Source: a virus (taxonomy: Duplodnaviria > Heunggongvirae > Uroviricota > Caudoviricetes). From it: a stretch of 8,718 bases of DNA. This document shows positions 1 through 8,718 of this stretch, one piece after another. The translations under genes were made by a program, and so were the position numbers. The notes below the pieces were generated by a model. It ran no database searches, had not been told where the DNA came from, and saw only the letters and a program-made list of their open reading frames with translations. The DNA lies in the IMG/VR virus record IMGVR_UViG_2529292985_000034; one strand, written 5' to 3'. Position 1 is the stretch's first letter, and each line of letters starts with the position of its first letter.

Positions 1-1218
1 ATGAACAAACTGAGCGATACCTTGCTAAGGAAACTTCATGGTAAGCCAGCGGAGAAAAACACGTTTTATAGTGATGGCGGAAACCTGAGCGTGAAATATT
101 TAACATCAGGGAAATTGACCTGGTATTTCACATACAGGGCCGGAACGGGAAGGGAGACACGACCCGAACGCATTAAGCTGGGAAGTTATCCTGATCTGAG
201 CCTGAAATCAGCCAGGGAAAAAGCCGCCCAGTGTCGCGCATGGCTGGCAGAGGGGAAAAATCCACGTCATGAGCTTAATTACACCGTACAGGAAGCGTTA
301 AAGCCGGTAACGGTTGGCGATGCGCTCACCTACTGGCTTGAGTATTACGTAAAGGAAAACCGCGTGGATTATATCGCCCTGAAAAGGCGACTTAATAATC
401 ACGTAATACAGCAGATTGGTGCTATGCCGCTGGATAAATGCGAGCTACGGCACTGGCTGGCCTGTTTTGACCAGGTGGCAAAGCGAACGCCTGTTACTGC
501 CGGATTCGTGCTACAGGCGTGCAAACAGGCGCTTAAGTTCTGCCGTAGGCGGCGCTATGCAATCAGCAACGTTCTGGACGATCTGAACGTGGCGGACGTT
601 GGGAAAAAACCGGATATAAGCGAACGTGTCTTAAGTAACAAAGAACTTGGCGAATTATTGCAGGCACTGGACAAAAAAATATTCTCCCCTTACTACGTCG
701 CGTTAATCCGCCTCCTGATTGTCTTCGGAGCCAGAACGGTAGAACTGAGGTTATCGGAGATCGGGGAGTGGGATTTTACGGAAATGCTATGGACCGTTCC
801 GAAGGAGCACAGCAAAACGAAGGTCGCAATATTCCGGCCCATACCGGAAGCGATCCTGCCGTTCGTCACGCAGCTGGTGGAGCAGAACAGGCACACGGGC
901 TTATTGCTGGGGGAAGTGAAACAGGAGGCCAGCGTATCGCAGTATGGAAGATTAGCGCACAGGAGGCTTAATCATCCTCACTGGTCACTGCATGACATCC
1001 GGCGCACCTTTACAACCATGCTGAACGATTTAGGCGTTGATCCGCATGTCGTGGAGCAGCTTACAGGCCACCAGATGCCAGGAATGCAGCGAGTTTATAA
1101 TCATTCCCGTTATCTGGATGCTAAACGCAATGCGCTGGATATGTGGACGGAGCGGTTAGGGATACTGGCGGGAACACATGAAAACGTAACCACGCTACCA
1201 GTAGCCAGAAGAAAATAA
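1..1218 (+). CDS. int: P4-family tyrosine recombinase / integrase (405 aa)
   Basis: Full ORF from ATG at 1 to TAA at 1216-1218. N-terminal region (YSDGGNLSVKY...TWYFTYR) resembles the arm-binding domain of P4-type integrases. C-terminal catalytic signature residues are visible: ARTVELR (box I Arg), HSKTK (Lys), HDIRRTF (His-x-x-Arg), VYNHSRYL (Tyr). Confidence 0.9.
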   Translation: MNKLSDTLLRKLHGKPAEKNTFYSDGGNLSVKYLTSGKLTWYFTYRAGTGRETRPERIKLGSYPDLSLKSAREKAAQCRAWLAEGKNPRHELNYTVQEALKPVTVGDALTYWLEYYVKENRVDYIALKRRLNNHVIQQIGAMPLDKCELRHWLACFDQVAKRTPVTAGFVLQACKQALKFCRRRRYAISNVLDDLNVADVGKKPDISERVLSNKELGELLQALDKKIFSPYYVALIRLLIVFGARTVELRLSEIGEWDFTEMLWTVPKEHSKTKVAIFRPIPEAILPFVTQLVEQNRHTGLLLGEVKQEASVSQYGRLAHRRLNHPHWSLHDIRRTFTTMLNDLGVDPHVVEQLTGHQMPGMQRVYNHSRYLDAKRNALDMWTERLGILAGTHENVTTLPVARRK

Positions 1219-1235
1219 TTTTTTTCGTGTTTTTT

Positions 1236-1251
1236 CAGTATGCGCATACTG
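1236..1251. repeat. Perfect 16-bp palindrome CAGTATGCGCATACTG just downstream of int
   Basis: Read directly: CAGTATGC / GCATACTG are exact reverse complements. It is preceded, not followed, by T-tracts, so it looks more like a protein-binding dyad than a plus-strand terminator. Confidence 0.4.
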
Positions 1252-1263
1252 TATATGCGAACA

Positions 1264-1313
1264 GATACAACGTGCAACAATGAGCAACAATGTGGAACAA
1301 CCACGAACAAGAG
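1264..1313. repeat. Four to five phased 10-bp repeats with AACAA core
   Basis: Tandem 10-mers at 1274 (GCAACAATGA), 1284 (GCAACAATGT), 1294 (GGAACAACCA), 1304 (CGAACAAGAG), plus a degenerate copy at 1264 (GATACAACGT). Period is exactly 10 bp, in the int-alpA intergenic region. Confidence 0.4.
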
Positions 1314-1404
1314 GCGAAAAAGCATACAGATTTATAAGTGGCTGATTTTTAATGTGTCACTGGTTTTTTATACACTAGCGAATCACTCTTTAAAGAGCGA
1401 GAAA

Positions 1405-1433
1405 AAAGGCATGAAACAATATTTTATGCCTTT
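1405..1433. terminator. Putative intrinsic terminator hairpin in int-alpA spacer
   Basis: Perfect 8-bp stem AAAGGCAT (1405-1412) / ATGCCTTT (1426-1433) with a 13-nt loop. Flanked by an A-run upstream and TTTGTATT downstream, so it could terminate in either orientation. Confidence 0.3.
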
Positions 1434-1584
1434 GTATTAACATGAATTTAAAATATTTTATTCTTACTGTTTCATTTTCTGTAAATCATACATCCTCAAT
1501 ATTTGCCATTCATCACTCTAGCGGGAACAATACGACACAATAAGACACCTGATGACTCTTTAAGAAACGAAAGGGGGGGCAATA

Positions 1585-1773
1585 GTGTTAAGCACTGATC
1601 GGTTTATACGTGAAAAAGAATGCGAAAAACTAACCGGCCTTAGCCGTACGTGTCGCTACCGCCTGGAAAAGGCCGGACAATTCCCATCACGTCGTAAACT
1701 TGGCGGTCGTTCCGTTGGCTGGTCTTTATCCGAGGTTCTGGCCTGGAAGGATAGCTGCAAGGCAGTTCATTAA
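1585..1773 (+). CDS. alpA: AlpA/Vis-family phage transcriptional regulator (excisionase-like, 62 aa)
   Basis: GTG start at 1585 preceded by a G7 Shine-Dalgarno tract (1573-1579). Sequence DRFIREKECEKLTGLSRTCRYRLEKAGQFP matches the AlpA/Vis helix-turn-helix signature (ELTGLSRSTIYRL...G.FP). Position just downstream of a P4-type int is typical. Confidence 0.8.
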   Translation: MLSTDRFIREKECEKLTGLSRTCRYRLEKAGQFPSRRKLGGRSVGWSLSEVLAWKDSCKAVH

Positions 1774-1917
1774 TCACGCTGGCGGCACGCAGCCGCCACA
1801 CATCAATCATCTGAACACAGAGCTATAACCATGAAGATTGAATATACGCCAGAACGTGGGCGGGGATTCGTTCGCCCTGGTGAAACTGAAAAACAACAAA
1901 ATTGGGGTTTTTCAGGT

Positions 1918-1953
1918 ATAAAAAAAGCGGCCCCGAAATGGAGCCGCCTTTCT
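1918..1953 (-). terminator. Rho-independent terminator (minus-strand orientation; possibly bidirectional)
   Basis: Stem GCGGCCCC (1927-1934) / GGAGCCGC (1940-1947), 7 of 8 pairs, 5-nt loop. On the minus strand it is followed by a U-run (plus-strand A-run 1918-1926). It lies between the convergent alpA and minus-strand small genes. Confidence 0.5.
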
Positions 1954-2042
1954 GAACAGATAACCCGCTGCGCCGTTTGTGTGTGTGATCCCAAACATAA
2001 GCACGGGGATGATAGCCGCTATCAGGCTGGTGGGCAATGCAA

Positions 2043-2216
2043 TCAGTCTGGTTCAGTTCGTTGCCATACCTGCAATGAGCGCTTTTCCCTGTACTCTTTA
2101 AGGAATTGCTCAAGGGCAAAAGCACATGGTGCGAATCTTTCTGATTCATGCTCTATCTTTCTGCGCCGTCTTTTCCGTGCCGGTGATAATGTTTTGGTCA
2201 ATTCTTTATCGGTCAT
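2043..2216 (-). CDS. Hypothetical small basic protein (57 aa; alternative start at 2231 gives 62 aa)
   Basis: Minus-strand ORF downstream of the RHH gene. The internal ATG at 2216-2214 has AGGA 7 nt upstream. Arg/Lys-rich N-terminus (ARKRRRRK). The minus-strand terminator about 90 nt downstream supports a two-gene transcript. No recognisable family. Confidence 0.35.
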   Translation of the reverse strand: MTDKELTKTLSPARKRRRRKIEHESERFAPCAFALEQFLKEYREKRSLQVWQRTEPD

Positions 2217-2273
2217 TGTGTTGTCCTGCATAGCAATGCGCCGTAATACCTCACACCACGGCGCTGATAGTGA

Positions 2274-2453
2274 TTATTCTGATTCTTTGGCCTTGCGGCG
2301 CTGGCGGCGTTTGATCTCGCCTTCAAGTGCCGAAACGATAAATTGCCCTGTACTTTCGCCATCTTCCTTTAAATTTTCTACAGCATCAGCTATTGCGTGT
2401 GGTACTCGAGCCTCAAGCTTTTTGGATTTTGCATTAACTGCTTTTGTTGCCAT
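2274..2453 (-). CDS. Ribbon-helix-helix (Arc/CopG-like) DNA-binding protein, 59 aa; candidate repressor
   Basis: ATG at 2453-2451 with GAGGA 8 nt upstream. KKLEARVPHAIADAVENL fits the RHH pattern: beta-strand with alternating polar residues, Pro, then helix A. C-terminal basic tail. Divergent from the operon promoter that carries the triple repeat. Confidence 0.6.
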   Translation of the reverse strand: MATKAVNAKSKKLEARVPHAIADAVENLKEDGESTGQFIVSALEGEIKRRQRRKAKESE

Positions 2454-2474
2454 ATCTGATTTCCTCGTTATTAG

Positions 2475-2555
2475 GTGGCTGACAGTATACACACAAGAAA
2501 ACGGAAAAACACTATTGACGTGGCTGACACCCGTTACTAATATAGTGGCTGACAC
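2475..2555. promoter_or_regulatory. Operator-like triple direct repeat GTGGCTGACA
   Basis: Exact 10-mer GTGGCTGACA at 2475-2484, 2520-2529 and 2546-2555. Copy 2 lies in the promoter spacer; copy 3 lies just downstream of the -10 element, over the likely start site. Each copy has outer GTG/CAC dyad symmetry. Confidence 0.5.
2515..2543 (+). promoter_or_regulatory. Sigma70-like promoter for the rightward operon
   Basis: TTGACG (2515-2520), 17-bp spacer, TAATAT (2538-2543). About 100 bp upstream of the first operon ORF. Confidence 0.45.
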
Positions 2556-2647
2556 CTTTATCAAGGTAATCGATGAAAAGACAAAGCCCCGCAAGTGTCG
2601 TTACCACTCGCAGGGCTTCTAACCAACAACGTAAACTAGGAGCCGTT

Positions 2648-2845
2648 ATGGTTGCTGTAAATCATATACCACACCTTGTACACACACAAACGGCCTTTGT
2701 GTGGCGTTTTCTGGCACTGAGTGCCGGAGAATCTCAAATCATCCACGTAACCGCCTGGACGGAACGCGAAGCGCGTAACCGTTGCCCGTCCGGTTGTGTT
2801 GCTGTATTTGCCGCCCGTATTCGTCAGGAGGTGCGCCATGATTAA
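2648..2845 (+). CDS. Hypothetical protein, 65 aa (first gene of early operon)
   Basis: ATG at 2648 with GGAG 5 nt upstream (2639-2642). Stop overlaps the start of the next ORF. The longer 2573 start of the tracked ORF has no RBS and runs through the promoter. Confidence 0.55.
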   Translation: MVAVNHIPHLVHTQTAFVWRFLALSAGESQIIHVTAWTEREARNRCPSGCVAVFAARIRQEVRHD

Positions 2846-3050
2846 TCTGTCACTTACTGACCTTAACCGCATTCAGTTTCGTGAGAAATTCACAGGGCAG
2901 CTACTGGTCAATGTGGATAAAGGTCGCGTGGTGTGTAATTACCACTTACCAGATGAAGCAATTGTCGCCACAAGGGAATCATTACAGGAAATCACAAAAC
3001 GTGCCGGAATGATTAACACGAATATTCAGGGGATGCTTTATGCACAATAA
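2838..3050 (+). CDS. Hypothetical protein, 70 aa
   Basis: ATG at 2838 with AGGAGG 6 nt upstream (2826-2831). Overlaps the preceding stop by 8 nt and the next start by 11 nt (translational coupling). Confidence 0.6.
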   Translation: MINLSLTDLNRIQFREKFTGQLLVNVDKGRVVCNYHLPDEAIVATRESLQEITKRAGMINTNIQGMLYAQ

Positions 3051-3279
3051 AACCACACCGGACGCAGCCGCCGAAGCCATCAAAACGCTGATGCACGCGC
3101 TGATTGATATTTCTGTTATCGCGGACAGGGCACATAAGCACGCCACCAGCGAAACAGAATATGCCGGTGCTTTCGTTCCTCACTCACTGGCTGTCATGCA
3201 ATTTAGTGCTGATACGGCGCTGAATGAGGCCAAAGCTATCCTGATTGCTGATTGTGAAAATGGGGGGGGTTATGCGTGA
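3040..3279 (+). CDS. Hypothetical protein, 79 aa
   Basis: ATG at 3040 with AGGGGA upstream. The C-terminus (ENGGGYA) is encoded across a G8 homopolymer. Its stop overlaps the next start (ATGCGTGA). Confidence 0.6.
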   Translation: MHNKTTPDAAAEAIKTLMHALIDISVIADRAHKHATSETEYAGAFVPHSLAVMQFSADTALNEAKAILIADCENGGGYA

Positions 3280-3505
3280 TGATCGTTTTAATTCCCTGAA
3301 ACAGGAATTTTCCGGCGTTCCTGATGATGCGGCTGATGCGCTTTCGTCAATGCCAGAACTTATTAGAGCGGCTTTTTTCTTACTTTCCACGAGAGAATAT
3401 AAATCAACGGGGCTTGATGTACTGAATATCGCCGCCGATTATGCGGAATATGTGGCAGAGGCGCGTTATAGAAGAAAATTTCCTGAGGATGTAAGCCATG
3501 CGTGA
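3272..3505 (+). CDS. Hypothetical protein, 77 aa
   Basis: ATG at 3272 immediately after the G8 tract, which acts as RBS. ATGCGTGA overlap with the upstream stop. The same junction geometry recurs at 3498. Confidence 0.6.
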   Translation: MRDDRFNSLKQEFSGVPDDAADALSSMPELIRAAFFLLSTREYKSTGLDVLNIAADYAEYVAEARYRRKFPEDVSHA

Positions 3506-3731
3506 TATTTACCACCAAACAATAGACCGCGCATTTCTTGCACTTTCTCACAGTGAAAACATGATGGAAATATTGCGCATATGGCTTGAAACACTTGGCG
3601 ACAATGAACGCGACAAACAAAAATCAAGAATTGCCACAGCATTAATAACGCTTCTTGAGCCTGTAATAATGGAACTGCAAGAAATAGATCTATTGCACGA
3701 CAGATATAAAGAACAGCACACCGGAGAATAA
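3498..3731 (+). CDS. Hypothetical protein, 77 aa
   Basis: ATG at 3498 with GAGGA 9 nt upstream. ATGCGTGA overlap with the upstream stop. Predicted largely helical, acidic. Confidence 0.6.
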   Translation: MRDIYHQTIDRAFLALSHSENMMEILRIWLETLGDNERDKQKSRIATALITLLEPVIMELQEIDLLHDRYKEQHTGE

Positions 3732-3736
3732 AAATA

Positions 3737-4036
3737 ATGAAACTTAAATATTCTGGCTTAACTGCCAGTGGCAACACTCACCCTAAATTTACGCGCGGTG
3801 ATATTTACCGCGACCAGTACGGCGGCACGGTAATGATTAAGGACGTGGAAGAACGGCGCGTAACCTACCGCCGTGAAGGTTACGAATATGATTGCGTGAT
3901 GCCTGTTTATCAGTTCCGGCGTGATTTTTCTCTGGTACAGACCGCGCCGCATAACGTGCCCACCAGCAACGCCAGGGCACGGGCAAACATCCAGAAGCTG
4001 AAAACCATGGTTAACGGATTCAGGGGCAAGAAATGA
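3737..4036 (+). CDS. Hypothetical protein, 99 aa
   Basis: ATG at 3737 with GGAGA 10 nt upstream. Stop overlaps the start of the replication gene (ATGA at 4033-4036). Basic, Tyr/Arg-rich. Confidence 0.65.
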   Translation: MKLKYSGLTASGNTHPKFTRGDIYRDQYGGTVMIKDVEERRVTYRREGYEYDCVMPVYQFRRDFSLVQTAPHNVPTSNARARANIQKLKTMVNGFRGKK

Positions 4037-5433
4037 AAAGCGCACCGAACTTAAAAAAACAGCCTTACGACAAGATGACCGAAGTCATTATTTTTGCGGG
4101 TAGTGATGCCTGGGCACATGCGAAACAGTGGCAGGAACAGGACGGGCGACTGGCTGGCGATAATGTGCCTCCCGTTGTGCTGGCTGATGATCAACTGGAT
4201 GAACTGGCAGACCTGAGAATCATCGACGAGGGGCGCTATTGTGTCCGGCTGTACAAGGCAGGCCACATCAGGCCATCAAATATTAATGCCATTGCGCACA
4301 AGCTGGCGGCGGCGGGTGTAACTGATGCGAATTATTACCCCGAAGGGATGCACAGCCATATGCGGGAGAACTGGCGCGAATACCTGGAACGGGTGCGCGG
4401 GAAAGAGCCGGCGGAAGAAAAAAACCACCAGCGAAAAACCACGCTACCGATGAGCGTTGGATCTACCGGATACGACACGCAACTGGATTACGTGGTTAAG
4501 GGGATTATTCCGGCGGTATCGCTATGCAGCATATACGGGGCTAGCGGGTCCTATAAATCATTCCTTGCCGGATCGTGGGCGTGCCATGTTGCCACTGGTC
4601 GCCAGTGGGGAGGCCGCAGGGTTGCACATGGTGCGGTTCTCTATGTGGTTGGTGAAGGCGGTATAGGTGTTCCGCGTCGTGTAAAAGCCTGGGAGGTTGT
4701 GCACGATGAGCAGGTGAAAAATCTGTATCTGGTAAACCGCCCCATCTTTCCGGCTGCCCCGCTTGATGTTGATGAAATGGTTATCGCTGCCCGTCAGGTG
4801 GAGCGGGAAACGGGTAAACCTGTACGCATGATTATTCTGGATACGCTGGCGCGTTGCTTTGGTGGGAATGATGAAAATGATTCCCGTGATATGGGGGCGT
4901 TTATCCGTGGTTGTGACGAACTGAAACGACGCACAGGGGCCACGGTGCTGGTGGTTCACCATTCCGGCAAGGATGAGACGAAAGGCGCGCGCGGTTCCAG
5001 TGCATTTCGTGCTTCGCTGGATGCTGAATACCGGATACGCAGGGAGGACGCAGGAAGCGAAGCGCTGGTTATCTCATGCACCAAAATGAAGGACGCGGAG
5101 GAACTCAAAGAAGCCGCATATGACTTACGCGTGGTGGAGCTTTTTACCGACGCTGACGGTGAATTAATCACGTCGCTGGTGGTGGTGGATGATCCGCGCC
5201 CTCCTGTTGAACTGGAGCGCATCGAGGAGGCAGGGAACAAGACGGAAAACCATACCGCGCTATGGGGGTGCATCCGTTCACGCACACAGAACGGCGACAA
5301 GTGCACGATCCCGCTGTTACGTGATGACATGAAAAAGCTGGGGTATGAAATGAAAAACTTCCGGCGCTGGCTGTACAAGCTGGAAAAAGATGGGGTTATT
5401 CGTATCGATGGGGATGATGTAGCGCCGCTATAA
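4033..5433 (+). CDS. Replication protein: toprim-like N-terminal domain + RecA-like/RepA-type P-loop ATPase (primase/helicase of the island), 466 aa
   Basis: Walker A GASGSYKS, Walker B-like VRMIILDT, and an N-terminal acidic toprim-like segment (VIIFAGSDA ... LADDQLDE). Last gene of the coupled operon; iteron array immediately downstream. Confidence 0.85.
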   Translation: MKSAPNLKKQPYDKMTEVIIFAGSDAWAHAKQWQEQDGRLAGDNVPPVVLADDQLDELADLRIIDEGRYCVRLYKAGHIRPSNINAIAHKLAAAGVTDANYYPEGMHSHMRENWREYLERVRGKEPAEEKNHQRKTTLPMSVGSTGYDTQLDYVVKGIIPAVSLCSIYGASGSYKSFLAGSWACHVATGRQWGGRRVAHGAVLYVVGEGGIGVPRRVKAWEVVHDEQVKNLYLVNRPIFPAAPLDVDEMVIAARQVERETGKPVRMIILDTLARCFGGNDENDSRDMGAFIRGCDELKRRTGATVLVVHHSGKDETKGARGSSAFRASLDAEYRIRREDAGSEALVISCTKMKDAEELKEAAYDLRVVELFTDADGELITSLVVVDDPRPPVELERIEEAGNKTENHTALWGCIRSRTQNGDKCTIPLLRDDMKKLGYEMKNFRRWLYKLEKDGVIRIDGDDVAPL

Positions 5434-5624
5434 AAGTGAGGAGCAAAAGCGAGGGGGATAGAAAGAGGGCCAAAATTAGCCCGCTCTCCCTCACTTTTCG
5501 ACCTGTATACATCCTCAAAAGTGAGGGGTAAAAAAATACTTATGAAACACACACATAGAAAAACCGAAAATCCCAACTGCGACGAAGTGAGACGCTTGAA
5601 AAAGTGAGGCGAAAAAGTGAGAGG
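5432..5624. repeat. Iteron array (AAAGTGAGG family) with A-rich spacer; putative island replication origin
   Basis: Copies at 5432-5441, 5517-5528, 5584-5592, 5599-5610, 5612-5624; variants at 5445-5457 and 5461-5469; an inverted copy at 5489-5498. The inverted copy forms a perfect 10-bp inverted repeat with the 5517-5526 copy. An A-rich stretch lies at 5529-5575. Confidence 0.55.
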
Positions 5625-5633
5625 TTGCGAGAA

Positions 5634-5785
5634 ATGACCCAAAAACGCAGAGACAGAACAGAGCCAAAATATAAAGCGTTAGACATGACTGAGCACACCT
5701 TAAAGGTGGCAATCAGAACGATAGACCGCCACACGCGGGAAGGATACGCGAAGGAACATCCCGACCTGATAAGCGCATTCATGAC
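5634..5785 (+). pseudogene. Small island ORF whose 3' end is replaced by the IS600 terminus (doubtful gene)
   Basis: ORF beginning MTQKRRDR... runs in frame into the IS left inverted repeat, where it meets a TGA belonging to the IS. It overlaps the iteron region, so coding status is uncertain. Confidence 0.25.
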
Positions 5786-5849
5786 TGAGGTAGCCTGAGT
5801 TTAACGGACACTCCTTCCTGAAATAGAATGGCATCAGAAGGAGCTAATA

Positions 5850-6152
5850 ATGAGCAGAAAAAACCAACGTTACTCTAAAGAGTTCAAAGCCGAAGCTGTC
5901 AGAACGGTTCTTGAAAATCAACTTTCGATCAGTGAAGGCGCTTCCCGATTATCCCTTCCTGAAGGCACTTTAGGACAATGGGTTACCGCCGCCAGAAAAG
6001 GGCTCGGTACTCCTGGTTCCCGCACGGTGGCTGAACTGGAATCTGAAATTCTGCAACTGCGTAAGGCGTTAAATGAAGCTCGCCTTGAGCGAGATATATT
6101 AAAAAAAGCAACAGCGTATTTTGCACAGGAGTCGCTGAAAAATACGCGTTAA
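5850..6152 (+). CDS. IS3-family transposase OrfA (HTH, leucine zipper), 100 aa
   Basis: MSRKNQRYSKEFKAEAVR... is typical of IS3-family OrfA. Slippery A7 run at 6101-6107 near its 3' end. Confidence 0.9.
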   Translation: MSRKNQRYSKEFKAEAVRTVLENQLSISEGASRLSLPEGTLGQWVTAARKGLGTPGSRTVAELESEILQLRKALNEARLERDILKKATAYFAQESLKNTR

Positions 6153-6187
6153 TCGAACAATGGCGACAACAATTTCCCATTGAAGCG

Positions 6188-7006
6188 ATGTGTCAGGTAT
6201 TTGGTGTATCCAGGAGCGGTTATTACAACTGGGTACAGCATGAACCCTCAGACAGAAAACAAAGTGATGAGCGGCTAAAACTGGAGATTAAGGTGGCACA
6301 TATCCGCACTCGCGAAACATATGGAACCCGGCGGCTCCAGACGGAGCTGGCAGAGAATGGCATCATCGTTGGTCGTGACCGACTGGCACGTCTTCGTAAG
6401 GAGCTAAGGCTACGCTGTAAGCAGAAACGCAAGTTCAGAGCGACTACGAACCCGAACCACAATCTGCCAGTTGCGCCAAATCTGCTGAACCAGACGTTCG
6501 CTCCTACAGCACCAAATCAGGTCTGGGTGGCGGACCTGACGTATGTTGCCACACAGGAGGGATGGTTGTACCTCGCTGGCATCAAAGATGTTTATACGTG
6601 CGAAATTGTCGGCTACGCCATGGGAGAGCGCATGACAAAAGAGCTGACAGGTAAAGCCCTGTTTATGGCGCTCAGGAGCCAGCGCCCACCTGCCGGGCTA
6701 ATCCACCACTCTGATCGAGGTTCACAGTACTGCGCATACGATTACCGGGTCATACAGGAGCAGTCTGGTCTGAAAACATCAATGTCGCGTAAAGGTCACT
6801 GTTACGACAACGCTCCGATGGAAAGCTTCTGGGGAACGCTGAAAAATGAGAGCCTGAGCCACTATCGTTTTAATAACCGGGATGAAGCCATCTCAGTAAT
6901 ACGGGAATACATTGAGATTTTCTACAATCGTCAGCGTCGTCACTCTCGTCTGGGGAATATCTCCCCGGCAGCCTTCAGGGAAAAATATCATCAGATGGCT
7001 GCTTAA
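6188..7006 (+). CDS. IS3-family transposase OrfB (DDE catalytic domain), 272 aa; expressed as OrfAB fusion by -1 frameshift
   Basis: DDE motif residues in WVADLTYV, HHSDRGSQY and YDNAPMESFWGTLK. The orfB frame is -1 relative to orfA and is open upstream back to the A7 slippery site. Confidence 0.9.
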   Translation: MCQVFGVSRSGYYNWVQHEPSDRKQSDERLKLEIKVAHIRTRETYGTRRLQTELAENGIIVGRDRLARLRKELRLRCKQKRKFRATTNPNHNLPVAPNLLNQTFAPTAPNQVWVADLTYVATQEGWLYLAGIKDVYTCEIVGYAMGERMTKELTGKALFMALRSQRPPAGLIHHSDRGSQYCAYDYRVIQEQSGLKTSMSRKGHCYDNAPMESFWGTLKNESLSHYRFNNRDEAISVIREYIEIFYNRQRRHSRLGNISPAAFREKYHQMAA

Positions 7007-7049
7007 AAAAAGAACAAATGGTAGTGTCCGCTATTGCCAGTACACCTCA

Positions 7050-7894
7050 GTTTACTGGTGGGCTACATCGCCTGGCTGGCGACCGCTTACCGGATGAGCT
7101 TTTCCCGCGAAATCAATCTGGGCCTGGCGCAACATGAGTTCGAATTGTTCTGTCAGCCTTTGCTTAATGCGCGCAGCCAGCAATGTATTGGTGTAGAGAT
7201 TTTGCTGCGCTGGAACAATCCGCGTCAGGGCCGGATTTCACCGGATGTGTTTATTCCTATCGCGGAAGAACATCATTTAATTGTGCCACTGACCCGCTAT
7301 GTGATGGCAGAAACCATTCGTCAGCGCCATGTTTTCCCGATGAGTAGTCAGTTTCATGTTGGCATTAACGTCGCACCCAGCCATTTTCGCCGTGGTGTGC
7401 TGATAAAAGATCTCAATCAGTACTGGTTTAGCGCTCACCCGATTCAGCAACTGATCCTCGAAATCACCGAACGCGATGCCTTACTGGATGTTGATTATCG
7501 GATTGCCCGCGAGCTACATCGTAAAAACGTCAAACTGGCGATTGATGACTTCGGCACCGGCAACAGTTCATTTTCCTGGCTTGAAACATTACGTCCTGAC
7601 GTGCTGAAAATTGATAAGTCATTTACCGCAGCTATAGGTTCTGACGCGGTTAACTCGACGGTGACCGATATCATCATCGCGCTGGGGCAAAGACTGAATA
7701 TTGAACTGGTGGCGGAGGGCGTGGAAACGCAAGAACAGGCGAAGTATTTGCGCCGTCATGGCGTGCATATTTTGCAAGGGTATTTGTACGCACAGCCGAT
7801 GCCGCTACGTGATTTTCCCAAATGGCTGGCGGGCAGCCAACCGCCGCCCGCCCGGCATAATGGACATATCACGCCCATTATGCCGTTACGTTAA
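7050..7894 (+). pseudogene. EAL-domain c-di-GMP phosphodiesterase gene, 5'-truncated by IS600
   Basis: EAL-domain motifs ELFCQP, DDFGTG, KIDKSF and VAEGVET. A transmembrane segment (LSLLVGYIAWLATAY) precedes the EAL domain. The reading frame is open right up to the IS end with no credible native start, consistent with a CSS-type membrane phosphodiesterase that has lost its N-terminal half. Confidence 0.8.
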
Positions 7895-7960
7895 CGCTGA
7901 TATGACTTTCCGTGTCAAACCGGAATCTCTAATTTTGACGATTTTCTTTTTAGGTTTAAT

Positions 7961-8145
7961 TCCCTGAGGGCGACGTAGCAGTAAATCCGACGGTGAATCA
8001 CGCTGATATTCGCGGGTTGGATACCGCATTACAGAGGTCCGTCATATGAGCCTGCCACTTTCTTACGTCGCGAATCAGCTTTGTTCCGCCGTCGCCAAGC
8101 GCTAACGTGGGTTACTCTTGTACCGGGCTACGTCGCCTTCAGGGA
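7961..8145. repeat. 185-bp structured palindromic element, closed by 19-bp inverted repeats
   Basis: TCCCTGAGGGCGACGTAGC (7961-7979) pairs with 8127-8145 at 18 of 19 positions. Internal inverted repeats include GCTGATATTCGCG (8002-8014) with CGCGAATCAGC (8069-8079) and GTAAATCCGACG with CGTGGGTTAC, on different centres. Lies 18 bp 3' of the IS110-family transposase stop. Confidence 0.5.
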
Positions 8146-8163
8146 ACTGGTTATTCTCATTTT

Positions 8164-8718
8164 TTATTTGTGACATTGTGGTTGTTGTGCGACAGACATT
8201 GCTATTCGGCCCATATCCCAGATAAAACCCGCCAGCTCACGTGCAACAGCAACAATTGTAATATTGACATTCTTTCCTTTGGCCTGAAGTTTTCGATACC
8301 TCTTACAAAGCCTGAGTTGAGCATCCCATGCTCTGTCAATGACGGGGCGGGGTAAATTTTCCTGCCTTTTTTGTATTGCCGGACTGATGCGTGCCGGATG
8401 ACGGTAACTCCACGCTGCCTCGACCAATAGCTTTCTGGCATAGCTGTTTCCGGCTTTGGTAATGCTGCCCTGATGTCTGCTTCCACCCGATGAATATTCT
8501 GATGGCGTGATACCAAACCATGACATCAGTTGTCGTGGATGTTCAAAACGGGTCAGATCACCCAGTTCAGAAATTAATCCAACCGCAGTAATAAACTGAA
8601 TCCCTCGCATGGCTTGCAGCGCCTCTACTACCGGATACAGCCTCCATTCGGTAACGGCCTCCTTCAGGGCGGATTCCAGCCGTTCACATTGTGCCTGCCG
8701 GTCTTCTATTGTACGACG
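8164..8718 (-). CDS. IS110-family transposase, C-terminal part (N-terminus beyond window end)
   Basis: Minus-strand frame is open from the window edge to the stop at 8166-8164. GIQFITAVGLISELGDLTRF...GSRHQGSITKAGNSYARKLL is characteristic of the IS110/IS116/IS902 transposase C-terminal domain. Confidence 0.8.
   Translation of the reverse strand, partial: RRTIEDRQAQCERLESALKEAVTEWRLYPVVEALQAMRGIQFITAVGLISELGDLTRFEHPRQLMSWFGITPSEYSSGGSRHQGSITKAGNSYARKLLVEAAWSYRHPARISPAIQKRQENLPRPVIDRAWDAQLRLCKRYRKLQAKGKNVNITIVAVARELAGFIWDMGRIAMSVAQQPQCHK

Follow-up and report, generated by a model that had tools for sequence, protein, structure and literature searches.

Ribbon-helix-helix (RHH) repressors such as Arc and Mnt at immI of phage P22, CopG, omega of pSM19035 and AmrZ act on repeated operators that lie on a promoter, and the sites of MetJ, omega and Arc are adjacent. 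In the lambdoid immunity regions, repressor, operators and promoter are swapped as a block between similar genomes, with many specificities. The Stl/Rpr repressors of Gram-positive PICIs (SaPIs) are encoded divergently from the excision/replication operon and are highly diversified (PMC6092414). In Gram-negative PICIs, helper phages switch on alpA, and AlpA is needed for induction (PMC6092414, PMC11773190, 10.1101/2022.09.08.507074). This requirement holds for EcCICFT073, EcCIEDL933 and EcCIMP1, and overexpression of AlpA alone leads to excision and runaway replication of EcCICFT073 (PMC6092414). Later surveys give AlpA as the sole regulator (PMC10111431, PMC13612085), and no repressor for Gram-negative PICIs is named in the openly searchable literature.

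The window described here is a stretch of viral DNA of 8718 bp, positions 1-5785 of which match an island in the E. coli 042 chromosome at 99.9% identity. The 042 island carries, in this order, the integrase, AlpA, a divergent YlcI/YnfO gene, an Icd-like gene, small genes including a DUF4222 gene, and a RepA-family helicase, and then runs on to SSB, PerC and a major capsid gene; in the window it is interrupted at 5785 by an IS3-family element. The int, alpA and replication genes share one orientation and the origin follows the replication gene, the arrangement that defines Gram-negative PICIs. PICI origins lie right after the replication gene (PMC6092414), and capsid-carrying Gram-negative PICIs share this gene layout (PMC6092414; 10.1101/2022.09.08.507074). 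Judged by its gene content and order, the window is a PICI satellite of the Gram-negative type. A marked O42 element gave no transfer with its resident prophages (PMC6092414). The features of the island used below are:

1-1218: integrase gene, int
1585-1773, plus strand: alpA, encoding the known activator of this island class (Pfam Phage_AlpA, 5e-17)
2043-2231, minus strand: ORF62, a probable unannotated gene 3' of the RHH gene and outside the cassette (tblastn; phrog_21027, 1.6e-15)
2274-2453, minus strand: YlcI/YnfO-family RHH gene, 59 aa, candidate repressor (ATG 2453-2451, SD GAGGAA 2466-2461)
2281-2575, 295 bp: exchangeable cassette of RHH gene, three boxes and promoter, delimited by block replacement in alignments
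2648-2845, plus strand: Icd-like gene, first of the controlled operon (NCBIfam NF033153, 5e-18; annotated in RefSeq in 042)
4033-5433: RepA helicase gene (AAA_25, 2e-43)
5433-5622: ori iterons, six copies of AAAGTGAGG, directly 3' of repA

Between alpA and the replication genes, three short boxes lie on and beside divergent promoters, and they are probably operators for the 59-aa YlcI/YnfO-family protein encoded next to them. The arrangement recalls each of the systems above. Like the known RHH repressors, the island would have repeated operators on a promoter, but its RHH protein lacks detectable sequence similarity to Arc/Mnt, CopG, omega or AmrZ, and its boxes are 25 and 45 bp apart where the sites of MetJ, omega and Arc adjoin. 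Like the lambdoid immunity regions, the unit of gene, boxes and promoter is exchanged as a block; however, the cassette is of ∼300 bp, has one regulator and no Cro-like partner, uses an RHH rather than a helix-turn-helix protein, and resides in a satellite that also needs the activator AlpA. It shares divergent orientation and diversification with Stl/Rpr, from which the island RHH protein differs in fold and size, and, in contrast to Stl, the Gram-negative helper works, to current knowledge, through turning on alpA. As in P1 c4/P4 CI, an icd-type gene heads the operon, with a predicted RNA complementary to the ribosome site, but neither the C4 nor the isrK model of Rfam matches the island. 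The mechanism proposed is thus a classic one and what is new is its context, a candidate repressor in Gram-negative PICIs belonging to the YlcI/YnfO family, which has no assigned function.

The 59-aa protein matches the NCBIfam profile YlcI_YnfO_N (NF041551) over all 42 profile positions with 60.6 bits (cutoff 30, E 1e-16), and also matches phrog_949. Pfam gave no match, nor did single-sequence and profile searches of the PDB; neither collection linked the sequence to a curated RHH family or to an RHH protein of solved structure. Modelled as a monomer, the protein adopts a ribbon-helix-helix fold, with an N-terminal strand followed by two helices, and the G-x-S/T/N turn that opens helix B is present (G32-E33-S34-T35). 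Among 39 homologs E33 is invariant, and G32, S34 and T35 are each conserved in at least 90%. Assignment to the RHH superfamily rests on this predicted fold, which bears out the preliminary description of the divergent gene as RHH. A literature search returned no paper on the function of the YlcI/YnfO family, and no report of binding or repression by any of its members.

The boxes and the promoters around them are as follows:

2475-2485, plus strand: box O1, GTGGCTGACAG, 8 nt 5' of the RHH SD and abutting the candidate -10 of P_RHH
2484-2489, minus strand: candidate -10 of the RHH gene, TATACT; the start would fall near 2477, inside O1
2515-2543, plus strand: rightward operon promoter, TTGACG (2515-2520), 17 nt, TAATAT (2538-2543), from a consensus scan
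2520-2530, plus strand: box O2, GTGGCTGACAC, inside the promoter spacer
2545-2555, plus strand: box O3, GTGGCTGACAC, directly past the -10 and over the predicted start

The shared 10-mer, GTGGCTGACA, occurs in three exact copies within the 8718-bp window, all on the plus strand, at 2475-2484, 2520-2529 and 2545-2554; the preliminary description had the first two right and the third, given as 2546, off by one. The match of copies 2 and 3 extends to GTGGCTGACACC, and that of copy 1 is GGTGGCTGACAG. None of 1000 dinucleotide-preserving shuffles of the window contained any 10-mer three times inside 100 nt, and the analytic expectation for such a triplet is ∼4e-5 per window; the triplet is far above chance expectation. 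Each box is a pseudo-palindrome of 11-13 bp, GTG-N5-CAC.

The rightward promoter has a -35 near consensus and an A-rich tract upstream, and its start is predicted near 2550. O2 begins on the final -35 base and occupies 9 nt of the spacer, O3 begins 2 nt past the -10, and O1 is 8 nt from the SD GAGGAA of the divergent gene, so that the earlier placement of the copies (one in the 17-bp spacer of TTGACG/TAATAT, one over the predicted transcription start, one just upstream of the ribosome binding site of the divergent gene) agrees with the consensus scan and the coordinates. On the minus strand, no good -35 is recognisable upstream of TATACT. The block (C)AGTATACAC adjoining O1 is retained in YlcI-type cassettes despite their differing boxes, and this block, which on the minus strand reads as the -10 TATACT, is probably the RHH gene's own weak promoter. 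The boxes thus overlie the core promoter of the rightward operon and adjoin the probable promoter of the RHH gene. Cooperative RHH binding to tandem repeats, proposed earlier, gains no support from this geometry, with boxes that are non-adjacent (box-to-box distances of 45 and 25 bp) and each itself pseudo-palindromic; it is more likely that each box binds an RHH dimer or dimer of dimers independently. A weak fourth box candidate lies 5' of alpA (GTGGCTGAtt at 1338); the G variant there is found in 5/6 window-type loci and 0/20 others, and it is not counted as evidence because the window-type loci that carry it are near-clonal.

The cassette boundaries come from islands in which 2281-2575 is swapped for unrelated DNA (EDL933, O145 RM10425 and JNE131328) between flanks that are 77-98% identical. 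The left flank begins at alpA and stops just beyond the end of the RHH gene (its stop codon); the right flank begins at the leader hairpin and reaches into the Icd-like gene. The replacing blocks carry:

EDL933, the prototype cf-PICI: an unannotated 43-aa Arc-like ORF, with two copies of the box GTGGTCACCT
O145 RM10425: a 44-aa ORF, with two copies of the palindromic box ATGGTAATTACCAT
JNE131328: a 100-aa YlcI/YnfO protein, with several GTATATC(A/T)CA boxes

To extend this comparison, 73 viral-contig loci were gathered by a 23-base anchor in the conserved leader, and the upstream DNA was sorted into types. At least 14 regulatory-region types occupy the cassette slot in these loci, and 13 of the 14 read as a small minus-strand gene with a type-specific repeated box, one type (L028) giving no clear reading. 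In 13/14 types a box directly follows the -35 (TTGAC(A/G)/TTGAA(A/G)), with a second box right after the -10. Relative to the start of the -35, the boxes of YlcI-type cassettes lie at ∼+5 and, in most, at +28 to +30, and a third box lies by the RHH ribosome site, usually ∼40 nt before the -35 start. When the box of each type was searched in the regulatory regions of all other types, allowing ≤1 mismatch, it was absent. Genes for AlpA, integrase and replication are freely reshuffled relative to the cassettes: of four AlpA lineages, that of the window accompanies nine cassette types, several types are paired with two lineages, and the window-type cassette is seen beside RepA helicase, DNA primase or DUF927 genes, as well as beside a different integrase. 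The slot thus has the properties of a phage-type immunity cassette, namely exchange as a block and, in each block, its own regulator and its own boxes. EcCICFT073 carries a YlcI/YnfO cassette of the same architecture, its protein annotated only as a YlcI/YnfO family protein, while in EcCIEDL933 the small Arc-like gene is unannotated and a long opposite-strand ORF is annotated over it.

Within the YlcI type, boxes and protein change together. In ∼92%-identical cassettes all three 10-mers are exact, and the substitutions fall in the spacers and the -10. In a 75%-identical cassette (CFT073, PKF11, GN05476) the boxes are two copies of GTGGGCCACACC and one of GTGGGGGACA; their cores have changed together and the GTGG...ACA(CC) edges are retained. 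The GTGGGCCACAC boxes go with the CFT073-type protein (QALKA), and the GTGGCTGACAC boxes with the window-type protein (KKLEA). It was predicted beforehand that homologs with the strand KSKKLEARVPH would keep GTGGCTGACA boxes and that homologs with other strands would not. The more distant islands, with the identity of their RHH protein to that of the window and its residues 11-15, are:

Proteus mirabilis: RHH 78% identical, KKLEA (the same); three exact copies of GTGGCTGACAC, with the 45/25 bp spacing kept
Xenorhabdus budapestensis: RHH 73%, KKLEA (the same); two exact copies of GGTGGCTGACAC (GTGGCTGACAC boxes), in DNA otherwise unalignable
Pectobacterium: RHH 76-78%, KRFDV; three copies of GTGTCCGACAC
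Enterobacter roggenkampii: RHH 68-72%, KRIDA; two copies of GTGTCCCACAC and one of GTGTCCGACA

The prediction held in Proteus and Xenorhabdus, which share the strand KSKKLEARVPH and have exact GTGGCTGACAC boxes; in the homologs with another strand the boxes have changed in concert. In an ungapped comparison of the window with Proteus, the boxes are identical at 33/33 positions and the other intergenic DNA at 35/73 (Fisher 9e-9); O1 itself is 100% conserved there. Proteins and their promoter-proximal boxes (12 pairs) were compared in a Mantel test, which related operator distance to the strand (r 0.52) and to the helix (r 0.57), both with p ∼0.001; as strand and helix residues both correlate, the test cannot assign specificity to the β-strand. 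These comparisons indicate that protein and operator co-diverge. The arms of YlcI-type boxes are conserved, (G/A)TG ... (A/T)CA(C/T), and flank a variable core, a form that fits a two-fold symmetric reader, and the co-variation is consistent with an antiparallel β-ribbon dimer in the major groove. With the gene and its boxes all inside 300 bp, linkage by itself should cause some co-inheritance; the case for operators is built on the joint change of every copy and on conservation across genera.

We infer a course of binding, repression, autoregulation and derepression as follows. RHH dimers, or dimers of dimers, would read the 11-13 bp sequence (G)GTG-GCTGA-CAC(C) through the N-terminal β-ribbon. 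Occupation of O2 in the spacer and O3 at the start would block RNA polymerase at the rightward promoter by steric repression, and with it expression of the Icd-like gene, several small genes and the RepA operon, leaving the island silent. Occupation of O1, at the start of the weak RHH promoter, would give negative autoregulation. Gene, boxes and promoter would together form a self-contained specificity cassette of 295 bp that is exchanged between islands by recombination. As the cassette has no Cro-like partner or second regulator, release must come from outside it, and the most likely route would be through AlpA, the activator that helpers induce and whose gene lies upstream, on the strand of the operon. 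A speculative link is that AlpA-dependent transcription from the alpA promoter might read through the terminator at 1927-1947 and across the cassette into the operon.

The repressor-operator reading of the preliminary description is thus strongly supported by the cassette swapping, the concerted box changes, the cross-genus conservation and the footprint comparison, while its term "master" immunity switch is overstated. AlpA is a required activator, and on its own it induces EcCICFT073, which carries such an RHH cassette; AlpA is thus epistatic to RHH, and RHH repression, if real, is not dominant. At most, RHH would be the repressor half of the control, overridden by AlpA. Within these bounds the RHH cassette is a strong candidate for the repressor that Gram-negative PICIs were thought to lack.

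Other readers of the boxes have to be considered, among them AlpA itself. P. aeruginosa AlpA is described as an antiterminator that binds a promoter-internal element and lets transcription pass a terminator further downstream (PMC9371919, PMC7969949), and the boxes could be loading or binding sites for an AlpA that acts in this way, or like lambdoid Q, from a promoter-embedded element to cause terminator read-through. AlpA is the known activator of Gram-negative PICIs, and a weak terminator-like hairpin is present at 2683-2703 on the plus strand. However, an identical AlpA (WP_000953272) in 042, EDL933 and O145 lies beside three wholly different box sequences, the reassortment that places one AlpA lineage with nine cassette types and several types with two lineages points the same way, and in Proteus and Xenorhabdus AlpA is a protein of 92-93 aa, yet the boxes are still GTGGCTGACAC; we consider AlpA a highly improbable reader. 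A role of the boxes as iterons of a replication origin or as arm sites for the integrase is scarcely credible. Short direct repeats could serve either purpose in an island with genes for an integrase and a RepA helicase, but these boxes are shared by islands with three different replication proteins and by islands with a different integrase, and the six AAAGTGAGG copies at 5433-5622, directly 3' of repA, are a separate iteron family. The exclusion of AlpA, Rep and Int as readers is a computed result, as are the fold, the cassette boundaries, the box-protein co-variation and the geometry.

A factor from outside the island, of helper phage or host, might read the boxes with the RHH gene as a linked passenger. 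Induction of Gram-negative PICIs needs helper phages (PMC6092414), and linkage alone would hold gene and boxes together. This reading would need at least 13 outside factors, each matching a cassette that has its own small DNA-binding gene, whereas box identity tracks the identity of the RHH strand across four genera, and neither DNA similar to the cassette nor a homolog of the RHH protein was found in a collection of 50,697 phage records; it is highly unlikely. The gene pair RHH-ORF62 could also be a type II toxin-antitoxin system with the boxes as its autoregulatory operator, which we judge very unlikely: the cassette breakpoint lies between the pair, ORF62 keeps 96-100% identity behind six cassette types with YlcI-type and Arc-like RHH proteins alike and has no Pfam, NCBIfam or PADLOC match (no toxin or defence profile), and the core of the opposite-facing operon promoter, not the RHH promoter, carries two of the three boxes. 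The RHH protein as repressor remains the best explanation of the boxes.

Downstream of the promoter, the leader of the Icd-like gene carries signals on the minus strand:

2573-2619, minus strand: intrinsic terminator from a terminator scan, stem-loop 2619-2583 with T-rich tail 2582-2573
2573-2656, minus strand: candidate cis-antisense RNA of ∼80 nt, covering the SD (2638-2642) and ATG (2648) of the Icd-like gene
2689-2661, minus strand: tentative antisense promoter, TTGTGT (2689-2684), 17 nt, TATGAT (2666-2661), with a start near 2655

The hairpin at 2583-2619, of 15 bp, lies between O3 and the Icd-like gene and is predicted to terminate transcription only on the minus strand. The minus-strand fold is the more stable one in each of 21 sequence variants (-27.9 vs -16.6 kcal/mol in the window), every plus-strand A.C mismatch in the stem being a G.U pair on the minus strand. 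Compensatory changes occur at two stem positions, and hairpins of this type are also found in Proteus, Pectobacterium, Enterobacter and CFT073. By these comparisons the minus-strand terminator is well supported; the antisense promoter and 5' end are tentative. The candidate RNA ends ∼20 nt from copy 3 and folds with an MFE of -35.5 kcal/mol (z -5.4), and its SL1 loop displays CUCCU, the anti-SD of the Icd-like gene; the plus-strand leader fold shows nothing unusual (z -0.6). The ∼100 nt at 2620-2720 are nearly invariant across islands. A search of Rfam with both strands of the whole window (E ≤ 1) gave no family match, including C4 and isrK. An RNA layer probably exists in the control region, one unlike the P4 CI RNA. 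Of the earlier contrast between a protein-based layout and the RNA-based immunity of P4, the lack of a CI/C4-type RNA, as judged by Rfam, stands, and the conserved antisense RNA candidate makes a purely protein layout doubtful. A pairing of the P4 seqA/seqB kind, suggested by a perfect 15-nt inverted repeat (1972-1986/2680-2694), was rejected because the upstream copy is missing in many loci with otherwise identical flanks.

A broader scheme can be outlined, which we regard as tentative and rather doubtful: the RHH cassette would be the global repressor of Gram-negative PICIs and the counterpart of Stl, its specificities would set immunity between satellites and helper specificity, helpers or AlpA read-through would relieve it, and the cis-antisense RNA would be a second lock. 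If true, this would be a three-layer switch of repressor, activator and antisense RNA, which is not described for any phage satellite. The candidate repressor is present in two experimental prototypes, EcCICFT073 and EcCIEDL933, and the YlcI/YnfO family gains a first testable function. The cassettes also offer natural, matched variants of protein and operator, with GTG...CAC arms and a variable 5-bp core, for the study or engineering of RHH specificity. They bear on how satellites are silenced, on helper specificity and on immunity among islands that share a genome (up to 5 places per genome), and also on PICIs as vehicles for delivery.

On the far side of the cassette, homologs of ORF62 detected by tblastn are 44-100% identical and have the same position in most loci. 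ORF62 overlaps a long plus-strand ORF, and the third codon positions of both frames coincide. The leftward RHH-ORF62 unit is closed by a terminator:

1918-1953, minus strand: terminator, stem-loop 1947-1927 with a U7 tail

On the minus strand this stem-loop has a folding energy of -21.7 kcal/mol (z -4.2); in the plus direction, after alpA, it is weaker (-13.8 kcal/mol, z -2.3).

The YlcI/YnfO cassette, the exchangeable block formed by the ribbon-helix-helix (RHH) gene, the 10-nt boxes as its putative operators, and the promoter of the rightward operon, is also present in an experimentally studied Gram-negative PICI:

L140, 22931-33655: EcCICFT073, the island of E. coli CFT073

Here the RHH gene product is WP_000190587.1, and the boxes (two copies of GTGGGCCACACC and one of GTGGGGGACA) have the same geometry as in the window. 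Because it combines this cassette and box arrangement with a record of experimental study, EcCICFT073 is a ready test system for the cassette.

Downstream of the RHH gene (the candidate repressor gene), the leftward unit includes two further features:

2043-2231, minus strand: ORF62, a 62-aa ORF and probable gene on the same strand as the RHH gene
1918-1953, both strands, stronger on minus: terminator hairpin GCGGCCCC-GAAAT-GGAGCCGC, with an A-run on one side and a T-run on the other

ORF62 matches phrog_21027 and has homologs (44-100% identity) at the same position in most related islands; it is not annotated in the RefSeq record of 042. On the minus strand, the hairpin is a strong predicted terminator (-21.7 kcal/mol, with a U7 tail), and is predicted to end the RHH-ORF62 unit. 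The weaker plus-strand terminator lies ∼150 nt past the activator gene alpA, and could be the obstacle to AlpA-dependent read-through. The same region is covered by a RefSeq annotation in the opposite direction:

L002 (EDL933) 2130-2873 (EDL933_RS32265) and window 1831-2622, plus strand: long ORF

This ORF, which extends from past alpA through the cassette, is labeled as a 247-aa protein in EDL933, a pseudogene in 042, and, in O145, as "Icd-like, incomplete". There is overlap with the small leftward genes, and in EcCIEDL933 the overlapped genes include a 43-aa Arc-like RHH gene that is itself unannotated. This long ORF probably arose as an artefact of annotation.

Two possible RNA-level features involve the 5' part of the Icd-like gene, the first gene of the rightward operon:

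2573-2656, minus strand: candidate cis-antisense RNA of ∼80 nt, with a tentative promoter at 2661-2689
1972-1986 and 2680-2694: two 15-nt copies, GCCGTTTGTGTGTGT / ACACACACAAACGGC, forming a perfect inverted repeat

Both the SD and the ATG of the Icd-like gene have their complement in the candidate antisense RNA, whose 3' end is a terminator predicted to function only on the minus strand. The RNA has a conserved structure that includes compensatory as well as G.U pairs; a search of Rfam gave no matching family. A role of the inverted repeat as an RNA-pairing device is unlikely, since many related loci lack the upstream copy (1972-1986), and this candidate was rejected.

The int-alpA intergenic region contains two sets of possible protein-binding sites:

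1338-1347: box-like site GTGGCTGATT, matching the box at 8 of 10 positions
1269-1309: three tandem AA(C/T)G(T/A)G(C/G)AACA-like units with 10-nt spacing, just past the integrase stop and upstream of alpA

The GG dinucleotide of the box-like site is the sole variable spot within a conserved stretch, and the GG variant occurs in 5/6 loci with the window-type cassette, compared with 0/20 others. The site may act as a fourth, weak operator close to the promoter of alpA, or mere clonal linkage may account for the association. AlpA or the integrase might bind the tandem units.

Further repeats, and the end of the island, lie beyond the replication gene repA:

5433-5622, both orientations: six repeats of AAAGTGAGG (≤1 mismatch), directly 3' of repA
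5850-6152 and 6188-7006: orfA and orfB of an IS3-family element, past the island break at 5785
7034-7894: EAL-domain gene fragment, beyond the IS3-family element
8164-8610, minus strand: IS110-family fragment

The window contains eight matches to AAAGTGAGG in all, a count reached in none of 200 shuffles, and the six repeats after repA are most likely the origin iterons of the island. Colinearity with the 042 island extends only to 5785 and is followed by other DNA, which leaves the window's copy of the island without the genes for SSB, PerC and capsid. The junction with the DNA at 5786-8718 was found in no complete E. coli genome of the collection. Within the colinear 5.8 kb, the window and 042 differ in length by 2 nt, and thus the gene at 3040-3505, present as two overlapping ORFs (3040-3279 and 3245-3505) in the window versus a single annotated 468-nt CDS in 042, is probably frameshifted in the window.

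Follow-up and report, generated by a model that had tools for sequence, protein, structure and literature searches.

The E. coli PICIs EcCI042, EcCICFT073 and O-island 51 (CP-933C) share the gene order int-alpA-...-rgdR-rep-ori (Fillol-Salom et al. 2018, PMC6092414). AlpA is the master activator of Gram-negative PICIs (PMC6092414). AlpA dependence has been demonstrated experimentally for EcCICFT073 (PMC6092414) and EcCIEDL933 (cf-PICI paper), and helper-phage-dependent induction, replication and transfer are on record for both elements (PMC6092414; cf-PICI paper). Gram-negative PICIs carry origins with an iteron/AT-rich layout and have been described as unidirectionally transcribed and lacking a clear repressor; all E. 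coli PICIs analysed encode RgdR (PMC6092414). RgdR proteins comprise ~99 aa with a DUF4222 core at residues 20-68. Two members, ECs1581 and c1493, activate LEE1/type III secretion and repress motility, and non-specific DNA binding has been published for RgdR (PMC3378721; published 2011-2012). For the Icd family, FtsZ binding and a block of the Z-ring have been demonstrated for P1 Icd only (PMC11897509).

The window, that is the whole stretch of 8,718 nt analysed here, has the same order, with rgdR directly before the replication gene and an iteron origin 3' of rep. In our view, the region at 2648-4036 is probably the early operon, transcribed rightward, in a Gram-negative PICI of the EcCI042/EcCICFT073/O-island-51 family, working as outlined below. 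Positions 1-5785 match the island of E. coli 042 (NC_017626) at 99.9% identity; that island is named EcCI042 in the PICI literature (PMC6092414) and carries annotations for int, alpA, YlcI, Icd-like, DUF4222, RepA, ssb, and PerC. As in other Gram-negative PICIs, a left-end integrase is followed by alpA, and an iteron-type origin lies directly 3' of the replication gene (Table 1). PICIs of the E. coli type are elements of about 10-15 kb at a dedicated att site, free of phage genes for lysis and tails. The identical island in E. coli 042 spans ~11 kb within tqsA. Unlike the published E. coli PICIs, the copy in the window is truncated by IS600 at ~5786, just past the origin, which leaves its size and att site outside view; ssb, perC, and capsid genes are absent from this copy. 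Since the island is truncated here, the operon may never undergo productive induction. The first-pass annotation had proposed a satellite-type element, which is correct. It had further called the operon undescribed, which does not hold, as the island is of the published EcCI042/OI-51 type (PMC6092414) and rgdR has already been characterised (PMC3378721). The early operon of this familiar E. coli phage satellite has been catalogued before, and two of its genes belong to studied families.

Table 1. Features of the island in the window (positions from the first letter of the window)
Feature	Position	Strand	Evidence and remarks
Tyrosine integrase	1..1218	+	relative to the E. coli 042 annotation, window starts 12 nt into the gene
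alpA, AlpA-family regulator	1585..1773	+	PF05930 5e-17; P4 Vis 45% identical
62-aa ORF downstream of ylcI	2043..2231	-	phrog_21027 1.6e-15; equivalent genes annotated in loci L087-L089
YlcI/YnfO-family protein, divergent from operon	2274..2453	-	NF041551 1e-16
Three exact 10-nt direct repeats GTGGCTGACA, candidate operators	2475..2554	+	starts 2475, 2520, 2545
Sigma-70-like promoter TTGACG-17-TAATAT	2515..2543	+	consensus match only; position between repeats as supporting argument
O1, Icd-like protein, 65 aa	2648..2845	+	NF033153 5e-18; dN/dS 0.38
O2, optional 70-aa protein	2838..3050	+	phrog_340; dN/dS 0.33 from 16 distinct sequences
O3, 79 aa, predicted helical hairpin	3040..3279	+	N half of phrog_2512; phrog_5146; dN/dS 0.43
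Poly-G tract, G8	3262..3269	+	length-hypervariable; doubles as SD-like run for O4
O4, 77-aa small helical protein (predicted)	3272..3505	+	C half of phrog_2512; phrog_24341; dN/dS 0.31
O5, 77 aa	3498..3731	+	phrog_2196; dN/dS 0.33
O6, RgdR orthologue, DUF4222, 99 aa	3737..4036	+	PF13973 8e-24, residues 16-68; dN/dS 0.40
RepA-family (AAA_25) replication helicase	4033..5433	+	PF13481 2e-43; start overlaps rgdR stop (ATGA)
Replication origin (probable)	5432..5625	+	AAGTGAG(G/A) iterons flanking AT-rich stretch

Six plus-strand ORFs of 65-99 aa are tightly packed at 2648-4036, each preceded by a Shine-Dalgarno-like run, and lead into the RepA-type replication gene, just as had been read from the sequence at the outset. 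Such packing lies far above chance: ORFs of at least 60 aa span 99.6% of this region (6 ORFs), whereas 1000 dinucleotide shuffles averaged 19% and never exceeded 69%. Consecutive ORFs overlap by 8 nt at O1/O2 (ATGATTAA), by 11 nt at O2/O3 (ATGCACAATAA), and by 8 nt at both O3/O4 and O4/O5 (ATGCGTGA), and a spacer of 5 nt separates O5 from O6. At the end of the block, the O6 stop and the repA start share 4 nt (ATGA), an arrangement that points to translational coupling and agrees with the claim that the operon feeds the replication gene. The earlier description of the junctions as ATGA or ATGCGTGA thus applies to O3/O4, O4/O5, and O6/repA, but not to O1/O2, O2/O3, and O5/O6. The purine runs upstream of the starts are AGGAG (O1), AGGAGG (O2), GGGGA (O3), G8 (O4), GAGGA (O5), GGAG (O6), and CAGGGG (repA).

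All six ORFs are coding and under purifying selection. Their pooled dN/dS values (Table 1), with the overall range across the six noted as 0.31-0.45, compare with about 0.4-1.9, nearly all at least 0.8, when identical nucleotides are read off-frame. Across ~120 related loci the order Icd-[O2 / ECs1579-like / none]-O3-O4-[O5]-RgdR-[RepA / primase] is conserved, and part of the block is carried by 1479 of 5426 complete E. coli genomes (about a quarter). Synteny does not extend further for the middle genes, as RepA-anchored synteny across 80 RepA-bearing islands from other species did not detect O2-O5, which leaves no deep conservation to exploit.

Upstream of O1, the predicted promoter has the three GTGGCTGACA repeats over and around it, in line with the view of a single operon transcribed from one regulated promoter. 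Promoter-like matches as such show no enrichment relative to shuffled sequence (7 against 6.5 expected), and a hairpin at 2583-2619 in the 5'-UTR is unexceptional (z -1.5). In a comparison of 41 distinct intergenic regions between ylcI and icd, repeat offsets often agree, and the sequence of the repeats varies together with the allele of the divergent YlcI/YnfO gene. Judged by its sequence pattern, the YlcI/YnfO protein looks ribbon-helix-helix-like and is a candidate operator-binding regulator; from the covariation of repeat and allele, we infer that it may serve as the operon repressor. The 62-aa ORF at its 3' side is probably the second gene of a leftward operon.

By sequence membership, O1 belongs to the Icd family. 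It scores 64.8 bits against NF033153 (cutoff 25), is 95% identical to Sakai ECs1577, and matches residues 8-56 of P1 Icd (pairwise BLASTP E 2e-7), the Icd core (12-51) aligning with O1, albeit with an identity of only 37% over 52 aa. The genetic context is likewise comparable: in the P1 immI operon (c4-icd-ant), icd is the first operon gene and overlaps the start of the next gene, ant1, as O1 overlaps O2. In contrast to P1, the downstream partner of O1 is not an antirepressor. Among 50,697 phage records, tblastn with O1 returned a single match, to a 16.5-kb 'induced prophage'.

The last gene of the block, O6, is an orthologue of RgdR (ECs1581; Flockhart et al. 2012, PMC3378721), with 80% identity over 99 aa, and shows 92% identity to its cluster-mate P0198 (AAN79962.1, UniProt ECOL6). 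The RGD motif is kept as R20-G21-D22 in the context F-T-R-G-D-I-Y, together with K35 and the genomic position; rgdR is always the last gene ahead of the replication gene. O6 also has A10, the residue listed for the active CFT073 variant c1493, whose sequence is likely P0198 (AAN79962.1). Position 36 is an aspartate in O6 and a glycine in the other aligned sequences. The AF2 model predicts an SH3/Tudor-like barrel followed by a basic helix, and the RgdR profile found no significant match among PDB sequences. With respect to the published LEE1 effect, the host of the window need not carry LEE. In the 50,697 phage records, the tblastn matches of O6 were weak throughout and lay in phages of Klebsiella and Escherichia (42% over 45 aa). 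A homology of RgdR to P4 orf151, hinted at by a weak BLAST match, was discarded at an hhalign probability of 3%, and a promoter-like site before rgdR (3642-3670) was set aside because it is inseparable from the coding constraint on O5.

Thus, the statement that none of the six ORFs can be assigned to a known family by motif is incorrect for O1 and O6 and stands for O2-O5, for which Pfam and NCBIfam profiles gave nothing above noise. The PHROG matches of O2-O5 are to families of unknown function. O2 is missing or replaced in many related islands and had zero tblastn matches in the 50,697 phage records. In the homologue search for O5, all returned sequences were at least 91% identical; in addition, O5 is a distant homologue of Sakai ECs1580 (26% identity, E 7e-7). 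O2-O4 are not homologous to ECs1578 and ECs1579.

Combining these observations, we propose the following working model. In the resident state, RHH-like YlcI would keep the operon low by sitting on the repeats that overlap the +1 region and the -35 spacer. A helper phage would induce AlpA, whereupon the operon would be transcribed as one mRNA, and coupled translation would let the small proteins and RepA appear together. The Icd-like protein may then block FtsZ and division during island replication, which would start at the iteron origin immediately 3' of repA. RgdR may influence host transcription, raising LEE1 and lowering motility, and perhaps replication as well, and O2-O5 could be satellite-specific helper or host-interaction factors.

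The proposal of a host-manipulation or defence module has become plausible through a precedent in ECOR61, which at the same time deprives it of novelty. In this strain, a six-gene Icd-like-to-primase cluster confers phage-triggered programmed cell death/superinfection exclusion; it is needed to reconstitute cell death triggered by a phage protein (orf24), suppressor insertions hit the Icd-like gene and the following 61-aa and 63-aa genes, and P4 shows similar behaviour with Abc1 (Silas et al., 10.1101/2023.04.06.535777). The ECOR61 locus is prophage-encoded and comprises six linked genes with an Icd-like head and a replication (primase) end. Its sizes and overlaps match the Sakai OI-51 operon (ECs1577-1579), a correspondence drawn from sizes, overlaps, and annotation, not from sequence, and OI-51 in turn encodes the Icd (95%) and RgdR (80%) relatives of O1 and O6. 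Anti-phage defence (abortive infection/superinfection exclusion) could accordingly be the main selected role of the operon, with a phage protein as the trigger, the Icd-like protein as the toxic effector, and O2-O5 as sensors or modulators. The variability of the middle genes among islands, where O2 is optional and alternates with ECs1579-like genes, fits this idea, as does their failure to appear in the islands of other species. We nevertheless regard a primary defence role as doubtful. No family among the PADLOC-DB v2 HMMs matched any of the ten proteins (E<=0.1). The block, moreover, is always attached to the replication gene and subject to life-cycle control of the AlpA type, as would suit a role in the life cycle. 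The small genes hit by suppressors in ECOR61 have the sizes of ECs1578/1579, two genes non-homologous to O2-O4, and the Icd of ECOR61 is extended at its N-terminus by a long segment. Toxicity upon mis-induction could also be a side effect of the normal early functions; uncontrolled replication of EcCICFT073 is itself toxic (PMC6092414). With the block read as a PICI early operon, its untimely activation by a phage protein would, by analogy with ECOR61, arrest the cell, so that the same operon could act as superinfection exclusion.

A hypervariable poly-G tract between two genes, O3 and O4, is an operon feature not previously described. Among 93 copies, the tract measures G7 in 26, G8 in 36, G9 in 24, G10 in 5, and G11 in 2, giving frame classes of 31/38/24 (33% in frame, 67% out of frame). 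Because the tract length varies, O3 and O4 form a single ORF of 154/155 aa in about one third of the related copies. Both halves stay open across tract lengths, and dN/dS is equal between in-frame and out-of-frame copies, the latter reaching 0.53 and 0.33. Distant relatives possess stand-alone N-half and C-half proteins lacking the G run, and structure prediction of O3-O4 yields two domains joined by a low-confidence linker (pTM 0.47). In our reading, O3 and O4 would ancestrally be two genes, the G run would be the ribosome-binding purine tract of O4, and slippage would fuse or separate the two at no detectable selective cost.

Could the tract be a true contingency (phase-variation) switch, selected to toggle between fused and split O3-O4 of differing activity? 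All 69 flank haplotypes found in the E. coli clade retain it, even though the flanks diverge by up to ~50% at the protein level, and its length varies within identical 450-nt flank haplotypes. As at contingency loci, homopolymer length differs among closely related strains, with G8 in O55:H7 and G7 in O157:H7 on islands near-identical over the region, although some length calls may be sequencing errors of older 454 or long-read assemblies. However, the near-equal thirds of the frame classes together with equal constraint argue for neutrality, each half has its own start and stop, distant relatives do with two ordinary genes, and the position of the tract at the O4 SD offers a simpler reason for its retention. 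A selected switch is hence unlikely. Even more speculative, and in our judgement improbable, is a combination of both ideas, in which Icd-headed E. coli PICI early operons would be modular phage-triggered abortive-infection devices with Icd as the common effector, swappable O2-O5 or ECs1578/1579 as trigger-specific sensors, and the poly-G tract reconfiguring one sensor (fused/split) in clonal populations.

The same data bear on whether O3/O4 is a frameshifted pseudogene of one 154-aa gene, leaving a five-gene operon and one dead gene. RefSeq carries a single CDS for each of two strains, of 155 aa in E. coli 042 (G10) and of 154 aa in O157:H7 FRIK2455 (G7), and PHROG 2512 is the fused form. Against this, both halves are still open reading frames under purifying selection in the out-of-frame majority, the 79-aa and the 77-aa product are each found in exact form on at least 912 contigs, the G8 stop/start overlap ATGCGTGA is identical to that of O4/O5, and the halves stand alone in distant relatives, making a pseudogene very improbable. 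That the six ORFs are classical helper-interference genes, e.g. for capsid-size redirection or packaging hijack, is likewise very improbable, as the idea draws on the analogy of the first-pass annotation and on the interference of PICIs with helpers (PMC6092414) and on nothing further, whereas characterised PICIs place packaging/interference genes downstream of the replication module (PMC6092414; cf-PICI paper), the capsid-related genes of E. coli 042 lie downstream of repA, and O1-O6 resemble no structural or terminase-related family.

Recognising the block as a PICI early operon prevents mistaking it for a new defence system. The families of its first and last genes have documented effects, namely arrest of host division for the first and regulation of motility and type III secretion for the last, and YlcI is a candidate for the repressor missing from the Gram-negative PICI description. 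Follow-ups on O2-O5, YlcI, and the poly-G tract are tractable for satellite biology but would add to a system already known, not uncover a new one. Taken together, the first interpretation is supported as to operon, satellite, and the analogy to P4, and not as to the unknown families and the undescribed status.

The P4 left operon, put forward as the equivalent, is a fair analogue. The P4 left (early) operon and the window both present a promoter, an Icd-like ORF, small genes, and a replication gene in this order; P4 ORF137 has Ash and Icd-like domains, and P4 Vis is 45% identical to the AlpA of the window. Homologues of epsilon (PF25738), cnr (DUF5375), and orf151 were not found among O2-O6 by Pfam and BLAST, and no C4/CI/IsrK-type immunity RNA was detected in the whole window, including upstream of icd (Rfam, E<=1). 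The replication genes differ as well, with an AAA_25 helicase (RepA) in the window and alpha in P4. RepA has its N-terminal 122 aa in common with the primases of sister islands, which in turn share 50% identity with the C-terminal portion of P4 alpha. Among the E. coli PICIs, the Sakai/EDL933 OI-51 version carries ECs1578/1579 in place of O2-O4 and a primase in place of RepA, and the window adds to the published Gram-negative PICI description a divergent ylcI-type gene with candidate operators.

The interval 2648–4036 carries six tightly interlocked ORFs, O1 to O6: neighbors overlap by 8 nt (O1/O2), 11 nt (O2/O3), 8 nt (O3/O4), and 8 nt (O4/O5), a gap of 5 nt separates O5 from O6, O6 overlaps repA by 4 nt, and a purine-rich, SD-like stretch stands ahead of all six starts. 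Of the interval, 99.6% is covered by ORFs of 60 aa or more; in 1,000 dinucleotide shuffles the mean is 19% and the maximum 69%. Coverage, overlaps, and SD-like runs together establish that the six-ORF array proposed in the first-pass annotation is real. Moreover, purifying selection acts on all six ORFs, with pooled dN/dS values of 0.38 (O1), 0.33 (O2), 0.43 (O3), 0.31 (O4), 0.33 (O5), and 0.40 (O6) across 93 related copies (10 in complete E. coli genomes and 83 in IMG/VR) plus 28 additional loci that carry O2; lack of such selection, which the first-pass annotation named as a refutation, is thereby contradicted. For comparison, int, alpA, and RepA yield 0.37, 0.28, and 0.23, and the same nucleotides in the two wrong frames about 0.4–1.9, nearly all at or above 0.8.

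Features of the window and their coordinates
Feature	Position	Strand	Remarks
Tyrosine integrase (int)	1–1218		
alpA	1585–1773		
62-aa ORF	2231–2043	leftward (-)	phrog_21027; downstream of and paired with ylcI
ylcI (YlcI/YnfO family)	2453–2274	leftward (-)	
Divergent control region	between ylcI and O1		194 bp
O1	2648–2845	rightward	
O2	2838–3050	rightward	
O3	3040–3279	rightward	
O4	3272–3505	rightward	
O5	3498–3731	rightward	
O6	3737–4036	rightward	
repA (RepA-family AAA_25 helicase)	4033–5433	rightward	
Iteron/AT-rich origin-like stretch	5432–5625		
IS600 orfAB	5850–7006		beyond origin-like stretch; cuts island (region 5786–8718)
Truncated pdeD EAL gene	7034–7894		beyond origin-like stretch
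ISSso6 (IS110-family) remnant	8164–8610	-	beyond origin-like stretch

Positions 1–5785 share 99.9% identity with E. coli 042 (NC_017626), where the island is inserted in tqsA and carries ssb, perC, and capsid-related genes further along; in the window, IS600 truncates it ~350 bp past repA. Parts of the 2454–4036 block occur in 1,479 of 5,426 complete E. coli genomes. “EcCICFT073, and the related EcCI042” are rgdR-containing phage-inducible chromosomal islands (PICIs) equated with O-island 51 (OI-51); island genes are switched on by the helper-induced activator AlpA, and iteron origins directly follow the replication gene on its 3′ side (Fillol-Salom et al, 2018, PMC6092414). The related EcCIEDL933 is AlpA-dependent too. 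The 62-aa ORF lacks annotation in E. coli 042, and the RefSeq call over 1831–2278 in that genome, a plus-strand pseudogene with a low-complexity translation, is probably spurious.

Expression of the array was ascribed to a repressor-controlled promoter, which the control region supports. A promoter match, TTGACG-17-TAATAT, lies at 2515–2543, flanked by three exact GTGGCTGACA repeats (span 2475–2554) at 2475, at 2520, abutting the −35 element, and at 2545, over the expected +1; no further copy is found in the window with one mismatch allowed. Among 41 distinct ylcI–icd intergenic regions, such repeats are found again, in many cases at equivalent distances from the ylcI start, and their sequence varies with the YlcI allele (GTGGGCCACA, GTGTAAGACA, GTGTTCAACA, GTGCGATTCA, GTGTGTTTCA, and others). 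Covariation of protein and site in this way is what marks a regulator that binds specific DNA, and it points to YlcI, in whose sequence we read a ribbon-helix-helix-like pattern, as specific regulator of the operon. The global repressor of Gram-negative PICIs has been unclear (PMC6092414), and YlcI is a candidate repressor, possibly this very one; repression rather than activation is suggested by operator position only.

Both end genes belong to known families, at odds with the earlier statement that none of the six does. O1 is Icd-like by sequence: it matches NF033153 (5e-18), is 95% identical to Sakai ECs1577, and aligns with P1 Icd at 37% identity over 52 aa (pairwise E 2e-7), spanning the core 12–51, which is the FtsZ-binding part (PMC11897509). 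Likewise, the historical “cI” ORF137 of P4 ends in an Icd-like domain. O6 is an RgdR orthologue: it matches DUF4222 (8e-24), shares 80% identity with ECs1581 and 92% with its cluster-mate P0198 (AAN79962.1, UniProt ECOL6), which is taken to be CFT073 c1493, and retains R20-G21-D22 and K35. Flockhart et al (PMC3378721) showed RgdR to be an activator of LEE1/T3S and a repressor of motility, with non-specific DNA binding. The AF2 model of O6 (mean pLDDT 77; block means 90–92 over residues 21–70) predicts a disordered N-terminus, an SH3/Tudor-like barrel (23–68), and a basic C-terminal helix. Within O5, 67 nt ahead of the rgdR start, a promoter-like TTAATA-17-(TGT)AATAAT (3642–3670), whose conservation is not separable from O5 coding constraint, could account for the RgdR phenotypes published for cells without induction.

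O2–O5 are uncharacterized members of families specific to satellites. O5 (phrog_2196) is distantly homologous to ECs1580 (26% identity, E 7e-7). O2 (phrog_340) is optional, being present in some islands and elsewhere missing or replaced by an ECs1579-like gene; tblastn of O2 against 50,697 phage records gives no match, and PADLOC none for any of the ten window proteins. Among the variant O2 forms (loci L189, L190, L198–L203), proteins of 118–122 aa contain the 70-aa O2 domain twice in tandem, and one 103-aa homologue is an O2–O3 fusion. Among 80 islands with RepA from other genera, none has a detectable O2–O5, 5 have Icd, and 2 (loci L002 and L003) have DUF4222. Thus, the operon middle is a fast-turnover slot, framed by Icd on one side and by RgdR and the replication gene on the other.

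The O3/O4 junction is hypervariable. Its poly-G tract (3262–3269) is G8 in the window versus G10 in E. coli 042, where a single 155-aa ORF takes the place of two. Among 93 copies, G7 occurs 26 times, G8 36, G9 24, G10 5, and G11 2, leaving O3 and O4 in frame in only 31 (33%). Tract length differs even among copies with identical 450-nt flank haplotypes, and the O55:H7 (G8) and O157:H7 (G7) islands are near-identical over this region. The exact split products are each found in at least 912 contigs, mostly short-read pathogen-surveillance assemblies, so the split state is not merely a long-read artefact. Both halves are open in nearly all copies, under purifying selection whichever the frame class, and equally constrained whether fused or split (dN/dS 0.46 versus 0.53 for the N half, 0.39 versus 0.33 for the C half; off-frame controls 1.0–1.4). 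Only 62 clusters emerged when 1.84 billion representative proteins were searched; in the more distant ones, stand-alone N-half proteins (72–84 aa, no G run, ending like ...ADIQEVGHA) and C-half proteins (75–77 aa) are common. Further, the O3 stop and O4 start overlap as ATGCGTGA in the window, exactly like the O4/O5 junction. The two-gene state, which the window shows, is thus probably ancestral, with the G run as SD-like tract of O4, where slippage would join or split O3 and O4 with little if any cost; a genuine contingency switch is a less likely alternative. Elsewhere in the island, a G7 run (1573–1579), directly before the GTG start of alpA as an SD-like tract, is G6 in locus L090, making it a second length-variable G run.

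AAGTGAG(G/A) iterons at 5432, 5517, 5585, 5602, and 5615, with an inverted copy near 5490, surround the AT-rich stretch behind repA, the probable island origin. RepA residues 1–122 (4033–4398) match, at 87% and 67% identity, the N-terminal ends of primases from the sister islands UTAK-5 and Sakai (ECs1582) that are otherwise different; either a common N-terminal domain or a recombination breakpoint just past rgdR could underlie this. The 10-nt sequence CATGACTGAG is repeated exactly and in direct orientation at 5684–5693 and 5780–5789, the second copy right where E. coli 042 identity stops, ahead of IS600. The IS load at 5786–8718 is Shigella-like, and none of the complete E. coli genomes has this right-hand arrangement in one piece. 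Where the pdeD fragment ends, a near-perfect hairpin with a 15-bp stem (7853–7885, minus strand) is probably a terminator or part of a repeat; its mir-2001 match (22 bits versus a gathering score of 74) is certainly chance.

The best-supported view is that of the satellite's early life-cycle operon: Icd would arrest division, the small proteins would be aimed at host or helper, and RgdR and the helicase would be further products, the latter acting on the adjacent origin. The architecture, regulation, and satellite context of the first-pass annotation hold, and its term “undescribed” does not, as the EcCI042/O-island 51 PICI is already named (PMC6092414) and RgdR characterized (PMC3378721); the element was known before, as were the first and last of the six genes, icd-like and rgdR. 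The poly-G junction and the YlcI/operator covariation are incremental novelties. The suggested defence role, by mis-induction toxicity, is a serious if rather unlikely reading, compatible with a life-cycle role and already published. In its direct precedent, ECOR61, a phage accessory protein sets off growth arrest that depends on a linked set of six “prophage” genes, running from one that is Icd-like to a DNA primase; suppressor insertions hit this Icd-like gene and the two that follow it, of 61 aa and 63 aa. P4 with Abc1 behaves similarly (Silas et al, bioRxiv 10.1101/2023.04.06.535777). Window O2–O4 share no homology with the two small genes of the ECOR61 type. In sizes and overlaps, the Icd-like, 61-aa, and 63-aa genes of ECOR61 equal Sakai ECs1577–1579 in OI-51.

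Follow-up and report, generated by a model that had tools for sequence, protein, structure and literature searches.

A putative iteron-type replication origin 3′ of a RepA-like helicase gene in an EcCIO42-type phage satellite

The island and its end at IS600

Positions 1-5785 of the window (the whole stretch of DNA analysed, 8,718 nucleotides) are 99.9% identical to EcCIO42 of E. coli 042, a PICI named in PMC6092414. Four alleles of Pri-Rep are distinguished in E. coli, and that of EcCIO42 is one of them. This island family is present in 440 of 5426 complete E. coli genomes (about 8%), including O157:H7, O145, O26 and O111 strains. The gene order matches that of published PICIs, with int, an alpA-like HTH gene, an icd-like gene, a DUF4222 gene and rep; of the usual PICI succession of int, alpA, replication module and interference/packaging genes, the packaging part is absent from the window owing to IS600. 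This insertion cuts an 83-aa gene whose 5′ part is kept (Table 1), the identity with E. coli 042 stops at 5785, and IS600, pdeD and ISSso6 come after this point. Since the junction is found at about 5786, about 150 bp past the repeats described below, the putative origin formed by these repeats sits in a decayed element.

Table 1. Features of the rep region and of the repeat array that follows it (positions in the window)
Feature	Positions	Strand	Basis or remark
rep, predicted 466-aa replication initiator-helicase	4033-5433	+	Pfam AAA_25, 1g8y, AlphaFold2 model
Coding region of the Rep C-terminal winged-helix domain (residues 400-466), predicted iteron reader	5230-5430	+	structure models, Foldseek
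Asn442 codon (AAC), candidate determinant of iteron base 6	5356-5358	+	covariation across loci
Iteron L1, AAAAGTGAGG	5432-5441	+	overlaps rep stop codon TAA at 5431-5433
Iteron L2, AAAAGCGAGG (1 mismatch)	5445-5454	+	relatives show a second left-arm copy aligned with it
Inverted iteron, left arm of inverted repeat, CCCTCACTTTT	5488-5498	-	repeat finder
Inverted-repeat spacer, 18 nt, TATA-centred	5499-5516		GTATAC at 5505-5510
Iteron, right arm of inverted repeat, AAAAGTGAGGG	5517-5527	+	repeat finder
A-rich low-stability spacer, putative DNA-unwinding element	5528-5583		AT content, stability, folding
Iteron R1, GAAGTGAGAC	5584-5593	+	repeat finder
Iteron R2, AAAAGTGAGG	5600-5609	+	repeat finder
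Iteron R3, AAAAGTGAGA	5613-5622	+	repeat finder
Decayed iteron R4, TTGCGAGAA (GCGAGA)	about 5625-5633	+	abuts start codon of next gene, ATG at 5634
83-aa gene, 5′ part, phrog_1231, function unassigned	5634-5785	+	CDS annotated in the intact islands L001 and L002; PHROG match

The repeats downstream of rep

The heptamer AAGTGAG occurs six times in the 8.7-kb window, five times as direct and once as inverted copy, and all of them are placed inside 5434-5621. Across 200 shuffles the heptamer is found 0.8 times on average and at most 3 times, so that none reached six, which indicates that the iteron cluster noticed in an earlier sequence-only reading is a real one. When up to one mismatch is allowed, AAAGTGAGG appears eight times in the window against 1.7 expected, with six of the eight inside the cluster. 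A repeat finder gives spacings of 13-17 bp for the conserved unit, which measures 9-11 bp. The copies are arranged in a left set (5432-5527) and a right set (5584-5633) with the A-rich stretch in between, and those bordering this stretch (5517-5527 and 5584-5622) all map to the + strand, whereas the sole inverted copy is located inside the left set. The start of the cluster at 5432 stands as first described, but its end at 5624 does not, as the array continues to about 5633 through a decayed last copy. At this position the relatives show a good copy overlapping the ribosome-binding site, and L086/L088 read AGTGAGG/AGTGGGG before the ATG.

The inverted copy and the direct copy that follows it constitute an inverted repeat, perfect across 11 bp rather than the 10 bp initially given, whose 18-nt spacer with a central GTATAC was described correctly. 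As single-stranded DNA, this motif would fold into a hairpin of -9.6 kcal/mol (z = -4.7), and the other strand into one of -9.7 kcal/mol (z = -3.7). The neighbouring A-rich stretch was also borne out, with an AT skew of up to 0.50 at 5501-5700 and an AT content of 70-77% over 5520-5560. Its 30-mer at 5529-5558 shows a nearest-neighbour stability of -32.3 kcal/mol, compared to a window mean of -41.0 (sd 3.4), and ranks fourth among the least stable places in the window, while the single strand of the spacer is predicted to be unstructured (-0.2 kcal/mol, z = +0.6).

Neither DnaA boxes, IHF or Fis consensus sequences nor GATC sites occur within the array, and the motif TTWTNCACA is missing from 5300-5800. 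Thus, a DnaA-dependent or Dam-regulated origin finds no support, given that the array contains no DnaA box or GATC. A scan of 5250-5900 for promoters and terminators resulted in a weak promoter-like site at 5801-5829, past the junction between the island and IS600, and in a minus-strand terminator-like hairpin at 5467-5482 of chance level. No T-run comes after the inverted repeat, and an intrinsic terminator for rep was therefore rejected. A known RNA family was discarded as well, as an Rfam scan of 5350-5800 gave just a chance-level match to SprD (19.8 bits, with a gathering score of 100).

The Rep protein

The protein encoded upstream of the repeats, named 'helicase RepA family protein' in RefSeq, seems to be composed of an N-terminal alpha/beta domain (residues about 17-123), a RepA-type RecA-fold helicase core (about 148-390) and a C-terminal winged helix (about 400-466). 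Residues 148-315 match Pfam AAA_25 (E=2.4e-43), and residues 150-321 match the structure of RSF1010 RepA (1g8y), the nearest PDB sequence, with a weak but specific score (E=0.005). The full-length model is multi-domain, with a mean pLDDT of 65.7, and a fold search with it returned the RecA-like core only. The C-terminal domain reaches a pLDDT of 81-93 in the full AlphaFold2 model and 86.9 when modelled alone, and shows an H-H-H-beta-beta topology in the model. Its top Foldseek matches in the PDB are nearly all winged-helix proteins, mostly DNA-binding (probability 0.9-0.98, TM 0.55-0.76), and include LexA, DtxR/IdeR, MarR, Fur/Zur, H1/H5, the MCM8 WH and ORC/Cdc6.

Pfam recognized no family in the N-terminal 140 residues or in the C-terminal domain alone, and an NCBIfam search of Rep gave sub-threshold RadA matches only. 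No primase domain was detected by Pfam in either the whole protein or its single domains, and a D5/SF3 helicase found no match in Pfam or NCBIfam. The gene had been labelled as a pri-rep in the sequence-only reading, a name that does not hold for a RepA/AAA_25 RecA-fold helicase followed by a predicted winged helix: as Rep lacks a detectable primase domain, it is not a pri-rep.

Homologous loci and the case for an origin

The array was compared across 78 loci of Enterobacterales with Rep homologues at 50-72% identity. In about 70 of them, 3-12 copies of A[AG]TGNGG are found within 200 nt after the rep stop codon, while the rest of each locus would predict 0.3-1.0 copies. The offsets from the stop are also conserved (about +10, -55, +85, +145/155, +170 and +182), with most relatives showing a copy at +0 to +15, an inverted copy at about +43 to +58 and another copy at about +72 to +88. 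Whether islands that retain the replication gene can lack the iterons had been raised as the question on which the origin would depend, and these about 70 of the 78 loci keep the array at conserved positions, so that the proposed origin is not refuted by this comparison. The first iteron lies over the rep stop codon, so that the array adjoins rep directly, and the same close apposition is observed at the about 70 homologous loci and in EcCICFT073. The equivalent 55 nt of the A-rich spacer in relatives have a mean AT content of 70%, versus 49% for the 3′ end of rep. Regarding the inverted repeat, TATA occurs inside its spacer in all 58 true cases among the relatives, the columns of the spacer centre are invariant in a 22-locus alignment, and 54 of 60 regex hits share a core-to-core spacing of 22 nt, the E. 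coli clade having one of 24 nt.

Further comparisons were offered by two sister E. coli PICIs (L083 and L084), which share the DUF4222 gene and the N-terminal module of Rep, but carry different alleles of the helicase and C-terminal regions. In both of them this slot is filled by iterons of unrelated sequence, namely GGTGAACAG (L083) and TAACCCGCA (L084); the motif TGTTCACC, contained in the L083 iterons, is the P4 type I iteron. EcCICFT073 contains about 13 copies of CTGTCTACC in the syntenic slot between rep and a small ORF plus ssb. The downstream genes are variable, such as ProQ/PerC in L089 or HK97-type capsid modules in L083 and L084. No rep-ori module was found in true phages: the relatives in the phage collection correspond to the helicase core without the C-terminal domain, and the single match that extends to residue 463 is a Salmonella chromosomal contig.

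According to PMC6092414, origins of Gram-negative PICIs lie immediately 3′ of rep and consist of two iteron sets flanking an AT-rich region, and rep plus ori of EcCICFT073 maintain a plasmid, whereas the deletion of either ori or rep abolishes its maintenance. The position, the architecture and the comparative data obtained here fit such an origin, in agreement with the sequence-only reading, and the cluster at 5432-5633 is very probably the replication origin (ori) of this EcCIO42-type PICI, a phage satellite of E. coli and Shigella. The experimental validation belongs to EcCICFT073, with another replicase allele and other iterons. A literature search with the iteron string gave unrelated primer matches only, and the supplements of PMC6092414 list no iteron sequences.

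The location of the array would also be compatible with a set of operators for the downstream genes (the small ORF, ssb, perC and packaging genes), bound by Rep or by another regulator of the island, instead of an origin. Both here and in relatives, the final iteron touches or overlaps the ATG of the following gene and its ribosome-binding site, the winged-helix fold of Rep resembles that of many repressors, and plasmid iteron-binding initiators commonly autoregulate. However, 5432-5634 contains no consensus for a sigma-70-like promoter or a terminator, the array goes with the replicase allele, and neither with the regulators shared upstream nor with the genes that vary downstream, and the syntenic array of EcCICFT073 is required in cis for replication, which altogether make operators a quite improbable main role. 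In any case, the repeats may have a regulatory side role beside that of an origin.

Terminase small subunits often bind short repeats, and related islands encode terS, which would allow for a packaging site (pac or cosB-like) bound by the small terminase. This possibility is barely credible and was rejected, as the array tracks residue 442 of Rep and the rep allele, is kept next to rep also where the packaging modules differ widely or are absent, and, in the case of EcCICFT073, the cos sites were mapped apart from the ori.

A third alternative concerns the inverted repeat alone (5488-5527), which as a single-stranded hairpin could be a signal for priming or primosome assembly, similar to ssiA/ssiB of RSF1010, with the direct iterons as the only double-stranded sites for Rep. 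The RSF1010 oriV uses hairpin ssi signals, and the helicase core of Rep is RSF1010-RepA-like; the hairpin is stable as single-stranded DNA on both strands, its loop length and TATA centre are kept while the stems change with the iteron type, and a Rep without a primase domain implies that a priming signal is needed somewhere. However, both arms are iterons, so that two opposed Rep domains bound to the double strand would explain the co-variation of the stems equally well, and the parts of the island seen do not encode any RepB′-like primase. A hairpin signal of this kind is unlikely; it would complement the proposed origin rather than compete with it.

Residue 442 and the specificity of the origin

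Among the homologous loci, the iteron core is variable at one base (AAGTG-A/G/C-GG), and this base 6 correlates with a single position of Rep. In the loci with at least 4 iteron copies, residue 442 matches base 6 in 76 of 76 cases (N-A 25, H-G 10, K-G 34 and S-C 7). This position is the top mutual-information column of the Rep alignment, and maps to the N-terminal end of the predicted recognition helix (helix 3, residues 443-452) of the winged helix. A tree based on the helicase core alone requires at least 9 changes of state for the pair of residue 442 and base 6. The association at the tips of the tree is inflated by genetic linkage, because both positions lie within about 300 bp.

Beyond linkage, a code at residue 442 would be supported by just two observations, the uniform copies within each ori and a recombinant island in E. 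coli STEC383 (L086). The DNA for the C-terminal domain of the latter is 92.9% identical to the N-type allele of L089, while its ori is 91% identical to the G-type ori of L088. Over the last 69 residues, the Rep proteins of L086 and L089 differ by one amino acid, N442H (AAC to CAC), which matches the G-type iterons. This recombinant can be regarded as a natural experiment, and supports residue 442 as the candidate determinant of base 6. The specificity of the origin appears to be set, at least in part, by residue 442 reading base 6, here Asn with A.

A broader proposal, towards which we lean only slightly, is that a one-residue/one-base code (Asn-A, His/Lys-G, Ser-C) sets origin specificity in RecA-fold self-loading initiator-helicases, and that single substitutions followed by a concerted change of all 6-10 iterons would have repeatedly made mutually orthogonal satellite replicons across Enterobacterales. 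If such a code is true, N442H would move the preference of Rep from AAGTGAGG to AAGTGGGG, and each Rep would favour its cognate among AAAGTGAGG, AAAGTGGGG and AAAGTGCGG. No description of this code was found in the literature searched.

A proposed pathway for initiation

The conserved repeats, their co-variation with Rep, the predicted winged helix and the low stability of the spacer can be joined in a tentative pathway. It would start with the induction of the island, presumably dependent on AlpA as shown for EcCICFT073, and the production of the 466-aa Rep. The C-terminal winged helix of Rep would then bind the 9-11-bp iterons in groups, which are the 2-3 direct copies at the rep stop, the head-to-head pair and the 3-4 direct copies past the roughly 55-nt A-rich segment. 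Rep would be concentrated in this way on both sides of the A-rich segment, and either this segment or the TATA spacer would melt, a choice that is uncertain because the only opposed pair of iterons brackets the 18-nt spacer. The TATA spacer may be a nucleator of melting or bending, or the loop of a single-strand hairpin. Finally, the RepA-type RecA-fold helicase ring of Rep would load itself onto the exposed single strand, and the primers would be supplied from elsewhere. DnaA takes no part in the proposed pathway, because the DnaA box is absent.

A related question is whether this origin is still in use. The insertion of IS600 took away ssb, perC and the capsid genes, and probably attR too, so that the satellite cycle could not be completed and the repeats would be an intact relic with no current function. 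The end of the identity with EcCIO42 at 5785, followed by IS600, pdeD and ISSso6, argues in this direction, and, with everything after 5785 missing from the island, there may be no mobile element left for the origin to serve. However, int, the alpA-like gene, rep (99.8% identical to the proteins of 042 and O157) and every iteron are unchanged, which makes Rep-driven firing possible, either in situ or after excision. A relic without function is a serious possibility, if a somewhat doubtful one, and it bears on the present use of the repeats, not on their identity as an origin.

The annotation alone matters little, as it locates the origin in phage satellites of E. coli and Shigella that belong to a known family. 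The by-products of the comparison are more useful, namely the RecA-fold helicase with a winged helix, the head-to-head pair around a TATA spacer and the single candidate residue for iteron specificity, which offer a handle on the orthogonality of replicons and on the incompatibility between co-resident satellites. The building of orthogonal Rep/ori pairs could also benefit from them.

Comparison with known replication systems

As in the iteron plasmids (pPS10, R6K, RK2, F and P1) and in lambda O/ori, the initiator repeats adjoin an AT-rich unwinding element. However, these replicons show iterons of 17-22 bp, non-helicase initiators of the Rep_3/WH1-WH2 or O types and DnaA boxes, and recruit the host DnaB through DnaC or lambda P, whereas the initiator described here would carry its own helicase. 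The locus falls outside the classical iteron-plasmid class, since Pfam gives AAA_25 only and not Rep_3, the iterons measure 9-11 bp and there is no DnaA box. The RSF1010/IncQ plasmids are similar in that their RepA helicase is the closest solved relative (1g8y), and in that their origin also combines iterons, an AT-rich segment and an inverted repeat. In IncQ, however, the roles are split over RepA, the RepB′ primase and RepC, which binds 20-bp iterons, whereas the present Rep, as modelled, combines helicase and DNA-binding domain in one chain, and the iterons are of 9-11 bp; neither the window nor the intact islands L001 and L002 encode a RepB′ or RepC homologue. P4, with its alpha protein, ori and crr, is another satellite replicon with a single multifunctional initiator-helicase and a C-terminal DNA-binding domain for short iterons. 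P4 alpha combines a primase domain with a superfamily-3 helicase and depends on a further cis site (crr) at a distance of kilobases, features not seen here, and all the AAGTGAG copies of the window sit in one cluster.

The origins of SaPIs (Ubeda et al.; Qiao et al. 2022, PMC9371898) are also placed directly after rep, and an AT-rich region divides their 6-12 short iterons. The SaPI Rep or PriRep initiator is itself the helicase, reads the iterons through a C-terminal winged helix and has no known loader (PMC9371898), features that are predicted for the present Rep, and a cognate initiator-helicase with a C-terminal winged helix specific for its own iterons is found here in silico. SaPI Reps are AAA+ superfamily-3 helicases (3′-5′), whereas the Rep described here has a RecA-fold core of the RepA/DnaB-like type, which would be 5′-3′ by family; as modelled, it is functionally analogous to the SaPI Reps with a motor domain that is not homologous. 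SaPI iterons are of 5-6 nt and opposed across the AT region (PMC9371898), an arrangement not observed here, where the iterons are of 9-11 nt and the opposed pair brackets an 18-nt TATA spacer.

The closest likeness is that to the origins of Gram-negative PICIs, which Fillol-Salom et al. 2018 (PMC6092414) described in E. coli islands and confirmed by experiment for EcCICFT073. The iterons of EcCICFT073 are CTGTCTACC and not AAAGTGAGG, and its replicase is a 'DNA primase family protein' instead of a RepA-type helicase without a primase domain. Nevertheless, its origin occupies the same slot, 3′ of rep and before a small ORF plus ssb, and is likewise built of short iterons in two sets with an AT-rich segment between them, within a backbone of int, alpA, icd-like, DUF4222 and rep. 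The kind of origin proposed here is an ordinary one, already described.

The repeat array and its island

The repeats that follow rep lie in a truncated copy of a known island. Positions 1-5785 of the window show 99.9% identity to the tqsA-inserted island of E. coli 042, which is EcCIO42, and ~98% identity to the islands of O157:H7, O55:H7, O145 and O111. EcCIO42 figures among the representative Gram-negative PICIs in the text of Fillol-Salom et al. (2018, PMC6092414), where four E. coli Pri-Rep alleles are distinguished, that of EcCIO42 among them. Intact islands carry, in this order, int, an alpA-like HTH gene, an icd-like gene, small ORFs, DUF4222, a 'helicase RepA family protein', an 83-aa ORF, ssb, perC, capsid, head decoration and terS. 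In the window, where ORF and Pfam analysis also found further small ORFs, island homology ends at 5785 and is followed by IS600, pdeD and ISSso6, a context indicative of a Shigella- or EIEC-like source genome. Because IS600 truncates the island within the 83-aa gene downstream of the origin, ~150 bp after the repeats, the ssb, perC, capsid and terS genes are lost, and probably attR as well.

Several other features of the island were recorded. The intergenic region 1300-1600, between int and the alpA-like gene, is very AT-rich (GC 0.30-0.33), includes the 30-mer of lowest stability in the window (1435-1464) and is probably the regulatory region of the island. A 263-aa ORF at 1831-2622 has no Pfam match; its counterpart carries a truncated-pseudogene annotation in the islands of O157 (Icd-like) and 042 (hypothetical protein). 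At 4033-4036 (ATGA), the rep start codon overlaps the DUF4222 stop codon, as in every related island examined, which suggests that DUF4222 and Rep are translationally coupled.

Features of the window (coordinates in nt)
Feature	Position	Basis or remark
Tyrosine integrase	1-1218	ORF and Pfam
DUF4222 protein	3737-4036	ORF and Pfam
rep, 466-aa AAA_25 protein	4033-5433	ORF and Pfam
Direct iteron, AAAGTGAGG-like	5432-5441	sequence reading (5300-5800) and repeat finder
Direct iteron, AAAGTGAGG-like, reads AAAAGCGAGG	5445-5454	sequence reading and repeat finder
Inverted iteron, single copy	5488-5498	sequence reading and repeat finder
Direct iteron, AAAGTGAGG-like	5517-5527	sequence reading and repeat finder
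Direct iteron, AAAGTGAGG-like	5584-5593	sequence reading and repeat finder
Direct iteron, AAAGTGAGG-like	5600-5609	sequence reading and repeat finder
Direct iteron, AAAGTGAGG-like	5613-5622	sequence reading and repeat finder
Decayed iteron (GCGAGA)	~5625-5633	adjoins ATG (5634) of next gene
IS3-family element IS600	5850-7006	orfA 5850-6152, orfB 6188-7006
EAL-domain gene pdeD	7034-7894	ORF and Pfam

The iteron cluster proposed by the sequence-only reading is real, with six direct copies and one inverted copy recovered by sequence reading and the repeat finder. The window (8718 nt) has six copies of AAGTGAG, all within 5434-5621, and eight matches to AAAGTGAGG when one mismatch is allowed (six of them in the cluster), against 1.7 expected; chance, which in dinucleotide-preserving shuffles of the window yielded a mean of 0.8 and a maximum of 3 copies of AAGTGAG, is a weakly supported explanation. 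The inverted copy and the direct copy at 5517-5527 form a perfect inverted repeat (CCCTCACTTTT / AAAAGTGAGGG) around an 18-nt spacer with GTATAC at 5505-5510, as had been read, its arms being of 11 bp and not 10 bp. The A-rich stretch between the two iteron sets was also confirmed (AT skew 0.50; AT content 70-77% over 5520-5560). Only three duplex segments of the window are less stable than its 30-mer at 5529-5558 (-32.3 kcal/mol; window mean -41.0, sd 3.4), and as a single strand the stretch is unstructured (-0.2 kcal/mol). Folded as a single-stranded DNA hairpin, the inverted pair reaches -9.6 kcal/mol (z = -4.7); it might be extruded in this form and serve as a priming signal, by analogy with ssiA and ssiB, the priming signals of RSF1010; on sequence grounds, double-strand binding would fit equally well. 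In the spacers of 58 loci, a CTG, the template trinucleotide preferred by the E. coli DnaG primase, often stands beside the TATA centre (for example CCTGTATAC at 5499-5516 in the window), a possible lead to a priming site.

Conservation of the array

The text of PMC6092414 places the PICI origin directly 3' of the gene for the replication initiator, with iteron sets on both sides of an AT-rich region, and a plasmid with rep and ori of EcCICFT073 was kept at the restrictive temperature, whereas plasmids without ori or without rep were not; iteron sequences are absent from the supplements of that paper. In the EcCICFT073 sequence, the origin sits in the syntenic slot, between rep and a small ORF followed by ssb, and CTGTCTACC is present there in ~13 copies, some direct and some inverted. 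The position directly after the replication gene fits a PICI-type origin.

Relatives of Rep were scanned in one genome per species, which gave 80 loci (50-72% identity) from Xenorhabdus, Pectobacterium, Serratia, Pantoea, Morganella, Citrobacter, Kosakonia, Enterobacter, Kluyvera and others. Of these, 78 had sufficient flanking sequence, and in about 70 of them A[AG]TGNGG occurs 3-12 times within 200 nt downstream of the stop codon, when 0.3-1.0 would be expected from the rest of each locus. The origin reading therefore survives a comparison that the sequence-only reading had named as able to refute it, loss of the iterons where rep is kept; among the few loci where the array is sparse or missing are some with a broken rep (L079, with its C-terminal motif lost, and L080, with an internal stop). 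The layout is also conserved: counted from the stop, one direct copy lies at +0 to +15 and an inverted one at ~+43 to +58; the next direct copy comes 29 nt further on, and beyond a gap of ~55-65 nt more direct copies lie near +145/155, +170 and +182. Core-to-core spacing in the inverted pair is fixed: of 60 regex matches, 54 have 22 nt, and the E. coli clade has 24 nt. TATA is present in all 58 true inverted-repeat spacers, and in the relatives the mean AT content of the 55 nt that follow the pair is 70%, versus 49% in the rep 3' end. In an alignment of 22 origins, only the iterons and the spacer centre are conserved while the rest drifts, which speaks against both a coding region and a structured RNA. 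In two E. coli islands (L089, 2913-3390; L090, 2898-3377), the rep-distal intergenic region extends to ~480 nt, with a second inverted-iteron module (CCTCACTTTTGCGTATATATAAGGATTAAAAAGTGAG, ~+280) and more scattered iterons, and the next genes encode a ProQ-domain protein and PerC in place of the 83-aa ORF and ssb.

Rep and its correspondence with the iterons

The only Pfam domain of Rep is AAA_25 (residues 148-315); by sequence, its closest and only solved relative is the RSF1010 RepA helicase (1g8y, E=0.005), and the full model matches RecA-like folds (Rad51, RadA, T7 gp4). No primase domain was found by Pfam, NCBIfam or single-domain profile searches, so the 'pri-rep' label of the sequence-only reading was dropped. 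The N-terminal ~130 residues have no Pfam family and match an N-terminal segment (positions 84-190) of phrog_864, 'DNA primase' (E=1.6e-13). The C-terminal domain (residues 400-466) was predicted by AlphaFold2 from a 28-sequence alignment at pLDDT 81-93 (86.9 when modelled alone), as helices 405-419, 426-435 and 443-452 followed by two strands. Its best PDB matches are nearly all winged-helix domains, most of them DNA-binding (LexA, DtxR/IdeR, MarR, Fur/Zur, IclR, histone H1/H5, MCM8 WH, ORC/Cdc6, DnaD-N), with probabilities of 0.9-0.98, TM of 0.55-0.76 and weak E-values (0.05-0.24), as expected at a length of 76 residues. In the model, residue 442 directly precedes helix 3, the usual recognition helix.

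The iteron core varies at one position between lineages, and all copies in one origin agree: AAGTGAGG in E. coli O42/O157-type islands and Xenorhabdus, AAGTGCGG in the Citrobacter / Kosakonia / Enterobacter / Kluyvera group and AAGTGGGG in most other loci. No column of the Rep alignment shares more mutual information with iteron type than residue 442, whose value is the maximum possible, and the two match in all 76 loci with at least 4 iteron copies (Asn-A 25, Lys-G 34, His-G 10, Ser-C 7). Asparagine with adenine and lysine or histidine with guanine are common protein-DNA contact preferences, with which these pairings agree. Residue and iteron type each need at least 9 changes on a neighbour-joining tree of the helicase core without the C-terminal domain. 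Since the codon of residue 442 lies only ~75 nt upstream of the first iteron, genetic linkage could be behind much of the association. Linkage and pairing are separated in one natural recombinant, L086 (E. coli STEC383): its last 240 coding nt show 92.9% identity to the Asn-type L089, while its origin shows 65.6% identity to that of L089 and 91.1% to that of the His/G-type L088. The single difference from L089 in the last 69 residues is N442H (AAC to CAC), and His442 fits the adjoining G-type iterons. In three loci of one clade (L008, L016 and L026; Xenorhabdus and an Enterobacteriaceae MAG), the left arm uses AAATGAGG, with A and not G at base 3, and Rep has KLENDG where relatives have KLEQDG or KLEHDG, at the equivalent of residue 453, just past the recognition helix; these may be a second, weakly indicated co-varying pair.

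Three E. coli PICI replicase alleles (RepA-type helicase, 'DNA primase family' and DUF927) have in common the DUF4222 gene and rep codons 1 to ~120, with ~76% nucleotide identity across the initial ~390 nt of rep (window 4033-4425, Rep residues 1-130; L083 4501-4889; L084 4501-4889). Rep is thus a mosaic with a common N-terminal module; true phages in the phage collection have the helicase core only, without the C-terminal domain. Because L083 and L084 carry unrelated iterons in the same slot (GGTGAACAG and TAACCCGCA, respectively), the repeats track the helicase/C-terminal allele and not the upstream genes, the shared N-terminus or the downstream genes; a packaging site is a weakly supported reading of them. 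At L083 6318-6606 (E. coli G6/7 island, primase-family allele), ~12 iterons GGTGAACAG / CTGTTCACC occur in both orientations. As they contain TGTTCACC, the type I iteron that the alpha protein of satellite phage P4 recognises, this allele looks like a P4-alpha-type replicon in a PICI backbone with an HK97-type capsid module.

Proposed mechanism and comparison with known origins

Rep molecules would bind the iterons through the predicted winged helix and would then sit on both sides of the weakly stable A-rich segment. Either this segment or the TATA-centred spacer of the head-to-head pair would melt, and Rep's own helicase ring would assemble on the exposed single strand, a self-loading scheme established for SaPI Reps (PMC9371898). 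The array contains no DnaA box, IHF consensus or GATC, which is consistent with DnaA independence. The last iteron overlaps the ribosome-binding site of the next gene, so a regulatory side effect is plausible; a purely regulatory operator is weakly supported.

The searched literature gave no description of the head-to-head pair with its TATA-centred spacer, of a RecA-fold instead of an AAA+ motor in the EcCIO42-type allele, or of the correspondence between residue 442 and base 6. The finding itself is an ordinary one, since this kind of origin is already published and the island already named. A classical iteron-plasmid origin was ruled out by the different initiator family, the short iterons and the absence of DnaA boxes, an IncQ oriV by the lack of RepC or RepB', and P4 ori/crr by the lack of a primase or SF3 helicase. 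The array works like a SaPI/PICI origin, most of whose defining features it has, but without the opposed iterons across an AT-rich region of SaPI origins.

Follow-up and report, generated by a model that had tools for sequence, protein, structure and literature searches.

An IS600 copy without a target-site duplication joins a tqsA satellite island to pdeD in a draft contig of Shigella dysenteriae CDC 74-1112

Insertion sequences of the IS3 family transpose by a copy-out/paste-in pathway through a circular intermediate. A simple insertion of the family member IS600 is a 1264-bp element with TG...CA ends, an orfA/orfB pair with an A7G run, an rve-type DDE domain and a 3-bp target-site duplication. 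The chromosome of S. flexneri 5b (8401) carries several IS-bounded inversions, including inversion 4, which is bounded by IS600, and an IS4-flanked re-inversion (PMC1550401). In a broader reconstruction, 103 of 114 inversions fell on Shigella branches and break points were reused (PMC8072062). On the Shigella virulence plasmid pINV, IS–IS recombination is described as driving plasmid deletions and integrations (PMC5629016). Element, mechanism and kind of outcome are therefore all well known in Shigella. The other relevant systems are the capsid-forming PICI-type satellites found in tqsA of E. coli, such as the island of E. coli 042, which carry int, AlpA, an Icd-like protein, a DUF4222 protein, a RepA helicase and iterons.

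Here we describe an IS600 copy that lies between a tqsA island and the gene pdeD. The window, by which we mean the whole 8718-nt stretch of DNA analysed, equals the last 8718 nt of the 91,985-nt draft contig AERM01000172.1 with 0 mismatches; the assembly (GCA_000193895.2) is linked by protein names to Shigella dysenteriae CDC 74-1112. The copy has all the IS600 characters listed above except a matching duplication, and its two flanks appear to stem from two separate insertion events. With the published Shigella inversions the locus shares the reordering of large segments between IS copies and probably also an inversion followed by a second one that restores the orientation of a part, as well as break points reused across lineages. 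It differs in having a break point within a phage-satellite island, in involving three IS600 copies and in being read from two draft contigs rather than a finished chromosome. Homologous recombination between IS copies is likewise described for pINV, but here chromosomal segments were reordered. The island shares the gene set of the 042-type satellites; it differs in being split in two, apparently by the rearrangement, and in having lost its capsid genes earlier. The case reveals no new element or mechanism and is mainly a worked example, in which an old pdeD insertion, a recent island insertion and an exchange of flanks appear to be recoverable from public data. The features of the window are as follows.

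1–1218, plus strand: P4-type tyrosine integrase (Pfam Arm-DNA-bind_3 and Phage_integrase), at the left end of the tqsA PICI-type island
1585–5433: small island genes and the RepA-type helicase, including AlpA, an Icd-like protein and a DUF4222 protein
4033–5433, plus strand: RepA-type helicase (Pfam AAA_25), the last intact island gene ahead of IS600
5433–5621, no strand: iteron-like repeat cluster with five copies of AAAGTGAG
5634–5798, plus strand: truncated 83-aa island ORF fused into IS600 (first 50 codons plus 2 nt; 54-aa product ending ...MTEVA)
5783–5785, no strand: GAC, read as the left half of the 3-bp duplication that arose on insertion of IS600 into the island
5786–7049, plus strand: complete IS600 (IS3 family), 1264 bp, an apparently recombinant copy without a matching duplication
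5850–6152, plus strand: IS600 orfA, 100 aa (HTH_Tnp_1, E = 1e-20)
6188–7006, plus strand: IS600 orfB, 272 aa (rve DDE catalytic domain, E = 2e-25)
7050–7052, no strand: GTT, read as the right half of the ancestral duplication at the pdeD site
7050–7894, plus strand: 3' part of pdeD/yoaD (nt 755–1599, 845 nt) with the entire EAL domain (Pfam EAL) and without the CSS-motif sensor half
about 7899–8718, minus strand: right-hand 820 nt of ISSso6 (IS110 family), which leaves the window and the contig

The termini of the IS600 copy are TG...CA within imperfect terminal inverted repeats; their sequence is TGAGGTAGCC... at the left end (IRL) and, as the reverse complement, TGAGGTGTAC... at the right end (IRR). 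Members of the IS3 family are expected to have two overlapping ORFs, orfA (HTH) and orfB (DDE/rve), together with a run for -1 frameshifting. Both ORFs are intact here, as is the A7G slippery run in the orfA region (6101–6108), and NCBIfam transpos_IS3 scored 333 bits against a cut-off of 160. The name IS600 comes from E. coli copies annotated in RefSeq as 'IS3-like element IS600 family transposase', which the 150-nt end segments match at 97–99%. A first-pass annotation made from the sequence had called the element intact, with inverted repeats and both ORFs in place, and had noted that the bases flanking it differ. Both observations hold: re-examination of the exact ends gave no 3-bp repeat, since GAC on the left (5783–5785) and GTT on the right (7050–7052) agree at one of three bases. 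The end positions were confirmed independently by comparing empty and filled pdeD sites. Thus, the missing target-site duplication is real. Rfam gave no match anywhere in the window.

The pdeD portion to the right of IS600 shares 99.9% identity with pdeD of E. coli. Where the gene is intact, GTT occurs once and the sequence reads ...GCTGCTAAGTTTACTGG; a GTT-duplicated simple insertion, ...CTAAGTT/TGAGG...CCTCA/GTTTACTGG, was present in nine of ten related Shigella loci. Once four more loci were added, GTT–IS600–GTT in pdeD was counted in at least 13 related Shigella assemblies (loci L016–18, L020–26, L046, L048 and L074). The 3-bp duplication is thus absent in the window, whereas at least 13 relatives have it around the same copy, which argues for later recombination and not for a different element; an IS copy without its target-site duplication is in general a reliable marker of recombination after insertion. 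From its distribution, pdeD::IS600 is evidently an old insertion, common to many genomes labelled S. boydii, S. dysenteriae or S. flexneri. Downstream, ISSso6 sits between the convergent stop codons of pdeD and yoaE.

The left flank of the window is a PICI-type island integrated in tqsA, with int, AlpA, helicase and iterons. Upstream of the integrase, the source contig, Logan contig L003 and E. coli 042 all carry pntA–pntB–tqsA'. Together with its upstream flank the island is 99.6% identical to that of E. coli 042, at the same site and in the same orientation, and the 042 counterpart of the helicase is annotated as 'helicase RepA family protein'. Five AAAGTGAG repeats were seen against 0.25 expected by chance, and none of 200 shuffles attained five; by its repeat structure the cluster is likely the replication origin of the island. 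IS600 interrupts an 83-aa ORF that is whole in E. coli 042 and in CP026840.1. The resulting 54-aa island–IS600 fusion protein was found elsewhere in one dataset only, Logan SRR6760291, whose assembly contains an identical 8752 nt of pntB–tqsA'–island and then 25 nt from the start of IS600. The left junction between island and IS600 therefore exists in a second dataset. Contigs of some isolates labelled S. boydii also end at this island ORF.

CP026840.1, the closest complete genome, matches the left flank with 0 mismatches over 8752 nt, two homopolymer lengths differing, and matches IS600 and the right flank (5786–8718) with 1 SNP in 2933 nt; its pdeD::IS600 is identical to the window copy across all 1264 nt. 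In CP026840.1 the island runs in descending coordinates and its IS600 site is empty (CATGAC/CACGGTGG, at about 4,201,874), while pdeD, in ascending coordinates, holds a simple GTT–IS600–GTT insertion at 4,569,715–4,570,978. Because this genome has pdeD::IS600 and an empty island site, the pdeD insertion is taken as old and the island insertion as recent; the latter appears to be confined to the CDC 74-1112 sublineage. The first-pass annotation had regarded the two flanks as unrelated loci, which is borne out by their positions: they lie 368 kb apart and in opposite orientation in CP026840.1, and 235 kb apart in E. coli 14EC001, where the break points map to 2.155 Mb (pdeD, minus) and 2.391 Mb (island, plus) and the otsB–araH spacer to 2.0727 Mb, giving the order otsB–araH, pdeD, island.

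Neither the window arrangement nor its right junction occurred in any of 5,426 complete E. coli genomes, and no reference genome among these has the two flanks naturally adjacent. BLAST searches of the 5,426 genomes with both reciprocal junctions as first predicted returned no spanning match, and no complete genome with the window arrangement was seen among the 17 long contigs inspected of 24. Exact-pattern scans of genome, viral and metagenome contigs for the left junction and the predicted reciprocal junctions were empty as well; these carry no weight, since the source genome lies outside those collections. Island and pdeD are thus adjacent in no genome searched, which is not what a simple insertion would give; they are apart in the unrearranged relatives CP026840.1 and E. 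coli 14EC001, where the earlier states are visible, as recombination between insertions would have it.

To find the partner copy, we worked out which ORF would run from the IS600 IRR into the distal island, assuming that GAC had been duplicated. The predicted product is MVVSAIASTPQ-TTVAANFATLTEREIAEAEQVTTINVKTGEVEL (44 aa; starting MVVSAIASTPQ-TTVAANF...). In a collection of about 15 billion proteins this exact sequence has a single match, EFW52389.1 (SDB_00139), which belongs to S. dysenteriae CDC 74-1112. The partner contig, AERM01000008.1, has the order cheA-motBA-flhCD-uspC-otsA-otsB...GGG–IS600–GACCACGGTGG...ssb-perC-...-ydgV-mdtJI-...-mlc. In this contig the second GAC copy adjoins the right end (IRR) of IS600, and the distal 6 kb of the island side are identical to CP026840.1. 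The other GAC half is therefore present in the genome, and so is the distal island. On its opposite side the partner copy borders the otsB–araH spacer and not the 5' part of pdeD, which implies that at least three IS600 copies exchanged flanks.

These results revise part of the first-pass annotation. It had reported the distal island as missing, which is correct for the window, but the segment is retained on AERM01000008.1, relocated and not lost. The reciprocal copy that it proposed to look for elsewhere in the genome is there, on another contig and with the GAC half and distal island, although it carries otsB in place of the expected pdeD 5' flank. Its proposal of a deletion or inversion between two IS copies is supported as regards recombination; its deletion option is excluded, and at least three copies (island, pdeD and otsB–araH) took part, not two. 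The host is indeed a Shigella, as its allusion to IS-driven decay in Shigella-like lineages implied, but 'decay' overstates what happened.

Among the redistributed duplication halves, the GAC partner was located in the same genome, and the GTT and GGG partners were not found there. A fusion-ORF search for the third junction, in which pdeD 5' GTT would be followed by IS600 and GGG araH, gave no match, and a context search with the 254-aa PdeD N-terminal protein returned simple insertions and an arrangement of the S. boydii Sb227 type only. None of the four accessions listed for this 254-aa protein belonged to CDC 74-1112. Exact look-ups of PdeD-N+LR in three variants predicted from E. coli alleles had no match; the Shigella allele has a P-to-Q change.

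The best explanation, to which we assign a probability of about 0.78, is a set of ordinary IS600 insertions followed by homologous recombination between the copies, so that the window copy, on the comparisons above, evidently arose by recombination and not by a simple insertion. The model builds on what is directly observed: the two sequenced junctions, the two GAC halves, the ancestral GTT/GTT pair in pdeD and an island site that is empty in CP026840.1. The third junction, the succession of events and a dependence on RecA are inferred. IS600 would have transposed three times with a 3-bp duplication each, into pdeD (GTT), into the tqsA island just past its origin region (GAC) and into the otsB–araH spacer (GGG). 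Host homologous recombination across the 1.26-kb repeats would then have swapped the flanks. The window copy now has the left part of the island next to IRL and pdeD 3' next to IRR, the second copy has otsB next to IRL and the distal island next to IRR, and a predicted third copy would join pdeD 5' to araH.

To describe the resulting order, we named four segments: P, which ends on the island-distal side; Q, from island-left to pdeD 5'; S, from pdeD 3' to otsB; and R, which begins with araH. The two sequenced junctions place rc(S) between P and Q (P–rc(S) and rc(S)–Q), and the simplest closed genome would be P – rc(S) – Q – R. In terms of genes, the predicted succession is mdtJ, the distal island, otsB...yoaE–pdeD 3' (inverted), island-left...sdaA–pdeD 5' and araH. 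Block S, about 83 kb in E. coli, would have been inverted and moved into the island, and block Q, about 235 kb, would have kept its orientation. The original copies would have been oriented minus in the island and plus in pdeD and in the otsB–araH spacer, so two routes are possible. S may have been repositioned by two nested inversions between oppositely oriented copies, in either order, or it may have been excised between two direct copies and then reintegrated at the island copy. Since S carries argS, only cells that reintegrated S would survive under the second route. A single inversion of 224–368 kb between the island and pdeD copies, which would flip tus and TerB, had also been entertained and was dropped once the island-distal partner proved to be otsB.

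Other readings of the junctions have to be weighed against this history. An IS600-mediated deletion, in which direct copies recombined and the distal island, the 5' half of pdeD and everything in between were lost, would account for the absence of both parts from the window, and such deletions are frequent in Shigella. It is nonetheless excluded. The distal island with its GAC half is intact on AERM01000008.1; the source contig extends 83 kb upstream of the window, and the stretches of it that were read hold tqsA', pntB and pntA of the block supposedly removed. Moreover, the loci are oppositely oriented in E. coli 14EC001 and CP026840.1, and the sides brought together by a deletion would be the wrong ones: an inversion-type exchange can make the window junction and a deletion cannot. 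Very unlikely, too, is a transposase-driven intramolecular event in which the IS600 in pdeD attacked the island replicatively and produced an inversion and a new inverted copy in one step. With no IS600 in the island of CP026840.1, one event starting from pdeD::IS600 would be the more parsimonious account, and its product would likewise show split GAC and GTT halves. However, it predicts the distal island joined to pdeD 5', and the actual neighbour is otsB, so extra recombination would be needed anyway; copy-out/paste-in by the IS3 family, furthermore, yields simple insertions and not replicative inversions.

The more serious competitor, though still an improbable one, is an assembly chimera: three ordinary insertions (GAC/GAC, GTT/GTT and GGG/GGG) whose flanks were misjoined across the 1.26-kb repeat by a draft assembler in 2011. 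The window lies at the end of a draft contig, which breaks off in ISSso6, and linkage across each IS600 depends on one 2011 draft (AERM01000172.1 and AERM01000008.1). That assembly holds two non-matching joins, which form the cyclic permutation of flanks that misjoining would give too, and the pdeD locus is unrearranged in CP026840.1. Short reads support single junctions only, and the six flank–IS junctions are the same for re-paired flanks and for three simple insertions. Literature searched under the strain name CDC 74-1112 held nothing regarding its assembly. On the other hand, AERM01000008.1 spans a 1.25-kb element of the IS3 family in otsA whose flanks match and show a 4-bp duplication, and the sister assembly AERO01000010.1 spans the pdeD IS600 in the arrangement of complete genomes, with copy-specific SNPs in mid-element that are shared with an independent assembly. 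The IS600 copies of AERM01000172.1 and AERM01000008.1 differ by two SNPs, at nt 913 and 1012, and so are not a pasted consensus. The joins, finally, agree with no reference genome, so reference-guided scaffolding would not make them.

The pdeD locus is rearranged in another strain too. In S. boydii Sb227 the 5' half of pdeD is followed by IS600 and then by IS1 and IS66 elements, and the 3' half is preceded by a 5'-truncated IS600 beside another IS3-family element. By this arrangement Sb227 shows an independent rearrangement at the same pdeD IS600 copy. A tentative and rather doubtful extension would be that pdeD::IS600 is a recurrent recombination hotspot, with independent partners in Sb227 and CDC 74-1112, and that a second event in CDC 74-1112 restored the orientation of the terminus-adjacent, tus-containing block of about 235 kb. 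If so, this would point to selection against that block staying inverted, and CDC 74-1112 would be a natural strain with only the 83-kb pdeD3'–otsB block flipped and its satellite permanently split. The structural difference between CDC 74-1112 and the near-identical CP026840.1 is of relevance to reference-based mapping and to IS-based typing.

Being split, the satellite island of CDC 74-1112 would be unable to excise as a unit. The capsid genes carried by the islands of its E. coli relatives are absent from the distal part in this lineage. Protein look-ups with the helicase, the integrase and a 263-aa ORF led mostly to E. coli islands, and the 263-aa ORF to CP026840.1. Just beyond the break, the island has two alleles, CACGGCGG in E. 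coli 042 and CACGGTGG in the lineage of CDC 74-1112 and CP026840.1.

The IS600 entry point in the island lies 165 nt past a cluster of AAAGTGAG repeats, which occur five times versus an expectation of 0.25. The repeats look like an iteron-type origin of the island:

window 5433-5621: cluster of AAAGTGAG repeats (four in direct and one in inverted orientation) immediately after the helicase gene

In many draft assemblies of E. coli, the contig stops within codons 51-57 of the 83-aa island ORF that runs from window position 5634 onward, and the ORF is annotated there as partial. This pattern suggests a repeat or a module boundary of the satellites exactly where IS600 went in. Isolates labelled S. 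boydii have a 45-aa partial form of the same ORF, on contigs no longer than 17 kb; these isolates may be further members of the rearranged sublineage.

The IS600 copy in pdeD exists in other states among the relatives. In six related Shigella assemblies carrying a simple pdeD::IS600 insertion (L021, L024-L026, L046 and L048), one A is missing from the A7 frameshift run at IS600 nt 316 (window 6101) and OrfA is called as a 95-aa protein; these shortened copies are probably defective. The window IS600 retains the A7 run. In S. boydii Sb227 (L019/L068 and L082; CP000036.1), the IS600 at the pdeD 3′ part begins only at IS nt 122 and adjoins another IS3-family element together with a P4-type integrase. 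The pdeD 5′ part in Sb227 is joined to IS600, followed by IS1 and IS66 elements. The Sb227 lineage has therefore rearranged this copy independently.

The EAL fragment of pdeD carries a T-to-C change at window position 7232 that replaces the Trp encoded by three E. coli alleles of pdeD with Arg. The same replacement is present in the Shigella relatives, where an identical truncated product (P0052) is encoded, and is consistent with drift following pdeD inactivation. Beside the fragment lies a second insertion, common to all Shigella relatives examined and to one E. coli, FDAARGOS_944:

window 7899-8718: ISSso6 (IS110 family), sitting in the 3 nt that separate the stop codons of the convergent genes pdeD and yoaE

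NCBIfam labels the window ISSso6 as an "IS110 family RNA-guided transposase". The ~265-nt ISSso6 end downstream of the CDS contains a 20-nt inverted repeat (7960-7979 and 8127-8146). An Rfam search of the window gave no match.

The island itself is degraded. The capsid and head-decoration genes that separate the 74-aa ORF from the 93-aa ORF in the island of E. coli 042 are absent from the islands of both the complete genome CP026840.1 (L059 15095-15633) and CDC 74-1112 (contig AERM01000008.1, L076 11176-11714). Satellite degradation predates the IS600 events. The tqsA remnant adjoining the island is a single 291-aa fragment in E. coli, whereas in the Shigella lineage (Logan contig L003 3275-4149; L059 7079-7952) it is broken further, into 34 and 252 aa or 34, 52 and 216 aa. 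The G run at window 3255-3262 is G8 in the window and in the Illumina-based Logan contig versus G7 in CP026840.1, and its length sets the reading of the ORF, either as two pieces (79 aa plus 77/81 aa) or as one fused frame (154 aa). A homopolymer error in the complete assembly may account for the difference.

The ots operon of CDC 74-1112 harbours two elements. One of them is an IS600 located ~80 nt upstream of otsB; the other interrupts otsA, and the trehalose synthesis operon of this strain is therefore inactivated:

L076 5785-7031: IS3-family element of ~1.25 kb within otsA, with a 4-bp duplication

What the first reader, a model, noticed from the sequence alone, without database searches (positions are those of the whole stretch)
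7961..8145. Highly structured 185-bp element directly 3' of the IS110-family transposase: candidate IS-encoded ncRNA (bridge/seek RNA) or palindromic target/MITE
A 19-bp near-perfect inverted repeat encloses 147 bp that contain several further inverted repeats on different centres, that is, multiple stem-loops rather than one simple palindrome. It begins 18 bp after the transposase stop. IS110-family recombinases work with a structured guide ncRNA encoded in a non-coding end of the element (left end in the IS110 group, right end in the IS1111 group), and several family members insert into palindromic repeats. Either explanation is interesting and neither is visible from ORFs.
Basis: partly seen in the sequence, partly recalled or inferred. 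Interest (0 to 1): 0.6.

Follow-up and report, generated by a model that had tools for sequence, protein, structure and literature searches.

The report
Guide RNA gene of insertion sequence ISSso6
The structured 185-bp stretch is the gene for the guide ("bridge" or "seek") RNA of the mobile element ISSso6, which tells the element's recombinase where to insert; this kind of RNA is already known, and one was already predicted at this end of this element.

Summary
A 20-nt inverted repeat (7960-7979 / 8127-8146) closes a multi-stem element 17 nt after the transposase stop codon.

The element lies inside the IS. Five independent insertions and two empty sites put the IS end at 7899, with a 2-bp core at 7897-7898 and no target duplication. 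The IS is ISSso6, IS1111 group: a 13-14 bp subterminal inverted repeat and a long 3' non-coding region.

About 60 relatives (81-48% protein identity) carry the same RNA just downstream of the transposase on the same strand. It is a roughly 190-nt three-way-junction RNA with strong covariation (21 compensatory pairs against 6.7 in shuffles).

One internal loop holds two hypervariable guides that track each element's flanks. The 5' strand is complementary to core plus right flank. The 3' strand is identical to left flank plus core. No permutation out of 20,000 reached the observed match.

A second loop carries AUAUCAG (IS right end plus core) followed by a base that tracks the first flank base, like an IS621 handshake guide.

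The predicted ISSso6 target is GTA|AG|CGYTAACG. This is the terminal repeat of IS66-family elements and look-alike chromosomal sites.

The MITE / host-palindrome reading is rejected. Durrant et al. 2024 already list "ISSso6, bridge RNA end: RE, IS1111", so this is a correct rediscovery of low novelty.

The parts
7897..7898 (.). 2-bp core (CT on the + strand, AG in IS orientation). It is present once in empty sites and at both junctions of the inserted IS.
   Evidence: Comparison of empty and occupied sites at pdeD/yoaE (L006 vs L005/window) and at mokC/nhaA (L007 vs L003).
7899..8718 (-). 3' part of ISSso6 (IS110 family, IS1111 group). The complete element is 1518 bp plus the core. The window ends inside the transposase gene.
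   Evidence: Homology among five independent insertions stops at 7899. RefSeq annotation is ISSso6.
8164..8718 (-). C-terminal 184 codons plus the stop codon of the DEDD/Tnp recombinase (375 aa in full copies).
7901..7914 (-). Right-end copy of the subterminal inverted repeat (CACGGAAAGTCATA). Its partner TATGACTTTCCGTG lies in the left end, outside the window.
7913..7918 (-). Outward-facing TTGACA (-35 box), conserved in the 41 aligned close relatives. In the circular form it lies 17 nt from CAGTAT in the left end, which would make a junction promoter (inferred).
   Evidence: Alignment; junction sequence assembled; the Pjunc concept for the IS1111 family is from PMC11187229.
7957..8150 (-). 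Bridge/seek RNA gene (about 194 nt): a basal stem plus two arms, each an internal loop capped by a hairpin.
   Evidence: Covariance model hit of 198 bits on the minus strand against 31 bits on the plus strand. Structure. Coordinates.
8127..8149 (-).
   Evidence: 22 pairs, 11 with compensatory changes.
7957..7979 (-). Basal stem P1, 3' arm.
8097..8107 (-). Target guide 1 (RNA CGUUAGCGCUU, 5' strand of the target-binding loop). It is complementary to the top strand of core plus right flank (A-AG-CGCTAACG).
   Evidence: complementarity of 0.71-0.89 per position to flank +1..+5 across relatives; permutation test 130/189 against 54 +/- 6.6.
8062..8066 (-). Target guide 2 (RNA GUAAG, 3' strand of the same loop). 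It is identical to left flank GTA plus core AG, so it would pair with the bottom strand.
   Evidence: identity of 0.83-0.96 to flank -3..-1; permutation test 68/120 against 35.7 +/- 4.7.
8070..8095 (-). Hairpin P5 capping the target-binding loop.
   Evidence: 6 of 8 pairs have compensatory changes.
8002..8009 (-). Donor guide AUAUCAG (last 5 nt of the IS right end plus core AG), followed by C8002. C8002 tracks the first base of the right flank, like a handshake guide.
   Evidence: MI scan: column 166 against flank +1, identity 0.86, MI 1.01. The donor motif changes with the right end in distant relatives.
8028..8038 (-). 5' strand of the second (donor) loop, ACCUCUGUAAU. CUGU can pair with RCAG at the IS left end. 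The match is weak in this clade and clear in others.
   Evidence: In the D group, UCUGUCU is complementary to AG|ACAGA.
8012..8027 (-). Hairpin P6 (GCGG-UAUCCAAC-CCGC) capping the second loop.
7989..7993 (-). 3' half of the helix closing the second loop (CCGUC, pairing with GACGG at 8039-8043).
   Evidence: Single-sequence folds of 20 relatives and compensatory variants in L081, L087 and the D group.

Best explanation
The element is the gene for the guide RNA (bridge RNA / seekRNA) of ISSso6, an IS1111-group member of the IS110 family. It is transcribed on the transposase strand (window minus strand). Transcription is probably read-through of the transposase mRNA from the promoter that forms when the IS circularises: TTGACA in the right end plus CAGTAT in the left end. 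The roughly 190-nt RNA folds into a 22-bp basal stem carrying two arms. In arm 1, an internal loop presents CGUUAGCGCUU, which pairs with the top strand of core plus right target half. The same loop presents GUAAG, which pairs with the bottom strand of left target half plus core. Together they specify 5'-GTA|AG|CGYTAACG-3'. This is the terminal inverted repeat of IS66-family elements, and it also occurs at chromosomal look-alikes such as the pdeD/yoaE junction in this window. In arm 2, an internal loop presents AUAUCAG (IS right end plus core) and weakly CUGU (IS left end), which would hold the donor junction. The next base (C8002) matches the first target base past the core, as the handshake guide does in IS621. 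Bound to the DEDD/Tnp recombinase, the RNA brings donor and target together for a conservative exchange at the 2-bp core, with no target duplication. Shown here: location, conservation, structure, guide/flank covariation, and insertion without duplication. Inferred: transcription, processing, protein binding and strand-exchange chemistry.
For: (1) The IS boundaries and 2-bp core come from five insertions and two empty sites, and the element is 58 bp inside the right end. (2) IS1111 hallmarks are present: a 13-14 bp subterminal inverted repeat, a 3' non-coding region of 265 nt against 125 nt at the 5' end, and DEDD plus Transposase_20 domains. (3) In 41 relatives the element is the only conserved block of the 3' non-coding region apart from the right end. 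(4) The structure has 49 pairs that are 97.9% paired. 21 pairs show compensatory changes, against 6.7 +/- 1.6 in shuffles (0 of 500) and 3-8 in slid controls. (5) A covariance model finds a full-length hit directly 3' of the transposase in all 61 sources searched, which span about 81-48% protein identity (55-220 bits). In the window the sense strand scores 198 bits and the antisense strand 31 bits. (6) Guide/target co-variation: an unbiased MI scan puts flank -1..-3 against columns 103-101 (identity) and flank +1..+5 against columns 58-54 (complement) at the top. In permutation tests, none of 20,000 permutations reached the observed match. (7) The top-strand match lies 5' of the bottom-strand match, as reported for IS1111 seekRNAs (PMC11187229). 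(8) Durrant et al. 2024, Supplementary Table 5, lists ISSso6 with 'Detected Bridge RNA End = RE, group IS1111'.
Against: There are no expression data, so transcription, the RNA ends and protein binding are not shown. No sigma-70-like promoter was found on the minus strand within the IS part of the window, so expression depends on read-through or the inferred junction promoter. The donor loop's 5' strand matches the left end only weakly in the ISSso6 clade. For ISEc11, an 82-nt seekRNA was sufficient for transposition; that length would fit arm 1 alone here, so the function of arm 2 is uncertain. A few relatives (L010, L049, L058) fit their flanks only after a 1-2 nt register shift. The handshake-like match is not seen in the B and C subfamilies. 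Rfam 15 has no matching family, and the published covariance models could not be run.
Confidence: 0.9

Rival explanations
1. It is a host palindromic repeat (REP/ERIC-like) or a MITE that the IS happened to insert next to or into. Under this reading the 185 bp is target DNA and not part of the IS.
For: Several IS110/IS1111 members do target palindromic repeats (PMC11187229). Short fragments of the element (73-90 bp, 77-89% identity) occur without an adjacent transposase in about 100 E. coli genomes.
Against: The element is the same in five insertions whose flanks differ, and homology ends 58 bp beyond it at 7899. Empty sites go straight from flank to flank without it. Full-length copies match the number of IS copies, and those I inspected sit next to the transposase or its pseudogene. 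The element is conserved 3' of homologous transposases in Burkholderiales, Rhizobiales, Desulfobacterales and other orders. The isolated fragments are single, partial relics.
Confidence: 0.02
2. It is a cis-acting structure in the transposase mRNA's 3' UTR (a terminator, a stabiliser against 3' exonucleases, or an attenuator) with no guide function.
For: The long basal stem lies directly after the stop codon, and the minus-strand RNA folds well below its dinucleotide shuffles (z -4.9). The RNA is probably co-transcribed with the transposase.
Against: No U-tract follows the stem, and the terminator scan found nothing on the minus strand here. A stabiliser would not need two hypervariable loop segments that track the left and right flanks of each relative, or an invariant copy of the IS right end (AUAUCAG).
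Confidence: 0.04
3. It acts as DNA: a cruciform or folded single-strand recombination site recognised by the recombinase (attC-like), not an RNA.
For: Both strands fold about equally well as single strands (z -4.9 and -5.8). The guide/flank matches are strand-symmetric in principle.
Against: Many conserved pairs are G-U on the transposase strand and would be A-C on the other strand: columns 4/212 (34 of 39), 20/197 (19), 44/116 (19), 168/180 (36). The covariance model scores 198 against 31 bits for the two strands. The recombination sites themselves map 58 bp away, at the IS ends. In related IS the non-coding region works in trans as RNA (PMC11187229).
Confidence: 0.03

Closest known systems
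seekRNA of ISEc11 and other IS1111-family IS (Siddiquee et al. 2024, PMC11187229)
   Same: It is encoded in the long non-coding region 3' of the transposase in an IS with subterminal inverted repeats. [quoted passage not shown] Insertion makes no duplication. A junction promoter forms on circularisation.
   Different: The ISSso6 transposase shares only 17-25% identity with the roughly 50 IS transposases shown in the excerpt of that paper's identity matrix, and at 375 aa it is longer than the 330-350 aa quoted for the family. The target is different (GTAAGCGYTAACG, not GTGAAAATACTG). The RNA here is bounded by a 22-bp basal stem and has a second loop with right-end identity, which that paper does not discuss. 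Nothing has been tested experimentally for ISSso6.
IS621 bridge RNA (Durrant et al. 2024, PMC11208160; Hiraizumi et al. 2024, PMC11208158)
   Same: There are two internal loops, one for the target and one for the donor, each with two guides meeting at a 2-bp core. Read on the opposite strand, the ISSso6 core is CT, as in IS621, and the loop order matches: LTG then RTG, and RDG plus core plus handshake base. The base after the donor guide co-varies with the target base next to the core.
   Different: The ISSso6 RNA is encoded in the right end downstream of the gene, whereas the IS621 RNA is in the left end upstream. The guide order is mirrored relative to the gene. The subterminal repeats are long. 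The proteins are related only weakly (E = 2e-5 over the Tnp domain). The donor left-end guide is weak in this clade.
Predicted bridge RNA of ISCARN28 and other IS1111-group elements (Durrant et al. 2024, Fig. 6, Extended Data Fig. 10, Supplementary Table 5)
   Same: They belong to the same ISfinder group. A bridge RNA was detected in the right end by covariance models, and ISSso6 itself is listed there as 'RE, IS1111'.
   Different: Only the table entry exists for ISSso6. I did not find its guides, target or structure described in the papers I searched.
IS4321/IS5075, which target the terminal repeats of Tn21-family transposons (Partridge & Hall 2003, cited)
   Same: These are IS1111-group elements whose preferred target is the terminal inverted repeat of another mobile element.
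   Different: The host element here is the IS66 family. Three of the five sites examined are IS66-family ends, a small sample.

Membership tests
IS110 family, IS1111 group insertion sequence | DEDD (RuvC-like) N-terminal domain plus Transposase_20 C-terminal domain with the G--P----SG motif | tested here: met
   Pfam PF01548 and PF02371. NCBIfam transpos_IS110 for the window part. G260, P263, S268 and G269 are invariant in 12 relatives.
IS110 family, IS1111 group insertion sequence | Subterminal inverted repeats of 7-17 bp, set in from the ends | tested here: met
   TATGACTTTCCGTG / CACGGAAAGTCATA lies 4-5 nt from each end and is conserved, with co-varying inner positions, in relatives.
IS110 family, IS1111 group insertion sequence | The longer non-coding region lies downstream of the transposase | tested here: met
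   265 nt at the 3' end against 125 nt at the 5' end.
IS110 family, IS1111 group insertion sequence | Site-specific insertion without target-site duplication | tested here: met
   Two pairs of empty and occupied sites show only a shared 2-bp core. The flanks share the consensus GTA|AG|CGYYAACG.
IS110 family, IS1111 group insertion sequence | Circular intermediate with a junction promoter | not testable with these tools
   The sequence is compatible: TTGACA-17 nt-CAGTAT across the joined ends.
Bridge RNA / seekRNA | Encoded in the IS non-coding end on the transposase strand, and conserved among relatives | tested here: met
   Strand asymmetry is 198 against 31 bits.
Bridge RNA / seekRNA | Conserved secondary structure supported by covariation | tested here: met
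   21 compensatory pairs against 6.7 +/- 1.6 in shuffles.
Bridge RNA / seekRNA | An internal loop with two guides matching opposite strands of the left and right target halves, overlapping at the core, and changing with the target | tested here: met
   Natural retargeting is seen across 27 and 20 distinct guide classes, and no permutation out of 20,000 reached the observed match.
Bridge RNA / seekRNA | A second loop complementary to the donor (the joined IS ends) | tested here: inconclusive
   The 3' strand equals the right end plus core in the subfamilies inspected, exactly or with one mismatch, and changes when the right end changes (L087; B group 6 of 7). The 5' strand match to the left end is clear in the D and B groups, L086 and L087 but is only 3-4 nt in the ISSso6 clade.
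Bridge RNA / seekRNA | A handshake guide: the base(s) after the donor guide match the non-cognate (target) DNA | tested here: met
   Column 166 against flank +1: identity 0.86, MI 1.01 within the ISSso6 clade. The match is not seen in the B and C subfamilies. The definition is from PMC11208158.
Bridge RNA / seekRNA | The RNA is bound by the recombinase and required for circle formation and insertion | not testable with these tools
   Requires an experiment.
Bridge RNA / seekRNA | Match to published bridge RNA covariance models | not testable with these tools
   Rfam 15 has no such family. The published result for ISSso6 is 'RE'.
Host palindromic repeat / MITE | Many copies independent of any transposase, lying outside the IS boundaries | tested here: not met

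The most novel reading that the evidence does not exclude
The ISSso6 clade may define a distinct IS1111-type bridge RNA architecture: a three-way junction closed by a 22-bp stem. Its geometry would be the exact mirror image of IS621 (CT core on the opposite strand, RDG plus core plus handshake base), which would show that handshake-assisted strand exchange also operates in the IS1111 group. Its natural programme would be to hunt the terminal repeat of IS66-family elements. Recognition of the donor left end would rest largely on the protein and the subterminal repeat, with little contribution from the RNA.
Probability: 0.45. Interest if true: 0.35.

Novelty: already known. Interest (0 to 1): 0.25.

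Why it matters
It shows that a sequence-only reader can pick out a guide RNA gene that ORF-based annotation misses. RefSeq annotates nothing under this element ('none').

For ISSso6 specifically, the analysis gives a concrete, testable map. The target code is GTA|AG|CGYTAACG, with guide positions at 8097-8107 and 8062-8066, the donor motif at 8003-8009 and a handshake-like base at 8002.

It also gives a set of about 27 naturally reprogrammed relatives. These could serve anyone engineering IS1111-type bridge recombinases, for which no structure has been solved.

Biologically, it explains why this IS sits in the ends of IS66-family elements and, in this window, in the 3-bp gap between pdeD and yoaE. 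It does not change what is known about the system.

Tried and rejected
- **Rfam 15**, whole window, E <= 1: only a spurious mir-2001 hit on an unrelated hairpin at 7853-7885. No bridge RNA family is available.
- **Promoter scan:** no sigma-70-like promoter for the RNA on the minus strand.
- **GGCAG and UAUGAC as left-end guides:** I first read 'GGCAG...UAUGAC' (RNA nt 95-109) as a copy of the left end (GGCAG|TATGAC). I rejected this because GGCAG lies in covariation-supported stems P3/P4, and the UAUGA patch varies among relatives whose left end is invariant.
- **RNAalifold helices 27-30/126-128 and 168-171/177-180:** these are invariant and unsupported. A competing helix UGACGG/CCGUCG fits all subfamilies better.
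- **Variable patch 3 (8042-8047) and the three bases after the left guide (8059-8061):** an MI search for partners gave only clade-level signals and no convincing pairing. These patches remain unexplained.
- **Handshake base in the target loop:** I looked for a base after GUAAG matching the start of the left end. The result was inconsistent among relatives.
- **PDB sequence search:** only IS621 and ISCro4, matched weakly. No structure prediction was run because it would not bear on the RNA.
- **Census of all ISSso6 sites in E. coli:** not done, because the search tool lists one place per record.

Full report
**Observation**

The window carries, on its minus strand, the 3' part of an IS110-family transposase gene with its stop codon at 8164-8166. 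Seventeen nucleotides further on, a 20-nt inverted repeat (7960-7979 / 8127-8146, 95% complementary) encloses 147 nt that contain further nested repeats. As RNA, the minus strand of 7955-8150 folds to -79.1 kcal/mol against -56.8 +/- 4.5 for dinucleotide shuffles (z = -4.9).

**Where the IS ends**

The 819 bases from 7900 to the window end occur at 99.4-100% identity in the listed E. coli chromosomes and plasmids, annotated as ISSso6. I compared four such insertions in unrelated contexts (L001-L004), plus a second genome with the window's own insertion (L005). Homology continues past the structured element and stops at 7899.

Empty versions of two sites settle the junctions:
- pdeD/yoaE empty: ...CGTTAACG[CT]TACTCATC. 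Occupied: ...CGTTAACG[CT]GATATGAC...IS...CATACTGC[CT]TACTCATC.
- mokC/nhaA shows the same pattern.

So there is no target duplication, only a 2-bp core (CT on the window + strand, AG in IS orientation). The IS is 1518 bp plus the core.

It has a 13-14 bp subterminal inverted repeat (TATGACTTTCCGTG / CACGGAAAGTCATA). Its 5' non-coding region is 125 nt and its 3' non-coding region is 265 nt. These are the hallmarks of the IS1111 group as described in PMC11187229 and PMC11208160. The structured element therefore lies inside the IS, 58 bp from its right end. That alone removes the 'host palindrome / MITE' reading.

**Conservation**

The transposase has thousands of relatives. I fetched 80 loci spanning 81-48% protein identity, mostly Burkholderiales but also Rhizobiales, Desulfobacterales and others. 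Most of them showed a recognisable version of the same layout:
- left flank, AG, then the left end, which starts NCAGTATGAC in the ISSso6 clade;
- the gene;
- about 40 variable nt;
- a conserved block of about 190 nt;
- about 40 variable nt;
- a -35-like box (TTGACA in the ISSso6 clade), the subterminal repeat, and the IS end, followed by AG or AA and the right flank.

In an alignment of 41 distinct 3' non-coding regions, the block homologous to 7957-8150 is the only conserved part apart from the right end.

**Structure**

On 39 distinct sequences (A2), RNAalifold predicts 49 pairs. 97.9% of cells are paired. 21 pairs show changes on both sides, against 6.7 +/- 1.6 in column shuffles (0 of 500) and 3-8 when partners are slid by 1-3 columns.

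The supported helices are:
- P3 and P4;
- hairpin P5;
- hairpin P6.

Two predicted helices are invariant and unproven. Single-sequence folds of 20 relatives favour a different helix, UGACGG/CCGUCG, closing the second arm. It has compensatory variants: GACGA/UCGUC in L081, AUCGA/UCGAU in L087 and GCGACG/CGUCGC in the D group.

Many conserved pairs are G-U on this strand. A covariance model built from A2 scores the window at 198 bits on the minus strand and 31 bits on the plus strand. It finds a full-length hit directly 3' of the transposase in all 61 sources searched (55-220 bits). The feature is an RNA on the transposase strand. It has a basal stem and two arms, and each arm is an internal loop capped by a hairpin.

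**Guides**

Within the conserved block there are hypervariable patches.

*Patch 1.* This is the 5' strand of the first internal loop (ISSso6 CGUUAGCGCUU, window 8097-8107). It is the reverse complement of core plus right flank.

*Patch 2.* This is the 3' strand of the same loop (GUAAG, window 8062-8066). It equals left flank plus core.

Across relatives the patches change with the flanks. For example, L010 has GAACAAG with the flank gaacaAG, and L018 has GCGGAAG and UGGUAUU with the flanks gcggaAG and AAtacca.

I ran a scan of mutual information between every RNA column and every flank or end position, with no prior assumption. The top hits were:
- flank -1..-3 against columns 103-101, identity 0.96, 0.92 and 0.83;
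- flank +1..+5 against columns 58-54, complementarity 0.89, 0.86, 0.83, 0.86 and 0.71.

I also shuffled the pairing of guides and flanks among distinct guide classes, excluding the constant core:
- right guide: 130 of 189 matches observed, against 54.3 +/- 6.6 (maximum 82 in 20,000 shuffles);
- left guide: 68 of 120 observed, against 35.7 +/- 4.7 (maximum 57).

The top-strand match lies 5' of the bottom-strand match, the order reported for IS1111 seekRNAs.

For ISSso6 the guides specify 5'-GTA|AG|CGYTAACG-3'. At the window's own site they would form 10 Watson-Crick pairs plus one G-T with A-AG-CGTTAACG. Three of the five sites examined are the end of an IS66-family element just past tnpC (GTAAGCGTCAACGGAGCACC...). 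The other two are chromosomal look-alikes.

**Second loop**

Its 3' strand carries AUAUCAG (window 8003-8009), which is the last five bases of the IS plus the core.
- The motif is essentially invariant in the clade.
- It changes where the right end changes. L087 has AUGAGAG with the end ATGAG|AG. The B group has AUCAGAG, a 6 of 7 match.

The next base (column 166, window 8002) tracks the first base of the right flank (identity 0.86, MI 1.01).

The 5' strand is clearly complementary to core plus left end in other subfamilies: in the D group, UCUGUCU pairs with AG|ACAGA. In the ISSso6 clade only CUGU pairs with RCAG.

If the target is read on the opposite strand, the core becomes CT, as in IS621. 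The layout then becomes LTG-RTG in loop 1 and (LDG)-RDG-core-handshake base in loop 2. That is the IS621 geometry, including the handshake position defined by Hiraizumi et al.. This equivalence is my inference.

The function of the second arm is less certain than that of the first. An 82-nt seekRNA sufficed for ISEc11, and that length would fit the first arm alone here.

**Expression**

No sigma-70-like promoter was found on the minus strand in the IS part of the window. The right end carries an outward TTGACA (7913-7918, minus strand), conserved in the 41 aligned close relatives. In the joined ends it lies 17 nt from CAGTAT, a junction promoter of the kind described for this family. Co-transcription with the transposase followed by processing is the likely route, but this is inferred.

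**Independence from the IS**

A sensitive search with the 194-nt element alone finds full-length copies in 40 records from 30 genomes. This matches the number of IS copies. In the one full-length hit examined that differed from a standard ISSso6 copy (H51, 97.9% identity), the element lies next to a frameshifted IS110 transposase. The remaining hits are single fragments of 73-90 bp without a transposase. I take these to be relics.

**Comparison with what is known**

IS1111-group elements are known to encode their guide RNA in the right end (PMC11208160, PMC11187229). Supplementary Table 5 of Durrant et al. lists 'ISSso6 | Detected Bridge RNA End: RE | IS1111'. The ISSso6 transposase is also in the data set of Siddiquee et al..

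None of the six papers that mention ISSso6 treats its guides, structure or target in its title or abstract; I did not read them in full. The anatomy given here therefore adds detail, not a discovery. No IS1111-group recombinase structure is in the PDB.

**Verdict**

The feature is real and functional in kind. It is an already known type of element in an element where it had already been flagged. Confidence in the guide RNA explanation is 0.9; interest is 0.25.

Noticed in passing
window 7880-7900; L006 (empty site): ISSso6 sits in the 3-bp gap between the convergent genes pdeD (stop at 7892-7894) and yoaE. Because the core CT is kept at both junctions, the yoaE stop codon (TTA on the + strand) is regenerated and neither gene is disrupted.
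   Followed up: partly
window 5850-7033: An IS3-family element (orfA 5850-6152, orfB 6188-7006) truncates pdeD, so only its EAL half remains (7034-7894). In other E. coli, sdaA and an intact pdeD lie upstream of this point. Here a tyrosine integrase (1-1218) and ORFs with no NCBIfam match lie upstream, which suggests an island or a rearrangement.
   Followed up: partly
L001, L002, L004 (right flank of ISSso6); L090 3764: Three of the five ISSso6 sites examined are the terminal repeat of an IS66-family element (GTAAGCGTCAACGGAGCACCGTATTGACGC). The insertion lies 5 bp inside that end. This resembles IS4321/IS5075 targeting the ends of Tn21-family transposons.
   Followed up: partly
relatives L014, L016, L018, L020, L022, L024, L040, L051, L056 and the D group (L062, L074, L076, L078, L082): The left-junction core is AG in nearly all relatives, but the right-junction core is AA in these elements. 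Their right guide then reads UU where ISSso6 has CU. UU guides also occur with AG, which is possible through U-G pairing. The second core position therefore seems tolerant. L004 has GG at the right junction.
   Followed up: partly
L073 3350-3543 and 3728-3921; L059 4919-5082; L033 1325-1521 and 2661-2868; L008 3170-3356: Some relatives have odd arrangements. L073 has two tandem copies of the RNA. L059 has the RNA about 1.8 kb downstream of the gene. L033 and L008 have RNA genes interrupted by inserted DNA, with the remaining part and the right end further on.
   Followed up: no
E. coli genomes, e.g. L089 2501-2573 and L090 2501-2590: Single fragments of 73-90 bp of the RNA gene (77-89% identity), with no transposase nearby, occur in roughly 100 E. 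coli genomes, including ST131 strains. They are probably relics of decayed related IS.
   Followed up: partly
window 8042-8047 and 8059-8061 (minus strand): Two further variable patches in the RNA have no identified partner: AUAUGA after stem P3, and AAA after the left guide. In ISSso6 the first patch happens to repeat the left-end TATGA, but that match is not kept in relatives.
   Followed up: partly
window 7853-7885: A perfect 11-bp hairpin (CGGCATAATGG...CCATTATGCCG) lies in the last codons of pdeD, just before the insertion site. It gave a spurious mir-2001 Rfam hit. It may be a shared terminator for the convergent genes.
   Followed up: no
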